Source of the DNA: Candidatus Helarchaeota archaeon
Lineage (GTDB): Archaea; Asgardarchaeota; Lokiarchaeia; Helarchaeales; RDOG01
Direction: 5' to 3'
Assembly (NCBI GenBank): GCA_019058315.1
Contig: JAHPZH010000002.1
Span: 448,001 to 512,000, forward strand
Length of the DNA: 64,000 bases
Shown: in pieces, positions 1 through 64,000 of the stretch
How the letters are laid out: each line of letters starts with the position of its first letter
How positions within the stretch are numbered: position 1 is the stretch's first letter
Translations under genes and position numbers: made by a program
Notes under the pieces: generated by a model
What the model was told of the DNA's origin: nothing
What the model saw: the letters and a program-made list of their open reading frames with translations, nothing else
Database searches by the model: none

Positions 1-1
1 T

Positions 2-1684
2 ACTATATTAAAAAAACCTAGATTTGTAGATCCAACAAAATGCACCTCTGGATGTATAGAAGATTGTAGCAGTAATTGTCCAATTGATGTCCCTGACCGT
101 TTTAATAAATTTGGTTCTCATAAAGCTATTTATATCCCATTTCCCCAAGCAGTGCCTTTAATGGCAACAATAGATCAAGCTTATTGTATCGGTTGTAAAA
201 ATTGTGAAACATTTTGTAAAAGGGATGCAATTGATTTCACTCAAAAACCAGAAAAAATTAAAATTAAAGTCGGTACTATAATAGTTGCTTCTGGATTTGA
301 GGTTTATGATGCTTCCCTTTCATCTGAATATGGATATTCTCAATATCCTAATGTGATCACCGGATTAGAAATGGAGCGAATTTTAACTCCCTTTGGACCT
401 ACTCAAGGAAAATTAATTCGTCCCTCAGATGGAAAATCTATTAAAAAAGTGGCATTTATTCAATGCGTTGGTAGTAGGGATGAGACTATTGGTCGACCTT
501 ATTGCTCAAGAGTATGTTGTATGTATTCAATAAAGCAAGCTATTCAGATTAAGGAAAAAATCCAGGATGCAGAAATCTATATTCTTTATGTAGATATAAG
601 AAGTCAAGGGAAAGGCTATGAAGAATTTTACAAACGATCGTTAGAGGAAAATATACGGTACATAAAAGGTAGACCTAGTAAGGTGGTAGAAGATCCGATT
701 ACAAAGAACTTGATTATAAAAACCGAAGACGCTTTAATGGGTAGACAAGTTGAAATAGATGTGGATTTAGTAGTTCTTGCAGTTGGTATGGGGCCTTCTA
801 ATAATGCTGATAAACTTACTAAAATTTTAAATATATCTACTACCGAAGATGGTTTTTTTCAAGAAAGCCATTTAAAATTACGTTCTGAAGAATCTATATT
901 TCCTGGAATTTTCTTAGCAGGAACTGCACAATCTCCAAAAGATATCCAAGACACTATAGCTCATGCAAATGCAGCTGCATTAAAAGCAGCATCCATAATT
1001 CAAAAAGGAGAGATAATGATAGACCCAATTGCACCAAGAATTGATTATGAAAAGTGTACAAATTGTAAATTATGCGTTTGGGTATGTGATTCAAAAGCTA
1101 TTGAGTTTAAAGATGATAAAATAAAAATAAATGAAGCAGGATGTATTGGATGCGGTGCTTGTGCCGCATCTTGTCCTGAAGGAGCATTATCAATCCCTAA
1201 TTTTACGGAACAGCAAATTTTAGCACAAATTAGAGCTCTAGAAAAAACAGACTATCCCTATATAATTGGATTTCTATGTAATTGGTGTGCGTATGGTGCT
1301 GCAGATTTAGCAGGCACTAGTAAAATTGAATATCCTACAAATGTTAGACCAATTCGAGTTATGTGTGCAGGAAATGTCAGTCCTTCTTATGTAATTGAAG
1401 CCTTTTTAAATGGTGCCGATGGAGTTTTAATTGCAGGTTGTTATGAACACGATTGTCATTATCGCACAGGTTTTTCTAAAGCATTACAAAGAACCAAAAT
1501 TTTAAAAGATATTTTAGAACAGATGGGAATTAATAGTAAAAGATTACGTATAGAAAGTGCCTCGGCTTCAGAAGGTATCAAATTTAAGGAAATTATTGAA
1601 AATTTCGTTAATGAATTAGAAAAATTAGGTCCATTAGGGTCCGAACTAATTAAAATTGATATTGAAAGGGACACTAAAAAATGA
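2..1684 (+). CDS. hdrA: Heterodisulfide reductase subunit A fused to MvhD (5' truncated by window edge)
   Basis: Frame is open from position 2 (KKPRFVDPTKC...KAIYIPFPQAVP). Contains HdrA motifs FIQCVGSRD, YCSRVCCMYS and ferredoxin CxxCxxCxxxCP, then a C-terminal MvhD domain (FLCNWCAYGAADLAG, IRVMC, GCYEHDCHY). Confidence 0.93.
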   Translation, partial: TILKKPRFVDPTKCTSGCIEDCSSNCPIDVPDRFNKFGSHKAIYIPFPQAVPLMATIDQAYCIGCKNCETFCKRDAIDFTQKPEKIKIKVGTIIVASGFEVYDASLSSEYGYSQYPNVITGLEMERILTPFGPTQGKLIRPSDGKSIKKVAFIQCVGSRDETIGRPYCSRVCCMYSIKQAIQIKEKIQDAEIYILYVDIRSQGKGYEEFYKRSLEENIRYIKGRPSKVVEDPITKNLIIKTEDALMGRQVEIDVDLVVLAVGMGPSNNADKLTKILNISTTEDGFFQESHLKLRSEESIFPGIFLAGTAQSPKDIQDTIAHANAAALKAASIIQKGEIMIDPIAPRIDYEKCTNCKLCVWVCDSKAIEFKDDKIKINEAGCIGCGACAASCPEGALSIPNFTEQQILAQIRALEKTDYPYIIGFLCNWCAYGAADLAGTSKIEYPTNVRPIRVMCAGNVSPSYVIEAFLNGADGVLIAGCYEHDCHYRTGFSKALQRTKILKDILEQMGINSKRLRIESASASEGIKFKEIIENFVNELEKLGPLGSELIKIDIERDTKK

Positions 1685-1699
1685 TTGGAGGAAGTCTAA

Positions 1700-3001
1700 A
1701 TGAGCGAAATTACTGTTGAACTAGACATTCCTGATGAAAATAAACAAATTTTAAGATGGAAAGCAGAGGAATCTGAAAAAATCCTAATTTTTGATAATGA
1801 AAAATGTGTTGGATGCGGTATATGCCCAATTATTTGTCCCACAGAAGCTATTGAATTAATGCCAATTCCTGAAATCGCAACAGGAAACCTTGAAGCGCCT
1901 TACTGCGTTTTTGACCACGAAAAATGTATATACTGTGGTTTATGCGCAGCTCTTTGTCCAGTTAATGCAATTCAGTTCACTTTTAATAATACATCAGTTC
2001 TAGACATGTTAGATCGCTTAAAATTGGATAAAAAAATAGAGTTTGAAGAAAAAAAATGCTTACCATGTAAACTTTGTGAGCTATTATGTCCGCGTGATGC
2101 TATTGAAATTGATTTAAAAGTTCCTAAAAAGGAAGAATTGGTGATTTATCCAGGAGAACCTCCAAAAGTGGAGGGTAAAATAGAAATTAATGAAAAAAAT
2201 TGTATTTATTGCATGAACTGTGTTCTTCTTTGTGATGCCATCGAGATAGACGAAGTAGAACCTACTGCTGAATACCCAAAACCTGGAAAGAACCTACGTG
2301 TTAATTTGGATAAATGTGATTTTTGCGGACTTTGTGCACATGAAAAAGTCTGTCCAGTTGATGTTTTTAAAATTGAATGTTTTTCAGATGTTAATAGAAA
2401 AATTTTAGAGCCCGAATTAAAGGCAGAAGTGAAAATTAATGAAAAGGAATGTATTTCTTGTGGTTGGTGCCAAATACATTGCCCTACCGAAGCAATTAAA
2501 GTTCAAAAAGCTATTGAAGGAAAATTAGAGCTTACAAATATGGAAAAATGTGATCCTGTAGGATGTGTTGCATGTTATCAAATTTGTCCTACTAGAGCAC
2601 TTTATTCTCCTAAATCTTCAAAAGAAAAAATTATTCATAAAGAAGAATATTGCATATATTGCGGAGCATGTGAGCTCTCATGTCCTGAAAAGTTAATAAA
2701 AGTAGAACGAGAAAATATTAAATATACTGGAGATGAAACTGGACCTTGGACTTCTTCTTGGTTGAAGGCAATAGAACAAATTTCAGGAAAGCAATTTCCA
2801 GCCGTCTCAATTCGGGAAATTCCAATCACTATTGAAGAAATAAAAATTAAAATATCAAAAGTAAAAGAAATTCCTCCCTTAAAACCAGAAATTGAAAACA
2901 GAGTCAAACATAAATTATCAAAAATTAATGAAAAATTAAAAACGATTAAAACTCGGTTTTGGGTTGAAGGTCGAACAAAAAAAAGATTAGAGATTAAATA
3001 A
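1700..3001 (+). CDS. Polyferredoxin (FwdF/MvhB-like, about 8 [4Fe-4S] motifs)
   Basis: Repeated CxxCxxCxxxCP motifs; GGAGG SD upstream; directly follows hdrA-mvhD. Confidence 0.88.
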   Translation: MSEITVELDIPDENKQILRWKAEESEKILIFDNEKCVGCGICPIICPTEAIELMPIPEIATGNLEAPYCVFDHEKCIYCGLCAALCPVNAIQFTFNNTSVLDMLDRLKLDKKIEFEEKKCLPCKLCELLCPRDAIEIDLKVPKKEELVIYPGEPPKVEGKIEINEKNCIYCMNCVLLCDAIEIDEVEPTAEYPKPGKNLRVNLDKCDFCGLCAHEKVCPVDVFKIECFSDVNRKILEPELKAEVKINEKECISCGWCQIHCPTEAIKVQKAIEGKLELTNMEKCDPVGCVACYQICPTRALYSPKSSKEKIIHKEEYCIYCGACELSCPEKLIKVERENIKYTGDETGPWTSSWLKAIEQISGKQFPAVSIREIPITIEEIKIKISKVKEIPPLKPEIENRVKHKLSKINEKLKTIKTRFWVEGRTKKRLEIK

Positions 3002-3008
3002 GAAGGCG

Positions 3009-3551
3009 ATTAATACGGAAGAAGATTTTTGTAGCACTAAATGCGACGGTCATTGTTGTTGGTCTTATGTAGTTTTGATTACATCTGAAGATGCTATTCG
3101 ACTTTCAAAAAATTTAGATGCTTCTCCACTTGAATATTTAACTTTTTACGAAGGAAAAGTTGAAAAAAGTGGGTATTATCCATTAGTAATTATTAATGGT
3201 TATGAATCAGTTCTTGGGATTAAATACTCAGAAGAATTAACGGAACAAAATAAATGGCCTTGCCATTTCTTTGATATGAAGACCGGATTATGTCAAGTTC
3301 ATAAATTTAAACCGATGGTATGTGCTACATATCCATTTTCAATGGATGGCGAAGGTAATCTCGGGCATTTAGAAAAAATATTATGTCCAGAAAAATGGGA
3401 AGCACAGAAGAAAGATTCAGTTAGAAGTGTAATTAGAAAATCATGGCAGGAAGTTGGAAAATATAAAGAAAAAGCAAAAATTTGGAATGATAAATATAAA
3501 GACAATGGATTTGACGAATTTTTGCGATTTATGGGTTTACATAACATATAA
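3009..3551 (+). CDS. YkgJ/CxxCxxCC family Zn- or Fe-chelating cysteine-cluster protein
   Basis: The in-frame N-terminal motif CSTKCDGHCC lies upstream of the track start (3075). Also PCHFF, CQVHKFKPMVCATYPF. Probable ATT start at 3009; in-frame TAG at 2988. Confidence 0.8.
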   Translation: MNTEEDFCSTKCDGHCCWSYVVLITSEDAIRLSKNLDASPLEYLTFYEGKVEKSGYYPLVIINGYESVLGIKYSEELTEQNKWPCHFFDMKTGLCQVHKFKPMVCATYPFSMDGEGNLGHLEKILCPEKWEAQKKDSVRSVIRKSWQEVGKYKEKAKIWNDKYKDNGFDEFLRFMGLHNI

Positions 3552-3578
3552 TTTTTCTAAATTACGAAATATCTAAAT

Positions 3579-4616
3579 TTAAGAAGGATGAAATTCCCCT
3601 ATAATATTTATTGAGTGACCACATTTACTGCATTGATTTTTTTCTTTAATATTCCACTTATCTATTGAAAAACCAATTCGTCCAATTGTTTTATTACCAC
3701 AATTTGGACAATAAGTATTTTCTCCTTCAATCCCACGTATATTACCGCAATATACATAATGAAGTCCTAAATCCATGGCAATTTTACGAGCTTTGATAAC
3801 AGTTTCTACAGGAGTTGGAGGAACATTTGAAAGTTGAAACATTGGATAAAAACGACTAAAATGCAACGGAGTATCTGGTCCCAATTCTTTAAGGACCCAA
3901 TCTGATAATTCGCGTATTTCATCGGGTGAATCGTTATATCCTGGAATAATTAAATTAGTGCATTCAATGAATACTCCATTTTCCTTCATATATTTTGTTG
4001 CGTCCAAAATTGGTTTAACCTTCGGAACACCACAAATCTCTTTATAAAACTTATCAGTTATTGCTTTAATATCAACATTTGCAGCATCAAGCACCGAAGC
4101 TAATGGTTCTAATGCTTTAAGTGTTATATATCCATTTGTCACTAAAACATTTAATAAACCTTCATCATGTGCTAATTTACCACAATCTAAAATAAATTCA
4201 TAAAAAGTTATAGGTTCATTATAGGTATATGCAATTGATTTACAATTGCTTTTCTTAGCTGCTTCTACTATTTCTTCTGCCGTGAATTCCCTAAGTTGCA
4301 TTCTTTCGGCATCTATCTGAGAAATATCGTAATTTTGGCAGTTCAAGCATGATAAAGTACAACCTGCACTAGAAATAGAGTATGCCCATGAACCTGGCCA
4401 AAAATGGAATAATGGTTTTTTTTCAATCGGATCAGGAGTAGCTGCTGATAATCCTCCATACACTAATGAAAACAATGTTCCTCCTATATTTTTACGTGCT
4501 CCACATTTTCCCATCTCATTAGGCTTTAGTACACAATAATTTGGGCATAAATAACAACGAATAACTTCATTTGCCCGTTTATCCCACATTAAAGCCTCTT
4601 TTTTCAAAATGACCAC
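3579..4616 (-). CDS. AmmeMemoRadiSam-system radical SAM enzyme (PFL-activase-like), paralog 1
   Basis: CYLCPNYC N-terminal motif, DPIEKKPLFHF, CxxxCxxCQNYDISQ, NTYCPNCG. Confidence 0.9.
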   Translation of the reverse strand: MVILKKEALMWDKRANEVIRCYLCPNYCVLKPNEMGKCGARKNIGGTLFSLVYGGLSAATPDPIEKKPLFHFWPGSWAYSISSAGCTLSCLNCQNYDISQIDAERMQLREFTAEEIVEAAKKSNCKSIAYTYNEPITFYEFILDCGKLAHDEGLLNVLVTNGYITLKALEPLASVLDAANVDIKAITDKFYKEICGVPKVKPILDATKYMKENGVFIECTNLIIPGYNDSPDEIRELSDWVLKELGPDTPLHFSRFYPMFQLSNVPPTPVETVIKARKIAMDLGLHYVYCGNIRGIEGENTYCPNCGNKTIGRIGFSIDKWNIKEKNQCSKCGHSINIIGEFHPS

Positions 4617-4682
4617 TCTCTATTATCATTAATTTAATAATATAGAATTTGAAGTAAAAAAACTGATTCTAATATTAAAAAA

Positions 4683-5711
4683 TTAATTTATTAATGCAAT
4701 TTTATACCCACAAACGGGACATTTATTATCTTTTGTTAACTTATTTTTTGTTACATCAAAGATAAACCGTTCTAATAATAATTCTTTACAGTTTGGGCAA
4801 TAAGTATTTTCTCCAGAATGTCCTGGAACATTTCCTAGATAAGTATATAAAAGTCCTTTATCAAAACCTATTTTTCTCGCTTTTTCCAGAGTTTTTATAG
4901 GAGTTGGAGGGTTTGAAAATTTATATTGAGGATAATATCTCGTAACATGCCAAGGAGTTTCTTCACCTAACTCCAATTTTATCCTAGAAGCAATTTCTTC
5001 AAAAATATCCTCGGAATCATTAACTTCGGGTATCACAAGAGTAGTTATTTCTATATGAACACCTTTTTCTTTGGCAAATTTAGCATTTCGATAGACTTTT
5101 TCAATATCAGCTCCACAATATTTCTTTACAGCTTGTGCATTTCCCTTTATATCAATATTCATAGCATCTAATCCACTTTCAATTAGTAACTTTAAAGCTT
5201 CTAGAGTCATATATCCATTAGTTACATAATTATTATATAATCCATGTTTCTTTGCTATCCGAAATGCCTCTAAAGAATGCTCTAATAATAATGTGGGTTC
5301 ATTAAAACTATAACTTAGACCTTGAGCTTTACGCTCCAAAGCCAATTTTACTAATTTTTCTGGTGAAATATAATTACATGCATCTGGGATTGGTTCTCTT
5401 TTTGAGATATCATAATTTTGACACCAAGGACAATTGAAGTTACATGAATAGCTTCCTATGGTGAGTGCATAAGAATTGGGAAAAAAATGAAAAAAAGGTT
5501 TTTTTTCAATAGGATTCAATGAGATTGATGAAATATCACCATAAATAACTGTAAATAAAATATTATCAATATTTTTACGTGTTTTACAGCGACCAAATTG
5601 ACCAATTTTTAACAAACATCTGTGTTCGCATGTAAGACATTGTAATTTTTCATTATCTCTCCTAAAAAGAAGTGCTTCTTTAATACATGGACTAATTACC
5701 TTAATCACCAA
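4683..5711 (-). CDS. AmmeMemoRadiSam-system radical SAM enzyme, paralog 2
   Basis: CLTCEHRC, NPIEKKPFFHF, CNFNCPWCQNYDIS, NTYCPNC. Confidence 0.9.
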   Translation of the reverse strand: MVIKVISPCIKEALLFRRDNEKLQCLTCEHRCLLKIGQFGRCKTRKNIDNILFTVIYGDISSISLNPIEKKPFFHFFPNSYALTIGSYSCNFNCPWCQNYDISKREPIPDACNYISPEKLVKLALERKAQGLSYSFNEPTLLLEHSLEAFRIAKKHGLYNNYVTNGYMTLEALKLLIESGLDAMNIDIKGNAQAVKKYCGADIEKVYRNAKFAKEKGVHIEITTLVIPEVNDSEDIFEEIASRIKLELGEETPWHVTRYYPQYKFSNPPTPIKTLEKARKIGFDKGLLYTYLGNVPGHSGENTYCPNCKELLLERFIFDVTKNKLTKDNKCPVCGYKIALIN

Positions 5712-5750
5712 TAAAAAATTAGGAAAAATTTATTTAATTTAAGTTGAGAA

Positions 5751-6476
5751 TTATGGGTTTCTTTCCATAAAAGACTTTAAAGAACGAATGACTTTTAGTA
5801 GCTCCCAACATTTTACTTGATCGCCTTCACGTAATATATTTTGAAGAAACTGACCAAATTCCCCTCTACTGACAAATTTTGAAAACTCATCTAATTCCCA
5901 TAATAAATTCTTCATATCTGTATCTTGGGATGTTGAGGCCCAAGAAGATGAGGGTACTGGTTGTGACGTCTGTTCTACTTGATAAGTAGTTTCATAAGTT
6001 TCAGCGGGTTGGGTATATTGTTGTTCATATGTCTGTGCAACCTCTGGTTGTGTAGCTACTGGAGCAGCGGGCTGATATGCTTCAACAGGTGCAGCTCCAG
6101 TTCCAATTGAATCATTTGCACGAGCTACATCCATATAAGCAACTCCAGCTCCTCCATCAGGTGTAACATATGCAATAGTTATATATTGATCCTTAAAATT
6201 TGCACAAACTATATGACCTTGTCCCATTATATTAGTGGCTACTAATCTCTCCTGAGTACATTGTAATGTTGAATATTTTATTCCTTGTACAACTATACTG
6301 GGCTGTTGTTGTCGCCAAGAACTCAAAATAGTGATAATATCCGATGTGATGTCCCAATTATTAGTTTGGTATAATACACCACCAGCACCGTCGACAATCG
6401 TAACTGCAGTAACAGTATTATTAGCTGCGAGTAACCTTTTCACTGCGCTTTCATATTCTGCAGCCACTTTTTCCAC
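5751..6476 (-). CDS. Asgard (Loki-type) profilin with P/A/Q/T/Y-rich linker and extra C-terminal helical domain
   Basis: The first ~125 aa match the Loki profilin pattern (YQTNNWDI, VQGIKYSTLQ..ERLVATNIMGQGHIV, IAYVTPDGG). Confidence 0.82.
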   Translation of the reverse strand: MEKVAAEYESAVKRLLAANNTVTAVTIVDGAGGVLYQTNNWDITSDIITILSSWRQQQPSIVVQGIKYSTLQCTQERLVATNIMGQGHIVCANFKDQYITIAYVTPDGGAGVAYMDVARANDSIGTGAAPVEAYQPAAPVATQPEVAQTYEQQYTQPAETYETTYQVEQTSQPVPSSSWASTSQDTDMKNLLWELDEFSKFVSRGEFGQFLQNILREGDQVKCWELLKVIRSLKSFMERNP

Positions 6477-6702
6477 ACCAGTTTTTATCTAATTTGAAAC
6501 TGTCAATTCTAATTTTTATTTAAATTATATTTGATATTAATGCTAATTTTACTTATTATTTAAATGTTATATAACCAAGATAGTAATCTCTCTTATTTAT
6601 TAAATACTTTTCAATCTTAATTATTTTTCTTGTGATTTTTTTAAAAATAATAAGAAAATTTTAAGAATTTCTTTTTTCAAATTTTAAAATCTTGTGAAAA
6701 TT

Positions 6703-6960
6703 TTATTTTTTTAGCATTGCCATAAGCTCAGAATTTATAATTTCGACCTTATTTTTCGTTTTCGTTATTTTTGTTACGTTGAGTAATCCATCGATTTCAA
6801 GTGCCATTATACATTTAGTGAAGTCGGAATGAGATAAATTCTTATATTCCTTAATTAATCGAGTATAGAGGTCAGTGTCAGTCATCATTCCTTTATTTTT
6901 AAAAACAATTTCGAGTATAAGGTTTTTTAGTGGAATATTTCTCCAACGAATTTCTTTCAT
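6703..6960 (-). CDS. Small winged-helix protein downstream of cdc48
   Basis: wHTH pattern (MTDTDLYTRL...FTKCIMALEIDGLLNV). GGTGA SD favours the ATG at 6960 over 6972. Confidence 0.7.
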   Translation of the reverse strand: MKEIRWRNIPLKNLILEIVFKNKGMMTDTDLYTRLIKEYKNLSHSDFTKCIMALEIDGLLNVTKITKTKNKVEIINSELMAMLKK

Positions 6961-6982
6961 TATGTTCACCATTTATAGAAAA

Positions 6983-7046
6983 ATTGATACGCCCAATTCA
7001 GCCAATTCACTTTGATCCTTAGGGTAGCTGAATTAAACGCCCCAAT
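6983..7046 (-). other. Long G-U-containing RNA stem-loop (candidate structured RNA or terminator)
   Basis: On the minus strand GCGUUUAAUUCAGCUA pairs with UGGCUGAAUUGGGCGU: 16 contiguous bp including 5 G-U, 20-nt loop, GC-rich island in an AT-rich spacer. Confidence 0.5.
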
Positions 7047-7165
7047 CCTAGATTAGAATCAAGAAGATTTCTCTTATTTTCTAATTAAATAGAAGTAAAA
7101 AGATTAATTATTAAAAAATAGAATCTTCATGAATGAAAATTAATATGAGAATAAAAAAGTTGCTA

Positions 7166-9352
7166 TTAACCATACCTTTCTGAGCCAGTAGAAAACTTTG
7201 TCTGTTTGGATTTAGAATCCCAAACTTCATATTGGTTCAACATTTCTGGAGGACAGGATGGGCGTATTTTTTTAATAGCCTCTTTGAAATGCCTAATAGA
7301 TACTTTTTTTGCATTAATATCTTCTCTTAGGGCTAATAAACCAGCTTCTTGACAGCAACCTTGGATATCACTGCCTGCAAAATGTTCTGTCAATTTCACT
7401 AGTTCTTCAATATCTACTGATTCATCGATTGGCATCGGTTTTAAATATATTTTAAAGATTTCTCGGCGTGCATTGGCATCTGGTGGTTTAACTAATATAA
7501 CTCGATCAATACGACCATGTCTTATAAGTGCAGGGTCAACTAAATCTGGTCTATTAGTTGCAGCAATTACTACAACGTCTTTTAAAGATTCTAATCCATC
7601 AACTTCTGTTAATATTTGACTAATAACTCTAGATGTTACATGTGAATCTCCGATATCGAACCCTCTTCTTGGAGTAATTGCATCTATTTCATCAAAAAAG
7701 ATGATTGCGGGAGCTGCCGTTCTAGCTTTTCGAAAGACTTCACGTATTGCTTTCTCTGATTCTCCTACCCATTTTGAAAGTATCTCTGGTCCTTTTATAC
7801 TCAAGAAATTTGATTCACTTTCTTTTGCGACGGCTTTTGCTAATAATGTCTTACCACACCCTGGAGGACCAAATAATAGAATACCTTTTGGAGGGTCAAT
7901 TCCTATAGTAATAAATGCTTCAGGAGTTTTTAAGGGTAATTCAACAGCCTCTCTTAATTCTTGCTTAACTTCATCCAATCCACCAATATCTGACCAACTT
8001 ACATTCGGTGTTTCTATTAATACTTCTCTAATAGCAGAAGGTTGAATTTCTTTTAAAGCACTGAAAAAATCATTTGAATTAACAACTAATGAACCTAGAA
8101 TTTCATTTGGAATTTCTTCTTCATCTAGATTAAGTTGTGGTAAATATCGTCTTAGAGCATTCATTGCAGCTTCTCTACATAATGCAGCTAAATCTGCACC
8201 AACAAAGCCATGGGTTATGCTTGCGAATTCTTTCTTATCAATATCTTCCGCCAGTGGCATTCCACGAGTATGAATTTGTAAAATTTCTAATCGTCCTTCT
8301 TTATTCGGAACACCAATTTCAATTTCTCTATCGAATCTACCCGGTCTTCTCAAAGCGGGATCTAATGCATTAGGTCTATTTGTAGCCCCAATAACACATA
8401 CTCTACCTCTTGCATGCAGTCCATCCATCAACGCGAGTAATTGTGCTACAACTCTACGTTCAACTTCTCCCGTAACTTCTTCGCGTTTTGGAGCAATTGC
8501 ATCTAATTCATCTATAAAAATTATACTCGGAGCATTCTTTTCAGCATCCTCAAAAATGCTTCTAAGTTTTTTTTCTGATTCACCATAAAACTTAGACATA
8601 ACTTCTGGACCATTTATCGGTATAAAATGAGAATCAGATTCGTTGGCTACAGCCCTAATTAATAAAGTTTTACCACAACCTGGTGGACCTCGTAATAAAA
8701 CACCTTTAGGTGGAGTGATCCCTAGTCTTCTAAATAGCTCGGGATGCTTCAATGGTAGTTCAACCATTTCACGAATTTTCTTAATTTCTTCGTTAAGTCC
8801 ACCCACATCCTCGTAAGTTACAACAGATACCCCTTTAAGTTCTTCCTCAATAACTTTGCTAACTTTCAACTCAGTACCCGGTTTTATTACTACAACACCT
8901 TGTGGGCGTGTCATAATAATTTTAAAAGGCACTTTTTTAGAAATTCCAATCGGAACAAATAAAATATCACCCTTTGTAACAGGATAATTTAGCAATTTTC
9001 TCTTTATAAAGGTCTCTAGATAAGAATCTGACTGAACATTAATATCTGTTGGAGAAATTATAACACGATTGGCAATTTTTTCTTCTGCTTTATAAATTAC
9101 GACAAGTTCACTTAAACTAATGCCTGCATTCTTTCTTAATCTTCCATCCATTCTAATTATACTTCTATTCTGATCTTCTGGATATGCAGGCCATGCTATA
9201 GCCGCAGTAACACGTTTCCCTTTTATAGCTAATATATCTCCAGTCTGAACATTTAGTTTATTCATAATATCATTATCTACTCTTACAATTGAACGTCCAA
9301 CATCTCGCTGTTTCGCTTCTGCGACTCTAACTTGTATTTCGTTATCTTCCAA
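7166..9352 (-). CDS. cdc48: Cdc48/VCP/p97 AAA+ ATPase
   Basis: N-domain ([19 protein letters not shown]), two AAA modules (GPPGCGKT twice; FIDELD and FFDEID), C-terminal RYG. Confidence 0.97.
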
Positions 9353-9475
9353 AGTTTTTCAACCTTCTAAATATCTACAATAAAACTAGAAATTTGAATT
9401 CTAATCTAATAATATAATTCTTAATTTTTAATAATGTTAATTCTTTATTGAAAATCATATTTTTTAAAAAAATGG

Positions 9476-10708
9476 ATGGAAAGAAAACTGAAAAATTCAA
9501 ATGGTACTGATATAGCAATTATAGGTGGGGGTCCTTCAAGCGCCTTTGCGGCAATTGAGGCTTTAAAAAGAAAGAAAGAAGTTGAGATTTTTGAAGAACA
9601 TTCAAAAATCGGAATCCCGATTCAATGTGCAGGTCTAATAAGCCATTCTGGTTTTAAACGGTTAAAAATTAAAGTTCCAAAGAATTGTATACAAAATAAG
9701 GTTAGAGGATCGATTATCTATTCACCAAATAATAAAAAAGTAGTTATTAAAAGAAAATCAACGCAAGCTTTGGTAATAGATAGAAGTTTATTAGATAAAT
9801 TTTTAATTCGCAATGCTGAAAATTTGGATGGAAAAATACACATAAAAGCACGAGTTTTAGAATTAATAAAAGGAAAAAATAATAACGTTCTCGGAATTAA
9901 AGTAAAAAAAGATGGAAAAATTATCGAAAAATATTCTAAAATCATAATCGATGGGGAGGGGGTTCAAGCAAAGTTTATTCGTCAAGTTGGGTTACCAAAA
10001 GTTAAAAGATCATATATTATACCCGCTGTCCAATATGAAATGAGCAATGTGGATATAATAAAAGATTTTGTTGAAATGTTTTTTGGCAGAAGAATTTCTC
10101 CTGGTTTTTTTGCATATATTATTCCAACATCTGAAGAAACTGCAAGGGTTGCAGCTGCAACAAATTATGGAAGACCGATAGATTATCTTAAATATTTCAT
10201 TAAACGACATCCAATAGCTTCAAAAAAATTGCAAAGGGGTAAAATTGATAAAATTTCAGCCGGATCTATTCTCATTGGTGGTCCAATTAAAAAAACTTAC
10301 TCGAATCAATTTCTAGGAATAGGAGATGCTGTTGGTCATGTAAAACCCACAACAGGGGGAGGTGTAGTTCTAGGTGGTTTGTGTGCTAAAATAGCTGGTG
10401 AGGTTGCATCAGAAGCAATCGATAAAAATGATACCTCTGAAAATTTTTTAGTGAAATATGATAAATTATGGAGAGATAAATTCGGAAGAGAATTTCAGTA
10501 TCAAAAAATATTACGATTATTAATAAATAATGTTCCGGACAAAATATTGGATAAAGGTTTTGAAGCAATATCAAAAAATAATATCCCAGAATTGGTAGAA
10601 GAAATAGGTGACATGGATATTCAATCTAATATTCTAAAAAAAGTCTTATTTTCACCAAGAATTTTCAAACTTTTAATTTCATTCATTTATGCTCTAATTT
10701 TCCCTTAA
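9476..10708 (+). CDS. Geranylgeranyl reductase family flavoprotein (DGGGPL reductase-like)
   Basis: IIGGGPSS, PIQCAGLIS, SPGFFAYIIP, GDAVGHVKPTTGGGV. Confidence 0.88.
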   Translation: MERKLKNSNGTDIAIIGGGPSSAFAAIEALKRKKEVEIFEEHSKIGIPIQCAGLISHSGFKRLKIKVPKNCIQNKVRGSIIYSPNNKKVVIKRKSTQALVIDRSLLDKFLIRNAENLDGKIHIKARVLELIKGKNNNVLGIKVKKDGKIIEKYSKIIIDGEGVQAKFIRQVGLPKVKRSYIIPAVQYEMSNVDIIKDFVEMFFGRRISPGFFAYIIPTSEETARVAAATNYGRPIDYLKYFIKRHPIASKKLQRGKIDKISAGSILIGGPIKKTYSNQFLGIGDAVGHVKPTTGGGVVLGGLCAKIAGEVASEAIDKNDTSENFLVKYDKLWRDKFGREFQYQKILRLLINNVPDKILDKGFEAISKNNIPELVEEIGDMDIQSNILKKVLFSPRIFKLLISFIYALIFP

Positions 10709-10806
10709 CTTTAAATTTTTAGTTGTAATAAATACACAAAAAAAATCGAAAACTTATTAAGATTTTTTACTTTTTTCAAATTAAGTATTTAGGACTGATA
10801 TTAAAT

Positions 10807-10980
10807 ATGCAAAAAATAAAGTTAAACTGTAGTGGTTGCGGCAGAATTATCGAATCTACCAATAAAGCTGTTAAATTTACTTGTCCTAACTGTGGAGAAT
10901 ATGAAATTTGGAGATGTGAACGCTGTCGCAAGTTTAGTAGAAGTTATCGCTGTGCAAAATGCGATTTTATAGGTCCTTAA
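10807..10980 (+). CDS. Zn-ribbon RNA-binding protein (COG2888/DUF1610-like), missed by ORF track
   Basis: MQKIKLNCSGCGRIIESTNKAVKFTCPNCGEYEIWRCERCRKFSRSYRCAKCDFIGP. Four CxxC pairs, in the usual position upstream of EF-1beta. Confidence 0.92.
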   Translation: MQKIKLNCSGCGRIIESTNKAVKFTCPNCGEYEIWRCERCRKFSRSYRCAKCDFIGP

Positions 10981-11082
10981 ATTATTTAACTCTTTTTAAT
11001 TTAATAATTAGTATATTATTTTTAGAAAATGTTAATTAGAATTAAAGGTGAAAAATAAAATCAATAAACGAGATGAAGCACT

Positions 11083-11364
11083 TTGGCAAAAAGGATATTA
11101 GCCATTATGAAGGTCCTTCCCGAATCTACAGAAGTAGATTTTGAAAATTTAAAAAAGCAAATAGCAGATGCATTACCAGAAGGATTCGAGTTACAAAAAG
11201 GATCTTTCAAAACAGATTATATTGCATTTGGACTTGAGAGTTTAAATTTTAGACTATTTTGTCCTAATGAAGATGGAATAACGGATAAGATCGAAGAAAT
11301 TTTAGGAAATATAAATGGAGTTCAACGTGCAGAGACAGTTATGATGAGTTTAACTGATTTATAA
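11083..11364 (+). CDS. ef1b: Translation elongation factor aEF-1beta
   Basis: MKVLPESTEVDF, IAFGLESL, GITDKIEE..GVQRAE. Confidence 0.92.
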   Translation: MAKRILAIMKVLPESTEVDFENLKKQIADALPEGFELQKGSFKTDYIAFGLESLNFRLFCPNEDGITDKIEEILGNINGVQRAETVMMSLTDL

Positions 11365-11382
11365 AACCAAAATGTGTTATTT

Positions 11383-12270
11383 ATGATCCCAGAGGAATAT
11401 TATAAAGCTGGGAATATTCTTGCAAAAGCAATTTACAAAACCAAAGATATAATAAAACCTGGAATTCCAATTATTGAAATTTGTGAATTTGTTGAGGGCG
11501 AAATCGAAAAATTAGGAGCTAAACTTTCTTTTCCCGCGAATGTGGATATAAACGAGATCGGGGCACATTATACAAGCCCCCCAAATGATAAATCAATAAT
11601 TCCAGATAATTCAGTAGTAAAACTAGACGCAGGCTCCCATATTAATGGTTTTATCAATGATATGGCAATTACTATAAATTTGGGAGAAGAAAAATATAAT
11701 GAATATATAGAAGCAGCAGAGGAAGGTTTAGCCACTGCCATTAAACACATTAAACCAGGTGTTAAAGTGGATTTAATAGGTGAAATGGTAGAAAAAAAAA
11801 TTAAGAGTTACGATTTAAAACCCATAAGTAATTTATCAGGTCATCAATTAAAACAATATAATCTACATGCTGGTCAATCCATTCCCAGCGTAAAGTCAGG
11901 TGAAGAAGGACATTTTAAAATTAATGAAGTTTATGCTTTAGAACCATTCGTAGCTAGCAAAGCAGCTGCAGGTAGAGTAAAATCGGGTAAAGAAGCATAT
12001 ATATTTCAATTTATAAAAAGGAAAAAAAACCTAGTTAAATTTCTAGCTCAACCCGCTGATGAAATAAGAAGAAAATTTAATAGACTTCCATTCTGTCTCA
12101 GATGGTTACCTGAAAAATATCATACATCAGATATCATCAAACGTCTAACTTCAATTGGAATTATCCATGACTTTCCTGTGTTAATTGAAGCTCGAAAAGG
12201 GATTGTAGCTCAAGCAGAAAAAACAATTGTTGTAACTAGCGATGGATGTGAAGTGCTAACTTGTCTTTAA
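11383..12270 (+). CDS. map: Methionine aminopeptidase type II
   Basis: FPANVDINEIGAHYT, KLDAGSHINGFINDMA, NLSGH, YALEPF, VAQAEKT. Confidence 0.93.
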   Translation: MIPEEYYKAGNILAKAIYKTKDIIKPGIPIIEICEFVEGEIEKLGAKLSFPANVDINEIGAHYTSPPNDKSIIPDNSVVKLDAGSHINGFINDMAITINLGEEKYNEYIEAAEEGLATAIKHIKPGVKVDLIGEMVEKKIKSYDLKPISNLSGHQLKQYNLHAGQSIPSVKSGEEGHFKINEVYALEPFVASKAAAGRVKSGKEAYIFQFIKRKKNLVKFLAQPADEIRRKFNRLPFCLRWLPEKYHTSDIIKRLTSIGIIHDFPVLIEARKGIVAQAEKTIVVTSDGCEVLTCL

Positions 12271-12330
12271 ATAATACTGAATTGAGATAACCTCTATTAT
12301 TAAAATACTATCAAATTGAAAATAAATATT

Positions 12331-13011
12331 TCAAATTCCAATATCTAATGTTTTATTTAGATAGTGTTGAGCTTGCATTTCAATTATTTCTCCATCTATC
12401 TCTTTCATATTTATACCATAAATTTCCCCCTCAACTGTGAGTTCATCTCCTATATTTATATATAAGAAATAAGGTATAGAATCTATCTCAAGATGAACTG
12501 TTAATTCTTCTGGTAGTCCTAGTATTTCTTCATCTAATCTTAAACCTATGCTTAAATAGCTCCAGATTATAGTCTCTTTAGAATAAGGTCTTGAACCTCT
12601 ATTTCTCATTATTGAGGTTACTTTTCCATTAATTTCTCCTTTGTAATATGTTTTCTTTGATTTATTTATTCTTATTCCAATCCCAGACTTAATAGTTTCA
12701 TTATACATGGTCTGTGCATTCATAACACACCAATTAACATCCCAATAATATAGGTTGCCATCTGATATAACGCCTTCCATAGTGACTTTGTCCCCAACTC
12801 TTATAAGCGCACACCTGCACTCTTCAGTTGGAGGACGAATCGCGGCAAATAGTCTATTAGGAACACCTTCAATTAAAAACTCTGGTTCAAATAAAAAATC
12901 TGTTCCGTATCCAAAAAGATAATCTGAAAGTACTGTTCCGGATATTTTACCTTTGTATATTAGCTTTCGCTTATTTGGCTCGTCGTTAATGCTCCAGGGT
13001 AAAAACTCCAA
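12331..13011 (-). CDS. Hypothetical protein with two OB-fold-like repeats
   Basis: Internal duplication (YKGKISGTV...GDKVTMEGVI vs YKGEINGKV...GDELTVEGEI); AGGAGA SD before TTG. Confidence 0.6.
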   Translation of the reverse strand: MEFLPWSINDEPNKRKLIYKGKISGTVLSDYLFGYGTDFLFEPEFLIEGVPNRLFAAIRPPTEECRCALIRVGDKVTMEGVISDGNLYYWDVNWCVMNAQTMYNETIKSGIGIRINKSKKTYYKGEINGKVTSIMRNRGSRPYSKETIIWSYLSIGLRLDEEILGLPEELTVHLEIDSIPYFLYINIGDELTVEGEIYGINMKEIDGEIIEMQAQHYLNKTLDIGI

Positions 13012-13063
13012 TTTTAAATCTCCTTTTTTTTCTAATTTTATTTGTTGTTATAAATCTAAATTT

Positions 13064-13180
13064 CTATTTTTTTTTCTTTCTAACTATTTTAATTAGTCTA
13101 TCGCAATAATTACACGTAAATTTTACTGCGTTGTGATGAACGTGATTAATACGTTTGCATCCTGGACATCTAATTTTCAT
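13064..13180 (-). CDS. 38-aa zinc-ribbon microprotein, missed by ORF track
   Basis: MKIRCPGCKRINHVHHNAVKFTCNYCDRLIKIVRKKKK. Two CxxC pairs; co-oriented 40 nt after rfcL. Confidence 0.72.
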   Translation of the reverse strand: MKIRCPGCKRINHVHHNAVKFTCNYCDRLIKIVRKKKK

Positions 13181-13220
13181 TTTCTTACCAAACTTTATTG
13201 TAAAAATATTATAATTAGGA

Positions 13221-14471
13221 TTATGATGAGAATTTTTTTATGAATTGCTCTTCTTTCTTCTCAAAATCGAACCATTCTGCAAATTCCTTCCTTTTTTTCC
13301 TTTCATTTTCAAAAATTATATGTAAATAAGGGAGAAAATCATTAATTGCCCTTTCAACCGACACATGACACTTGGCTCTGATTTTCATTCCTATATTAGC
13401 TAATGTACCTCTATTAAATTTACCTACATTTTGGAAAAAAAAGCGTGGAGCTTTTTGAAAATATTTCACGTATCTATATGGAGTTTTCGTTCTAGAAAAC
13501 GAAACTCCCAGAGACATTAGTTCAATGAGATATGGTAATAAGGCCCATCCCGCTTTTTCTGCTTTTCTTCTTATTCTCCCATAATATATATCTGCGCGTG
13601 ATAGATAATCAAATGAATCTAATAATTCTTGATTATCCTTCATATGGTCCGGAATACATTCATTTATCCATTGTAAGAATAATCCCCAATCCAAATTCGC
13701 TTGATCAACTGCTTCTCGGATTTTATTTCTGTCAGTTTCACTAAAAATAGTTTGTAAAGAATCAAATATGGCTTTTTCTCTATTTCTATAAAATTTAAAC
13801 GCTTCTAAATCGGTCATTTTCAAATTTTGTTTACCTTGAGCAACCGCTTGAAGGTCAAGTATAGCTGCTCGTAAATCCCCATTAGCGCTTCCTGCAATAC
13901 TATCTAAAACTTCCTCCTCAGCGCTAATGCTCTCTTGATTACAAATATTTTGGAGTACTTTTTTTATGGAATTTACATTAATTCTGTTGAATCTAATGAC
14001 TTGTACTACATCCGAATTTCTAATTTGGCTTATTTTCCGATTATAAGCATCATTAGCGGTCATAATAACTGGATGTTTAGTTTTAGATAGAATTTCTTTT
14101 ACCGCACCTACACCGCCTCTATCTTGCACTCCTGAAATCCCATCAATTTCATCTACTAATATAATTCGACCTTTAGAAGATAGGATAGATCCTTCCAAAG
14201 ATGCTGAACCCACTATATGATTAATTGCATCTTTATTACGAATATCACTAGCATTTATTTCAATTAAATCATAGCCAGCAGAACCAATGACGTGTGCAGA
14301 TAACGTTATTCCAACCCCTGGAGGACCTGCTAAAAGAACTCCTTTAATTTTATTTTTAGAACTCCAATTTTTAATGAAATCTATCAATTTATTTAAGGCA
14401 GTTGGATTGCCTACTATTTCTTTAGTAGTTTTTGGTGCGTATTTATCAGTCCAAATCTCATTTTCTTCCAT
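13221..14471 (-). CDS. rfcL: Replication factor C large subunit (Walker A Lys replaced by Ile)
   Basis: WTDKYAP, GPPGVGIT, IEINASDIR, LVDEIDG, GDLRAAI, LSRADIY. Confidence 0.92.
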   Translation of the reverse strand: MEENEIWTDKYAPKTTKEIVGNPTALNKLIDFIKNWSSKNKIKGVLLAGPPGVGITLSAHVIGSAGYDLIEINASDIRNKDAINHIVGSASLEGSILSSKGRIILVDEIDGISGVQDRGGVGAVKEILSKTKHPVIMTANDAYNRKISQIRNSDVVQVIRFNRINVNSIKKVLQNICNQESISAEEEVLDSIAGSANGDLRAAILDLQAVAQGKQNLKMTDLEAFKFYRNREKAIFDSLQTIFSETDRNKIREAVDQANLDWGLFLQWINECIPDHMKDNQELLDSFDYLSRADIYYGRIRRKAEKAGWALLPYLIELMSLGVSFSRTKTPYRYVKYFQKAPRFFFQNVGKFNRGTLANIGMKIRAKCHVSVERAINDFLPYLHIIFENERKKRKEFAEWFDFEKKEEQFIKKFSS

Positions 14472-14476
14472 ACTAT

Positions 14477-15520
14477 TTAACTCTTCAATTGGTTATGTAA
14501 AGAATAAAGATAAGCCAAAAAATAACTGATTTGTATTTCTTCATTAGCTCCTTCTACAATTCTAAAATCAATTTCGCCAATTTTTTGTGAAATCTGAATC
14601 TTTAAAACTTCAGGGATTGGCAAAAATAGTAATTTTTCATATAATAAAGTTAAAATTTCTCTACCCATATATCCAAATTTTAAAAATAAATCCCGAACTT
14701 TGTTTCTTACAACATTAAAATCTTGATTAATTATACCATCTATTATTTGATTTAATAATTTATTTGGAGAAATCATATCTATTACATCATAAACAAGATC
14801 TCCATCAATTGATGAATTAAATGAGGAACAAGTTTGAAGAAGATTAATACATTTAGTCAGATCATTCTCCGTATAATATAAAATTACCTTAAAGGCATCA
14901 TTAGAAATCTTAAGTTTTTCTTTCTCGCCAACATAACGAAGAACTTGAAGAACTTTTTTATCCTCTAATATAGGGAAATTGAGCTTGACGCAGCGAGATT
15001 GAATTGGATCAATGATATTTGACATATTCCTAGCTAAAAGGATTAATCTAAAGGTTTTAGTAGATTTTTCCATCATTCTTCGTAAAGCTTGTTGTGTATT
15101 TATAGATAATAGATGAGAATTATTTATTATTAAGATGCGATACCCAATTTTTCCAAAACTTCTGAATTTTGGAAAATTTCGAATAATAGTTTGTAAAATT
15201 TGTACCCTATTAGGACTTCCACTTTTTCCTCTCCTTTTTTTTTCATATTTAGCTAATTCAAACCACCTATTTTTGAAATTTTCATAAAATAGGGCAGAAT
15301 CTTGAGTATCAATTTCTTCATAATATGACTTATACGTCCTTCCGTACAAATCTCTAATAAAACATAAAGCGGTGGACATTTTACCGCTTCCAGGTGGTCC
15401 TATAAACATTAAGTGGGGAACATTTCTTTGCTTTACTAAGGACTTTAATTCATCAATATTTCTTTGTTCAATAATTAAATTATCTAACATTAAAGGTCTA
15501 TATTTTTCACTCCACAACAA
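14477..15520 (-). CDS. rfcS: Replication factor C small subunit, degenerate RFCS2-type
   Basis: WSEKYRP, GPPGSGKM, Walker B replaced by IINNS, QQALRRMME, IQSRC, EIDFRIVEGANEEIQ. Confidence 0.88.
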   Translation of the reverse strand: MLWSEKYRPLMLDNLIIEQRNIDELKSLVKQRNVPHLMFIGPPGSGKMSTALCFIRDLYGRTYKSYYEEIDTQDSALFYENFKNRWFELAKYEKKRRGKSGSPNRVQILQTIIRNFPKFRSFGKIGYRILIINNSHLLSINTQQALRRMMEKSTKTFRLILLARNMSNIIDPIQSRCVKLNFPILEDKKVLQVLRYVGEKEKLKISNDAFKVILYYTENDLTKCINLLQTCSSFNSSIDGDLVYDVIDMISPNKLLNQIIDGIINQDFNVVRNKVRDLFLKFGYMGREILTLLYEKLLFLPIPEVLKIQISQKIGEIDFRIVEGANEEIQISYFLAYLYSLHNQLKS

Positions 15521-15659
15521 GTTATCTCACTTTAAAATAAAATTTACTAGATTCTGAGGAATAATTCTAACATTCATAAAAATTTATATAAACCATTGAT
15601 ATTAAAGAAAATTGTTTTACTTATTATTCATGTTTAATATTTTATAATCCGGTGAAATT

Positions 15660-16766
15660 ATGTCTGAAGCAAAAAAGAACTTTAATGAGGTAAGGGGTGC
15701 ATGGATTGGACTTATAGGTTCCATAGGTGCTATAATATTTGCATTGGTCTTTATCATTGGAGGTCCTATGTTTTATATTAGATATCCCGGCACAATGAAC
15801 GATATTCTAATAATGATGAATCAATTCGCTCTTCAAGCTGTGAGCGCAAATCTACAAAGAGCAAATGCTGTATCATGGTATGTTTTTGTTCCTGCAATAA
15901 TTAGTGTAATTTTCTCTTTGGTTCGTAGAAAAGCTGGAGTTAGTTTATCTGGTATTATTCTAATATTAATTATGATAAATTGCACTATAGGCTGTGTTTT
16001 ATTTTTTTCCTTTCTAACATTAGCTCAATATAGTGCTAATGATTCCTTTAGGCTTTCTCTACTAGTGATTGCAGGGGGAGGTGTTCCATCTGAAATGTTT
16101 TTATTGGATCCAGATATGTTCCATGGTGTTGAAATTACAATTGGTTGGTCAACTTGGTATTTATGGCTTCCATACCTATCGTTCATCACCTTGATCGCTA
16201 TAGGTGGCTTATATATGCTTTCAGCAAGACCTCTACCGATTGCAAAATTCAGAAGAAATCGGATGAAACATTTAGCAAAGGCAGATAATTTTGAACGTAC
16301 TGGTAAACCAATCCAAGCAATTAAATTTTATGAGAGGGCAGCAGATCTATCCATGAAATTAAAAGAAGAAGACAAGGCAACTGAATATTATTCGAAAGCT
16401 CGACAAATTCATGAGACTGCAGTTGAAGCTGTCTTAAAAATGGAAGAAGAAAAGAAAAGAAAGGAACTTGCAGCACGAAGGGCCAAATTAGAGGAAGAAA
16501 GAAAAGAAATTTTAATGAAAGCAGATGACGCAGAAGAAGCTGCGGATTGGGAGAGAGCATATCACCTTTATAGAGAAGCAGCTGACCGATCAGTCGATCT
16601 TGGACAAAAAAAATTAGCAGCACAATTCACTGCAAAATCGAAAGAACTGTTGAGAAAAGATAAAGAAAAGAAGAAGAAAGAAGAACGGAAAAAAGACGAA
16701 GAAAAGAAAAGAAAAGAAGAATATGAAAAGAAAAAGGAAGATCTGAGGAAAAAAACAGAAGGCTAA
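15660..16766 (+). CDS. Multi-TM membrane protein with two SNAP/TPR-like helical repeats and a charged coiled-coil tail
   Basis: About 4 hydrophobic segments in aa 15-190. Repeats KAD..E......A...Y..AAD.S..L....A......; K/E-rich C-terminus. Confidence 0.65.
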   Translation: MSEAKKNFNEVRGAWIGLIGSIGAIIFALVFIIGGPMFYIRYPGTMNDILIMMNQFALQAVSANLQRANAVSWYVFVPAIISVIFSLVRRKAGVSLSGIILILIMINCTIGCVLFFSFLTLAQYSANDSFRLSLLVIAGGGVPSEMFLLDPDMFHGVEITIGWSTWYLWLPYLSFITLIAIGGLYMLSARPLPIAKFRRNRMKHLAKADNFERTGKPIQAIKFYERAADLSMKLKEEDKATEYYSKARQIHETAVEAVLKMEEEKKRKELAARRAKLEEERKEILMKADDAEEAADWERAYHLYREAADRSVDLGQKKLAAQFTAKSKELLRKDKEKKKKEERKKDEEKKRKEEYEKKKEDLRKKTEG

Positions 16767-16772
16767 TTACTT

Positions 16773-18107
16773 TTAACTCTCTAATTTTTTATTTTTAATA
16801 ATCTCATCTAATAATACTGTGGCATAAGAACCTCGTTTTAAAGTAAAATCTATTTTGATCTTGTTTTTAGATTGATTAAGTTCATCTAAATCGATTTTTT
16901 TTATTTTAAAATTTAAAGGAGAAAATAATATTGGTCGAAATCCTCCTTTACGATTTAAATGAAGGATTTTGGAATTAAAATCTTTCAATTCTATTTCTTC
17001 TTCTTTTAATAATTCTCTGATATAATCTTCTTTTATTTCTGTTTGAGATCCTATAAGTGGAGCTGCTATTACAGCTTTATTTATTTCTATCAAATGCTCT
17101 AGATGAGTAAGATTCTTTTCGGAAGTAGATACAACTGCTCGAGTTGGTAATCCTTGATTATCTAAAATTAACACAAAATCATTTATCCTTAAATCGCTAA
17201 AAGCAATTTTTTTTTCTTTTCTTTTACTTAATATTTTATTAAAAATATAGGATTGATAAGCATAGATTAACATACTTTGTAGCCTATTTGGAAGTGCCTC
17301 AAATGCTTTTCTATAATCATTTGGAAATTTAGTCAAAGATTTAATCATCATTATCTCATAAAGCAAACGCTTTGGAAAATTATTTATAGCTTTTTCAAAA
17401 TCCCAATTCTCTTTTAATTCTATTCTAGCATTACTTGCATCAATTCTTTCATCTGGATACACTTTAGTTAAATATATTTTAACAGCATCTTCATAATTAC
17501 CTTTTAAAAGAGCTTTACCAACTAAATGTGATATAGGTCGAATTTTTCCAAATCTTTGCTGACCAAAATAATTAATTAAACCACTGCTGATTTCATTTCT
17601 AATAGAATTTATAACCTCCTCTATTTTTTCAGTGCTTAATTCTAAATCTCTTATAACTATTCTAAAGTGATTTCCAAATAAGTTACCAATATTTAATGCC
17701 GATTTTATATAATTATAATTACGTAGGTAGATATTTCCAAGTTCTATATTTTTAATAATATTCAAGTCTGTATCTTTAATACTGATAAATTGTGAGGTAA
17801 TAGCTTCCTTATCTTTCATCCCCGCGAATCCTATCCTGGATATAGAGATTTTTAATGAACTAGCTAATATTTGTATTGCTCTTAAGGTCTCTACACCATG
17901 CTTTTCTAAACTTAATCTAAGGTATCGGGTGGGTTCGTTTAATTTAATTTCTGAATTCTCTTTAAAACAATATGAGATTTCATTATCAAGCGAAATTTCC
18001 TCAACAATAAAATCTTTTAGGGTTTGGCGAATTTTACCACCGATACCTGGGAGCTTCGTTGAATAATAACTTAAACCCAAGGATTTTAAGTTGATTGGAC
18101 GCATCAA
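16773..18107 (-). CDS. truD: tRNA pseudouridine(13) synthase TruD/Pus7
   Basis: DFIVEEI, FAGMKDKEAITSQ, GNHFRIVIR, NYFGQQRFG, FTLKRGSYAT. Confidence 0.95.
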   Translation of the reverse strand: MMRPINLKSLGLSYYSTKLPGIGGKIRQTLKDFIVEEISLDNEISYCFKENSEIKLNEPTRYLRLSLEKHGVETLRAIQILASSLKISISRIGFAGMKDKEAITSQFISIKDTDLNIIKNIELGNIYLRNYNYIKSALNIGNLFGNHFRIVIRDLELSTEKIEEVINSIRNEISSGLINYFGQQRFGKIRPISHLVGKALLKGNYEDAVKIYLTKVYPDERIDASNARIELKENWDFEKAINNFPKRLLYEIMMIKSLTKFPNDYRKAFEALPNRLQSMLIYAYQSYIFNKILSKRKEKKIAFSDLRINDFVLILDNQGLPTRAVVSTSEKNLTHLEHLIEINKAVIAAPLIGSQTEIKEDYIRELLKEEEIELKDFNSKILHLNRKGGFRPILFSPLNFKIKKIDLDELNQSKNKIKIDFTLKRGSYATVLLDEIIKNKKLES

Positions 18108-18259
18108 GTAAGAGATTCTCCATAAATTTTAGAATATCCAAGTTAATTAATTATTCTTATTAATTATGATTTAGATTTTTTTATTTAGAATATAAGACAA
18201 ATTTTATTTCATCAAATTAAATCTAGACATTGTGAATTTATTTTTAGGAAAAAAAATCA

Positions 18260-18655
18260 ATGAAAATAAGAGATTCTAAAGCTAAAAAATTAGAAGATAA
18301 TGAGATTAAACAAATTATTTTAATTAGAACAGACTTAAAAATGACAAAAGGAAAAATTGCGGCACAAGCTGCTCATGCCGCTGTGGCGACTCAAGAGATT
18401 GTTCGTTTAAAAAATAAACACATTTGGAAAAAATGGTTATTAGAAGGTCAAAAGAAAGTAGTTTTAAAAGTAAATTCAGAAGATGAATTATTGTATTATT
18501 TTAATGAGGCAAAAAAAGTTAATTTACCTGCAGAATTGATACATGATAGGGGATTGACACAACTACCTCCAAATACATTAACAGCTTTAGGAATTGGACC
18601 AATTCTAGAAAAAGAAGCTAAAAAAATTAAGTTAGATGAATTAAAATTACTTTAA
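18260..18655 (+). CDS. pth2: Peptidyl-tRNA hydrolase Pth2
   Basis: IRTDLKMTKGKIAAQAAHA, GQKKVVLK, DRGLTQL, TALGIGP. Confidence 0.95.
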   Translation: MKIRDSKAKKLEDNEIKQIILIRTDLKMTKGKIAAQAAHAAVATQEIVRLKNKHIWKKWLLEGQKKVVLKVNSEDELLYYFNEAKKVNLPAELIHDRGLTQLPPNTLTALGIGPILEKEAKKIKLDELKLL

Positions 18656-18656
18656 A

Positions 18657-19166
18657 TTATTCAAAAGTAATACGTATTCGCTCATTTATTAGATTTGAAA
18701 TAAGATCTTCAAGAACTTCAGGTGGAGCCGGCATTTTTCTTTGATCTGACTTATATATTCTTGCTTTACTTTCCACTTCTCCAGTTGGGAGAAAAATTCT
18801 ATTAATACCGATAGCTCGTGCTGGTGCTATTAGGTCTTCGAGGATTTTTTTTACATTAGTCGTCTTTTCAATAACTCTAAATGTCTTTTTGAATTTGTCT
18901 TGTAGGGTTTTGATTACTTTACCTCTAGGTCCTATTAGCGCTGCTATATCTCCCTTCCCAACTTCCAATACTATTAAATGACCAATATCATATGCTTTAA
19001 AAAAATTAATGTCAGATAGTCCTTTAAAATCGTTTTCTAGCTCCATTAATGCATTGGAAATATCAATATCAAGCTGAGTTATTTCTCCGTATTCCAATTT
19101 TTCGTTACAATTTGCACATAGAACTCCGGTTTTTGCGCAAATTTTACAGATGGGTATTTTTCGCAT
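18657..19166 (-). CDS. Archaeal NusA-like KH-domain protein with N-terminal Zn finger
   Basis: PICKICAKTGVLCANC, KH motif LIGPRGKVIK. Confidence 0.82.
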   Translation of the reverse strand: MRKIPICKICAKTGVLCANCNEKLEYGEITQLDIDISNALMELENDFKGLSDINFFKAYDIGHLIVLEVGKGDIAALIGPRGKVIKTLQDKFKKTFRVIEKTTNVKKILEDLIAPARAIGINRIFLPTGEVESKARIYKSDQRKMPAPPEVLEDLISNLINERIRITFE

Positions 19167-19563
19167 AAATTAATCCCAAAATATTAAAATTCTTGAAACT
19201 AGTTTCTAATAATAATAATTTCTAAAATAAACTTAAAGTTTATCAACGAACGATTAATTATTTTTATTTAAAAATTTTCCTAGAATTGTTAATTTAGTTA
19301 GATTATTTTAAAAAAAAACGATTTCGGAATGATTTGTGATTTAAACCAATGATAGTAAAAATAGAGTCAATAAATCCAAAAAAATTATACCAAAATTGTA
19401 AAAAAGATTTACATATTGCGAATTAATTATAATAATTAGAGTTTTTAATTAAAAACTTAAAATAAGTGTAAATAGATGGATTCTGTTTTTTTATTAATTT
19501 GCACAAATTTAAACAAAAAATTAAGCCGTTACTACTTTTAAAATGTAATATATGGTGATTTAA

Positions 19564-20067
19564 ATGGGTGTTTTTAAACGTAAAAGTGAAAAATTAACAA
19601 CAGATATACAAAAATGGATTAAACAACTTAATGAATTAAATATAAACCAAAATAATTCAGCTAATGAATTATTTGGACAAATTGAAAAACTTTTAGCGGA
19701 AAATCAAGATGGTAAAGCTAAAATTGTTAGAAAAATTGAAGATCAAGTCTTTGATTTTCTAGAAAAAGAAAATGACTTGCTTTTTATTATAGAAAGCATA
19801 GGAGGAATTGAACTCAAAATCGTTGAAGTTGATCAAGTTTTAATCGAAATAAATGATGAACAAAAAATATTAGAAGCAATAACAGTATCAACAAAGAATT
19901 TAGCTAAATCAACCTTAGACATAAAAAAAGATATGCAAGAGAGTATAAAGAATGAAATTCAAGAAATTATAAAAGCATATAAACATAAAAGAACCCAAAT
20001 CACAAAAACAATAAATAGTATTAACGAAAAATTGTCTTCGAGTTTAAAAAAAGTTGATTTTATTTAA
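19564..20067 (+). CDS. All-helical coiled-coil hypothetical protein
   Basis: GGTGA SD; heptad-rich, Pro-free sequence; basic MGVFKRK N-terminus. Confidence 0.65.
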   Translation: MGVFKRKSEKLTTDIQKWIKQLNELNINQNNSANELFGQIEKLLAENQDGKAKIVRKIEDQVFDFLEKENDLLFIIESIGGIELKIVEVDQVLIEINDEQKILEAITVSTKNLAKSTLDIKKDMQESIKNEIQEIIKAYKHKRTQITKTINSINEKLSSSLKKVDFI

Positions 20068-20221
20068 ACTAACATCCTCTTTTTTTTAGGAACCCCATAG
20101 AAATTTATATTTATCTTACTTTTTTTAAAGCCCATGATATTTTAAAATGAAATAACTTAATTTCTAAATATAATATTATGGCAATTTATTATGGTTTTTT
20201 TAATATTCTAGATTAGGGGTT

Positions 20222-21829
20222 TTGATGGAAAAATACGTTAAACATTCGCTTATCAAAGAAAAAAAAATACAAAGAAGAATTTATCAAGAGACATTATTAG
20301 CTTCATGTGCAAATAAAAATAGTTTAATTATTTTACCTACAGGTCTTGGTAAAACAATAATAGCAGTCTTAATTTCTACTTATCGATTGAAAAAATTTCC
20401 AAATTCAAAGATAGTATTTCTAGCTCCTACTAAACCATTAGTAGAACAGCATTATCAAACTTATAAAAATGTCTTAACATTAGAAGAATCACTTCTCACT
20501 ACATTAACAGGAAGTGATACTCCTGAAAAACGTAATAAATTATGGAAAAAATCAAGAATTATCTTTATTACTCCTCAGACTTTAGAAAATGACCTAATCG
20601 ATAATAGAGTAAGTTTATCTTCCATATCTTTAATGATTTTTGATGAAGCTCATAGAGCAATTGGCAATTATGCATATACATTTTTAGCAAAGAAATATAT
20701 GGAAGAAGCAGATAATCCATTAATTACTGCCTTAACTGCTTCTCCTGGGAATGAAGAAAAAATCAATGAAGTAAGAGAAAACTTATTTATTAAAAATATT
20801 GAAATTCGGGATGAGAAAAGCAATGATGTTGCACCATATATCCAAGATATCAAGATTGAGAGAAAATTTATAGAGTTGCCTAAAGAATTTAAGCAGATAA
20901 AATTATTGATTGAAAAAAAACTCAAATATTATTTAAAAGAATTAAAAAAATATCATTTCGTCAAGACTTTTAATTTAAAGGAAATTAATAAAAAAGATCT
21001 ATTGGCAGTTCAAAGCAAAATTCAAGCAAAAATAAAATCTGGGGAAAAAAATACAGAAATTTTTGAATCTGTGAAAAATATTGCTGTTGCAGTTAAGCTG
21101 TCACATATGTTAGAACTATTAGAAACCCAAGGTCTAACTTCATTAAATGAATACTTTAAAAAAATGAAAGCTGGAAGAAAAAAATCTGATTTAGTAATTG
21201 TTAATGATGAAGAAATGGAAAAATTAGAAAAAATGATGCAAGATCTTATCTCAAAGAATATAGATCACCCAAAAATTGAAACTTTAAAACAAACATTGAA
21301 TGAACAGCTTCATGAAAATGAAAAATCAAGAATTATAGTTTTTATTCATTATCGAGTATCTGCACAGAAAGTAGTTGAAGTCTTAACAACTATAGATAAA
21401 ATTTATCCAATCAAATTTATTGGCCAACAAAGTAAACGTGGAGATAAAGGTCTCAGTCAAAAGGAACAAATAAGTATACTTCAAAAATTTCGAGATGGTG
21501 AATATAACGTCTTAGTTGCAACATCCGTCGCAGAAGAAGGGTTGGATATTTCTGAATGCGACCTTGTTGTCTTTTATGATGCTGTTCCCAGTAGCATTCG
21601 TACAATTCAAAGGAGAGGGAGAACAGGTAGAAAATCTCCTGGAAAAGTCATAATGTTAATAGCTAAGGGAACAAGAGATGAAGGCTATTATTGGGCATCT
21701 ATTTCTAAAGAAAAAAGAATGAAAAGAACACTTAAAGAACTGCAAAAAAATTCGGTTGATATTGAAGAAAAAAAATCAAAAATCTCTTCAAAGCAAACAA
21801 AAATTGATAAATTCTTTAAAAGTGAATAA
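20222..21829 (+). CDS. hef: Hef/FANCM-like SF2 helicase, no nuclease domain, C-terminal PIP box
   Basis: LPTGLGKT, LAPTKPLVEQH, FDEAHRAIGNYAY, LTASPG, ATSVAEEGLDI, IQRRGRTGR; ends in QTKIDKFF. Confidence 0.92.
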   Translation: MMEKYVKHSLIKEKKIQRRIYQETLLASCANKNSLIILPTGLGKTIIAVLISTYRLKKFPNSKIVFLAPTKPLVEQHYQTYKNVLTLEESLLTTLTGSDTPEKRNKLWKKSRIIFITPQTLENDLIDNRVSLSSISLMIFDEAHRAIGNYAYTFLAKKYMEEADNPLITALTASPGNEEKINEVRENLFIKNIEIRDEKSNDVAPYIQDIKIERKFIELPKEFKQIKLLIEKKLKYYLKELKKYHFVKTFNLKEINKKDLLAVQSKIQAKIKSGEKNTEIFESVKNIAVAVKLSHMLELLETQGLTSLNEYFKKMKAGRKKSDLVIVNDEEMEKLEKMMQDLISKNIDHPKIETLKQTLNEQLHENEKSRIIVFIHYRVSAQKVVEVLTTIDKIYPIKFIGQQSKRGDKGLSQKEQISILQKFRDGEYNVLVATSVAEEGLDISECDLVVFYDAVPSSIRTIQRRGRTGRKSPGKVIMLIAKGTRDEGYYWASISKEKRMKRTLKELQKNSVDIEEKKSKISSKQTKIDKFFKSE

Positions 21830-21917
21830 TAAAAAATATATCAATATCATTAAATTTCCTTTATTATAAGGATTATTTAATATTTTAAATCGATTTAATG
21901 TCTATTGTGAAATTAAA

Positions 21918-22157
21918 ATGGCAGAAAACGAAGTGCCAAAATGCAAAATTTGCGAAAAAAGAATCGAATCTGGTGAGTTTTGTGAATACCACGAACTAGC
22001 AAAGAAAAATGTTGATGCAAATTATGATAATTGGAATGAAGCATACGGTGGAGATCTTTCCTTAAAACAATATTTAGAAAAAATTGCTGAGCATGAAAAA
22101 TCTGGAAGATGGGTAAGAGAAGTCGCAGAATATCTTTTAAAAAATAAAAAATTTTAG
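21918..22157 (+). CDS. Small Zn-binding hypothetical protein (CxxC...CxxH)
   Basis: CKIC...FCEYH, then a helical region ending SGRWVREVAEYL. Confidence 0.75.
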   Translation: MAENEVPKCKICEKRIESGEFCEYHELAKKNVDANYDNWNEAYGGDLSLKQYLEKIAEHEKSGRWVREVAEYLLKNKKF

Positions 22158-22162
22158 GATTT

Positions 22163-22885
22163 TCAAATTAAATGATTCAAATTTAAAATATTTTTAGGAT
22201 CTATAACACTTTTTAATTTTCGTAACAATTTTAATTCTTCATCATTAAATCCTGATTGAACATTAATTGAGCTAAATTCTCCCTTTCTATTATCTGTTGG
22301 GCGAATAATTGGATCAAGGCGTAGTATTGCTTTAATTATAATTCCAAAAACTCCTTGTGAACCGATATAAAGTGAAGTTACGTCATACCCAGATACGGAT
22401 TTTAAAGTTTTAGAACCTGTATGAATTAATTCACCAGTTGGTAATATTACTTCTAAACCTAAAACGTAATCAGCTGTTTTATTTTGATTTTTTCCTATAA
22501 TATTATTAAAGATCATCTGGCCTATATTGAGCTCTGAGTTATCTTCTTTAAATGGAAGAAAAGTAAAATTTTCCTTGCTTAAAATTTGGTTTAAATTTTT
22601 AGCTTTTACTCTTGGCTCCACAATAGCATATCGATTTGCTACATTAATTTCACAAATTTCACTAAAATTATTAAAAATTAGAAAAATATAAGGGGTATCT
22701 CCTGATTTAGGTTTAATTTTTAATTTAACAGAATAATTATAATAAACTGGAATATGCTCTGAATTCGCGAAGAGTAATATTCTTATAATTTCTTCCTTAT
22801 TTGTAATATATACCTGAAAAATTAAGTCTTTTTTATTGAAACTAATACGATTTGCTTGTAGAAATTGCTCAATTTTTAAAGACAT
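22163..22885 (-). CDS. GlcD-like FAD-binding oxidoreductase, short form lacking the cap domain
   Basis: VLGLEVILPTGE, KSVSGYDVTSLYIGSQGVFGII, LKSVIDPKNILN. Confidence 0.75.
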   Translation of the reverse strand: MSLKIEQFLQANRISFNKKDLIFQVYITNKEEIIRILLFANSEHIPVYYNYSVKLKIKPKSGDTPYIFLIFNNFSEICEINVANRYAIVEPRVKAKNLNQILSKENFTFLPFKEDNSELNIGQMIFNNIIGKNQNKTADYVLGLEVILPTGELIHTGSKTLKSVSGYDVTSLYIGSQGVFGIIIKAILRLDPIIRPTDNRKGEFSSINVQSGFNDEELKLLRKLKSVIDPKNILNLNHLI

Positions 22886-22918
22886 TTTAATAAGTAGTGT
22901 TAATTTATTTTAAAGTAA

Positions 22919-23080
22919 TTATTTCGTAATGTCTCTTTTTTTCCAGCGCAAATTTTTTGTATGGCAACGTCTACATCTTATTGCGGCTTGAGAATTAGTG
23001 GCTCCGCACTTCCGGCATATTTTATAAAATAAAAGTGACTTGACAGCAATTGCTTTTTTAATAGGATCCGTGATTGGCAT
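22919..23080 (-). CDS. rpl40e: Ribosomal protein eL40 (L40e), missed by ORF track
   Basis: MPITDPIKKAIAVKSLLFYKICRKCGATNSQAAIRCRRCHTKNLRWKKRDITK. Confidence 0.95.
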   Translation of the reverse strand: MPITDPIKKAIAVKSLLFYKICRKCGATNSQAAIRCRRCHTKNLRWKKRDITK

Positions 23081-23189
23081 AAGTTAATCAATTCTATTTT
23101 GTTTTTTACATAATATTTTATACAACTAATAATATTTCCTTTCAATAAAAATTATTCTAATAAGTCAAAGAAAATAAGCCTAAAATTAT

Positions 23190-24869
23190 TTAAGGGACTA
23201 TGCCACTACACTCAGGGCAAATTCTTGTATGAATAGAAATTGGTGCCGAACAATGGGGACAAATTCTAACAGGATTACCACATTGTGGACAGATTTTTTT
23301 TGTGGAAGGTAGAGCTGTCTGACAATGTTTACAAATTACTTTAGCTCCTTTAATTTCTGGAACTTTTTCTGTGTCGATTTCAGTAGGGGAAATAACTTTC
23401 GATTCAGTAGTAGTTTGATTTTTACTAGTCGTATTTTTTTCTTTCTCATCTAAGGGTTTTTCTAAGCTTATGGGCTCCAAAGTTTTTTCTTTTGAACTTG
23501 AATCATCAAGTAAATCAGTTAATTCTGTAAGTGCTTCATCGAAACTTTGAATTTCTGAAGAATCAGAACTTTCTTCAGCCGTTTCTAAAAGTTTTTCCAA
23601 ATCAGTTAATGTTTCTTCAAACTCTTCTTCGGCTATTATAGGTTCTTCAGGAGTAGGTTGTTTTTTAACGGCTTCTTCAACAAGTTTTTCTGGTTCTTCA
23701 TCCTCTATCCTCAATTCTATTTTCTTCTCTACTTTATTAATTAATTGGTCTAATTTTCCAACTAATTTTTTATCATATTCGTCTAATGAAGCAACTTTTT
23801 CATCTAAAATTTTAGCTTTTGTTTCTTCCATTTCACTTGGAATTACTCTTGTCAGCTTAAGAATACCTTTTTTCTGAAACTTACGTAAAATACTCATTAG
23901 TTCTACCTTATCAATGGAAAATATATTACAGATATCTTCTATGGTGTTTCTCCCATCACACATTTTCAAAATTTTTTGTTCATTTTTTGACATTTTTACT
24001 TTAGGTTCATCAACTAATAAGATGGGAAAGTGATAAATAATATCTTCATCAGCTATTGGAACATCTGCACTTTGGGGTTGAAATTCTGGTATTTCATTTA
24101 TTTCACTCACAGGTTTCGGTGCTGAAGGTTTTGCCACAAAGGGTACAGCTGGCTTTTTTAATTCTATCGGCGGTGTGGTCTTTCTTACTACTGGAGGGGG
24201 TGGCTTTGGTTTACTTACTAACTTCACTTCTTTGGGTATCTTTATTGCAGGTTTTTCGCCAGGTTCACCTTCTTTACCGCCAATTACACGTTTTAATCTA
24301 ACCCAACCTTTCTTTTGATATTTTTTTAGTATTTCATTTACTTTCAATCTAGGTATCTTTGTTTCTTCACAAATCTCTGTAATGGTCTTCTTACTATCAA
24401 TCTTATGTAAAATCGATGCTTCATCCATAGGAAATTTCTTCTTATCAATAGAAACTGTCAGTACTGGAATTCTTTCAGCGCTCACTGTAATTGTTTTTCT
24501 AGATTCAGCTTCTTTCTTAACTGGAGTAGCTTGAATTATTTCATCTTCTATCCTATCAGCAAATCTAAACATTCTACTTTTGAATGCCAATAATTGACCC
24601 ACTGGTCCTTCTCTTGTATGTAATACAACTATGGAATGTTCTGATGTTTTAAAAAAAACAAGGTTTACACCAGAAAGGGGTATGCTATGGTCCCCAATAC
24701 CCAAAAGACTAAAATTTTCTTCGATATATGATTGAAGAAATGGAAGATATTTTTTTAAAGCTCCTTGCATGTAGTAAACTTTATCATTTTCACCAAATAT
24801 TCCTAAATAAGTGGCTTTTGATAAAATTTTATTCATATACTCGATTATTTCGTTCGCAATGTCATCCAT
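23190..24869 (-). CDS. Multidomain Asgard protein: longin/roadblock-like N-domain, two NPRL2-like winged helices, Pro-rich and acidic linkers, double zinc ribbon
   Basis: WH repeats ILHKIDSKKTITEICEE..KKGWVRL and ILKMCDGRNTIEDICN..KKGILKL; four C-terminal CxxC pairs. Confidence 0.7.
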   Translation of the reverse strand: MDDIANEIIEYMNKILSKATYLGIFGENDKVYYMQGALKKYLPFLQSYIEENFSLLGIGDHSIPLSGVNLVFFKTSEHSIVVLHTREGPVGQLLAFKSRMFRFADRIEDEIIQATPVKKEAESRKTITVSAERIPVLTVSIDKKKFPMDEASILHKIDSKKTITEICEETKIPRLKVNEILKKYQKKGWVRLKRVIGGKEGEPGEKPAIKIPKEVKLVSKPKPPPPVVRKTTPPIELKKPAVPFVAKPSAPKPVSEINEIPEFQPQSADVPIADEDIIYHFPILLVDEPKVKMSKNEQKILKMCDGRNTIEDICNIFSIDKVELMSILRKFQKKGILKLTRVIPSEMEETKAKILDEKVASLDEYDKKLVGKLDQLINKVEKKIELRIEDEEPEKLVEEAVKKQPTPEEPIIAEEEFEETLTDLEKLLETAEESSDSSEIQSFDEALTELTDLLDDSSSKEKTLEPISLEKPLDEKEKNTTSKNQTTTESKVISPTEIDTEKVPEIKGAKVICKHCQTALPSTKKICPQCGNPVRICPHCSAPISIHTRICPECSGIVP

Positions 24870-25152
24870 TTTTTATTTGTTCCCTCTTTGATAATTATAT
24901 GAAGACTTACGCTAAAATAATTTATATTTATTGATATTATTTGATTCCTAGCAAATAAATCTTAATTTCAACCAAATTAATTTTTAATTTTTTTAATTTA
25001 TACGTTTATATAAAAAAATCGAAATACGCGCACTTTTTAAGATTTCTTGATGATTAGAAAGTTAAATAGGTTCTTATTCAAGATAAGCATAAAATTATGG
25101 TAAAATAATTAGAAATAATGTATTAAATATTAAAATCTAAAACTTGATATGA

Positions 25153-25251
25153 TGGGCTTGCTGGGAATTGAACCCAGGAACCTCTGCCACGTGAGGGCAG
25201 CGTCATAACCCTTTTCCACAAGTAATTTTACTAGTGCTAGACCACAAGCCC
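25153..25251 (-). tRNA. tRNA-Val(CAC) with a 23-nt non-canonical intron at position 16/17 (25213..25235)
   Basis: Acceptor stem GGGCTTG/CAAGCCC-A, anticodon arm CTGCC-CTCACGT-GGCAG, T arm CTGGG-TTCAATT-CCCAG. The D-loop insert folds as a relaxed BHB. Confidence 0.92.
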
Positions 25252-25382
25252 TTAATTGATTATTTTTATAAATTTCTTTTTAATTCTATTATTTTAAAAA
25301 ATAAGTAGAAATATTTAATTTTATTATTACCAAGTAGACAAATTAAGAATGCTATAGTAATTAAAGGTTGTGTATAAAGAAT

Positions 25383-25577
25383 ATGCCAAAAACTATTCAA
25401 GATATCAAAGATTTTATAGAACTTTCAAAAAGTGCGACAGAATGTAGGATTAAAAGAAAAAGAGACGCTGTAAAAATTAAATTGAGAACTAAAAATACTT
25501 TATATGTATTAAAAATCGAACCTAATGAAGCAGAAGAAGTAATAAAAAAGATAAAATGTCAAATTATTGAAATGTAA
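25383..25577 (+). CDS. rpl38e: Ribosomal protein eL38
   Basis: MPKTIQDIKDFIE..A.ECRIKR...VKIKLRTKNTLYVLK. Confidence 0.9.
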   Translation: MPKTIQDIKDFIELSKSATECRIKRKRDAVKIKLRTKNTLYVLKIEPNEAEEVIKKIKCQIIEM

Positions 25578-25586
25578 TTTTAAAAA

Positions 25587-26546
25587 TTAGATTTGTATAA
25601 GTGGATAAATTAAAATCGTTGTGGGTTTAAAAAATAAAATAATTATTAATAAGGATAATAAAAAAGAAGAAATTCCTAACCCGATAGAAATTGGTAATCC
25701 AGGAAGCATTTTTCTTTTTTGTAATAATTTAAATGTTATTTTAACTCCAATTAACACTCCTATTATACTCACAAAAAAAGGTATTAATGAGATTATGAGA
25801 CCATAAGTCATTAGAAAACTAAAATAAGTATATGGAACCCTACAATTATATAATATATGAGATGTGAGCATAGTATAAAAAACTAAGTCTCCTAAGCCAA
25901 TTTCCCATTCTTCTGAACCAAAGGAGAGTTGTTTAATATAATTATCATCTTCTTCTTGATTAAGTTCCACAATTTGCTTTATTGGTCCTTTTTTTACAGC
26001 ATAAATATCCCAAATTGAGAATAAGGCTAACATTAAAAATGTTGTCCATGAGGGTAACCAAATACCTAGAAATGAACCTAACCCCCCACCTATAATTAAA
26101 AGAGATGCATTTTTTCTCCTTTCTGAAGCAGTTTCAGAAAATAATTGGTAGGTAATTATAATTCCCAATACAATTGATACAATTGTAACCGGAATATCAG
26201 AATTATAAATATTAAAAATGACCATTAAGAAGTAGCCATAAAAAATCATGATCATAGTTGTAAGGACAAGGAAACTGGTAAATAAAATTGCTCTTAATAA
26301 TTTCATTTTTCCGTATTTTATAATTAAAAAGATAAGAAATCCTCCAACAATTCCGAAGCCTAAATAAAACAAAGCATTGAAAAGACCAAAAGTTGCTCCA
26401 CCTATCGCCTCTGGAAAAATTACTGCCTCTTGATATATTTCGCCAGAGATAATAGCAATTAATGTTAGAGCGGCACCAACTATGATTGTAATTATTATAG
26501 GTATTATGGTAGATTTTTTTATGTGAAGGACTAATTCGGAGGTCAA
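25587..26546 (-). CDS. Presenilin-family GxGD intramembrane aspartyl protease
   Basis: About 9 TM segments, catalytic WDIYAV and GLGDLVFY, PAL-like LPGLPISI. Confidence 0.9.
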   Translation of the reverse strand: MTSELVLHIKKSTIIPIIITIIVGAALTLIAIISGEIYQEAVIFPEAIGGATFGLFNALFYLGFGIVGGFLIFLIIKYGKMKLLRAILFTSFLVLTTMIMIFYGYFLMVIFNIYNSDIPVTIVSIVLGIIITYQLFSETASERRKNASLLIIGGGLGSFLGIWLPSWTTFLMLALFSIWDIYAVKKGPIKQIVELNQEEDDNYIKQLSFGSEEWEIGLGDLVFYTMLTSHILYNCRVPYTYFSFLMTYGLIISLIPFFVSIIGVLIGVKITFKLLQKRKMLPGLPISIGLGISSFLLSLLIIILFFKPTTILIYPLIQI

Positions 26547-26571
26547 AAATATCTACCAAATTTAAATTTCT

Positions 26572-27852
26572 TTAATATATTTCATCTGTTTTTGGAGCAT
26601 ATGCTTCTATTTCAAGTTCTTCATTAATTTTCTTAGTAAATTCCGTACATGCGTTTTCTTCACCATGTATACAAAAGATTTTTGCGTCTGGGTTTAAATC
26701 TAGATTTTCTACGAATTTCCATAATTGATTTTTATCCGCATGGGATGAAAAGTTATAATTATTTAATTTCGCATCCACCATAATCTTTTCATGGTCCTCT
26801 TTAGATACAAAATACCCATTATCCAATAATAAACGTCCTGGACTTTCAGGAACTTGATAACTTACAAGAAAAATCCCATTATTTTCATTATTAGCAAGAG
26901 ATTCTAGATACATTACAGCAGTTCCACCTTGTAACATACCACTAGGAGCAATAATAACTCCGGGTTTAGACATAGCAGCTAATCTTTCCTTCCTCTTTTT
27001 TCGGTGAAATGATATAAGTTTCCCCTTTTTCAACGCAGATTTATAAAAATCAAAATCTTTCATAAAAGCTGGGTGATCCCTAATAATTAAACTTGCTGTT
27101 CGTGCCATTCCATCAAGATGAATTGGATATTTAATGTTATATTTCGTTAAAACTAGTAAAATTTCTTGAGATCTACTCACACCAAATGCCGGAACTAAAA
27201 CTATGCCATCATTTTCGACTATTTGCTTTACATCTTGGAAAAAATCTTTCTCAGTTTGTAAACGATCTGGATGCTCCTCTAAAGCGTAGGTACTCTCAAT
27301 TATTACATAATCCAGATTAGGAAAATCTATATGTGCATTATTAACTAATCTAGTCTGTGATAAATTAAAGTCGCCAGTATATAGAATCCTCTTTCCATCA
27401 ATTTCTAATAAAGTAATTATACTACCAGGAATATGCCCTGCGTTATAGAATGTTAAAGAAATTCCATTTTTAATTTTCACTTTATTATATCCAAAGGTCT
27501 GCGTGTTTTTTATCATCTGAATTACTTCCTGCTTTTCATAGGGCAGGAAATATTTAGAGATTTTAATCGTATCAAAAATAATTAAACGTGCCAGATCAAT
27601 GGTGGGTGGTGTTGTAAGTAATTTCGGAGTCGCAGTACCACTATATAGAAGAGGTAAACCACATGAATGATCTGCATGACAATGTGATAAGACAATAAAA
27701 TTTAAATCTTTTGGGCTGACAATAGAGGGAAATTTAGGAGGTTTTCCCATCATCATTCCATAATCTAATAATATATTTTTATTATCAGAACTAATTGAAA
27801 TAGCAGAACCGCCTATAGTCCTGCAACCACCTAAGAATTTCATCTCGACCAT
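26572..27852 (-). CDS. MBL-fold beta-CASP ribonuclease (no KH domains)
   Basis: LSHCHADHS, AGHIPGS, YTGDF, IESTY, FSSHAD, IHGE. Confidence 0.9.
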   Translation of the reverse strand: MVEMKFLGGCRTIGGSAISISSDNKNILLDYGMMMGKPPKFPSIVSPKDLNFIVLSHCHADHSCGLPLLYSGTATPKLLTTPPTIDLARLIIFDTIKISKYFLPYEKQEVIQMIKNTQTFGYNKVKIKNGISLTFYNAGHIPGSIITLLEIDGKRILYTGDFNLSQTRLVNNAHIDFPNLDYVIIESTYALEEHPDRLQTEKDFFQDVKQIVENDGIVLVPAFGVSRSQEILLVLTKYNIKYPIHLDGMARTASLIIRDHPAFMKDFDFYKSALKKGKLISFHRKKRKERLAAMSKPGVIIAPSGMLQGGTAVMYLESLANNENNGIFLVSYQVPESPGRLLLDNGYFVSKEDHEKIMVDAKLNNYNFSSHADKNQLWKFVENLDLNPDAKIFCIHGEENACTEFTKKINEELEIEAYAPKTDEIY

Positions 27853-28013
27853 TAAATTCAGTCCGATTTTGACACAGTGCACTTGCGTATTTGAAAAAAT
27901 TAGTATTAATTCATTTTATTTAACTAGATTATGTAAAAAAAATACCTTTTTTATATTTAGTAATGTAATCAGATTACTATAAAAATATAAAAATTAGGTG
28001 AATAATTCAGAAA

Positions 28014-28868
28014 TTAACAAATATATCCAAAGTTAGCTTGTTCAGAGCTTGAATTAAGACCCAATTCTTTTTTGATTGTTTCTTTTTCGTTATTTAATTT
28101 TACTTCCATTCCCATTATTTGTTCATGAGTAAATTCTGCATCCATCGTAAGAGATAGTTCCTCATTTAAAACTTCAATCAATCTTAAAGATGCTTTTAAA
28201 TCGTATGAGTCCCCATTCATAGCTGCATAACCATTAGTTTCAGCTAGTAAAACCACTCCGTCAATTTCAAAATTCCTTTTTGCTAAAGTAGGTACGAGTC
28301 CATTTACACCAATTACTACTCCTTTATTTATTTTTTGAATCCATTCATTTTTTGCGAATTTGTCTAGCAACTCTTTAGATGTCGCTGTTACATAAACAAA
28401 GGTTTCTTTGTTTGGTCTCTCAATTGGATAGCCTCCTAACGTTAAGATAAGATTTACATTATAATTTGCCATTAACTTAGCTATAAATTCAGATATTGTA
28501 TAAATTCCTCTTGGACTCATGGGCTGAGCGTCTGCAGTGACTAAAAATATATCCTGCTTATTTAGTGGATCTTTATAAAAATAGATTTCGGCTGTAGGGG
28601 CATAAAGTAATGAATCATTTATAATTGCACCTGCAGGATAATCAGAAAAAGTAATATCTATGATTTTCTCTGCTTTAAAAGCTTTTATTAAATGATCCAA
28701 GGCAATCTTACCTATATCTGCAACTCCTGGCGCACCTAGAATGCAAATTGGGTCATTTAAATCATTTCTATCAATATCATTTAACACTCTCAAATTTGTA
28801 ATAAAATCATTATTTTGACTACCACACACCATGTTTTCGACTGGAACATTTTTTTTCATTTTTTTCAA
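28014..28868 (-). CDS. PAC2-family proteasome assembly chaperone
   Basis: GAPGVADIGKIA, TADAQP, TLGGY, GVNGLVP, LLAET; C-terminal GYIC. Confidence 0.85.
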   Translation of the reverse strand: MKKMKKNVPVENMVCGSQNNDFITNLRVLNDIDRNDLNDPICILGAPGVADIGKIALDHLIKAFKAEKIIDITFSDYPAGAIINDSLLYAPTAEIYFYKDPLNKQDIFLVTADAQPMSPRGIYTISEFIAKLMANYNVNLILTLGGYPIERPNKETFVYVTATSKELLDKFAKNEWIQKINKGVVIGVNGLVPTLAKRNFEIDGVVLLAETNGYAAMNGDSYDLKASLRLIEVLNEELSLTMDAEFTHEQIMGMEVKLNNEKETIKKELGLNSSSEQANFGYIC

Positions 28869-29402
28869 AACTCCATTTACTTAAACACTTTTTTGATTAG
28901 TATGACTATATTTCTATTGGAGACTATTTATTTGTTAACAATATCTAGGTATTACAATCGTAATACGTTAATAATACAGATGTAATATCTGGGTATATAG
29001 TTTTAACAAACTTTATCATAATTATTCTTTAAAACTTCTATAAAAAAAATTCAAACGCTGCCAATGATAACTAATATAAATAAAATAATTGAAAATATGG
29101 GAGTAAAAAGAAAATTCGCAAAGTAAAATGATAAAAGTCTATTTTTCAGGTTCCAATTTATTCTTTTTACTCAATATTATTACTGAGTTTTTTTATTATT
29201 GTAAACTTTTTAAGTGATCTTTGTTAAAATATTAAAAAGAACTTGAGGTTTAGGATATAAATATAAGATTAGATATTTTTTTCTTATAATTAAGCCAATT
29301 CTCATTACATTTATCCTACCAAGATTTTAAATCTCAATTTTTTATACTTCATTTCAAAAATTATAATAATAAAAAATAATCATATTTAACGAAGGTGATG
29401 TC

Positions 29403-31442
29403 ATGAGCAAAGAAAAATGGATTGTAACTTCTGCATGGCCTTACGCCTATGGAATTCCTCACTTAGGCAATCTTATCGGATCTACGTTATCAGCTGATGT
29501 ATTTGCTAGATATTTACGTTCTAAAGGAGCTGAAGTGGTAATGGTCTCTGGTAGTGATGAACATGGAACTCCAAATACCGTTGAGGCAATTAAACAAGGG
29601 CTTGAACCGATTGAACTCACAAATAGAATTCACAAAGCTATTAGTGATCTATATAAGAAATGGGCCATTTCCTTTGATAATTATACTCGAACTCACAATC
29701 CTGTACACATAAAATTTGTTCAAGATTTTTATCGCCTTATATATGATAATGGATACACTTTTACTCAAGAAATTGAAATGCTTTACTGCCCAAAAGATGA
29801 AATATTCCTCCCTGATCGGTTTGTGGAGGGTATTTGTCCCCATTGTGGCGAGAATGCTCGCGGAGATCAATGCGAATCATGTGATCGCTTGTTAGAACCA
29901 ACCGATTTAATAAAACCATATTGTAATATTTGTAAAATAACAACACCTATAATTAAAAAAACCAAACATTGGTATTTTGACTTTAAAAAATTTGAGGAAC
30001 CTTTGAAGGATTTTATTGAAACACACCCAGTTATCCCTGACAATGCACGGAATTGGTGCCTTGGAATTTTAAAAGAAGGATTAAAACCCCGTTCCATCAC
30101 ACGCGATTTAAAATGGGGAATACCAGCACCATTTCCAGGTTCAGAGGGTAAATCTATATATGTTTGGTTTGAAGCTGTTCTAGGTTATATTAGTGCTACA
30201 AAGCAATGGACAGAGGAAAATAACAGACCAGATTATTGGAAGAAATTCTGGTTTGATAGAAATACAAAAACCGTTTATTTCATCGGTAAAGACAATATTC
30301 CATTCCACTTACTTATATTTCCCGCACTTTTAATGGCAACTGAATTAGATTATGTCTTTCCTTATAACGTTTCATCGACTGAATTCCTTCTTTATGATGG
30401 TCAAAAGTTTAGCAAATCTCATAATATCGGCATTTGGATGGATGAAGCCTTAGAATTAGCTCCAGCAGACTATTGGCGATATAGCCTTATTGCAGCAAGA
30501 CCGGAGCTGAAAGATGTAAGTTTTTCATTAAGTGAATTGGCAACTTATGTTAACTCGGATTTAAATGATGTGCTTGGAAATTTCATACACCGAACATTAA
30601 CCTTTATATTGAATTATTTTCAGGGGAAAGTTCCGGATAGAAATCAATTAGATGAAAATGACAATGAATTAATTCAAGCAATTAAAGAAACGCCGCAAAA
30701 AGTAGCGAACTTAATTGAATCTTTTAAATTCAAAGCTGCTCTTAAAGAGGTTATCGGATTAGCTAGAAAAGGTAATAATTATTTAAGTATAAAAGAGCCA
30801 TGGCATCAAATCAAAAAAGATAAAATTACTACAGGTACTACATTGAACCTATGTATTCAATTAGTTCGCTCCCTAGCAATTTTACTTTCTCCATTTATTC
30901 CGAATTCTAGCCAAAAAATATGGGATTTGTTGGGAATTAAAGGTAATATTTCAAAAATACAATGGGATGAAGCATCCAAATTATTGATTTCGTCAAGACA
31001 TACAATAGATAAACCAATACCTCTTTTCCATAAAATCAAAGAGAAAGAATTAAATACAAAACTTGAATCCATGAAGAGTAGAAAAAATTCAGAAACAATT
31101 GAAAAATCGCAAATTTCAAAACAAGTAACTCTTGAAGAATTTAAAAAATTAGATATACGAACAGCAAAGATTAAAGAAGCAAAAAAAGTTTCAAATTCAA
31201 AACAATTGATTTCACTAAAGATTCAAATAGGAGAGAGAGAACAAAATATTGTTGCGGGAATAGGTAAAGAATATAATCCAGAAGATCTAAAAGACAAAAT
31301 AATTATTGTCATTACAAATCTTGAACCCAAAAAGATACGTGGAATTGAATCCAAGGGAATGCTATTAGCTGCAGATTTAAATGGTAAACCAATACTTTTA
31401 ACAACTGATAAAGAAGTCGATTCTGGTCTAAAAGTAAAATAA
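29403..31442 (+). CDS. metG: Methionyl-tRNA synthetase with C-terminal tRNA-binding domain
   Basis: TSAWPYAYGIPHLGN, Zn knuckles, KFSKS, C-terminal ESKGMLLAA. Confidence 0.97.
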   Translation: MSKEKWIVTSAWPYAYGIPHLGNLIGSTLSADVFARYLRSKGAEVVMVSGSDEHGTPNTVEAIKQGLEPIELTNRIHKAISDLYKKWAISFDNYTRTHNPVHIKFVQDFYRLIYDNGYTFTQEIEMLYCPKDEIFLPDRFVEGICPHCGENARGDQCESCDRLLEPTDLIKPYCNICKITTPIIKKTKHWYFDFKKFEEPLKDFIETHPVIPDNARNWCLGILKEGLKPRSITRDLKWGIPAPFPGSEGKSIYVWFEAVLGYISATKQWTEENNRPDYWKKFWFDRNTKTVYFIGKDNIPFHLLIFPALLMATELDYVFPYNVSSTEFLLYDGQKFSKSHNIGIWMDEALELAPADYWRYSLIAARPELKDVSFSLSELATYVNSDLNDVLGNFIHRTLTFILNYFQGKVPDRNQLDENDNELIQAIKETPQKVANLIESFKFKAALKEVIGLARKGNNYLSIKEPWHQIKKDKITTGTTLNLCIQLVRSLAILLSPFIPNSSQKIWDLLGIKGNISKIQWDEASKLLISSRHTIDKPIPLFHKIKEKELNTKLESMKSRKNSETIEKSQISKQVTLEEFKKLDIRTAKIKEAKKVSNSKQLISLKIQIGEREQNIVAGIGKEYNPEDLKDKIIIVITNLEPKKIRGIESKGMLLAADLNGKPILLTTDKEVDSGLKVK

Positions 31443-31605
31443 TTAGATCCACAACCCTTATCAAAATATTCAAAAAGATCTTTTTTCCTAAATAACTAAA
31501 ACTTAATATATAAAGCAATCATATTAAATTTCAAAAGAAATACAAAATAACAAATTATGTATAATAATGGCATGAAATGATTAACGGGGTAGGCGTTAAG
31601 TCAAA

Positions 31606-32154
31606 ATGGCGGAAACCGATAAAGACCTAGACAAAATGAGAAATGAACTGAAAACATTGGTAGATAATTACACAAATCTCATCAAAGACCTTCCACTTGT
31701 TGATCTAGATCCATCTAATTATAATCTTGAGAATATTATTAACAATCTAAAAGATAAAGAGGATGAAATGAGAAAAAGCGAGGAAGATATGAACAATTTC
31801 TTCCAAACTGCGCTTAAAATGCTTGAACTAAGAGTTAATTCTAATATACTCCACCAACATTTTATCGGTTGTCTAAATGTCGCAAATAATTGTGAGGATT
31901 TAATGTGTTTTAAAATATTTATGTCACAAGCATATACTGCCTACTTACAACAATTAACGTTCATTAAAAAATTCTTAGAACTCCTTGATGAGGTTGATAT
32001 TAACGATCTTATTAAACAGTTAAAATTCTTCGAATCTAATAGTGAAGTCCTAAAAAAGTTTAATTCTAATTCACAACAATTTTTAGATAAAATGGACAAA
32101 ATGGTCCAAGAATTAAACGAAAAAGTTAAAGAAATGCCTGCAAAATTATATTAA
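31606..32154 (+). CDS. Helical hypothetical protein
   Basis: 182-aa ORF, coiled-coil-like, no recognised motif. Confidence 0.65.
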   Translation: MAETDKDLDKMRNELKTLVDNYTNLIKDLPLVDLDPSNYNLENIINNLKDKEDEMRKSEEDMNNFFQTALKMLELRVNSNILHQHFIGCLNVANNCEDLMCFKIFMSQAYTAYLQQLTFIKKFLELLDEVDINDLIKQLKFFESNSEVLKKFNSNSQQFLDKMDKMVQELNEKVKEMPAKLY

Positions 32155-32206
32155 TAAAAATTTGAATCGTATTAATTTCTTTTGCTCTTTTTGTGAATGA
32201 TTAATA

Positions 32207-33319
32207 TTGAAAAATATTGCATATTATATAACAACTCACGGTCTTGGACATGCTACAAGAAGTATAGCTATTGTTCGTGAACTAATAAAAGATCCAGATT
32301 TACAAATTTATATTTGCAGTAAATTGTCTCAAAATTACTTAAATGGATGTTTTCAATCAAATTCTACAAAATTCCATGAGTCTGACACTCTTTTTGGAGT
32401 TCGTTACAAAGAATTACTACATGTGGATGTAGATAAAAGTATCAATATATTTAAGGATGGAATTAGAAAACAAAAAGAATATATTAAAAAAGAAACCGAA
32501 TTCTGTGAAAAAAATAATATAGATCTTATAATTAGCGATATTTGTCCCTTCCCATTTGATGTAGCTGAAAAATTAAAAATTCCTTCGATTGCAATTTCCA
32601 ATTTTAATTGGTATTCTATATTCAAACATATAATTAATAAGAAGGAATCACACACTTTAGTCGATAATTTGGAAATATTGAGAGAATCTTATGAAAAAGC
32701 AAATCTATTATTACAACTTCCATTTTCTTCTGATATGAATTATTTCAAGAAGAAATTAGAAGTTTCTCTTGTTGTTAGGGAATTGACCAAGGATAAATCC
32801 GAAATTAGGGATGTTATCGATTTAGAAAAAGATGATTTATTAATATTTTATGGATTAACTGATTATACATTTACTACTGATGAATTAATTCAAAAATTTG
32901 ATAATTTGTATAGCAATCATACTGAAGTGAAGATTATTTTTTCAATTTTTTTAAAACCATATATTCCTAGAAGAAAATATTTTAGATTCATTCCCGAGAA
33001 TGACCAAGAATCCCAAGATTATTTAGCTGCAAGTGATCTGGTTATTGGAAAAGTGGGTTATGGAACAGTCAGCGAATGTGTAGCGTATGAAAAACCTCTC
33101 ATCTATACTACAAGGAAAGATTTTCTTGAAGATATTGGACTCGCAAAAGGTATAGATATGTTTGGAAAAGGAAAATATTATACACCAAGGGCATTATTAA
33201 ACGGAGAATTCGAAAATTTGGTCGATTTAACCCATGAATTAAATAAAAAATCTATAAATAATAAAATTCCAATTAATGGTGCCCATGAAATATTTCAGAT
33301 AATTAAAAAATTTGTTTGA
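32207..33319 (+). CDS. GT-B glycosyltransferase-like protein (MJ1255/arabinokinase N-domain-like)
   Basis: YYITTHGLGHATRS, DLIISD, ISNFNW, DLVIGKVGYGTVSE. Confidence 0.82.
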   Translation: MKNIAYYITTHGLGHATRSIAIVRELIKDPDLQIYICSKLSQNYLNGCFQSNSTKFHESDTLFGVRYKELLHVDVDKSINIFKDGIRKQKEYIKKETEFCEKNNIDLIISDICPFPFDVAEKLKIPSIAISNFNWYSIFKHIINKKESHTLVDNLEILRESYEKANLLLQLPFSSDMNYFKKKLEVSLVVRELTKDKSEIRDVIDLEKDDLLIFYGLTDYTFTTDELIQKFDNLYSNHTEVKIIFSIFLKPYIPRRKYFRFIPENDQESQDYLAASDLVIGKVGYGTVSECVAYEKPLIYTTRKDFLEDIGLAKGIDMFGKGKYYTPRALLNGEFENLVDLTHELNKKSINNKIPINGAHEIFQIIKKFV

Positions 33320-33512
33320 TTTTTTATTGCGAATTCTTTAAATTTCAAAATTTTGAATTGAGATTACTAAATTCAATTTAAATAGTATGCATGATTTATG
33401 AAATAAGAGTTTATATTTAAAATTAGATTTTCAAAATTTTAATAGAATTTTTCCGAAATTACCAATCTGGCGCCTATAATAATTACTTAAAACTTGTTGG
33501 TGCAAATAAAAC

Positions 33513-34283
33513 ATGATCCTTGGTATTTTGGTCATGAGTAAGGGCGGAATTCCCTTATATCGTGATTTCTGGACTGAGCAAATGAGCCCAATAACTGGTT
33601 CTACAGTACTTGTTGCTGGTTTTCTTAATGCACTAACAAATTTTGCAACGCAATTTAACTGGGAAGCACAAAAAATACTCTTTAAACCAGTTGAAAAGAC
33701 CGACAGAGCAAATTTTGAAATTCTGTTTGAAGAAATTGGAGATTTTGATATCATACTCTTTCTAGATAGCTTTCATTTCAGAAATCAACTCAAAATTAAA
33801 ATCAATTATATATATGAAAACATTTTAAAGAAGTATAATACTTCAACATCTGAAATGGATGAAATTGAAGAAAAAGATGCTTCAGAAATTAGAAAAATCT
33901 TCATGAATAATAAAGAAAAAGATCTAATTATGCAAAAACTTATGGAGTTAGAGGAGTTAGGAGATAGATTCATTATTGAGTATGACGTTAGGAGTATTTT
34001 TTTACGAACAGAAGATGGCGATTTGCTCTATTATAATTCGAAAGGGCTTAAAAAGGATGAGATTGAATTTCTTTTAACAAAGATTCAAACTCATGAGGAG
34101 GAAATCGTAGGTGTTGAAGGAACAAGATGGACTATGACCCTAGATAAACAAGGAACTCCCGCCATATTATGCGAAATTACCAAAAGTCCGTTTCTTTACG
34201 GTTTTATTGTAGATGAAAATTCTGCGCTAGGACCCATTTCTGATGAACTTTCATTTAGACTTGATAAAATATTAAAAAAATAA
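33513..34283 (+). CDS. Tandem longin plus longin/roadblock-like domain protein
   Basis: ILVMSKGGIPLY...LVAGFLNALTNFA is a typical Asgard longin signature. Second domain IFLRTEDGDLLYY...FIVDENSALGPI. Confidence 0.7.
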   Translation: MILGILVMSKGGIPLYRDFWTEQMSPITGSTVLVAGFLNALTNFATQFNWEAQKILFKPVEKTDRANFEILFEEIGDFDIILFLDSFHFRNQLKIKINYIYENILKKYNTSTSEMDEIEEKDASEIRKIFMNNKEKDLIMQKLMELEELGDRFIIEYDVRSIFLRTEDGDLLYYNSKGLKKDEIEFLLTKIQTHEEEIVGVEGTRWTMTLDKQGTPAILCEITKSPFLYGFIVDENSALGPISDELSFRLDKILKK

Positions 34284-34339
34284 TTATATTAATTGAGTGT
34301 GAATTTTCTTTCATTTTGATGACTATTTAAAAGTTATAA

Positions 34340-35416
34340 TTAATTTGAAGCTTTCTTTTTACCTTGCATAATTGCAAAACCTAACTCAATCACTCTCTCG
34401 AATGGTTCCTCTCGGTCTGGTCTCAATTGTAAGGTTATTGCCTCTTCAGAACATTCACCTGCACATAATCCACATCCAAGACATTTGTCCCTATCTACAA
34501 CTGCCTTTTCTTCTAATGATATTGCACCCACCGGACATTTATCAGCACATAAACCACAACCAATACATTTTTCTTGGTCGATGACTGATTCGAACAAAGC
34601 ATTAAAAAATTTGTGTTTATCTTGACCCTTTTTTGTTATCCCTTTCATTAATACACAACAACAAGGGCAGCAATTACAAATATTAGATAAGTGCTTTGAG
34701 TTAACTCCAGCATGAACCAATCCCGCTTTATCGGCATCTTCTATTATCTTTATTGCCTCTTTTGGACTGATTTCCCTGCCCCATCCGTTTTCTATATAAT
34801 ATTCTGCTGCCGCCCCAAACGAGAGACAAGTTTCCATGGGATAATCACATCCATCACCCGTCAATTTAGTCTCCTTACGGCAAACACAATCTGTAACCGC
34901 AATTTTTCTAGCTTCTTTAATGCTTTCCTTTAATTTATGAAAAGGAAAAAGTACAGTTCCTGACTCTATCGTTTCATCAACAGGGAGAACCTTAAATCCT
35001 GGAACGTTGCTTGCTCCAATTTCTTTTAGACTTGCCTCCTCATAATACTGTTTATAAAGTTCTGCAAGCTCTTTGTCAATTTTTAATACTGAATATTCGT
35101 ATAAACCAATCATAAAAGGTGCTGCATTATAATAAGTCTTACCCTCTCGCTTGACCCTAAATATAAGTCCCTTTTTCGACATTGATTCGAGTTTTTCCTC
35201 TATCACTTCTTTGTCCAAATTTATTTTTCTTGAGATTTTTCTTACCAGCTTTTTAGTAGTATCTGGAATTGGAGTTAAGTGAACCACAATCTTTGCTTCA
35301 TCTTCAGTGAAAAGTCTCTTAAGGATCTTAATCTCAACCCCTGAGGATGTCTTAGGGAATCCTATTGGAAAAGAATCCATAAATTCTCTTAATTTAATAT
35401 ATATATCAGCTGACAT
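34340..35416 (-). CDS. HTH plus 4Fe-4S dicluster ferredoxin-domain protein
   Basis: GFPKTSSGVEIKILKRLFT, CVCR, ICNCCPCCC, two CxxCxxCxxxC motifs. Confidence 0.85.
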   Translation of the reverse strand: MSADIYIKLREFMDSFPIGFPKTSSGVEIKILKRLFTEDEAKIVVHLTPIPDTTKKLVRKISRKINLDKEVIEEKLESMSKKGLIFRVKREGKTYYNAAPFMIGLYEYSVLKIDKELAELYKQYYEEASLKEIGASNVPGFKVLPVDETIESGTVLFPFHKLKESIKEARKIAVTDCVCRKETKLTGDGCDYPMETCLSFGAAAEYYIENGWGREISPKEAIKIIEDADKAGLVHAGVNSKHLSNICNCCPCCCVLMKGITKKGQDKHKFFNALFESVIDQEKCIGCGLCADKCPVGAISLEEKAVVDRDKCLGCGLCAGECSEEAITLQLRPDREEPFERVIELGFAIMQGKKKASN

Positions 35417-35651
35417 TTCCATTAACCCAATTAAGTTATTAATCAATACTAGTATTATATCATCAATTTTTTTTATAAAAATATGTATCGATAATAGGTT
35501 TAAACTAAATTGTTAAATGTGAATTTCAAACAAAACCATTAATAAAATTTTATTCTCTAATATTATGAAATTCTCATTCTTATTTGGAGAATAAAGCTAA
35601 AAAGATTAATAATTAATATTTCGAAAATTTAAGTTAAATTGAGATGTTTTT

Positions 35652-36443
35652 ATGGGAATCAAGATCAGCGTAGCGGGTAAAGGTGGTGTTGGTAAAACTA
35701 CTTTAGCTGGCACATTAGCCCGTCTATTTGCTAAAGATAAAAAATATAATGTTCTTGCCATCGATACAGATCCTGCATTAAATCTCTTTTCTGCATTAGG
35801 AATATCAAAAGAGGAATTTGAAAAAATTGAAGCTATTAGTGAGCAAAGCAAACTTATAGAGGAAAGAGCTGGTAAACCGGGTGGAGTTTTTAAGGTGAAT
35901 CCAAAAGTTTCCGATATACCAGAAAAATTTAGTATTACAGGACCAGATGGATTAAAATTAATTAAGATCGGAACAATTGATAAAGCAGGAACTGGTTGTT
36001 TATGTCCAAGTAATGCATTTATTCGAGCTTTACTTTTCCATCTCGTATTAAACCCTAATGATGTTGTAGTTATTGATATGGAGGCTGGAATTGAGCATTT
36101 AGGAAGAGGAGTTGCTCAAAATGTCGATATTATGCTTATTGTTGTAGAACCTGGTTCTAGATCTTTTCAATTAGCTAAAAAAATTCAGAAATTAGGTAAT
36201 GATTTAGGAGTAAAAAAAATCTATGTTGTTGCAAATAAAATAGGAGGAGCTGAAGAAGAAAAGTTTGTTAAAGAGGCTTCTTCAGAAATGGGTTTGGAGT
36301 TACTTGGTATCATGCCGCTGGATAGAAAACTAGTTGAGGCAGATTTAAAAGGTATTGCTCCAATCGATTATATTCCAGATTCAAAACCAATGCAAGCTGT
36401 AAAAGAAATTAAATCAAAAATTCTAAATATAGTAGCAAATTGA
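35652..36443 (+). CDS. cooC: CO dehydrogenase/ACS nickel-insertion ATPase CooC
   Basis: GKGGVGKTT, IDTDP, GCLCP, DMEAGIEHLGRG. Confidence 0.92.
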   Translation: MGIKISVAGKGGVGKTTLAGTLARLFAKDKKYNVLAIDTDPALNLFSALGISKEEFEKIEAISEQSKLIEERAGKPGGVFKVNPKVSDIPEKFSITGPDGLKLIKIGTIDKAGTGCLCPSNAFIRALLFHLVLNPNDVVVIDMEAGIEHLGRGVAQNVDIMLIVVEPGSRSFQLAKKIQKLGNDLGVKKIYVVANKIGGAEEEKFVKEASSEMGLELLGIMPLDRKLVEADLKGIAPIDYIPDSKPMQAVKEIKSKILNIVAN

Positions 36444-36475
36444 TTCTGATTTAAAAAAAGTTAAATGGGTAGCTT

Positions 36476-37246
36476 TTACATTTTTCTGCCTGCAGCGACT
36501 TGTAAAACTTCGCCTGTTATATAGCTACTTACATCAGAGGAAAAAAATAATATAGCACGCGAAATATCCTGAGTTGTTCCCAATTTTGGACCTACTTCAG
36601 GTTGCCTTTGTAAAATTAATGCCTTTTCGATATTGCCTCTTAATTTGTCGTCCTTAACGAAATAATCAGTTAAAGCAGTATGGACAAGTCCTGGTGCAAT
36701 AGTATTACAAGTAATACCTAAGTAGCCTAATTCTTGAGCTATCGTTTTACATAAACCAACAACTCCAGCCTTTGCGGTAGCATAATTAGATTGTCCTCTA
36801 TTTCCTCTATATGCCATACTTGCTATCATAACTATTTTTCCATATTTTTGCTTCTTCATAATTGGTGTAACAGCTTTACAGAACCGCCAATAACCTTTTA
36901 AATTAACGTCTAATACTAAATCATAATCGTCTTCTGGCATTTTGTGAATCAGATTATCGCGAAGAATTCCAGCATTGCAAATTAAAATATCTACTCTTCC
37001 AAATTTATCCATACATATTTGTACGCAGTTATTTACTTCCTCTGTCTTTGTAACATCACATTTGACTGCAATTGCATTTCTACCCTTTTTCTTTATTAAA
37101 TCTTCGACTTCTTTAGCTCCAATTTCATTAATATCTACAATTACAACATTTGCACCTTCCTCGGAAAAATCTAAACACGCTTGTTTTCCAATACCGCTTG
37201 CACCACCAGTCACGATCGCAGTTTTTCCTTTAAGATTTAAATCCAT
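36476..37246 (-). CDS. Short-chain dehydrogenase, FabG-like
   Basis: TGGASGIG, NAGILRD, YATAK. Confidence 0.88.
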   Translation of the reverse strand: MDLNLKGKTAIVTGGASGIGKQACLDFSEEGANVVIVDINEIGAKEVEDLIKKKGRNAIAVKCDVTKTEEVNNCVQICMDKFGRVDILICNAGILRDNLIHKMPEDDYDLVLDVNLKGYWRFCKAVTPIMKKQKYGKIVMIASMAYRGNRGQSNYATAKAGVVGLCKTIAQELGYLGITCNTIAPGLVHTALTDYFVKDDKLRGNIEKALILQRQPEVGPKLGTTQDISRAILFFSSDVSSYITGEVLQVAAGRKM

Positions 37247-37594
37247 TTTTAGCTTTTGCTCCTATTTTAATTGCATTATATAAAATTATCAAATAATCTT
37301 ATTCAATCTGAATTAATTTTAAATCTTTTTAAATTCATATAACTATATTTTCTAATCAAAATGATTAATTTTTTTATATTATTTTATAGTTATTTCTTAT
37401 TATATTGCTAAAAATGCGTCAAATCTAATCATTTTCTTTAAAATCCAAATTCTTTTATATTAAACTGTTATAATTCTCTCTAAATTAAAAAAAGTTAAAA
37501 GTAGAAAAAACTAAATATTTAAATAGTAGAAATCTACAGAATAATGTAGACTTCTACAAAAACAATTTTAAATAATATTAAGGTTTGGTTTAAA

Positions 37595-39067
37595 ATGGAA
37601 CGTCCTACATATGCGGATAGAGTAACGGACAGATATGTGCGCCGAAATTTTATAAATGGTATATTTACACTTTTTTCAAAAAAGTATTTTGCATATACTT
37701 GCATTTTAATAATATCTATCACTATTTCTCTAATTGCTAATATTATATTACCCACTCAAAATCCCTCAATGTTAAAAAACATCGTGATATTTGAAATTAG
37801 TACAATATTTGCATTTATAATTTCTGGGATTTTGGCATTTTGGATAAAAAATAATATTTCGAGATTAATTTCTATCTTAATTTTTAATATTATATTCTTT
37901 CTCCTTTTCCAAATTTATTTTTATAATTACTGGAAGGACGTCCTAAATCTATTTATTGTAATAAATATGGGAATGATAAGTATAAGTTTCTTGATTGTTA
38001 TTAGAAATTTTAACACTTCATGGATTGGAAGGCTTGTGGTTGGGGGAAAAGGGAAAAGAACTACTGCTTTCTACTCAATGATCCGTTTCACAGGATTAGG
38101 AATTGGCTTCTCTGCTTATCTTTTATATCTATTTCTAACTCCTAAACCATTTGAGACATCTAATTATAACTTTTTATTTCTAGCTATTTTTAATGGGGTA
38201 GCTAACCTATTATTGATGTTAATTGTCTATAAAAAATCATTTTATGATAAATATTTTTCACATGATTTTTTTGTCCAATCACTAACTTTTTTTTATGGTT
38301 TTTCTCTAATACCCATGATTCTAGTTAGTTTTTTAGAAAATGAGGGTATTTTTCCATTATTTAATTTTGCTTTAATTGTATTTACAATTTTATCCTTGAC
38401 TCAAGCTATCACATCAACCCGATCTGAATATGAAGAAAGATTGAAAAAAGTTGGATTAATAGACAGGATAAAAGATACAAGAATCAAAAAAAATTCGCGT
38501 GAGGATACCACAGCTAGAGATATTATAATTATAAATATTGAAAATGAAGATGAGACACAAATAGATATACCGAAGGCTATCAAAGCTGAAAAATCAAAGC
38601 AGAAAAAAGTAGTTTCAGCACAAGATGGAAAAATGATAATATTTTTAGGGTTTTGTTTATCATTTCATTTTTTAATTGTGCATTTCTTTATTAATCGAGA
38701 TATATTATTACCAAATCCATTTCTGGACTATCCTTTAGTAAATTTGCCATTTAATTGGCAAGACCTTAACACAATCATATCTATCATAGCTTTTGGAATT
38801 ATTATTGTAAATATTCTTCTATATTTTGGGTCTAATAAGCTTAAAGAATGGTATGCAAATAATATTCCAACACAAGCGGCTTTCTGGGAATTCTTGACTT
38901 TAATTGATCGTGAAGAGCGCATGCAATTCCTCACCCAATCTGCGGATATAATACGTGAAACGCTCATCACTGGAATTATGGACTTTATTGATAGAGCAAG
39001 AGATGATATTGAATCTACGGTGTGGGAAGGAATAAATTTTGTACGTCGATTTTTTGGAATAGGCTGA
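37595..39067 (+). CDS. Polytopic membrane protein of unknown function
   Basis: About 10 hydrophobic segments with a charged loop. Confidence 0.7.
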   Translation: MERPTYADRVTDRYVRRNFINGIFTLFSKKYFAYTCILIISITISLIANIILPTQNPSMLKNIVIFEISTIFAFIISGILAFWIKNNISRLISILIFNIIFFLLFQIYFYNYWKDVLNLFIVINMGMISISFLIVIRNFNTSWIGRLVVGGKGKRTTAFYSMIRFTGLGIGFSAYLLYLFLTPKPFETSNYNFLFLAIFNGVANLLLMLIVYKKSFYDKYFSHDFFVQSLTFFYGFSLIPMILVSFLENEGIFPLFNFALIVFTILSLTQAITSTRSEYEERLKKVGLIDRIKDTRIKKNSREDTTARDIIIINIENEDETQIDIPKAIKAEKSKQKKVVSAQDGKMIIFLGFCLSFHFLIVHFFINRDILLPNPFLDYPLVNLPFNWQDLNTIISIIAFGIIIVNILLYFGSNKLKEWYANNIPTQAAFWEFLTLIDREERMQFLTQSADIIRETLITGIMDFIDRARDDIESTVWEGINFVRRFFGIG

Positions 39068-39080
39068 AATTAAAAAAAAA

Positions 39081-40334
39081 TTATTCTAGGTCTTCATTTT
39101 TTTTCTTTATCATATGAGCTAACTTTGCTTGTAGACCATATAACTCCATAAACCCTGCACTTGCCTTTTCATTGAATTTTGAAATTTTTTCATAAGTTGC
39201 GAGATTATAATCATAGAGTGCCCAATCAGATTTTCTCCCTACAATTTGTGCAGTTCCTTTATACAACTTAAGTCGAACTTCACCGTTTACTCGTTCATTT
39301 ACGTTATTTATAAATACATCGAGATCTTCTTTAAGTGGGTCAACCCAAAGTGCAGAATATACTAGATTAGCCCATTTTTCATCCACCAGAGATTTAAATG
39401 CAAATTCTTGTGTTGTACATACAGATTTTTCTAAATCTTTATGAGCACTAATTAGAAGAACTGCAGCAGGATTCTCATAAATTTCACGAGATTTAATACC
39501 AACTATACGATCTTCTAAATGATCTAAGCGCCCAATACTGTTTTTTCCACCGATGTCATTCAATTTTTGAATTAATTTTATACTGTCCATATGTTCACCA
39601 TTAATTGCCACAGGAATACCTTTTTGAAATTCGATAGTTATATATTCAACTTTATCTGGTGCATTTTTTGGATTGACTGTCCATTCAAAAGCATCTTCAT
39701 TTGGCTCCATTTCGGGATATTCCAAATCTGAACATTCAATACTGCGTCCCCATAGATTTTCATCAATAGAATATTTAGATTGGCTCGGTATAGGGATGGA
39801 ATGTTTTTTTGCATATTCAACTTCATCTTCTCTGTTGAATCCCCATTCGACAACAGGTTGAATAATCTTTATGTCAGGATTAATAGTATATGCGGTGACA
39901 GTGATCCTTACTTGATCATTCCCTTTACCTGTACATCCATGAGCTATCGCAGCAGCTCCTTCCTTTTTGGCGATTTTTATAGCCCACTTTGCTAATAATG
40001 GCCGGGATAATGCGGAATGTAAAGGATAAGTTCCCTCATATAATGCATTAGCTTTAAGCGCTGGAAAAACATAATTATCAATAAATTCTTGCTTGGCATC
40101 TATAGTAAAGTGCTTTTTCACACCTAATTTTTTAGCTTTCTCTTCAATCTTTTTGAAATCCTTTCCCCTCTGACCAATATCAAGAGTTAATGAGATCAAT
40201 GAACATTCATATTTCTCTTGAATCCATTTTAACATGACAGATGTATCTAACCCTCCACTATAGAGGAGAACTACTGTTTTTCCTTTTAATTCTTCTTTTT
40301 CTGGTTGAAAATTTGCTTTGAATAATTTGACCAC
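39081..40334 (-). CDS. argG: Argininosuccinate synthase (start uncertain)
   Basis: YSGGLDTS, HGCTGKGNDQVR, YSIDENLWGRSIE, GIKSREIYE. Confidence 0.95.
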   Translation of the reverse strand: MVKLFKANFQPEKEELKGKTVVLLYSGGLDTSVMLKWIQEKYECSLISLTLDIGQRGKDFKKIEEKAKKLGVKKHFTIDAKQEFIDNYVFPALKANALYEGTYPLHSALSRPLLAKWAIKIAKKEGAAAIAHGCTGKGNDQVRITVTAYTINPDIKIIQPVVEWGFNREDEVEYAKKHSIPIPSQSKYSIDENLWGRSIECSDLEYPEMEPNEDAFEWTVNPKNAPDKVEYITIEFQKGIPVAINGEHMDSIKLIQKLNDIGGKNSIGRLDHLEDRIVGIKSREIYENPAAVLLISAHKDLEKSVCTTQEFAFKSLVDEKWANLVYSALWVDPLKEDLDVFINNVNERVNGEVRLKLYKGTAQIVGRKSDWALYDYNLATYEKISKFNEKASAGFMELYGLQAKLAHMIKKKNEDLE

Positions 40335-40411
40335 CTTCAAAAAATTATAAAACAAAATATCTAATAAAAATTTAAAAAATTATAAAAGTTAAATAAAATA
40401 GAGATAGAGGC

Positions 40412-40684
40412 TTACCAAGGATAAGTATTACGCGCCGCTACCATCGTTGTAGTTTCATCTGTGACTTCTTTTAATACTGAATCTTCTCTAATTTTAGTAA
40501 CTACCTCATCTAACTGATTTAGCTCATCAAATGTTACCTCAACTACTACATCCCATGCTCCATAGACTGGACACGCGTAAGTAACTCTATCACGTGAAAA
40601 AATTTTTTTAATCCTTTCACAGACGTCCCACTCTGATCCAACATTTTCTAGACGAAGTAATATATACGCTCTAAATTTTGGCAT
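40412..40684 (-). CDS. Stand-alone Lrp/AsnC ligand-binding (RAM) domain protein
   Basis: RAYILL...PVYGAWDVVVEV...IRE...ETTTM. Confidence 0.85.
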   Translation of the reverse strand: MPKFRAYILLRLENVGSEWDVCERIKKIFSRDRVTYACPVYGAWDVVVEVTFDELNQLDEVVTKIREDSVLKEVTDETTTMVAARNTYPW

Positions 40685-40843
40685 AGATTTCACCTTTTTT
40701 TATTTGCTTATTTTGAGAAAAAATATTAAAATTATGTTATAATAAGAACAAGAAATAGGATAATATAAAGAAAAAGAAACTCTTTATATTATTAAAAAAT
40801 GATAATTTGGGGATTTATAATTGTCAAAATAGTAAAGTTAATG

Positions 40844-41578
40844 CTAATTTGAATTTACTACCTTGTCTCTTATCTCTAAATTTGAACGTAATAAGAGTAT
40901 TCGATCTTCTAATGTTTTATAAGCCTTGAGGGAATCTTCTCTGGAAACCACAAAAATTGTATCCGTATGACAAGACATAAATTGCGTTATATTAATAGAA
41001 TTACGAGCGAATAAGTCTGTAAGATATGCTACAATTCCTGGGACTTCAATTATTTTTAGGGGGCTAACAACTATAAGAGCTGATTGATCTCCTTTTATAA
41101 GTAAAATATTCTTTTTAGTCAGTTTTTCAACTATTCTATCTTTTGCTCTTGCATCTACTACGAGAGTAAATGAATTAGTTCCTTGAATTAATTGAAAAAA
41201 ATCAGTTCCTTCCATAAGTTCGGTAAGGCTTATTCCCTCAAAAAATACAGATTGGCGAAAATTTATAACTGTCAATTCATTTTTTAATTCTAATTTACTT
41301 TCAGCTATGACCTCAACTATATCTTCTTCCAAAATTTTCCATTTCTCTTTAATTTCGTCGGAATATCTCATTAATGCCATTTTAATAGCATCAATTTGTA
41401 TCTTTTTTTCTTTTCTACCTATTAATTTAGTAACTTCTGGATTGATTGATTCAGCTAGAGCGGAAAAATTAATAACGCCTTGCTTGATACCATCAATCAA
41501 AGACGGCTTACTTTGAATAATTCGTCTTGCAGCTTCAGCGATTGACAACTCTTCTGATTTACGTTTGTTTTTCACCAT
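40844..41578 (-). CDS. ACT-domain protein (archaeal aspartokinase-regulatory-like)
   Basis: GVINFSALA, AIKMALMRY, PGIVAYLTDLFARNSINI..FMSCHTDT. Confidence 0.82.
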   Translation of the reverse strand: MVKNKRKSEELSIAEAARRIIQSKPSLIDGIKQGVINFSALAESINPEVTKLIGRKEKKIQIDAIKMALMRYSDEIKEKWKILEEDIVEVIAESKLELKNELTVINFRQSVFFEGISLTELMEGTDFFQLIQGTNSFTLVVDARAKDRIVEKLTKKNILLIKGDQSALIVVSPLKIIEVPGIVAYLTDLFARNSINITQFMSCHTDTIFVVSREDSLKAYKTLEDRILLLRSNLEIRDKVVNSN

Positions 41579-41779
41579 TTTAATCTACTTTATTATTTAT
41601 TAAGGTGTAATTATTAAATTGTGAGTTAAATAATAAATTTATTTGTTTTTTTTCCTCATTTTAAAACTATTTAATCAATTACAAATTGGATTTAATTTTT
41701 ATAATTATTTTTTAAAACTAACTCAAATAACCTATAATTAAATTAATTAAAATTTAATAGAATAATCGAGGAAAATAAT

Positions 41780-43807
41780 ATGACTGTAACTATTCAAGAT
41801 TATAAGAAGAAACCGACATTTAGAAGATTATTATCTCCTTTGAAGGTTCGCTCTCTTGAAATAAAAAATAGAATTATTATGGCTCCTATGCATATGAATT
41901 ATTGCGGAAGTCAAGGCCAAAATACACCGAAATTTACAGCCTTTTATGCAGCCAGAGCGAAAGGAGGAACAGGTCTGGTAATTATCGGAGGTGCACAATT
42001 CTCAACGACTGGTGGAAATGCTCCTAATATGGTAAATCTGATGAACGATGATGTAATTCCAGAATGGAAAGAATTCACCGATACAATCCATAAAAATGGA
42101 GGAAAAGCAGGGGTTCAATTACTTCATTGTGGTAGATATGGTTATTTTGGTGAAACATACGCTCCCTCACCAGTTCCTTCTGGTATGGGAATGCGACAAA
42201 CACCAAAAGAATTAACTATTGAACAAATTGAATTTGTACAAGATGAATATGCTTCTGCTGCAGTTAGGGCAAAAAAAGCAGGTTTTGATACAGTTGAAAT
42301 TTGTGGTAATACTGGTTATTTACCTAGTCAATTTGTTTCTAAATTTACAAATAGGCGTAAGGATAAATATGGAGGCGATTTGGAACAAAGAACCACTTTT
42401 TCAGTTGAATTGCTTCATAAGATGCGAAAGGCGGTTGGCGATTACCCAATAATATATCGATTACCACCAGATGATCTAATACCTGATTCAACTACCAATG
42501 CTGAAATGGTACAAATTGTTCCTATATTTGCAAAGGCTGGTGCGGATATGTTGCACGTTGCTGGAGGATTTCACGAAGCTAGGGTTCCACAATTAACTAT
42601 AAATGTTCCAATGGGATACTCTGCAAGAATGGCTGGTAATATTAGAAGAGCCGCTAAAATTCCAGTAATTCTAGCACATCGCGTCCATGATGCAATTTTA
42701 GCCGAAAATTTAATTGCTGCTGGACATATCGATTGCGTTGGTTGGGGACGTCCTCTTATTTGTGATCCAGAAATTGGAAATAAGTTAAAAGAAGGCAGAT
42801 GGGAGGATATACGTTGGTGTATTGGGTGTAATCAAGGTTGCTTCGATGCTGTTTTCCTTGCACAGCCAGTTACTTGTTTACAAAATCCACAAGCTGGGAA
42901 GGAAGAAAAACTTAAAATTATTCCTACTGACTCACCTAAAAGTGTGATTGTTATTGGTGGAGGACCTGGGGGCATGGAAGCTGCATTAATTCTAAAACAA
43001 CGTGGACATAATGTTACATTATATGAAAAAGCTGGTTTCCTTGGAGGAGATCTTTATTTAGCAAGTGTTCCTATTGGTCGCGAAGATTTTGGAAAAGTTA
43101 TCGATTATCTGATAAGACAATTAATTAAAAATAAGGTTGATATTAAACTTAATACTGAAATTACTTCTGAAATGATTCTAAAACTAAAACCTGATGCTGT
43201 AATTGTTGCCTCGGGTAATATCCCAATAATTCCTCAGATTCCAGGGATAGATGGTCCCAATGTCGTTATGGCAAAGGATGTACTTTTGGATAAAGTTGAT
43301 GTTGGGGATAATGTTGTTATTATTGGTGGTGGAGCAGTTGGATCAGAAACGGCACTGCATGTAGCAAAATCTTCAGCAATTTCTTCCGAAATAGCCATGC
43401 ATTTAATTCAACATAAAGTTCTAGATATTGAAGAAGCAATTAGGCAATATCGCTATGGAAAAAATGTGACTATTCTTGAAATGAAGAAAAAAATTGGAGA
43501 GAATATTGGAAAAACTTCCAGATGGACTGTAATCGGTGACTTAGTTTATCATGGAATAAAAAGTATAACACTTGCAGAAGTCAAAGAGATAAAAGAGCAC
43601 AGTGTTGTTTTTAACATAAAGGGCGAAGAAAAAGAATTAGATTTTGATACCTGCATTATAGCGGCTGGAGTAAGATCTAATAAAAAATTGTATGAGGAAA
43701 TAAAAGATAAAGTCAAAGAAGTAAAACTAATTGGTGACGCAAAAAATCCACGAAAAGCTCTTGATGCAATTGCCGAAGGTTTCAAAGCAGCTATTAAAAT
43801 TAAATAA
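41780..43807 (+). CDS. NADH:flavin oxidoreductase, 2,4-dienoyl-CoA reductase (FadH)-like
   Basis: IKNRIIMAPM, RAKGGTG, AGFDTVEI, CIGCNQGC, VIGGGPGGMEAA. Confidence 0.88.
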   Translation: MTVTIQDYKKKPTFRRLLSPLKVRSLEIKNRIIMAPMHMNYCGSQGQNTPKFTAFYAARAKGGTGLVIIGGAQFSTTGGNAPNMVNLMNDDVIPEWKEFTDTIHKNGGKAGVQLLHCGRYGYFGETYAPSPVPSGMGMRQTPKELTIEQIEFVQDEYASAAVRAKKAGFDTVEICGNTGYLPSQFVSKFTNRRKDKYGGDLEQRTTFSVELLHKMRKAVGDYPIIYRLPPDDLIPDSTTNAEMVQIVPIFAKAGADMLHVAGGFHEARVPQLTINVPMGYSARMAGNIRRAAKIPVILAHRVHDAILAENLIAAGHIDCVGWGRPLICDPEIGNKLKEGRWEDIRWCIGCNQGCFDAVFLAQPVTCLQNPQAGKEEKLKIIPTDSPKSVIVIGGGPGGMEAALILKQRGHNVTLYEKAGFLGGDLYLASVPIGREDFGKVIDYLIRQLIKNKVDIKLNTEITSEMILKLKPDAVIVASGNIPIIPQIPGIDGPNVVMAKDVLLDKVDVGDNVVIIGGGAVGSETALHVAKSSAISSEIAMHLIQHKVLDIEEAIRQYRYGKNVTILEMKKKIGENIGKTSRWTVIGDLVYHGIKSITLAEVKEIKEHSVVFNIKGEEKELDFDTCIIAAGVRSNKKLYEEIKDKVKEVKLIGDAKNPRKALDAIAEGFKAAIKIK

Positions 43808-43957
43808 CCTCTTTATTTTTTTATTTGACCCAATCTATGAAAAAATAATAAAATCATAAATTTTTGTTCTAAATTGTAAAATAATTTAATCTATTAGATT
43901 TGATGCAATTTATTCTATAATATTTTGAAATAAAAAAAATAAAGGATTAGTGAAATA

Positions 43958-45004
43958 ATGAAAGTTGGAGTAGTTGGTGCATCAGGATATACTGGAGGAG
44001 CACTATTAAACCTTCTATTCTCACATCCTGAAGTAGAAATCGAAATGGTTACTTCAAGGCAATATCAAGGAAAATTGGTCAGTGATTTACATCCAAATTT
44101 TCGTAAATTTTCAAAAATAAAATTTGAAAACCTTGAGTTGAGTAAAGCCGGAAATTGTGACTTCATATTTCTAGCAGTTCCACATAAATCTGCTATGCAT
44201 ATAGTCCCTGGATTATTAGAAACAGGAGTTAAAGTTATTGATCTAAGTGCAGATTTTAGGTTAAAATCTCTAGAAGATTATGAAAAATATTATGGAGAAC
44301 ATACTTGTCCGGAATTATTTAAAAAGGCAGCTTATGGTTTACCTGAATTACATAGAGATGAAATCAAAAAAGCTGAAATTATTGCTTGTTGTGGATGTAT
44401 GGCTACAAGTTCTGTTTTAGCCCTAGCTCCCCTTGTCAAAGCTGGAATCATTAATACAGAACATATTATATGTGATGCGATGATGGGATCTTCAGGTGGA
44501 GGAAAAAAATTTACTTTAGCCTCTCATCATCCGGAACGATATGGTGTGATAAGACCATATAAGGCGGTCGGACATAGACATACGGCAGAAATAAATCAAG
44601 AATTAAGTCTAATTGCAAATAAAAAAATTACAGTGGGTTTTTCGGCACACGCTGTAAATATTGTGAGAGGTTTATCAACTACAAACCATGTTTATTTATT
44701 AAAGCCACTCGAGGATAAAGATATATGGAAACTATACAGAGATTTTTATAAAAATGAGCCCTTTATTCGTTTAATAAAGCAAAAAAAAGGTATTTATCGT
44801 CTACCAGATCCCAAAGTACTTATTGGTTCAAATTATTGTGACATTGGGTTCATGTTAGACCAAGATATTTCTCGATTAGTTGCGATATCTGCATTGGATA
44901 ATCTGGTTAAAGGCGCTGCGGGGTTAGCAGTCCAAAGTTTCAATATTATCAACGGTTTTGAAGAGACGAAGGGTCTAGAATTTCCGGGATTTCATCCTAT
45001 TTAA
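43958..45004 (+). CDS. argC: N-acetyl-gamma-glutamyl-phosphate reductase, LysY-type (LysW-dependent)
   Basis: GASGYTG, DLSADFR, YGLPE, HHPER, HRHTAEI, DNLVKGAAG. Confidence 0.9.
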   Translation: MKVGVVGASGYTGGALLNLLFSHPEVEIEMVTSRQYQGKLVSDLHPNFRKFSKIKFENLELSKAGNCDFIFLAVPHKSAMHIVPGLLETGVKVIDLSADFRLKSLEDYEKYYGEHTCPELFKKAAYGLPELHRDEIKKAEIIACCGCMATSSVLALAPLVKAGIINTEHIICDAMMGSSGGGKKFTLASHHPERYGVIRPYKAVGHRHTAEINQELSLIANKKITVGFSAHAVNIVRGLSTTNHVYLLKPLEDKDIWKLYRDFYKNEPFIRLIKQKKGIYRLPDPKVLIGSNYCDIGFMLDQDISRLVAISALDNLVKGAAGLAVQSFNIINGFEETKGLEFPGFHPI

Positions 45005-45124
45005 AGAATAAATTTAAATTTACAAATAAAGAATATTAAACCTATTAAAAATCATTTAAAAAAACTTTTTAATATCTAATTGAAATATTTTAATATCTTT
45101 GAAAAACCAAATTATGTGGTTAAA

Positions 45125-45400
45125 ATGTCAGCTGAAAAAGTAAAAAAGCCTATAAAGAAAGAAGATCCTGAAAAAATAAAACTTGGTTATGAAGAAGATT
45201 TACATAAAATTAAAATTGCTTTGGTTTTTCTTTTGGCTATTAATTGTGTGCATTTATTTTCATTTGTTTATCAACATTTATACCCAATGTCATCTCCCCC
45301 TTTAGAGGAACTTTTAGTTGTCCTTTATATTTTAATTGTATTTGATATACTATGCCTTATTCCGTATTTCGTATTGTATTATAAATACAAAAAATTGTAA
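45125..45400 (+). CDS. Small 2-TM membrane protein
   Basis: Two hydrophobic helices; lies between argC and argD. Confidence 0.6.
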   Translation: MSAEKVKKPIKKEDPEKIKLGYEEDLHKIKIALVFLLAINCVHLFSFVYQHLYPMSSPPLEELLVVLYILIVFDILCLIPYFVLYYKYKKL

Positions 45401-45491
45401 ATCTATTTTATTTCTAACAGACTCTTTTTATCCTATTAATAAAATACATAAGAGACTTTTATCAAATAATTATCTATGGGATTGAATTTGT

Positions 45492-46664
45492 ATGTCAACT
45501 GAGTTAATTAATCCAGAAGAAATTTATAGCGGATGGGTTTCTAAAAGACCAATTGAAATTATTAAGGGAAAGGGTGTTTTCCTTTATGATAAAGATGGGA
45601 ATAAATATATAGATTGTATTGGAGGAAATGGGGTTGCAATTATTGGTCATAGCCATCCAAAACTAGTCGAGGCCATAAAGAAGCAAGCCGAAAAATTAAT
45701 TGTTTGTCCGACTTTATTATATAATGACATGCGAGCAAATTTATATAAAAAATTAGCAGAGATTACCCCAGACCCACTCTCAAAATCGTTTTTATCAAAT
45801 TCGGGAGCAGAATCTGTCGAATGCGCTATCAAATTAGCTAAAAGGCATACTGGAAAGCCAGAAATTATCGCAATGAAACACGCATTTCACGGGAGAACGT
45901 CTGGTGCTTTATCCGCTACTTGGAATCCAAAATATAAAAAACCATTTGAACCATTAGTTCCCAAGTTCAAGCATGTTCCTTTTGGTGATATAGAGGCTAT
46001 TAAAAACAATATCTCTAAAGAGACCGCTGCAATTATTCTAGAACCTATCCAAGGGGAAGCGGGTGTCATTATTCCACCAAAGGATTTTCTGAAAGAGCTT
46101 CGAGAAGTATGTAATGAGAAAAATGTTGTTTTAATAATAGATGAGGTACAAACTGGTTTTGGAAGAACTGGAAAATTGTTTGCGTGTTATGGTCATTGGA
46201 ATGTTGTTCCCGATATATTATGTCTTGCAAAAGCAGTATCAGGCGGCATTCCAATGGGAGTAACGATAGCAAAACCAGAAATATTTGATTCAGTTAAAAC
46301 AGGTGAACATTATTCCACTTTCGGGGGCAATCCCCTTGCCTCTGCTGCTGCTTTAGCATCTATTGATATAATCATTGGAGAAAATTTACCAAAAAAAGCA
46401 GAAGAAAATGGGAAATATTTTCTAGATCAATTACAGACCCAATTAGGGGGAAATAGATTAATTAGAGATATTAGAGGGATGGGTTTAATGATAGCTATAG
46501 AATTGAGATTGAAGGTTAAAAAATATATATTAGATGCAGTAAAAAAGGGAGTGCTGTTTTTAACTTCTGGAAAAACTACGATTAGATTACTCCCACCCTT
46601 AATACTTGAAAAAAGGGAGATAGATAAAGTAATAGATATTATTGAACAAATTTTAAAAAATTAG
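45492..46664 (+). CDS. argD: Acetylornithine/LysW-aminoadipate semialdehyde aminotransferase (ArgD/LysJ)
   Basis: NSGAESVE, FHGRT, EPIQGEAG, DEVQTGFGRTG, STFGGNPL. Confidence 0.9.
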   Translation: MSTELINPEEIYSGWVSKRPIEIIKGKGVFLYDKDGNKYIDCIGGNGVAIIGHSHPKLVEAIKKQAEKLIVCPTLLYNDMRANLYKKLAEITPDPLSKSFLSNSGAESVECAIKLAKRHTGKPEIIAMKHAFHGRTSGALSATWNPKYKKPFEPLVPKFKHVPFGDIEAIKNNISKETAAIILEPIQGEAGVIIPPKDFLKELREVCNEKNVVLIIDEVQTGFGRTGKLFACYGHWNVVPDILCLAKAVSGGIPMGVTIAKPEIFDSVKTGEHYSTFGGNPLASAAALASIDIIIGENLPKKAEENGKYFLDQLQTQLGGNRLIRDIRGMGLMIAIELRLKVKKYILDAVKKGVLFLTSGKTTIRLLPPLILEKREIDKVIDIIEQILKN

Positions 46665-46813
46665 CTTGAACCCAAGCATATAATGAATTTTATTCTGTTT
46701 ATAATATTTAGAAATTGAAAACAATTTACCACAATAATGAAATTTATTTAGCTGGAATTACAATTATTTATAGGCTTATAGATACTTGATTTGATTAAAA
46801 TTTCGGTGTTAAA

Positions 46814-48700
46814 ATGAAGGATGTATTTTTTAAGTTTAATGTAAAACTTCTATCAACCGAAAAACAAGAAGAATTTCACTGTAATTTGCCATCTCCCTTA
46901 CATATCGCGATATATAAACCCCTACTTGAAAGGTTAGATATTAAAAAAGATGCATTATTACTAGGAAAAAATGCAATTATCAATATTACAATTTCTACAT
47001 TAAATCTACCTATAAAAATAGGTACTTATCGGGATATTTTTTGTCATGAAGATTTAAAGGCGTTTTTTACAGAAAATGAAGATGTTTTTATTTTAAATTA
47101 TAATGATTTAGAAATATTTGATAAATTTAAAGTCATAAAACCCACCAGGCTCTATAAAACAACATTAATGGAAACGATTTCCTTAAAATTCCCAAAGAAA
47201 TATTCAAAATATACTATCCCCGGACAGATATATTTTGGGATTAATAGAAATAATGACCAAATTTGGAAATTTGAGTTAATAGGATTTTCAAATAAGTTCG
47301 AAATTTCAGATAAAAGAGATGGAATAAGTATAATAAATTATTTTGTAGCAGCTGATAAAGCATATGATATCATTCTTGGACAATTAGAATCAGGTAAATT
47401 TACTGAACCCATGGATGTCATTGAGGAAATAAAAGAAACTGAGATGGATTTAAAAGATAAATATAGTAAAAAAATACTTCAATTTTTCAAAGATAATGGC
47501 TCTATGCCTTCGCATCTTGATTTAGTTAGTAATATAATTGGAATTCCACTAGGTTATGAAAAACAAGTCTTACAATATCTTTTTGGACCAATTAAATTAA
47601 ATTTAGATACGATTAGTAACGAAGAACAAAGAGATCTTGAACGAGATGGTAAAAAAATTTTAAATTATGTTGAAAGAAGAAGGAGACAAGAAAAAAACAA
47701 TGTTGAAATTTGGCAACCAATGGTAACTGATATATATTTTGATTTAAAAATAAATCTTAATGAATTAAGACTAGCATTCGAGTATATTAACATACCCACA
47801 AATGATTTTACCATAAAACCAGAGGAAATTACAAGAATTGATAAATTTTCTAAAACAATTATAAATATGGCCCAAAAAAATAACAAAATTCCCACTTTAA
47901 GTCAAGTTATTAGCAAAGGAATGTCAATTGCTCAAGCTAAAAAGGCTTTTAAAGTTTCTGATGAAATATTAAAATCAGTTTTTCCTATGTGGGAAAATGA
48001 ACTTCAAATTCCTCATCTTCTATTTCCAGTGGATGAAATGGTTTCAGAACATCTTGATAAAACTAAAGTCGGAGATAAAGTTCCCAAATTTAAACATGCT
48101 GAAGTTACAGCAGAAGATTCACTGGAGGTCCAAATTACAAAAGCAAGATTTCAAAGAGCCACTGAAGAACCAATAATTTTTGCTGGGAATCCCGAGACAT
48201 TTTTGAAAAAAAGTAAAGCTGTTATTGAAAATGAACTTTCATTTACTAAAGTAAAGGAAAATATTATTTCAGAGTCAGATACATATTCTGGGGATTTAGT
48301 TTATGCTTACTTGGATAAAAAGAAACAAGTCCATTTTTCCGTTCTAATAAGCATAGATGGAAATACTATAGATGATACTGGGAAAGTAGATTTAATAATT
48401 AAATCAAATGATTTATCTGTAGCTGAAAGATTCTTCAATATATTTGATAATAAATTGGAGGAAATTTCAGCCGAATTGACAAAAGACCATTATCTCTCAG
48501 ATTCACAAGATATTTTGCATCTTGTAAAAAGTTACGGAAAAGGGAAAAATTGGACAAATATCGAAGAACTCACAATAAGATTAAATTATTCCACTGAAAG
48601 AGCTACGAGAATCCTCGAATACATGGAACAAAATAATTTAGTTAAAAAAATTGTCAAACCTGATACAGGTGCTCGATATTATTTCCCTGGATTAACTTAA
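46814..48700 (+). CDS. Large Asgard protein with appendage-platform-like domain and C-terminal Vps22/EAP30-like winged helix
   Basis: C-terminus DILHLVK...IEELTIRLNYSTERATRILEYMEQNNLV...ARYYFPGL resembles SNF8/Vps22 WH2. Confidence 0.62.
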   Translation: MKDVFFKFNVKLLSTEKQEEFHCNLPSPLHIAIYKPLLERLDIKKDALLLGKNAIINITISTLNLPIKIGTYRDIFCHEDLKAFFTENEDVFILNYNDLEIFDKFKVIKPTRLYKTTLMETISLKFPKKYSKYTIPGQIYFGINRNNDQIWKFELIGFSNKFEISDKRDGISIINYFVAADKAYDIILGQLESGKFTEPMDVIEEIKETEMDLKDKYSKKILQFFKDNGSMPSHLDLVSNIIGIPLGYEKQVLQYLFGPIKLNLDTISNEEQRDLERDGKKILNYVERRRRQEKNNVEIWQPMVTDIYFDLKINLNELRLAFEYINIPTNDFTIKPEEITRIDKFSKTIINMAQKNNKIPTLSQVISKGMSIAQAKKAFKVSDEILKSVFPMWENELQIPHLLFPVDEMVSEHLDKTKVGDKVPKFKHAEVTAEDSLEVQITKARFQRATEEPIIFAGNPETFLKKSKAVIENELSFTKVKENIISESDTYSGDLVYAYLDKKKQVHFSVLISIDGNTIDDTGKVDLIIKSNDLSVAERFFNIFDNKLEEISAELTKDHYLSDSQDILHLVKSYGKGKNWTNIEELTIRLNYSTERATRILEYMEQNNLVKKIVKPDTGARYYFPGLT

Positions 48701-48722
48701 GTAAATATTATCTTTTTTTTAT

Positions 48723-49082
48723 TTATTGTTCGATTTTAACAGTGCTTAATCTATTAATGAGGTTCTTCACACTTAATATTAAAATCCCATAACTTGTATT
48801 TTTTGGGGCGAGGATGCATAAAATAAGGTCTTCTCTTACTCTGAATAAGAACAATTCCCCATTATCACCTCTTATAGAAATTCGATCTAGATTTCCAAAT
48901 TTATTATCTTCTAAACCTTTTTCACTAGTCAGAAGAACAGTAGCAAAAATCATCGCAATTTTATCTTTATCAATACCTTGAGGAAGATCCGCCGCGATGG
49001 GGATTCCAGATGAATTGGCTAAAATTGAACCAAAAATTTTAACATCTTTTTTTATATCCTTCAAAATTGTTTCTACAGACAA
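48723..49082 (-). CDS. Roadblock/LC7 domain protein
   Basis: GSILANSSGIPIAADL, LDRISIRGDNGELFL, YGILILSVK. Confidence 0.9.
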   Translation of the reverse strand: MSVETILKDIKKDVKIFGSILANSSGIPIAADLPQGIDKDKIAMIFATVLLTSEKGLEDNKFGNLDRISIRGDNGELFLFRVREDLILCILAPKNTSYGILILSVKNLINRLSTVKIEQ

Positions 49083-49175
49083 ATTAGAACACCTTTTTCT
49101 TAATTATCTCAACCCTCTAATTAATAAATTTTTATTTTTTGTCGAGGTCTTATTCAAGAATATGAAATTAAATTA

Positions 49176-49712
49176 TTACTTTTTTAATCTTTTAATCCTT
49201 TTTCTAATTTTTTTAATCGGTAAATTGCTTTTTTTATAATTTAATGTCATTATATCCTTTAGATATTTTAATTCTAATTTATAATCTTTTAATTCATGAT
49301 AAGACATTCCCAAATAATATAGAGTATTTAGATTCTCCGGATCTCTTTTCAGAATTTCTTTAAAACAACCAATAGCTTTTATATAATCTTCTAATTCATA
49401 ATAATAATATCCCAAATTATACCAAGCATCTAAAAATTCAGGGTTAATTGAAATTGCTTTTTTAAAACAACCACTTATTTTGTCTTCTAAATAAAAAATA
49501 TTTGGTTTTAATGAAAAAAAATTGATTATAAAGAAAATATGTGAGTAAAAGGGATCGAGATTAATATGAAGGTAGGCAATACCTAAATTATACCATGGAG
49601 TTGCTTTTTTAGAGTCAATTTTTAAAGACTTATTAAAACAAAGAATGGCTCTCTTATAATTTTTAGAAAGCATATTTTGATTTCCTTCATAAAACCAATC
49701 ATTTGCTTTCAT
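49176..49712 (-). CDS. TPR repeat protein
   Basis: WYNLG..Y...A..CF.KA..I.P repeats; hydrophobic insert in TPR2. Confidence 0.85.
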   Translation of the reverse strand: MKANDWFYEGNQNMLSKNYKRAILCFNKSLKIDSKKATPWYNLGIAYLHINLDPFYSHIFFIINFFSLKPNIFYLEDKISGCFKKAISINPEFLDAWYNLGYYYYELEDYIKAIGCFKEILKRDPENLNTLYYLGMSYHELKDYKLELKYLKDIMTLNYKKSNLPIKKIRKRIKRLKK

Positions 49713-49737
49713 TATTCTCCCTGAAACAAATAATTAA

Positions 49738-50949
49738 TTATTCCACTGAATCTAACAGTGCCAATAGGTTATTTCTAATCATATCGAGTTTTTCACGACA
49801 AGATGCTTCATTCTCAAACCAATTTATTAATGCATTATCAGAATCGAAATCATCTTGAGAAAATGTATAACTGAAAACGGAGTATAGGACGTCAATTTCT
49901 GAAGCCAAATAACCGATTTTTTCTAAAAAAGTTTGGTATTTTGAATGAAGAACTTTGTGTAATACTTCTCTCTTAATTTTTTTATTCTTCAGACCAAGAG
50001 ATTTTTTAATAAAAAGCCAAAATTCATCGATTGTATCTGAAATCTTTTCTAATTTTTTGATATAAAAAAATGTAAATTCTTCAAATTTTTTATTTGCTTG
50101 TTTTGGTGAAATGCTTTCAATTTCAAATTCTAGATGTTCTTCAATCCCTTCAAGTTCTTTCGTTTTAAGTTGATCTAAAATGGATGATTCATCTATTAAT
50201 TCTAAATCCGATTTATCTCCAACTTCTAATTCAGGTTCTTTAGTAGTAGGTTTTTCCACCAATATTTTCGGGGTTTCATCTCTTTCAAATTCAATTTGAT
50301 TTTTTAAATAATCAAATATAGTTAGGATAAACTGCAGATTCTCTGTTCTATCAATTCCAAATTCAGGGTGATCAATAAAAATATTAAAACCTCCTATCCC
50401 AAACACCCTATTATTTGGAGAAAAAACTGCTATTGGAGTGTTAGGTGGACTAGATTTCGGATTAGATTTTGCAATTACATTACAGGATTTATCAAGTATA
50501 TTAATAGAGCATCCAGAATAAATAATATATTTAAAATTTTCAGAAAAATGAATTGTTTCAAATTTCGAAATCTTAACTACAGCTGAAAGTCCCATATTAT
50601 CCTTTTCATCTTCTACTTGGTCATTATTAAATTCAAATTCAAATCTTCTCCCAATTTCACTAAGATTTGTATTATAGAAGAGATCTCCACCATTTCCACT
50701 AATTAATACTAACCCTTTTCCTCTTTCAACAAATTTTTCTAATGCCATTATTTCCGAATAGGAATAAGCTGTAGTTGGACAACCTAAAATAACTAGATCT
50801 TCTTCCGAAATTTTTTCTAAAGTAATTGGCGGCTGGATTAATCTAAAAATAACTCCACCTAAACGATTTAGAACTACTTGGAAACCTTCTGAATTTAAAT
50901 AATCCAAATTATTATTGTGGCTTTCATCAAGAACTATTTTAAAACTCAT
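49738..50949 (-). CDS. GIFT (GldG/IFT52-like) domain protein with acidic linker and helical C-terminus
   Basis: IVLDESHN, ITLEKI..DLVILGCP...SEIMALEKFVERGKGL..GNGGD...TNL..FEFNNDQV. Confidence 0.72.
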   Translation of the reverse strand: MSFKIVLDESHNNNLDYLNSEGFQVVLNRLGGVIFRLIQPPITLEKISEEDLVILGCPTTAYSYSEIMALEKFVERGKGLVLISGNGGDLFYNTNLSEIGRRFEFEFNNDQVEDEKDNMGLSAVVKISKFETIHFSENFKYIIYSGCSINILDKSCNVIAKSNPKSSPPNTPIAVFSPNNRVFGIGGFNIFIDHPEFGIDRTENLQFILTIFDYLKNQIEFERDETPKILVEKPTTKEPELEVGDKSDLELIDESSILDQLKTKELEGIEEHLEFEIESISPKQANKKFEEFTFFYIKKLEKISDTIDEFWLFIKKSLGLKNKKIKREVLHKVLHSKYQTFLEKIGYLASEIDVLYSVFSYTFSQDDFDSDNALINWFENEASCREKLDMIRNNLLALLDSVE

Positions 50950-51056
50950 GTTATTCTTTCATCTATTAATCAAATTTTTATATAATTCTATTTACCAAAA
51001 TTACAATAGTTAATGTAATATTTTATTTAAAATGTAAAAATTTTGGAGGTTATTTA

Positions 51057-51659
51057 TTGTTTAGAATTCCTGATGGAACTGAAATTAGAGCTCTAAGAAT
51101 AAAGGCAAGATTAACACAGACTGAATTAGCCAAAAAAGCAGGTGTAAGTCAATCACTTATCGCTAGAAAATAAAAGAAAAAAATTATTCTTTTATCTAGA
51201 ATTGAAACTGGAAGTGTTGATGCTCGTCTATCTACAATAAAAAAAATTTTAACAGCAATAGAAATGACTCTAATAGAGGATGAGGTCGTGGCAATTAGTT
51301 ATTCTACAAAAAATGTAACGCTCATTCGTGGAGATAAAACCGTTAATGAAGCTGCAAAAATTATGTCTGATAAGGGGATTTCTCAAATGCCAGTAATTAA
51401 TGAACAAGATAAAACTATAGGTTCGATAAAAGAAAAAACTATCATTAATAAACTTCTCCAAAATGGTCAAGAAATCTTAAATAATAAAATAGAATCAATA
51501 ATGGAGCCAAAAATACCAGAAATGCCGATAACTACAACCATCGAAGAAGCAAAGAAGATGTTATTACAACATGATGCGATTTTACTCACAAATGAAGAAG
51601 GTATCAAAGGAATTTTAACAAAAATCGATATAATCAAAGCTTATAGTAAAAAAGTTTAA
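51057..51659 (+). CDS. XRE-HTH plus tandem CBS transcription regulator (COG3620-like); join(51057..51168,51202..51659), 189 aa if spliced
   Basis: GGAGG SD and TTG start. MFRIPDGTEIRALRIKARLTQTELAKKAGVSQSLIAR continues, after a 33-nt insert, as IETGSVDARLSTIKKI into the CBS domains (GISQMPV, GILTKIDII) in the same frame. Confidence 0.85.
51169..51201 (+). other. Putative BHB (tRNA-type) intron in mRNA
   Basis: Outer helix UCG/UGA, central helix CUAG/CUAG, bulges AA^A and AA^U, inner helix AUAAAAGAA/UUCUUUUAU. Contains an in-frame TAA. Confidence 0.75.
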
Positions 51660-51787
51660 TTTAAGTTGAAGTTTTAAATAGAATTTTCAATAATAATAGA
51701 AAAATTAAATAAAATTAATATTCTTTCAAAAACTTTGATTAATATAATTTCCATAAAAAACTCAATTTAAAAGATAAAGTGAAAATT

Positions 51788-52549
51788 TTGAGCAATACAG
51801 AAAAAAAAGAAGAAGAACAAGAAGAAGAAAAAGAAGAAGAAGAAATTAAGCCTGAAGCAAAAATTTCACCTTTAGAAATTAAAATATTAAATGAATTACA
51901 AATATTACAATTTCTAGATAACATTATAGAAGACTCCCTTCTATATATTTACAATAAAACAGTTAAATATTTTCAAAAGGATATGGAAAATTTTATTGAA
52001 AACTCTGAATCTGAGTTAAGAGATGTTTGGAGGGACAATAAGAAAGAATTTGAAAATATATATACATTTTCTGAAGAATTTGCAAAAAAAAATGGAATTA
52101 AAAGATCACTACAAAAAGAAACCTTAATTTATTCAATTCCCATTTATGCTATAGTTATTGGATTTACATTTATTATTTATCTTTTTCCTCAGTTATTTTC
52201 TATAACACAAGAGTTTATGATGTATATTCTCTTTATACCTTTCCTCTTTCTTTGTATAACCAATTCAATAGTTTCAAGAATGGTAATCAATAAAAGAATG
52301 AAATTTCGAGATGAAAAAAGCCCTATATTAAAAGAACAAATAAAAGATTCTATAGAAAGTATTCGAAATGTAAATCAAATTATTATTAATGATATTAAGG
52401 ATCTCATATTAGAAAATGAATTCGTACCATCAAAATTTAAAGCTTATTTATATAATAAAGAATATGAAAATATCAAGGTATTAGAAACCAAAGAGCAACA
52501 TAAAATTCCAATACACCTTATTGGAATCGATGTTGATCAAAATCCATGA
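51788..52549 (+). CDS. 2-TM hypothetical protein with acidic N-terminus
   Basis: Poly-E N-terminus and two hydrophobic helices; TTG start after GTGA. Confidence 0.68.
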   Translation: MSNTEKKEEEQEEEKEEEEIKPEAKISPLEIKILNELQILQFLDNIIEDSLLYIYNKTVKYFQKDMENFIENSESELRDVWRDNKKEFENIYTFSEEFAKKNGIKRSLQKETLIYSIPIYAIVIGFTFIIYLFPQLFSITQEFMMYILFIPFLFLCITNSIVSRMVINKRMKFRDEKSPILKEQIKDSIESIRNVNQIIINDIKDLILENEFVPSKFKAYLYNKEYENIKVLETKEQHKIPIHLIGIDVDQNP

Positions 52550-52571
52550 ATAAATAAAGAAATTGATAGAA

Positions 52572-52883
52572 ATGTCTAATGAAATAGAAGTCAAATATAA
52601 AATCTTAAGTGAACATCTTATCTGGGTAGATGAAACACTAATAGATGAGTTAATTAGTTTTTTAGAAGAAAAATTAGGTTCTAATGTTGTAATATCCCGA
52701 GATAAAAATTTTGTTTTAATAGGTTTATCGAAAGATCATGATCTTTCTAAAAGAACTTTAAAAGTATATATTAAAAGGTTCTTACATAAATATGAATTAC
52801 TTGATAGGTTAAGAGTAATATCTGGTGACGAAGAAAGTTATATAATTCATAAACGAAGAGGTATCGAAGTTACACGCTTTTAA
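52572..52883 (+). CDS. rpl22e: Ribosomal protein eL22 (Asgard eukaryotic signature protein)
   Basis: LSKRTLKVYIKRFLHKYELLDRLRVIS..ESY parallels eL22 FSKRYLKYLTKKYLKK..LRDWLRVVA..ESY. Confidence 0.82.
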   Translation: MSNEIEVKYKILSEHLIWVDETLIDELISFLEEKLGSNVVISRDKNFVLIGLSKDHDLSKRTLKVYIKRFLHKYELLDRLRVISGDEESYIIHKRRGIEVTRF

Positions 52884-53001
52884 TGCTAAAGACTTTTTAA
52901 TATAAAAATACAATTTTTTTGCTATAAATTTTACATATCATTAATATATATACAAAATTGGAATTGTATTGATTATCTAGTTTTCTTTTAGGAGGCTCAG
53001 A

Positions 53002-54135
53002 TTGGAAAGACGAAAAATTAGAAAAGAAGAAGAAAAGGAAAGAGAAAGGAAGAAAAAGGAATTAAAGAAATCTTTCCACAAAACCGAAAAAGGCAAAACA
53101 AGATCTGGCCTATCTAAGGTAACAGCAGCTAAAATAATTATCATTTTAGCAATTATTATTACTCCAATTGTCATTTTTTTTGTCTATCAATATTTTGAAA
53201 CCGAAAAAAAACCTCAATATTCATTTCTAACAGAAGGTGACTATGTATATGGAACCTGGTTGGACGGAAATGAATTAAATTTCACACATATTAAAAGTAC
53301 AATTGCATTTGCAGGTACCCCTGAATTTATGAATATGGAACTATCCGATAGTTATCCATATGATTCTAATTTATACAAAGCTCAGTTAAAAAGCACTTTT
53401 CATTCAGCCATAGCAATTCCATATGACGTTCATCCCCATGATCACCATGAAGATCCTGATTGTTATGTTGAATTTGCGGTTGGATTCATCCACAATGTAC
53501 CTAATGTGTTTTATGTCTTAAGAAGAGCTGGTGGGGTAGTTTATCCTTCCGTATTAGAATGGAATTATATTTTAAATGGAACCGATTTGGAAACTTTAAC
53601 TTCAGAACAAGAATATTACTTTTTCAATCCTATAATCACTGTAGACCCCTCAAATAGAGAACTAAAAGTATCTACTGATGTTGAGATCCATGTTGTAATC
53701 AATATAACTGCTGGATATTATAATAGCCTCGGAATAACTGAAATGAATATGGTATTTAAAGATAATAAAAATTTAACATTTAAAGATGCAGAAGTTTTTA
53801 TTGGGGGACTAAGTGGAAGACCTGGATATTATTCTTTTAAATCAAGGAAAGGTAGGGTTAGTGCATTTAATTCAATGTATTTAGATTTTAATATTACTGT
53901 AAATTCAAATCAAAGCTTTACAAGTGAAGATATTTTATCCTCAGGGAGTCTATCTTTCCAATTTAAGAACAAATTATTACAAGACATATATACTTCAAGA
54001 CGTTTTGGGTCTCTAAAGCTTAATGTATTAGGAATACCAGATGAAGATCAAATTGAGGCATTTATATATATGATCAGACAAAAACATCTTAATTTTCATA
54101 TCGATATTCCTCTTAATTTTAGTTGTACTGTTTAA
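53002..54135 (+). CDS. Single-pass membrane protein with beta-rich extracellular domain
   Basis: Basic N-terminus, one TM helix, multiple N-x-S/T sequons; GGAGG SD. Confidence 0.68.
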   Translation: MERRKIRKEEEKERERKKKELKKSFHKTEKGKTRSGLSKVTAAKIIIILAIIITPIVIFFVYQYFETEKKPQYSFLTEGDYVYGTWLDGNELNFTHIKSTIAFAGTPEFMNMELSDSYPYDSNLYKAQLKSTFHSAIAIPYDVHPHDHHEDPDCYVEFAVGFIHNVPNVFYVLRRAGGVVYPSVLEWNYILNGTDLETLTSEQEYYFFNPIITVDPSNRELKVSTDVEIHVVINITAGYYNSLGITEMNMVFKDNKNLTFKDAEVFIGGLSGRPGYYSFKSRKGRVSAFNSMYLDFNITVNSNQSFTSEDILSSGSLSFQFKNKLLQDIYTSRRFGSLKLNVLGIPDEDQIEAFIYMIRQKHLNFHIDIPLNFSCTV

Positions 54136-54144
54136 CAATCTCAT

Positions 54145-54972
54145 TTAAACTAGAGGATGAGCATAACAGTAAATACAGGCATGTTTACAAATTTGTTCAT
54201 TATAATTTCCAATATCCCTACTTTTTGTACAACCACAACCTTCACGTGTTGGGGTTTTCGCTGTTGAGCATTTCTCTTTGAAAAGTTTACTAAGATAATT
54301 TCCATCTATACAATGTGCTGAATATATATTAGGGATTTTAGCTAAATCAGGATTACAGCAAGAATACATTCGAATACCCAAATTTTTGCAAAGTTGCGCC
54401 ATAGGCTCAATAATTTTTATTTTTTCTTTTAGGGTAGGATCATAATATTCAAGTCCAAATTTCTTCGAGCGATTTATACTTTTTTTATACCAATTTGCAA
54501 AACTAAACACACAATTATTTATACCAAGATCTCCCACATGTTTTATAATAGTCTCAAAACTGTTTAAATTATTCTTTAATTCATTTTCCCCGCTTTCACG
54601 CCAAAATACTATTGGATCAAATCTATATTCTATATATTCAGGTCCATATTCTGCAACAAGTTGATTTAATTGATCTAGTCTTTTATCTAAACTAATTACA
54701 TTAGGTTCCCAACGCTTACAATTATTAATAGTAAATATAAAAAAGAGGTTATAATCATCAAATTCAGAAGAATTTTTCAAAAACTTTCCGAAATCCTTAC
54801 TCCAAAAAACGATTGAATGGACATCTGATTTTTTTAATGAAACTTTATATTTTTGAGTAGGATAAAAAGGATTCTTAACCATCACATAACCTTGATGTAT
54901 CTTTTCCAAGAACCAATCAAGATAAAATGCCGGAATATCAGTTCTTCTTGAAGCACTAATTATAGATTTCAT
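54145..54972 (-). CDS. DUF1848 family protein (radical SAM/SplB-related)
   Basis: IISASRRTDIPAFY, IVFWSK, YRFDPI, GCGCTKSRDIG..CKHACIYCYA. Confidence 0.92.
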   Translation of the reverse strand: MKSIISASRRTDIPAFYLDWFLEKIHQGYVMVKNPFYPTQKYKVSLKKSDVHSIVFWSKDFGKFLKNSSEFDDYNLFFIFTINNCKRWEPNVISLDKRLDQLNQLVAEYGPEYIEYRFDPIVFWRESGENELKNNLNSFETIIKHVGDLGINNCVFSFANWYKKSINRSKKFGLEYYDPTLKEKIKIIEPMAQLCKNLGIRMYSCCNPDLAKIPNIYSAHCIDGNYLSKLFKEKCSTAKTPTREGCGCTKSRDIGNYNEQICKHACIYCYAHPLV

Positions 54973-54990
54973 TTCTAATTATATTTAGCC

Positions 54991-55566
54991 TTATAAATTT
55001 AAAAAATTTTGAATTATTTTCATTCCATGTGGAATTGTTAGGATTGATTCGGGATGAAACTGAACACCTTCCATTTTATATTTTTTATGTCGTACTCCCA
55101 TAATTGTGCCGTCTTCTGCCTTGGCTGAAATCTCTAACGAATCAGGGAGGGATTCTTCCCAAGCAGCTAAACTATGATATCGCGTAGCTTCAAATGGTTT
55201 CGGTAATTCCTTAAAAATTGTCTTACCATCATGATAGATCTTTGCCAGTTCACCATGAATTGGACCAACTCTGGCTCTATCTACTATACCTCCCATTGCC
55301 TCGACAATGACTTGTAACCCAAGACATACACCAAATATTGGAATTTTTTTATAGAATTTTTCTATAATGGGGATGACATTTCCTGTATCTGTTCTAGGAT
55401 GTCCTGGTCCTGGACTGATTACAATTCTATCGGGATTAAATTCTTCGAGTTCTTCAATTGTAATTTCATTATTTACTACAACAACATTACAATCATTTTG
55501 TAAGAAATAGTCTACAATAATATATACAAATGAATCGTTATTGTTTATAAAAAGAACCTTATTCAT
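54991..55566 (-). CDS. trpG: Anthranilate synthase component II
   Basis: NNDSFVY, ISPGPG, GVCLGLQ, TRYHSL, QFHPES. Confidence 0.95.
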   Translation of the reverse strand: MNKVLFINNNDSFVYIIVDYFLQNDCNVVVVNNEITIEELEEFNPDRIVISPGPGHPRTDTGNVIPIIEKFYKKIPIFGVCLGLQVIVEAMGGIVDRARVGPIHGELAKIYHDGKTIFKELPKPFEATRYHSLAAWEESLPDSLEISAKAEDGTIMGVRHKKYKMEGVQFHPESILTIPHGMKIIQNFLNL

Positions 55567-57049
55567 GTTTGACTTCCTCCGCCATTTTTACTGCTTGTAG
55601 AATAGATTTTAATTTATTTTCAGTCTCAAACCACTCATTAACTGGTTGGGAATGCTTGACTATTCCTCCGCCTGCTTGAGCTGTTATTTCTGTCTCATTT
55701 AAATATAAAGTCCTAATGGTTATTGCCCAATCACAATCTCCATTAAGAGAACAATAACCTACTACACCTGCATAAGGTCCTCGGGGTTCTTTTTCTAATT
55801 CGTTTATAATTTCCATGGCTCGTAATTTTGGAGCACCACTCACCGTTCCCGCAGGGAACATGCTTTTTAGAATTTCAAAACTGGAAATTTTATCTCTTTT
55901 TATGCTATTTAGTGTTGTAATGATATGCATTACATTTCTGAATCTTTTAATTTTCATAAAATCTATGGGTTCAACTGTACCTGGCTTTGATACTTTGGCA
56001 AGATCGTTTCTAGCTAAATCAACAAGCATAACATGCTCCGCTCTCTCCTTAATATCGTTTAATAACTCTAGTTCTAAGGCTTTATCTTCTTCTGGAGTAT
56101 TTCCTCTTTTTCTTGTGCCTGCTATTGGAACAGTAGAAATCTTATCATTATCTATTGTAACGAGTGCTTCTGGGGAGCTGCCTATAATTCTAATTTTACC
56201 AAAGTTCAGGTAATACATATATGGGCTGGGATTTATTTGTCTCAAGGCACCATAAATATCCATATCATGGGTTTCTGACTTTACTCTCAGTTTTCTAGAA
56301 AGAACTGATTGAATTATATCTCCTGAATAAATATAATCTTTAATTTTTTCAATCATTTTAAAATATTCAATTTCGCTAACATTTGATACTATGTTAGATG
56401 TGCCATTCATTGAGACTTTTGGATAATTGATAGGCTTTGAAGGTTTATATTTTTTCAAACTTCGAATAAGTCTCTCAGGGGGCTTATATCCATTTTTTAA
56501 GGCATTTTCAATAAAATAGAGTTTATTTGTTTTATGATTAAAAATTAAGACCTTTGTATGCATTCCGACCATGACATCTGGAAATTTAGATTTTTTGGTA
56601 TAACCTACCCACTCATTTACAATATCATAACCTATATAACCAAGATAACCTCCATAAAATACATTTCTTGGAAATATTTCATAAAATCCATGCTCTTCTA
56701 AAGGTGTAAGTGTTTCTAATAAATCTAAAGCTTTAACATTATAAACGACTTTATCAGTGAAGTTATCATAATGTTTAGATTTGTCCAAATTCTCACTAGA
56801 TTCTAAAAAGGCTTTTATAGTTTCGCCTTTTTCCGTCTTCAATTCTTTAAATTTGTATTTGTTATTTTTTATTTCAAGAATATAATCAGGTTCAAGACAT
56901 ATGAAACTAAAAAGCAATTCTTTACTCTCTTCTTGAACTGATTCTAGGAAAAAACTTTGTTTTAACTCTAAATCATAGTTTAAGTGCTTAAAAAGTGAGT
57001 ATATATCTGAAAACGTTCCAAGAGTTTCAATATGAAAATTAAATTCCAT
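55559..57049 (-). CDS. trpE: Anthranilate synthase component I
   Basis: NPSPYMYY, SSPEAL, PIAGTRKRG, EHVMLVDLARND, PAGTVSGAPK. Confidence 0.95.
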   Translation of the reverse strand: MEFNFHIETLGTFSDIYSLFKHLNYDLELKQSFFLESVQEESKELLFSFICLEPDYILEIKNNKYKFKELKTEKGETIKAFLESSENLDKSKHYDNFTDKVVYNVKALDLLETLTPLEEHGFYEIFPRNVFYGGYLGYIGYDIVNEWVGYTKKSKFPDVMVGMHTKVLIFNHKTNKLYFIENALKNGYKPPERLIRSLKKYKPSKPINYPKVSMNGTSNIVSNVSEIEYFKMIEKIKDYIYSGDIIQSVLSRKLRVKSETHDMDIYGALRQINPSPYMYYLNFGKIRIIGSSPEALVTIDNDKISTVPIAGTRKRGNTPEEDKALELELLNDIKERAEHVMLVDLARNDLAKVSKPGTVEPIDFMKIKRFRNVMHIITTLNSIKRDKISSFEILKSMFPAGTVSGAPKLRAMEIINELEKEPRGPYAGVVGYCSLNGDCDWAITIRTLYLNETEITAQAGGGIVKHSQPVNEWFETENKLKSILQAVKMAEEVKHE

Positions 57050-57050
57050 T

Positions 57051-57863
57051 TTAAAGTCCCTCCTTTTTTGTAGCTTTTTTTAATTCTTTAATATATTTGC
57101 CTATTTTCTCTAAAGCATTATCTAAATCATTTAGATTATTTTCTAATATTTTTATAATGGCGGAGCCTACAATCATTCCATGCGCTCCTATTTTTAATAA
57201 TTCTCTTATATGTTCAGCCTTACTAATTCCAAAACCAACTGCTATAGGAAGATTCGTGATGGGAAGAAGGTGTAATAAACTCTCTGCAGTTATTTTTTCT
57301 AAGTTTTTTCGAGCACCAGTTGTTCCTAGAACTGCCATAAAATATATGAATCCTCCAGCAACTTCTAAAATTTTATGAAAACGAGCTTCATTTGTAGTTG
57401 GTGTTACCATAAAAATAATGTGGACATCATTTTTTTTAGCAAAATCTAATGCTGGAGCTGCTTCTTCAATAGGTAAGTCTGGGATAACTATACCTTGTAT
57501 CCCTGATTTTTTAGCATCACTGAAGAATTTCGACAAACCTCTTTGGAGTACCAAATTATAGTAGGTTAAAAATACTAGTGGGATATTTGTGAATTTTCGT
57601 ATTTTTTCAACTAATTCGAAGGCAATATCAGTATTCATACCATAATTTAAAGCTCTCTGAGACGAAGCCTGAATTGTTGGACCATCAGCTATTGGATCTG
57701 AAAAAGGTATGCCTAACTCTATTATATCTGCCCCGTTTTCTTCTAGAATTTTCACGAGCTTTAATGAATAATCTAGGTTAGGATCGCCCAATGTTATAAA
57801 AGGTATAAAAACTCCTTCGCCCTTTTCGTTTAAATCTCTAAAAACTTTATCAATAGAATTCAT
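57051..57863 (-). CDS. trpA: Tryptophan synthase alpha chain
   Basis: IELGIPFSDPIADGPTIQ, PDLP, VGFGIS, IVGSA. Confidence 0.97.
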   Translation of the reverse strand: MNSIDKVFRDLNEKGEGVFIPFITLGDPNLDYSLKLVKILEENGADIIELGIPFSDPIADGPTIQASSQRALNYGMNTDIAFELVEKIRKFTNIPLVFLTYYNLVLQRGLSKFFSDAKKSGIQGIVIPDLPIEEAAPALDFAKKNDVHIIFMVTPTTNEARFHKILEVAGGFIYFMAVLGTTGARKNLEKITAESLLHLLPITNLPIAVGFGISKAEHIRELLKIGAHGMIVGSAIIKILENNLNDLDNALEKIGKYIKELKKATKKEGL

Positions 57864-59066
57864 TTACAGATCTCCCATAAATTGTTGTACAATACCTAAA
57901 TCTTTTCCCCCATGTCCTGAAAGATTTAGTACAACAATATCGTTTTTATCAAATTTATCTGCAATTTTAACTAGATAAGCTAATGCGTGGGCAGGTTCTA
58001 AAGCAGGGATAATTCCTTCAGTTTTGGATAATAGATTAAATGCTGAAAGTGCTTCTTCATCAGTTGCCATGCCAGTTTTAAGTCGTTTAATCTCCTTTAA
58101 AAAACAATGTTCAGGGCCAACACCCGGATAATCTAAACCTGCACTAACACTATAGCTAGTTTTTATTTGGCCATATTTATCTTGCAAGACCTTTATATGA
58201 GCACCATGAAAAACTCCATTAGTTCCCAAATTTAAACTTGCACCAGTCATATTGGGATCATTTTTCTTTCCTTCAGCTTCGACGCCATATAGATCGACTG
58301 ATTGATCTTCAATGAAATCATAAAAAGCTCCAATAGCATTACTTCCACCCCCAATACAAGCAAAAATTGCATTAGGTAATTTATTTTCTTTTTCTAATAT
58401 TTGTTTTTTTATTTCTTTACCAATTATTCTTTGAAATTCTCTTACAATTAATGGATATGGATGAAAACCTACTACTGAACCAATTAAATAATATGTAGTT
58501 TGAACATTTGTAATCCAATCTCGCAAAGCTTCATTGATAGCATCTTTTAATGTCTGACTGCCGCTTGTAACAGTTCTAATTTTGGCTCCCAGTAGTTTCA
58601 TTCTTAATACATTATATTTCTGTCGTTCTACATCTTCAGCTCCCATGTAAATCTCTGTCGGAAATCCAAAAAATGCACCTACAATTGCAGTTGCAAACCC
58701 GTGTTGACCAGCACCAGTTTCAGCAATTAGTCTTTTCTTTCCCATTTTTTTAGCTAAAAGGGCTTGACCGAGAGTATTATTGATTTTATGAGCTCCACCG
58801 TGGAGCAAATCTTCTCTTTTTAAATATATTTTACATTTTAATTTTTCACTCAGTCGTTTGGCATAATATAAGGGAGTAGGGCGTCCCGCATAATCTTTTA
58901 ATAATAAATTTAGTTCCTTTTGAAATTTATCAGTGTAGAAAAGCGAGTTAAATGCTTTTTCCAACTCTTCTGCAGCTGGCATTAATACTTCCGGTGTAAA
59001 CATTCCTCCAAATTTGCCAAACTTTCCATGTTCATCTGGATATTTGTTATAATATTCAAGATTCAT
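57864..59066 (-). CDS. trpB: Tryptophan synthase beta chain (TrpB1)
   Basis: [44 protein letters not shown]. Confidence 0.97.
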
Positions 59067-59731
59067 AAATTTGCCTCCTTAATTTTATGGATAAAATTAA
59101 TTATTTTATTAGGGTCTTTAATACCCGGAGATTGTTCCACTCCACTTGAAATATCTACAGCGTAAGGGTTTACAATATTTATAGCTTCAACAATATTATT
59201 TTCATTCAAACCTCCAGCTAAAATAAGTGGAATGTCTATATTATCCCTTACTTTTCTTGCAAGGTTCCAATCTATAGTTGAACCTGTTCCCCCTAACTTA
59301 TTTGGGATATACTTATCAATTAAAATTGCGTCTGAGTATTTTTGAAGAATTTTTGCTGCATTTAATGGTTTTTTATCTAAAATTTGTGACTCATTTTGCT
59401 TATTTACTGGCAAACCATTAATTATTTTTGTTGTGACTCTATTTTTAGTTTCTTTATAGAAAATTTCTTCAAAAAAACCGTGAATTTGAATTGCATCAGG
59501 ATGAACTTGTTTTTCAATTAACAAAATGTCATCAATTGAATTAGGAACTATGACAGCTACACTTGTAATAAATGGAGGGATCTTACTAAATAATTCATCT
59601 GCTTTTTGTTGTGAAATATTTCTTGGTGATTTTTCAACATTAATCACAGATCCTATAGCGTGATAACCTTCATTTATTGCTAATTTCAAATCAGTTTCGT
59701 TTTTTATACCGCAAATTTTAACTCTAACCAT
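59063..59731 (-). CDS. trpF: Phosphoribosylanthranilate isomerase
   Basis: [28 protein letters not shown]. Confidence 0.96.
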
Positions 59732-59732
59732 T

Positions 59733-60509
59733 TTAACTTGGCTCCAATAATTCTTTTAATTTTAATTGAATATCTGGGGCTTCCATTATAGAAGATCCTA
59801 TCAAAAATGCATTTGCTCCTGCTTTTAGCAAATTTTTTATGTCTTGATTTGTATAAATTCCGCTTTCGCTGATTATTATGCTATTCGGAAACCTATTACG
59901 AATTCGTGGTATCATATCCAGTGTAGTTTTTAAATTAACCTTTAGAGTTTCTAAATTTCGGTTATTTATTCCAATAATTTTAGGCTCTATTCCTTGAATT
60001 CTATTAAGATCCTCAGTATCATGAATTTCCATTAATACTTCTAAGTTAAGCGAAATAGCGAGGTTATACAATTCTTGAAGAAGTTCGTTTGATAACATTT
60101 TCACAATGAGAAGAATTACGTTCGCTCCTAATTCCATGCCATGATAAATTTGTTTTTTGTGAAAAATGAAATCTTTTAACAGAATCGGTAATGATATACT
60201 CTCTCTAACACGTTCTAAAATCTCAAAACTACCATTAAAATAATTTGGTTCAGTCAATACACTTATTCCCACTACGCCTCCAAGCTCCATTTTTTTTGCC
60301 AAATCTCCTACATTTCTAAAAGAAGAAATACTTCCTTTTGAGGGAGAAGCAAATTTAATTTCTGATATTATTGGATTTTTTTTACTATTTTTTATCCTTT
60401 CAATTAAACTAATCCGTTTGGTATTAATTTGCTCCGGAATTTTATAATTTTTTAGAAAGGAGCTTAAAGTAATTTTCCGGTTTTTTAATATTTTATCCAA
60501 TATATTCAC
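59733..60509 (-). CDS. trpC: Indole-3-glycerol phosphate synthase
   Basis: ISEIKFASPSKG, ISVLTEP, LLKDFI, GINNRNL, ISESGI. Confidence 0.96.
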   Translation of the reverse strand: MNILDKILKNRKITLSSFLKNYKIPEQINTKRISLIERIKNSKKNPIISEIKFASPSKGSISSFRNVGDLAKKMELGGVVGISVLTEPNYFNGSFEILERVRESISLPILLKDFIFHKKQIYHGMELGANVILLIVKMLSNELLQELYNLAISLNLEVLMEIHDTEDLNRIQGIEPKIIGINNRNLETLKVNLKTTLDMIPRIRNRFPNSIIISESGIYTNQDIKNLLKAGANAFLIGSSIMEAPDIQLKLKELLEPS

Positions 60510-61564
60510 AGAAATTGTTCCTCCATTTTTTCTATTTTTTCTAAAGATCCTCCGGAATTTTTAATAAGTTCTTTAAGTTTTTTATATGCATTTCCACTAG
60601 AAATACTCTCCTTAGCTACATCTAGTCCTTCATTTATGGTTTTTGCTTTCTGTCCTACCACTATTCCAGCAGCTGAATTCAATAATACAATATCTGTCTT
60701 TTTTGAACTGTCTCCACTTAGAATTTTTATTGCAATTTTCAAATTTTCATCCAATAATCCTCCTTGAATATCCTTAGGTTCAGCTTTTGGAATTGAAAAA
60801 TCCTTTGGAGAGATATAAAACGTGTTAACCTTATTATTATTTAATTCGGAGATCTTCGTTTTACCCAAAGTCGAAATTTCATCCAAACCTGGCTCGCCAT
60901 GAACAATATATGCCGTATCAGTACCTAATGTTTTTAAAGCATTTGCCATTTTTTCTGTTATATTCGGATCAAAAACTCCTAGAAGTTGTGAATTAGCATT
61001 TGCAGGATTAGTTAAAGGTCCTAAAATATTAAACACGGTTCTCAATCCAATTTCTCTTCTAGGACCAATTGCATATTTCATAGCTGGATGAAATATTGGT
61101 GCAAACATAAAGCCTATTCCATTTTCAATACATTTTTCAACTATTTTAGGTTCTGCATTAATATTAACCCCAAATCCCTCAAGGAGATCAGCGCTCCCAC
61201 ACTTGCTTGTAACAGAACGATTACCATGTTTAGCTATATTAATACCCGCACCTGCAACAATAAATGCCGCGATAGTACTAATATTAAATGTCTTGATTTC
61301 ATCTCCACCAGTTCCGCATGTGTCTACTAAAACTTTATCATATTTTGGATTAATTTTACTGCAAAACTTTCTCATTATTTTGGCAAATGCAGCAATTTCA
61401 CTAAAATTTTCGCCTTTTTGTCTTAATAATACTAAAAAGGCTCCAATTTGTGCTGGAGTAGCTTTTCCAGACATAATTAATTCCATGGCTTGTTCAGCCA
61501 AGTCTGTTTCTAAATCTTTACCATTTGCTAACAAATTTAAGATAAATTTCATATCAGAAGTCAT
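60506..61564 (-). CDS. trpD: Anthranilate phosphoribosyltransferase
   Basis: DTCGTGGD, FNIST, KHGNRSVTSKCGSAD, FNILGPLTNP. GAGGTG SD before the ATG at 61564. Confidence 0.96.
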   Translation of the reverse strand: MTSDMKFILNLLANGKDLETDLAEQAMELIMSGKATPAQIGAFLVLLRQKGENFSEIAAFAKIMRKFCSKINPKYDKVLVDTCGTGGDEIKTFNISTIAAFIVAGAGINIAKHGNRSVTSKCGSADLLEGFGVNINAEPKIVEKCIENGIGFMFAPIFHPAMKYAIGPRREIGLRTVFNILGPLTNPANANSQLLGVFDPNITEKMANALKTLGTDTAYIVHGEPGLDEISTLGKTKISELNNNKVNTFYISPKDFSIPKAEPKDIQGGLLDENLKIAIKILSGDSSKKTDIVLLNSAAGIVVGQKAKTINEGLDVAKESISSGNAYKKLKELIKNSGGSLEKIEKMEEQFL

Positions 61565-61617
61565 AATAATCACCTCAAAATTTTAATTATTAATAAAACC
61601 AATTTCAAATAGCGCAT

Positions 61618-61850
61618 TTAGTAATGCCAGGACCAAGACCAGAAAAAAGAATTATGTGATTGAATATAATCTTGGTTAGTAGCATTAAAAATAACATTAA
61701 AAATAAAAAAAGATGTAAAAAAACTAATAAAATTGCTTTTATCGTAGATAAAGTCCTCTCTTCTGAAATTTTTCTTCCTTATAAAAGTAAATTCCAGTCC
61801 AATTCTCAGTCCACCGATTATCGCTAATTATCACTATTAAATATTTAAAC
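61618..61850 (-). promoter_or_regulatory. trp operon promoter and leader with Trp-containing uORFs
   Basis: TTTAAATA TATA-like box (61842..61849), GGTGGA SD, mini-ORF MDWNLLL (61779..61802), and a stop-free frame ending FFWSWSWHY* (61618..61803). Confidence 0.55.
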
Positions 61851-62208
61851 GTTGTTATTTTTCTGAACACATCCAAAAAACATTTTTTCAAATTATGAAA
61901 TCAGAAAATTAACAATTTATAGAATACATTGAAGAATTTACACTTATTTATCTTGTTTTTAAAAATTCTTGTATTTTGGGTAATTTAGCAAGATTCTCAA
62001 CCCTTTTATTCGATAATCTAAAATTTTAAAACCAATAATTTAATATTTTCACTCAATAGCATGAATTCTATCATCTATATGAATTTTATTTATAGAGCAT
62101 AATCTCATTTCTCATTTCATATGTCGAAATTTTTAAAAAGAACTTCAGTTTATTTTCCAATTATAAAGTATTTTTCAATTTATTAAAAATGACGAAGGGA
62201 GTGATCTA

Positions 62209-64000
62209 TTGAAATGTAAATTAGGTAAATACTCAAGAGTATTAGTATGTATTATTTCAATATTGGTTTTTTCTTGTTTCATAACGAATAATATAGTAAT
62301 TCCGAATATTTATGGTAATAAAAATAGCCTAACTGAAATAGATAATCCGACTGATGTTTTACTCGAAATAGAAGAGGCAGAGCTCGGCTTTTATAATACA
62401 ACGGGATATGCACGGGCAGTAGCAGTCTCGGGAGATGTGGCATATGTTGCTGACGATACTCAAGGCTTGCGGTGTATTAATATAACCGATCCAACAAATC
62501 CCTCTGAAATTGGTTTTTATAATACCTCAGGTGGTGCATGGGATGTTGCAATCTCGGGAGATGTTGCATACGTTGCTGATGGTTATAACTTAAGCTGCAT
62601 TGATATAAGCGACCCTACCAACCCTTCTGAGATTGGTTTTTATGATAACCCAGGGGTGACATATGGAGTGGCAGTCTCAGGTGATGTGGCATATCTTGCA
62701 GATTGGGGTGCGTTACGATGTGTGAATATTTCCGACCCGACCAATCCCTTTCTAATAGGCTCCTGCATCTCCGTAAACGCATGGAGTGTAGCAGTTTCTG
62801 GAGACGTGGCATATGTTGCTGCTTATTCCCAAGGGTTACGATGTATAAATATTACTGATCCGACGAGTCCCTCTGAAATAGGTACTTACAATACGACAGG
62901 AATAGCACGGAGGTTGGCAGTCTCTGGAGATGTAGCATATATTGCTGATAGCATTCAAGGTTTGGTCTCTATTAATATTACTGACCCAGCCAACCCCTCC
63001 CTGTTAGGTTTCAATAACAGTTGGGGGAGTCCAACTCGCGCACTAGGGGTGGCAGTATCCGGAGACCTGGCATATGTTGCGGGTAGTATCTTTGGCTTGC
63101 AAGTTGTTAATATAAGTAATCCGACTAATCCCCTCCTAATAGATTCCTATCTAACCCCTGGACAAGAGTGGGATGTAGAAGTATCGGGAAGCGTGGCATA
63201 CGTTGCTGACAGGCACCAAGGCTTGCGGTGTATTAAAATAAGTGAACCTATCACCCCCTATGAAATCGGCAATTGTCTAACTTTAGGCATAGAAGCATTT
63301 AGCGTGGCAGTTTCGGGAGATGTGGCATATGTTGCCGTTGCTGGCGCTTCTAATGATGGATACTTGCGGTGTGTAAATATAAGCGACCCGACTAACCCCT
63401 CTGAAATCGGCTCCTATTATTTTTTTGGAGAGCCACGTGGCGTGGTAGTTTCGGGAGATGTTGCGTATATTGCCACTTATACTGGAATTTTTGTGTGTGT
63501 AAATATAAGCGACCCGACCAGCCCCTCTTTAATCTGCTCTTTTTTTATCGGGGGAAATTCATATGGCGTAGCAGTATCGGGGGATGTTGCGTATATTGCC
63601 ACTGATGAACCAGACTTGCGGTGTTTTGATATTAGCGACCCGACTAACCCCTCTGAAATCGGCTCTTATTCTACCTCCGATTATACATTTGACGTGGCAG
63701 TATCGGGAGATGTTGCGTATATTGCCGCTGGTTCTGAGGGCTTAGTGTGTGTAAATATAAGTGACCCGACTAACCCCTCTGAAATCGGCTCTTATTCATA
63801 CCCAATAACAAGCGTGGCAGTATCGGGAGATGTTGCATACGTTGCACCTTCGATTGGAGGCTTGCGGTGTGTAAATATTAGCGACCCGACCACCCCCTCT
63901 GAAATCGGCTCTTATTCTACCTCCGATTATACATATGACGTGGCAGTATCGGGAGATGTGGCATATATTGCCGCTAATGGAACCTTTCGGTGTATAAATA
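62209..64000 (+). CDS. LVIVD-repeat (beta-propeller) secreted/surface protein, 3' truncated by window edge
   Basis: GGGAGTGA SD and TTG start, N-terminal hydrophobic signal/TM, about 13 repeats of ~41-45 aa (VAVSGDVAYVA..GLRCINISDPTNPSEIG). Missing from the track because there is no stop in the window. Confidence 0.88.
   Translation, partial: MKCKLGKYSRVLVCIISILVFSCFITNNIVIPNIYGNKNSLTEIDNPTDVLLEIEEAELGFYNTTGYARAVAVSGDVAYVADDTQGLRCINITDPTNPSEIGFYNTSGGAWDVAISGDVAYVADGYNLSCIDISDPTNPSEIGFYDNPGVTYGVAVSGDVAYLADWGALRCVNISDPTNPFLIGSCISVNAWSVAVSGDVAYVAAYSQGLRCINITDPTSPSEIGTYNTTGIARRLAVSGDVAYIADSIQGLVSINITDPANPSLLGFNNSWGSPTRALGVAVSGDLAYVAGSIFGLQVVNISNPTNPLLIDSYLTPGQEWDVEVSGSVAYVADRHQGLRCIKISEPITPYEIGNCLTLGIEAFSVAVSGDVAYVAVAGASNDGYLRCVNISDPTNPSEIGSYYFFGEPRGVVVSGDVAYIATYTGIFVCVNISDPTSPSLICSFFIGGNSYGVAVSGDVAYIATDEPDLRCFDISDPTNPSEIGSYSTSDYTFDVAVSGDVAYIAAGSEGLVCVNISDPTNPSEIGSYSYPITSVAVSGDVAYVAPSIGGLRCVNISDPTTPSEIGSYSTSDYTYDVAVSGDVAYIAANGTFRCIN
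62380..64000 (+). repeat. Intragenic tandem repeat of ~120-135 bp (LVIVD units)
   Basis: Recurrent gtggcagtatcgggagatgttgc and gacccgactaacccctctgaaatcggctc; higher GC than the rest of the window. Confidence 0.85.

What the first reader, a model, noticed from the sequence alone, without database searches (positions are those of the whole stretch)
51057..51659. Candidate tRNA-type (BHB) intron inside the mRNA of an Asgard HTH-CBS transcription factor
Seen in sequence: the HTH reads ...GVSQSLIAR, then 33 extra nt containing an in-frame TAA (51171), then resumes in the same frame as IETGSVDARLSTIKKI plus CBS domains. The insert and flanks fold into a strict hBHBh': outer helix UCG(51160-62)/UGA(51203-05), 4-bp central helix CUAG(51163-66)/CUAG(51196-99), 3-nt bulges AAA(51167-69) and AAU(51200-02), and a perfect 9-bp inner helix AUAAAAGAA/UUCUUUUAU. 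Cutting after the second nucleotide of each bulge removes 51169..51201 and gives GCT AGA ATT GAA (A-R-I-E), the expected SQSLIARIE recognition helix, in a 189-aa protein. Established: archaeal EndA plus RtcB excise BHB introns, and the classic protein-coding example is cbf5 in Crenarchaeota. Inference: splicing gates production of a DNA-binding, adenylate-sensing regulator. Unspliced RNA gives a 38-aa stub and possibly a CBS-only protein from ATG 51264. This parallels the non-spliceosomal HAC1/XBP1 switch in eukaryotes, which also uses tRNA ligase.
Basis: partly seen in the sequence, partly recalled or inferred. Interest (0 to 1): 0.93.

Follow-up and report, generated by a model that had tools for sequence, protein, structure and literature searches.

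The report
tRNA-type intron splitting Asgard regulator gene
A 33-base insert that breaks a DNA-binding regulator gene of an uncultured Asgard (Helarchaeota) archaeon is very probably a tRNA-style intron cut out of the mRNA; at least six other protein genes in the same genome carry the same kind of intron, which is published for only one archaeal gene (cbf5).

Summary
An HTH_3 + 2xCBS gene (51057-51659) is interrupted at 51169-51201 by 33 nt carrying an in-frame TAA. Insert and flanks can form a strict hBHBh' motif: 3-bp outer helix, 4-bp central helix, 9-bp inner helix, two 3-nt bulges.

Four other Helarchaeota contigs in the same gene neighbourhood carry an insert at the same codon. The five inserts are 33, 32, 31, 30 and 30 nt. 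In all five, cutting after bulge nucleotide 2 gives a full 189-192 aa ORF reading SQSLIAR|IE.

Three intron-less orthologues read exactly the predicted junction. Both exons are under purifying selection (dN/dS about 0.04-0.2). An independent sediment study holds both an insert-bearing and an insert-less DNA form.

The genome encodes two EndA paralogues, consistent with an (alpha-beta)2 enzyme, and RtcB. My genome-wide scan and follow-up found six more protein genes split by 26-32 nt BHB introns: aEF-2, rrp41-like, RNase Z-like, HDAC, HAD and PAC2.

Splicing has not been shown at the RNA level, because no RNA run holds this locus. The HAC1-like "switch" idea and the CBS-only product are unsupported: close relatives lack the intron, and the internal ATG is not conserved.

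Earlier notes of this scan reported such mRNA introns on other DNA and elsewhere in this genome. In the literature I searched, only cbf5 is confirmed.

The parts
51057..51168 (+). Exon 1: TTG start, then 37 codons plus 1 nt, encoding the first half of the HTH_3 domain up to ...SQSLIAR plus the first base of the Ile codon.
   Evidence: HTH_3 profile 1-28 of 55. Orthologues start with ATG at the same place. dN/dS is 0.04-0.2 between intron-bearing lineages.
51169..51201 (+). Predicted 33-nt BHB intron, with an in-frame TAA at 51171-51173.
   Evidence: Same-site inserts of 32, 31, 30 and 30 nt occur in L001, L004, L002 and L005. The insert is absent, with the exact predicted junction, in L006, L007 and L008.
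51202..51659 (+). Exon 2: the last two bases of the Ile codon, the rest of the HTH, two CBS domains and the stop at 51657-51659.
   Evidence: (CBS, two stretches, E 8e-20), (dN/dS about 0.1).
51160..51162 (+). Outer helix h, 5' strand (UCG). It pairs with 51203-51205.
   Evidence: Pairing is kept in 93% of cells across orthologues, with C-G to U-G and G-U to G-C changes.
51163..51166 (+). Central 4-bp helix H, 5' strand (CUAG). It pairs with 51196-51199.
   Evidence: All cells are paired across the 5 distinct sequences, with one U-A to U-G change.
51167..51169 (+). 5' bulge AAA. The predicted cut lies between 51168 and 51169.
   Evidence: The cut rule (between bulge nucleotides 2 and 3) is the one stated for cbf5 in PMC2738675.
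51170..51195 (+). Inner hairpin h': 9 bp (51170-78 with 51187-95) and an 8-nt loop (51179-86).
   Evidence: The first 7 pairs are 97% paired across orthologues, with one A-U to G-C double change. The ninth pair changes from A-U to G-C in L001 and L005.
51196..51199 (+). Central helix H, 3' strand (CUAG).
51200..51202 (+). 3' bulge AAU. The predicted cut lies between 51201 and 51202.
51203..51205 (+). Outer helix h, 3' strand (UGA).

Best explanation
The 33 nt at 51169-51201 are an archaeal bulge-helix-bulge (tRNA-type) intron inside the coding sequence of an XRE-type HTH + CBS-pair regulator.

The proposed mechanism has four steps:
1. The pre-mRNA folds locally into h(3 bp)-H(4 bp)-h'(9 bp) with two 3-nt bulges on opposite strands.
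2. The splicing endonuclease EndA cuts after the second nucleotide of each bulge. Here EndA is a catalytic subunit plus a His-less paralogue, consistent with an (alpha-beta)2 enzyme.
3. RtcB joins the exons and probably circularises the intron.
4. The ribosome then makes the 189-aa protein, whose recognition helix reads SQSLIARIE.

Removal is most likely constitutive. The intron is one member of a set of at least seven 26-33 nt BHB mini-introns in protein genes of this genome.

Shown here: the anatomy, conservation, frame restoration, selection on the exons, and presence of the enzymes. Inferred: the cutting and joining of the RNA itself.
For: 1. Same-site inserts occur in four other Helarchaeota contigs with the same gene neighbours (IFT52_GIFT, HTH stub, CBS ORF, unknown gene, L22e): L001, L002/L003, L004 and L005.

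2. The five insert lengths are 33, 32, 30, 31 and 30 nt. In L001 and L004 the two ORFs lie in different frames. In all five, the BHB cut rule gives a full 189-192 aa ORF reading ...SQSLIAR|IE(T/I)G....

3. The intron-less orthologues L006, L007 and L008 read GCTAGAAT(T/C)GAAAC or GCCAGAATAGAAAC, which is the predicted junction. More distant homologues also read SQSLIARIE without an insert.

4. The structure is kept: 97% of cells are paired, against 29-51% when the 3' partners are slid by 1-3 columns. There is an A-U to G-C double change plus wobble intermediates, and a further A-U to G-C change at the ninth inner pair in L001 and L005.

5. Both exons are under purifying selection between intron-bearing lineages even where dS exceeds 1. 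Examples are L001/L004 exon 1 at 0.06 and L002/L005 exon 1 at 0.04.

6. The insert is real DNA. It lies in a 100.8-kb contig of the source run. A contig from an independent study carries a 32-nt version, and another contig there lacks exactly 33 nt.

7. The machinery is present. There are two EndA-domain genes above the Pfam cut-off. The 184-aa one is closest to the Aeropyrum pernix EndA chain 3p1z_B and keeps the His (DHAPF). The 201-aa one has Pro where the M. kandleri enzyme has the His. There is one RtcB. ARAGORN tRNA genes, 16 of them with introns.

8. Six more protein genes of this genome are split by strict BHB motifs whose excision rebuilds a single domain:
- aEF-2, 31 nt, GTP_EFTU profile 2-79 | 82-151
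- rrp41-like RNase PH, 32 nt, profile 1-59 | 64-129
- RNase Z-like, 29 nt, LLFDCGE|GTQ
- HDAC, 32 nt, profile 1-151 | 154-295
- HAD, 29 nt, FDLDGT|I
- PAC2, 26 nt
Decoy geometries (3-bp or 5-bp central helix) gave 0 paralogue-supported junctions, against 3 for the true geometry.

9. The aEF-2 intron sits at the same codon boundary in L025 (32 nt, AT-rich) and in a Jordarchaeia-like contig, L026 (28 nt, GC-rich, unrelated sequence).
Against: There is no RNA-level evidence. No spliced junction read, circular intron or cleavage assay exists, and no RNA run holds the locus, so splicing is inferred.

The formal covariation statistic on 5 distinct sequences is weak: 197 of 500 shuffles reach the observed value.

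The MFE fold does not return the BHB register for the outer helix.

Two orthologues have one imperfect pair next to a bulge: G.A in the outer helix of L004 and A.C at the first inner pair of L005. They would need an endonuclease that tolerates relaxed motifs.

The (alpha-beta)2 assignment rests on sequence similarity only.
Confidence: 0.87

Rival explanations
1. The intron is real, and its removal is regulated. Splicing acts as a switch, like HAC1/XBP1, that controls how much of the DNA-binding, ligand-sensing regulator is made. Unspliced RNA would give a stub and/or a CBS-only protein.
For: Splicing is obligatory for the full-length protein. In the window the insert is in frame with an early stop, and an ATG lies at 51264. 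Both the archaeal pathway and metazoan XBP1 splicing use an RtcB-type ligase (established knowledge).
Against: The close relatives L006, L007 and L008 lack the intron, and their gene is under the same purifying selection. The Met at 51264 is not conserved: L001 and L004 have Thr/Ser-Leu there. In the 31-nt and 32-nt versions no common unspliced product exists. Six other genes of this genome, including housekeeping ones, carry the same type of mini-intron. No Ire1-like dedicated nuclease is needed or implied.
Confidence: 0.08
2. The insert is an inert small insertion, such as a tiny hairpin element with a CTAGAA target duplication, that has killed the gene. The locus would then be a pseudogene or two independent small genes.
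For: CTAGAA flanks the insert on both sides, at 51163-68 and 51196-201. Public annotation calls a 38-aa ORF and a CBS-only ORF.
Against: The insert has persisted at the same codon in lineages whose synonymous sites are saturated. Meanwhile exon 1 and exon 2 keep dN/dS of 0.04-0.2. All five variants restore the frame only under the BHB rule, although their lengths differ. The helices are maintained. The repeat is explained by the palindromic CUAG helix, and the other introns of this genome have none.
Confidence: 0.03
3. The ribosome bypasses the 33 nt during translation, as in phage T4 gene 60. It would take off at AGA 51165-67 and land at AGA 51198-200, helped by the hairpin and the nearby stop.
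For: In the window, matching AGA codons flank the gap in frame. A stop follows one codon after the take-off, and a hairpin lies between them.
Against: In L001, landing on AGA would give ARFE instead of the invariant ARIE. L002 has no AGA landing codon (CTGGTATCG). The aEF-2, rrp41-like, RNase Z-like and HDAC inserts have no matched take-off and landing codons. The geometry that is conserved is that of a BHB.
Confidence: 0.015
4. The insert is an assembly or sequencing artefact.
For: None found.
Against: The locus lies in a 100,779-nt contig of the source run with no differences. A contig from an independent study carries a 32-nt version. Four other assemblies from NCBI, JGI, Logan and ENA carry same-site inserts.
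Confidence: 0.005

Closest known systems
BHB intron of the cbf5 (pseudouridine synthase) pre-mRNA in Crenarchaeota (Watanabe 2002; Yokobori 2009, PMC2738675)
   Same: It is a short intron inside a coding sequence, bounded by a bulge-helix-bulge motif and cut between bulge nucleotides 2 and 3. The host has a hetero-oligomeric EndA. The intron was present in an ancestor and later lost precisely in at least two lineages (compared).
   Different: The phylum differs (Asgard/Helarchaeota) and so does the gene (a transcription-factor-like HTH-CBS protein). The motif here is strict rather than mostly relaxed. It is one of at least seven such introns in a single genome. Splicing of cbf5 was shown by cDNA; here it is only inferred.
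Archaeal pre-tRNA and pre-rRNA BHB introns processed by EndA and RtcB
   Same: The hBHBh' geometry and the predicted enzymes are the same, and the size range matches. ARAGORN calls tRNA introns of 11-94 nt in this genome.
   Different: The motif is embedded in an mRNA with no tRNA body. Both flanking helices are built partly from codons, so the exon side is constrained by the protein sequence.
BHB-dependent cleavage in the 5' UTR of Haloferax volcanii HVO_1309 mRNA (PMC7714728)
   Same: It is an mRNA substrate of the archaeal splicing endonuclease.
   Different: That site is in an untranslated region and does not interrupt the reading frame.
HAC1/XBP1 unconventional cytoplasmic splicing in eukaryotes
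   Same: It is non-spliceosomal removal of a short intron from a transcription-factor mRNA, followed by joining with a tRNA-type ligase (RtcB in metazoa). This comparison rests on established knowledge.
   Different: The nuclease is Ire1 acting on twin stem-loops, not EndA acting on a BHB. Splicing there is stress-induced and changes the C-terminus. Here there is no evidence of regulation, and the intron is dispensable in close relatives.

Membership tests
Archaeal BHB (EndA-type) intron | A 4-bp central helix flanked by two 3-nt bulges on opposite strands. | tested here: met
   CUAG/CUAG with bulges AAA and AAU. The central helix is 100% paired in 5 distinct orthologous sequences.
Archaeal BHB (EndA-type) intron | Flanking helices h (exon side) and h' (intron side), giving the strict hBHBh' form. 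| tested here: met
   h is 3 bp and h' is 9 bp in the window. Across orthologues h is 93% paired and h' 97% paired. L004 and L005 each have one imperfect pair.
Archaeal BHB (EndA-type) intron | Cutting after bulge nucleotide 2 on each strand and joining the exons yields the functional product. | tested here: met
   In silico, 5 of 5 variants (33, 32, 31, 30 and 30 nt) give full ORFs reading SQSLIAR|IE. The junction is identical to that of the intron-less orthologues.
Archaeal BHB (EndA-type) intron | The host encodes the splicing endonuclease EndA and the ligase RtcB. | tested here: met
   Two matches to PF01974 above the cut-off and one RtcB match at 582 bits. The catalytic-like and His-less paralogues are described.
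Archaeal BHB (EndA-type) intron | The RNA is actually cleaved and re-ligated (spliced junction, circular intron). | not testable with these tools
   No RNA run holding the locus was listed.
XRE-type HTH + CBS-pair regulator (Pfam HTH_3/HTH_31 + CBS) | An N-terminal HTH_3 domain followed by two CBS domains in one polypeptide of about 180-210 aa. | tested here: met
   Exon 1 matches HTH_3 profile 1-28 and exon 2 has two CBS stretches. Uninterrupted homologues carry PF01381, PF13560 and PF00571. The spliced ORF is 189 aa. DNA binding and ligand sensing were not tested.
HAC1/XBP1-type regulated splicing switch | A functional unspliced isoform or conditional splicing, retained by selection. | tested here: not met
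   There is no conserved alternative product; Met 51264 is absent in L001 and L004. The intron is missing in close relatives with no change in selection. Conditional splicing itself could not be tested.
Programmed translational bypass (T4 gene 60 type) | Matched take-off and landing codons flanking the gap in all functional versions. | tested here: not met
   They match only in the window and L005. L001 would give ARFE, and L002 has no landing codon.

The most novel reading that the evidence does not exclude
Helarchaeota and related Asgard archaea routinely splice protein-coding mRNAs with the tRNA-splicing machinery. There would be at least seven, and probably more, interrupted genes per genome, including aEF-2, the exosome core and a transcription regulator. 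For the HTH-CBS regulator, the efficiency of this splicing would also couple regulator output to the cell's EndA/RtcB capacity, making it a primitive splicing-dependent gene switch in the lineage closest to eukaryotes.
Probability: 0.08. Interest if true: 0.92.

Novelty: new member of a known kind. Interest (0 to 1): 0.72.

Why it matters
In the literature I could search, EndA-type splicing of a coding sequence is confirmed for a single archaeal gene, cbf5 (PMC2738675, PMC7714728). I found no report of one in an Asgard protein gene.

This locus adds a regulator gene in an Asgard archaeon. It comes with unusually clean comparative proof: frame restoration with four different intron lengths, and intron-less alleles that have the exact predicted junction.

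Together with six further split genes in the same genome, it suggests that mRNA splicing by the tRNA machinery is a regular feature of this lineage. That bears on how intron-tolerant gene expression arose near the origin of eukaryotes.

It also has a practical consequence. Public annotations call these genes as truncated fragments, for example 'CBS domain-containing protein' of 131-143 aa and EF-2 of about 613 aa. Gene prediction for Asgard genomes therefore needs a BHB-aware step.

Tried and rejected
- **RNA evidence:** no RNA holder was listed for window 49700-52600, so expression and splicing could not be examined.
- **Rfam:** nothing in the window reached a gathering threshold.
- **MFE folding:** the 66-nt region gave a hairpin with another outer-helix register and a z-score of -1.93. 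That is not informative for a BHB.
- **Covariation shuffles:** on 5 distinct sequences they were not significant, 197 of 500. The slid-partner control was clear.
- **More orthologues:** The search for related loci with P0001 found no further orthologues in metagenome contigs or genome contigs. The GTDB order holds only 7 genomes, and the two other hits (G001, G003) are at 41-42% identity. G003's gene reads through uninterrupted, and G001's match had no internal stop.
- **False positives of the genome scan, checked and dropped:**
  - L018 (window about 39069-39103, the end of the argininosuccinate synthase gene), L020 and L021 join adjacent complete genes.
  - Two MvhD-like sites already have continuous natural frames.
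  - L019, L022, L023 and L024 gave no support.
  - C3:321315-321338 and C11:353221-353336 have only low-complexity or repeat similarity.
- **Unverified candidate:** a 16-nt BHB candidate at C6:38360-38375 has the geometry and open frames, but neither exon matches a family.
- **Homing endonuclease:** Pfam gave no endonuclease-type hit on the two flanking genes, and none is listed among the called neighbours in L001-L004. I did not search for one directly.

Full report
**What is in the sequence**

The + strand frame opening at TTG 51057 reads MFRIPDGTEIRALRIKARLTQTELAKKAGVSQSLIARK and stops at TAA 51171-51173. After 33 nt the same frame continues as IETGSVDARLSTIKKI... to the stop at 51657-51659.

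Exon 1 matches Pfam HTH_3 profile positions 1-28 of 55, and the downstream part carries two CBS domains. So one helix-turn-helix domain is cut in its recognition helix.

- outer helix UCG 51160-62 with UGA 51203-05
- central helix CUAG 51163-66 with CUAG 51196-99
- bulges AAA 51167-69 and AAU 51200-02
- inner helix of 9 bp, 51170-78 with 51187-95
- 8-nt loop 51179-86

On each strand the order, read 5' to 3', is central-helix strand and then bulge. From my own knowledge of archaeal pre-tRNA structure, this is the canonical BHB topology. The cut between bulge nucleotides 2 and 3 is the rule stated for cbf5 (PMC2738675).

An MFE fold keeps the hairpin and central helix but shifts the outer helix, and its z-score is only -1.93. 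Thermodynamics alone would not have picked this out.

**Comparative evidence for the intron**

Homologues name the lineage as Helarchaeota. Four further contigs from independent assemblies show the same gene order: IFT52_GIFT gene, 38-aa HTH stub, CBS ORF, unknown gene, L22e. They are L001 (NCBI MAG GCA_013375355.1), L002/L003 (JGI), L004 (Logan) and L005 (ENA).

At the same codon they carry inserts of 32, 30, 31 and 30 nt. In L001 and L004 the two ORFs lie in different frames.

Applying the BHB rule to each gives an uninterrupted ORF of 189-192 aa reading ...SQSLIAR|IE(T/I)G... in all five. A length-variable insert that restores the frame only under the BHB cut rule is hard to explain except by excision at the bulges.

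Three orthologues (L006, L007, L008) have no insert. Their DNA reads the predicted spliced junction; L006 is identical to the window's prediction, GCTAGAATTGAAACT. More distant relatives also read SQSLIARIE without an insert.

**Structure conservation**

On the alignment of the junction regions, the named structure is paired in 97% of cells. With the 3' partners slid by 1-3 columns the figure is 29-51%.

The changes are of the expected kind:
- C-G to U-G and G-U to G-C in the outer helix
- U-A to U-G in the central helix
- A-U to G-C, with a G-U intermediate, at the fifth inner pair
- A-U to G-C at the ninth inner pair in L001 and L005

With only five distinct sequences the shuffle statistic is not significant (197 of 500). 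L004 and L005 each have one imperfect pair next to a bulge.

**The gene is alive**

Nei-Gojobori estimates between intron-bearing lineages give dN/dS of 0.04-0.2 for exon 1 and about 0.1 for exon 2, even where dS exceeds 1. That excludes a decaying pseudogene. It also shows that the 37-codon HTH part is still selected as protein.

On a protein tree, the intron-less L006 groups with window and L001 (support 83/98). The intron-less L007 and L008 group with the intron-bearing L002 (80/81). The intron stems are alike in sequence across lineages. The simplest history is therefore one gain and at least two precise losses, the same pattern described for cbf5.

**The insert is real DNA**

The source run has a 100,779-nt contig identical over the stretch. 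In an independent sediment study, one contig carries the insert with one base fewer (32 nt) and an A>T change at 51201. Another contig, about 87% identical, skips exactly 33 nt. No RNA run holds the locus.

**Machinery**

The genome (5.79 Mb, 12 contigs; the window is C5:448001-512000) has two EndA-domain genes and one RtcB.
- The 184-aa EndA is most similar to the Aeropyrum pernix EndA chain 3p1z_B and keeps the His (DHAPF).
- The 201-aa paralogue has Pro where the M. kandleri enzyme has that His.

This is consistent with the (alpha-beta)2 heterotetramer, the broad-specificity type linked to cbf5 splicing and reported for most Asgard genomes (bioRxiv 10.64898/2026.10.13.758758). ARAGORN tRNA genes, 16 of them with introns.

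**A class, not a one-off**

I scanned the whole genome for strict hBHBh' motifs of 20-120 nt and found 21,690 of them. I kept the 581 whose excision fuses two open frames, and then asked whether an uninterrupted paralogue aligns straight across the junction. Decoy geometries with a 3-bp or 5-bp central helix gave 0 supported junctions, against 3 for the true geometry.

After inspection and Pfam tests on the separate exons, plus leads from earlier notes that I re-tested, six further split genes hold:

| Gene | Location | Length | Evidence |
|---|---|---|---|
| aEF-2 | C6:81229-81259, minus | 31 nt | DTPGH\|VD; GTP_EFTU 2-79 \| 82-151 |
| rrp41-like RNase PH | C10:138945-138976, minus | 32 nt | profile 1-59 \| 64-129 |
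| RNase Z-like | C6:64108-64136, plus | 29 nt | LLFDCGE\|GTQ |
| HDAC family | C10:146806-146837, plus | 32 nt | profile 1-151 \| 154-295 |
| HAD | C6:32233-32261, minus | 29 nt | FDLDGT\|I |
| PAC2 | C1:81769-81794, plus | 26 nt | exon 2 starts at profile position 14 |

None of these six lengths is a multiple of three.

The aEF-2 intron is at the same codon boundary in L025 (32 nt) and in a Jordarchaeia-like contig, L026 (28 nt, GC-rich, unrelated sequence, same geometry). Public gene calls for these EF-2 genes are about 613-636 aa instead of about 730.

Among ORF-joining motifs of 70 nt or less, the aEF-2 and HTH-CBS introns rank first and second by helix quality.

**Rivals**

- **Regulated HAC1-like switch.** It is not excluded but has no support. 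The intron is dispensable in close relatives, no alternative product is conserved (the Met at 51264 is missing in L001 and L004), and housekeeping genes carry the same kind of intron.
- **Gene-60-type ribosomal bypass.** It fits the window (AGA ... AGA) but fails in L001, where it would give ARFE, and in L002, which has no landing codon. It also fails in the other genes.
- **Pseudogene or artefact.** Both are excluded.
- **CTAGAA direct repeat.** It follows from the palindromic CUAG helix and is not seen at the other introns.

**Comparison with what is known**

In the library I searched, cbf5 is the only coding sequence with confirmed EndA-type splicing. One further mRNA substrate, Haloferax HVO_1309, is cut in its 5' UTR. 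The 2009 paper notes that other cases were only predicted. I found no report for an Asgard protein gene.

Earlier notes of this scan had already reported such mini-introns in other genomes and in this one (rrp41, HDAC, rnz, EF-2, HAD, PAC2). I treated these as leads. My scan recovered four of them independently, and I re-tested the HAD and PAC2 leads directly.

**Verdict**

It is a new member of the cbf5 kind, in a new gene and phylum. The switch reading is speculative. The missing piece is RNA-level proof.

Noticed in passing
L015:2730-2760 (G000 C6:81229-81259, minus strand); also L025:671-702 and L026:673-700: The aEF-2 gene is split inside its GTPase G3 motif (DTPGH|VD) by a strict 31-nt BHB intron. 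The same site carries a 32-nt intron in another Helarchaeota MAG and a 28-nt GC-rich intron of unrelated sequence in a Jordarchaeia-like contig. Public calls of these EF-2 genes are about 613-636 aa instead of about 730.
   Followed up: yes
L017 (G000 C10:138945-138976, minus strand): An RNase PH (exosome rrp41-like) gene is split by a 32-nt strict BHB intron. Exon 1 matches RNase_PH profile 1-59 and exon 2 matches 64-129 plus RNase_PH_C.
   Followed up: yes
L016:1109-1137 (G000 C6:64108-64136, plus strand): An RNase Z-like metallo-beta-lactamase gene is split by a 29-nt BHB intron. The junction rebuilds LLFDCGE|GTQ.
   Followed up: yes
L027 (G000 C10:146806-146837, plus strand): A histone-deacetylase-family gene is split by a 32-nt BHB intron (Hist_deacetyl profile 1-151 | 154-295). 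The spliced motif reads DHDAHAGNGT, with Ala where the paralogue has the second His.
   Followed up: partly
L028 (G000 C6:32233-32261, minus strand) and L029 (G000 C1:81769-81794, plus strand): A HAD hydrolase gene (29 nt, FDLDGT|I) and a PAC2 proteasome-chaperone gene (26 nt) are also split by BHB mini-introns. The 5' exons are only about 15 and about 25-34 codons long, so ordinary gene callers miss them.
   Followed up: yes
L030 (G000 C6:38360-38375, minus strand): A 16-nt BHB-like insert lies in a small Cys-rich ORF. The geometry and open frames fit an intron, but neither exon matches a family.
   Followed up: partly
window 49738-50949 (minus strand): The divergent neighbour of the regulator gene encodes a 403-aa protein with an IFT52 GIFT domain (Pfam PF23355, E 2.5e-10). 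This eukaryote-like domain is conserved next to the regulator gene in L001 and L004.
   Followed up: no
L012:1228-1782 (G000 C12) and L013:1474-2079 minus strand (G000 C1): There are two EndA paralogues, one with the catalytic His and one with Pro at that place, which suggests an (alpha-beta)2 splicing endonuclease. The His-less gene overlaps the start of a 455-aa ORF that I did not identify.
   Followed up: partly
window 39069-39103 (minus strand; G000 C5:487069-487103): A strict BHB-like hairpin at the 3' end of the argininosuccinate synthase gene would fuse it to the next ORF. The synthase domain is already complete (profile 218 of 219), so this is a chance or terminator-like hairpin and not an intron.
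   Followed up: yes
G000, one contig at about 627,600-631,800 (from ARAGORN output): A dense tRNA gene array lies here, with many intron-containing genes. ARAGORN calls introns in 16 of 40 tRNA genes genome-wide.
   Followed up: no

Follow-up and report, generated by a model that had tools for sequence, protein, structure and literature searches.

The DNA between positions 61850 and 61565 (minus strand) of the window, the whole 64,000-nucleotide stretch of an archaeal genome that was analysed, is best explained as the transcribed leader of the trpDCFBAEG operon. This candidate leader probably acts as a ribosome-dependent, attenuator-like sensor of Trp whose output would be transcription termination. 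It carries three clustered Trp codons close to the stop of an open frame and belongs to a family of leaders found in Asgard archaea before trpD or the stand-alone gene trpB2. For the family as a whole it is very probable that the Trp codons serve as a Trp sensor read by the ribosome. A Trp-codon leader acting in this manner on an archaeal trp operon was the core proposal of the first-pass annotation of this DNA, and the comparison of homologous sequences strongly backs it as the likely function.

Genomic context of the leader

The genome has 5.79 Mb distributed over 12 contigs and a GC content of 30.5%. Its trp operon has the gene order trpD-C-F-B-A-E-G, assigned with Pfam and NCBIfam, and extends on the minus strand down to position 54991. 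The genes downstream of trpD match IGPS, PRAI, PALP (NCBIfam trpB, 588 bits), Trp_syntA, Chorismate_bind and GATase. The following features are found from the 5' end of the leader to trpD:

61849-61842, minus strand: TATA-like TTTAAATA, the candidate promoter of leader and operon, proposed from its sequence
61618..61827, minus strand: long open frame of 69 sense codons and a TAA, ending in SHNSFFWSWSWHY before the stop
61808-61790, minus strand: conserved 5' block TGAGAATTGGACTGGAATT, identical in 19 of 19 positions to the trpB2 leader on contig C7
61779..61802, minus strand: putative mini-ORF MDWNLLL, read from the sequence, with one Trp codon and GGTGGA 7 nt upstream
61641-61627, minus strand: Trp-codon cluster TGG TCT TGG TCC TGG, the presumed sensor, with homologous clusters in 54 distinct leaders
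61577..61580, minus strand: second U4 tract, just 5' of the trpD Shine-Dalgarno (SD) sequence
61576-61571, minus strand: SD sequence GAGGTG of trpD
61564, minus strand: ATG of trpD
60506..61564, minus strand: trpD, first gene of the operon (Pfam Glycos_transf_3, 298 bits)

A/T boxes similar to the TATA-like element are present 25-50 nt 5' of the conserved block in the trpB2 leader and in genome G001. Rechecking the minus strand confirmed all coordinates of the first-pass annotation. Besides the TATA-like box these concern GGTGGA at 61815-61810, an ATT at 61803-61801 that overlaps a TTG at 61802-61800, and the mini-ORF at 61802-61779 opened by this TTG (TTG GAC TGG AAT TTA CTT TTA TAA). The Trp frame had been read from the ATT, from which it indeed counts 61 sense codons without ATG, GTG or TTG, but it is actually open from 61827. 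The end of this frame had been placed about 50 nt ahead of trpD; the spacer between the leader stop and the trpD ATG measures 53 nt.

The Trp-codon reading frame

The long frame terminates with FFWSWSWHY and the TAA at 61620-61618, the WSWSW motif standing two codons before the stop. None of its 69 codons is ATG, GTG or TTG. The two remaining frames of the leader are full of stops, and the probability that a 69-codon frame stays open by chance in this 25% GC DNA is about 0.003, as estimated from base frequencies.

The Trp cluster itself is rare. The motif TGGNNNTGGNNNTGG has 92 sites in 11.6 Mb (both strands), which gives an expectation of about 0.002 per 300 nt upstream of trpD, and in the whole genome only 13 intergenic short frames have at least three W among their last 12 codons. 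The presence of such a cluster before trpD is therefore not attributable to chance. A single other frame among the 13 looks similar, at 81722-81772 of contig C1 (ending in WFLWPWRYRI before its stop), and it stems from reading an interrupted PAC2-like gene out of frame.

Leaders rich in His, Thr, Val, Cys, Arg and other residues were also sought in a crude genome-wide screen, whose candidates belong to small ferredoxin-like ORFs or to unrelated spacers.

A family of Trp-rich leaders in Asgard archaea

TrpD was searched in 161 genomes of the class and 400 genomes of the phylum, and the DNA upstream of its gene was fetched. Within the class, an ORF with a W-rich end is found 146-510 nt upstream of trpD in 31 of the approximately 38 loci with usable upstream DNA. 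Examples of their products, each given up to the stop, are MATEKIILFRWQWLWRA, MAPENNSFWRWQWPWRWQ, MTTAKNFVWRWQWSWWRWQ, M..FRWQWLWRA and M..FWRWQWPWRWQ; genomes with 59-65% GC also carry a trpD leader (MAILPRTIAWSWRR). The trpD leader of the complete genome G046 (6.04 Mb) ends in NKAWPWHKL and a stop. The gene trpB2 is present in 135 of the 161 class genomes and is preceded at 146-181 nt by a Trp-rich leader ORF in 24 of 30 fetched loci, including genera that lack trpD.

The genome studied here has such a second, paralogous leader of 320 nt before its trpB2 (TrpB-like enzyme, NF009057, 673 bits) on contig C7. Its open frame of 66 codons contains an ATG, ends in SLFFWCWQ and a stop, and is followed by a hairpin and U5/U6 runs. 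In G001 the matching long frame is open for 82 codons. W-rich ORFs also adjoin trpD in four genomes of other Asgard classes, with a hairpin and U tracts behind every one of them. Their leaders end, ahead of the stop, in M..TTWFCWLFWYW (G309), FLPWWHWF (G308) and SWWW[MI] (G398 and G399), the latter pair featuring the arrangement GGUGGA-UGUAAAAAC-UCCACC with the stop in the loop. The spacer between leader and trpD is 77-89 nt in G001 and 43 nt in G308. Two genomes of the same order whose trp operon begins with trpE (G003 and G005) have no convincing W-rich ORF upstream of trpE.

Statistics were computed on 54 distinct Trp-rich leader ORFs found class-wide before trpD or trpB2, with a median length of 17 codons. 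In their last 48 nt, 190 of 205 TGG triplets are in frame. Successive TGG triplets stand a multiple of three nucleotides apart in 137 of 151 cases, adjacent WW included, with spacings of 0, 3 and 6 nt. The stop lies one or two codons past the last Trp codon in 47 of the 54 leaders. The phase, spacing and stop position of the TGG triplets agree with what translation of these frames would predict, and not with what repeats binding a protein or a tRNA would.

A binding site of the latter kind would be the alternative, the UGG repeats and the 5' block being recognised by a TRAP-like or TrpY-like protein, or by uncharged tRNA-Trp as in a T-box, with the frame incidental. Periodic UGG does resemble the repeated triplets reportedly bound by TRAP, and the 5' block, like a palindromic module found downstream in the large class family, has the look of an operator. 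The control of trp genes known in archaea is also exerted by proteins, TrpY and Tar (PMC6737238). This explanation is nevertheless highly improbable given the TGG phase and spacing described above, the ATG ahead of the cluster and the stop within one or two codons behind it in nearly all leaders. The repeated unit is UGG in frame, unlike the (G/U)AG repeats which, together with a PF02081 gene, characterise TRAP regulation. No TRAP gene (TrpBP, PF02081) was detected in the whole genome by a search that recovered the B. subtilis control, and an Rfam scan of positions 60500-63000 with E values up to 10 returned only noise and no T-box.

Most relatives have a hairpin covering the last Trp codon or codons and the stop. 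Its arms occur as 33 distinct pairs, among which are GGCGU/ACGCC, GCACGC/GCGUGC, GGCGCG/CGCGCU, GCGCC/GGCGC, GUUGGC/GCCAAC, GGUCU/AGACC and CCUGGCGUC/GGCGCCAGG. In 43 of 55 leaders the arms pair better with each other than with partners swapped in from other leaders, a count in which kindred sequences are not independent, and a hairpin score of 8 is attained by 64% of the leaders as compared to 22% of shuffled sequences. RNAalifold found no consensus pairs in a MAFFT alignment of 44 leader sequences because the register of the stop-codon hairpin differs between lineages. A comparison of trp leaders among Asgard genomes, suggested at first pass as a check, thus brought out conserved TGG clusters before trpD and trpB2 together with a co-varying stop-codon hairpin. 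The trpD copy shares with this family the W-rich end with its stop spacing and the stop hairpin; it lacks the in-frame ATG.

Predicted RNA structure of the trpD and trpB2 leaders

The folds predicted for the trpD leader form a long rod in which the Trp codons are on the 3' side. The elements involved are:

61723..61743, minus strand: 5' strand of the basal helix of the rod (predicted fold)
61667..61687, minus strand: upstream strand UAAUGCUACUAACCAAGAUUA, pairing with the Trp codons at 61641-61622 in the MFE and centroid folds
61614..61627, minus strand: stop-codon hairpin GCAUU-ACUA-AAUGC of 5 bp
61592..61612, minus strand: 3' strand of the basal helix, predicted to pair with 61743-61723, with UUGGUU and a U4 tract (61598-61595)

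The helix between 61687-61667 and 61641-61622 is predicted to have two parts, of 10 and 8 bp. The 161-nt rod has a folding energy of -29.1 kcal/mol and a z-score of -4.02, none of 200 shuffled sequences folding as well, while the antisense strand gives a z-score of only -1.50. The 3' strand of the rod ends in GGUUUUAU. The trpB2 leader adopts the same predicted topology (z-scores -3.55 and -3.93), and the two paralogous leaders differ by a compensatory change, GCAUUA:UAAUGC in trpD becoming GCAGUA:UACUGC in trpB2, which replaces a U-A by a G-C pair. In the stop-codon hairpin of the trpD leader the own arms score 7 versus 3.3 for swapped 3' partners; its GCAUU has an alternative partner in the upstream AAUGC at 61686-61682.

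The first-pass annotation had seen two competing partners for AACCAAGA (61677-61670). The pairing with UCUUGGU of the Trp codons is recovered by the models, as part of the larger two-part helix of the rod. The competing one, AACCAA with UUGGUU at 61602-61597, exists as complementarity but is absent from every predicted fold, in which UUGGUU pairs with 61743-61723. Only the rod conformer is supported, by its z-score in a leader type represented by two genomes. For the same reason of sampling, no antiterminator conformer of the long-leader type is backed by covariation, and an alignment of long leaders from six genomes is too divergent outside the 5' block for covariation analysis. A weak hairpin reaching the trpD SD, likewise proposed, was not seen; the SD is predicted to pair with early trpD codons wherever a ribosome is placed. 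Its unpaired probability is 0.03-0.05 whether the ribosome footprint covers the Trp codons or the stop, and a switch operating by masking the SD was rejected. In silico, the basal helix also stays folded when a ribosome footprint covers the Trp codons.

Output of the putative sensor

Three UGG codons, placed two codons ahead of the stop, have to be decoded by any ribosome that translates the leader. In ribosome-free RNA these codons would be locked in the long helix with the upstream strand, and the 3' end of the rod would meet the U-rich RNA that precedes trpD. When charged tRNA-Trp is scarce the ribosome would stall on UGG and keep the helix open, while under ample Trp it would reach the stop and leave, allowing the RNA to refold. 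The refolded rod and the U-tracts would then promote early termination, and the open state read-through into trpD.

Both the trpD and the trpB2 rod lead into U-rich RNA. Long U-tracts, which the first-pass annotation had taken as a termination signal, do occur in the trpD leader, but the U7 tracts are inside the frame, upstream of the Trp codons, and the stop is followed by just two U4 tracts. U5-U6 runs follow the hairpins in the trpB2 leader and in G001. Over the family, the 60 nt after the leader stop contain 46% T versus 34% in an upstream control window, and runs of at least five T are found downstream of the stop in 30 of 57 leaders as compared to 9 of 57 for equivalent A runs. The difference resides in T content and T/A asymmetry, the length of T runs after the stop not exceeding that of the upstream control (runs of at least five in 32 of 57 windows). 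Work of Santangelo and Reeve is said to have established that intrinsic termination in archaea requires oligo-U and not a hairpin, for which reason a terminator controlled by a hairpin is here an assumption.

The same stalling on UGG might instead act on the stability or processing of the mRNA, or on initiation or re-initiation at trpD. The short spacers to trpD given above for this leader, G001 and G308 would suit coupling between the two frames, and the U4 tracts past the stop are weak; to our knowledge, hairpin-dependent termination is not established for the archaeal RNA polymerase. Against such an output, the leader stop is 146-510 nt away from the next gene in most relatives, too distant for coupling, the trpD SD is predicted to remain paired at any ribosome position, and the RNA past the stop is rich in U in a strand-asymmetric manner. 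These outputs, the main rival explanation, are judged unlikely, and early termination remains the probable output.

The conserved 5' block and its mini-ORF

The 19-mer of the 5' block has only two copies in the genome, one in each leader. Its 13-mer TTGGACTGGAATT is identical in G001, and TTGGACTGGAAAT is found in G398 and G399, which belong to another class. The core TTGGACTGGAA(T/A)T is common to both leaders of the genome, G001, G398 and G399, with a one-base variant, TTGGACTGGGATT, in the G001 trpB2 leader.

One frame of the block reads (L)-D-W-(N/D/K)-stop, a mini-ORF with a single Trp codon that starts either at a TTG 7-8 nt past the SD-like element or at an upstream ATG. Reading up to the stop, the frame that codes MDWNLLL in the trpD leader gives MDWN in the trpB2 leader of the same genome and in the G001 trpD leader, M..LLDWD in the G001 trpB2 leader and MEVYRLDWK in G398 and G399. 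Another conserved mini-ORF, MGYRVWI.., likewise with one Trp codon, is found in G308 and G309. The block may be a second Trp checkpoint upstream of the cluster, a site for a protein or an RNA element.

Such mini-ORFs raise the speculative and rather doubtful idea that long leaders sense Trp in two translational stages, a design peculiar to Asgard archaea. Pausing or termination on the mini-ORF, which has its single Trp codon near its end and is contained in a block of 13-19 nt invariant across classes, would control the entry of ribosomes into the long frame. The latter would need no canonical start, being entered for instance by re-initiation at an AUA that overlaps the mini-ORF stop. A second stall at WSWSW would hold open the rod, which otherwise would hand the transcript to termination by the U-tract and aCPSF1/FttA. 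The mini-ORF overlaps the start region of the long frame, and gating of this type would explain the missing canonical start. If true, it would be the first leader-peptide attenuation described for an archaeal, eukaryote-like polymerase, with an additional gating layer unknown in bacteria.

Relation to known regulatory systems

Leader-peptide attenuation is a textbook example of transcription-translation coupling and is regarded as bacterial; we know of no ribosome-read Trp leader described outside bacteria. A full-text search of the published literature found no archaeal Trp leader peptide.

By analogy, the closest known system appears to be the enterobacterial trpL attenuator (Rfam RF00513, Trp_leader). 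In each case trp genes are preceded by a short ORF whose Trp codons cluster within a few codons of the stop. In both, the Trp codons and stop are base-paired, as in the 1:2 hairpin of E. coli, and the RNA in front of the first structural gene is U-rich. Both would also gauge charged tRNA-Trp by the speed of the ribosome. The archaeal element differs by its host, polymerase and termination signals and has no sequence or structure match to RF00513, either within 60500-63000 (E values up to 10) or in a genome-wide search that did recover the E. coli control. The trpD leader lacks a GC-rich terminator stem with a U8 run. In trpL the Trp codons form region 1 of a four-segment switch, whereas here they occupy the 3' side of a rod of approximately 150-161 nt and have an upstream partner. 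With 35-69 codons in the long-leader family, the leader frame is long, and the trpD copy has no canonical start. There is an extra conserved 5' block with a one-Trp mini-ORF, and the same leader type also stands before the stand-alone trpB2.

A larger group of short Trp leaders (13-23 codons, M..W.W.W.. before the stop) is present in Lokiarchaeia. They precede the same genes, the trpD operon and trpB2, and have W-x-W-x-W ends, a stop one or two codons further on, a hairpin over the last Trp codon and the stop, and U-rich RNA downstream. They differ in having an ATG and Trp codons on the 5' arm that pair with a downstream CAUUGG box; a box in their 5'UTR pairs with a box past the hairpin, and a further conserved palindromic module follows. 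The long leaders, each with a 5' block and mini-ORF, comprise the trpD copy studied here and those of G001, G308, G309 and G398/G399. In those of the source genome the Trp codons pair with an upstream segment, versus a downstream one in the short leaders. The trpD locus is thus a variant of the long-leader (Helarchaeales) type, and its genome has a partner leader before trpB2. It adds to the family the long-leader architecture, the 5' block with its one-Trp mini-ORF and a putative two-member regulon of trp operon and trpB2.

If these leaders function as proposed, the archaeal lineage closest to eukaryotes uses its ribosomes to sense an amino acid, and the leaders would report directly on how transcription by a eukaryote-like RNA polymerase is coupled to translation. 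They would also be a natural test bed for how archaeal termination, through U-tracts and aCPSF1/FttA, is modulated by RNA structure and ribosomes.

Regarding the control of archaeal trp operons, the literature searched gives only the protein regulators TrpY and Tar, in a paper stating that 'little is known' (PMC6737238). TrpY of Methanothermobacter and Tar (TK0271) of Thermococcus also control the trp operon in response to Trp (PMC6737238). They are DNA-binding factors acting at promoters, while the element described here is an RNA leader rich in Trp codons that is presumably translated. The poly-Cys uORF attenuators of mycobacteria are alike in placing an ORF rich in one residue before its genes and in depending on ribosome stalling, and they are reported to act without reliance on a classical terminator (bioRxiv 10.1101/834739). 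They are bacterial, and reportedly sense Cys and use leaderless ORFs initiated at AUG.

Start of the Trp frame

An in-frame ATG is present in 52 of the 54 distinct leaders, the trpD leader described here being one of the two exceptions. Three routes could each account for this. The first is a near-cognate start in the long frame, for which CTG 61809-61807, ATT 61803 and AUA 61785-61783 are plausible candidates. The CTG aligns with an in-frame TTG of the trpB2 leader and with a CTG of G001, and the AUA is the one overlapping the mini-ORF stop. The second, also plausible from the sequence, makes use of an ATG in another frame:

61605..61697, minus strand: alternative-frame ORF with an ATG, coding MLFLMLLTKIIFNHIILFSGLGPGITKCAI up to its stop; one additional T in the T6 run at 61648-61643 would join it to WSWSWHY and the stop

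The ATG at 61697 would be connected to the Trp frame by the extra T, arising from an assembly indel or a -1 slip. In the third route the start codon has been lost. A near-cognate start is somewhat favoured because the long frame is open in all four family leaders and the indels that distinguish the trpD leader from G001 are of 12 and 6 nt.

Loss of the start would agree with the trpD leader being a decaying or silent relic, the trpB2 copy with its ATG staying functional. Such decay, which is quite improbable, would account for 69 codons devoid of ATG, GTG and TTG in a family where an ATG is the rule, for the position of the G001 ATG, which falls within the 12-nt stretch absent from the trpD leader, and for a stop-codon hairpin of only 5 bp. 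It fits poorly with a frame still open over its full length in AT-rich DNA, with the retention of the three TGG, the stop spacing, the 19-nt block and the rod, and with the plausible non-canonical starts at CTG 61809, at the AUA of the mini-ORF stop and at ATG 61697 via the T6 run.

JGI metagenome contigs encoding TrpD contained no copy from the same species, only relatives with 45-69% identity, mostly with the gene order trpE-G-D, and were uninformative on T6 versus T7. A T7 in place of the T6 at 61648-61643 would yield an ATG-initiated leader of 26 codons, MLFLMLLTKIIFNHIILFFWSWSWHY followed by the stop.

Trp leader of trpB2 in the same genome

A Trp leader paralogous to that of trpD is found upstream of trpB2 in the genome under study, on a contig other than that of the window.

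C7:84345-84664 (+), outside the window: trpB2 leader (L089/L090)

Its 19-nt 5' block is identical to that of the trpD leader in the window. The trpB2 leader features a GC-rich hairpin, GAACGCCGC…GGCGGCGUUC, whose loop holds an in-frame ATG, and its frame ends in FFWCWQ*, followed by U5/U6 tracts. The predicted fold of this leader is a rod with z of -3.6 to -3.9.

Across the class Lokiarchaeia trpD is present in only 40 of 161 genomes, while trpB2 is found in 135 of the 161. Many lineages thus appear to have retained just the final step, which salvages indole and is still preceded by a Trp leader.

RNA elements around the short leaders

In the large class family of short leaders (ATG-started, Trp-rich ORFs of 13-23 codons preceding trpD or trpB2), the leader ORF is enclosed by long-range complementarity between UAAAAUAUGAUUUA and UAAAUCAUAUUUUA, as found at loci L010, L026, L029, L041 and others. 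The two arms are the 12-14 nt immediately 5' of the leader ATG and the 12-14 nt 3' of the CAUUGG box, the downstream partner of the Trp codons. Compensatory variants occur, such as UAAGGAU/AUUCUUA in L042. In the resulting helix the first U-tract lies together with the start region.

A second conserved module, TGTGCTTTATTAWATTGAWTTCCAATAT…ACACA, lies 100-200 nt past the leader stop in L006, L007, L009, L010, L029, L031 and other loci; trpB2 leaders, for example L096, carry it too. This nested palindrome has co-varying arms (GTGTTG…CAACAC in L026 is one case) and includes a TATA-like sequence, TTTATTATA. The module could form an RNA hairpin that competes with the CAUUGG box or, alternatively, could be a second promoter with an operator.

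Genes neighbouring the trp loci

An ORF of ~75-99 aa is located between the leader and trpD, immediately 5' of the latter, in L003, L006, L007, L009, L028, L030, L038, L041 and L043; in several class genomes it overlaps or abuts trpD. The copy tested, that of L006, gave no Pfam match. Two further genes flank the trp genes and leader in the window.

54145-54972 (-): DUF1848 gene (251 bits), 19 nt after trpG
62209-63999 (+): LVIVD-repeat beta-propeller protein gene (367 bits, 12 repeats), divergent from the trp leader

The DUF1848 gene is on the same strand as trpG, and the trp operon transcript may extend into it. The GC content of the LVIVD-repeat gene, ~45% versus 30% for the genome, suggests a foreign origin or a strong compositional bias.

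Elsewhere in this genome, a gene coding a PAC2-like (proteasome assembly chaperone-like) protein is apparently interrupted.

C1:81700-81830 (+), outside the window: apparently interrupted PAC2-like gene

An apparent insert of ~26 nt breaks its frame between …GFYGLGATGY and IAIRHMVEALDV… and may be a tRNA-type intron within a protein gene.
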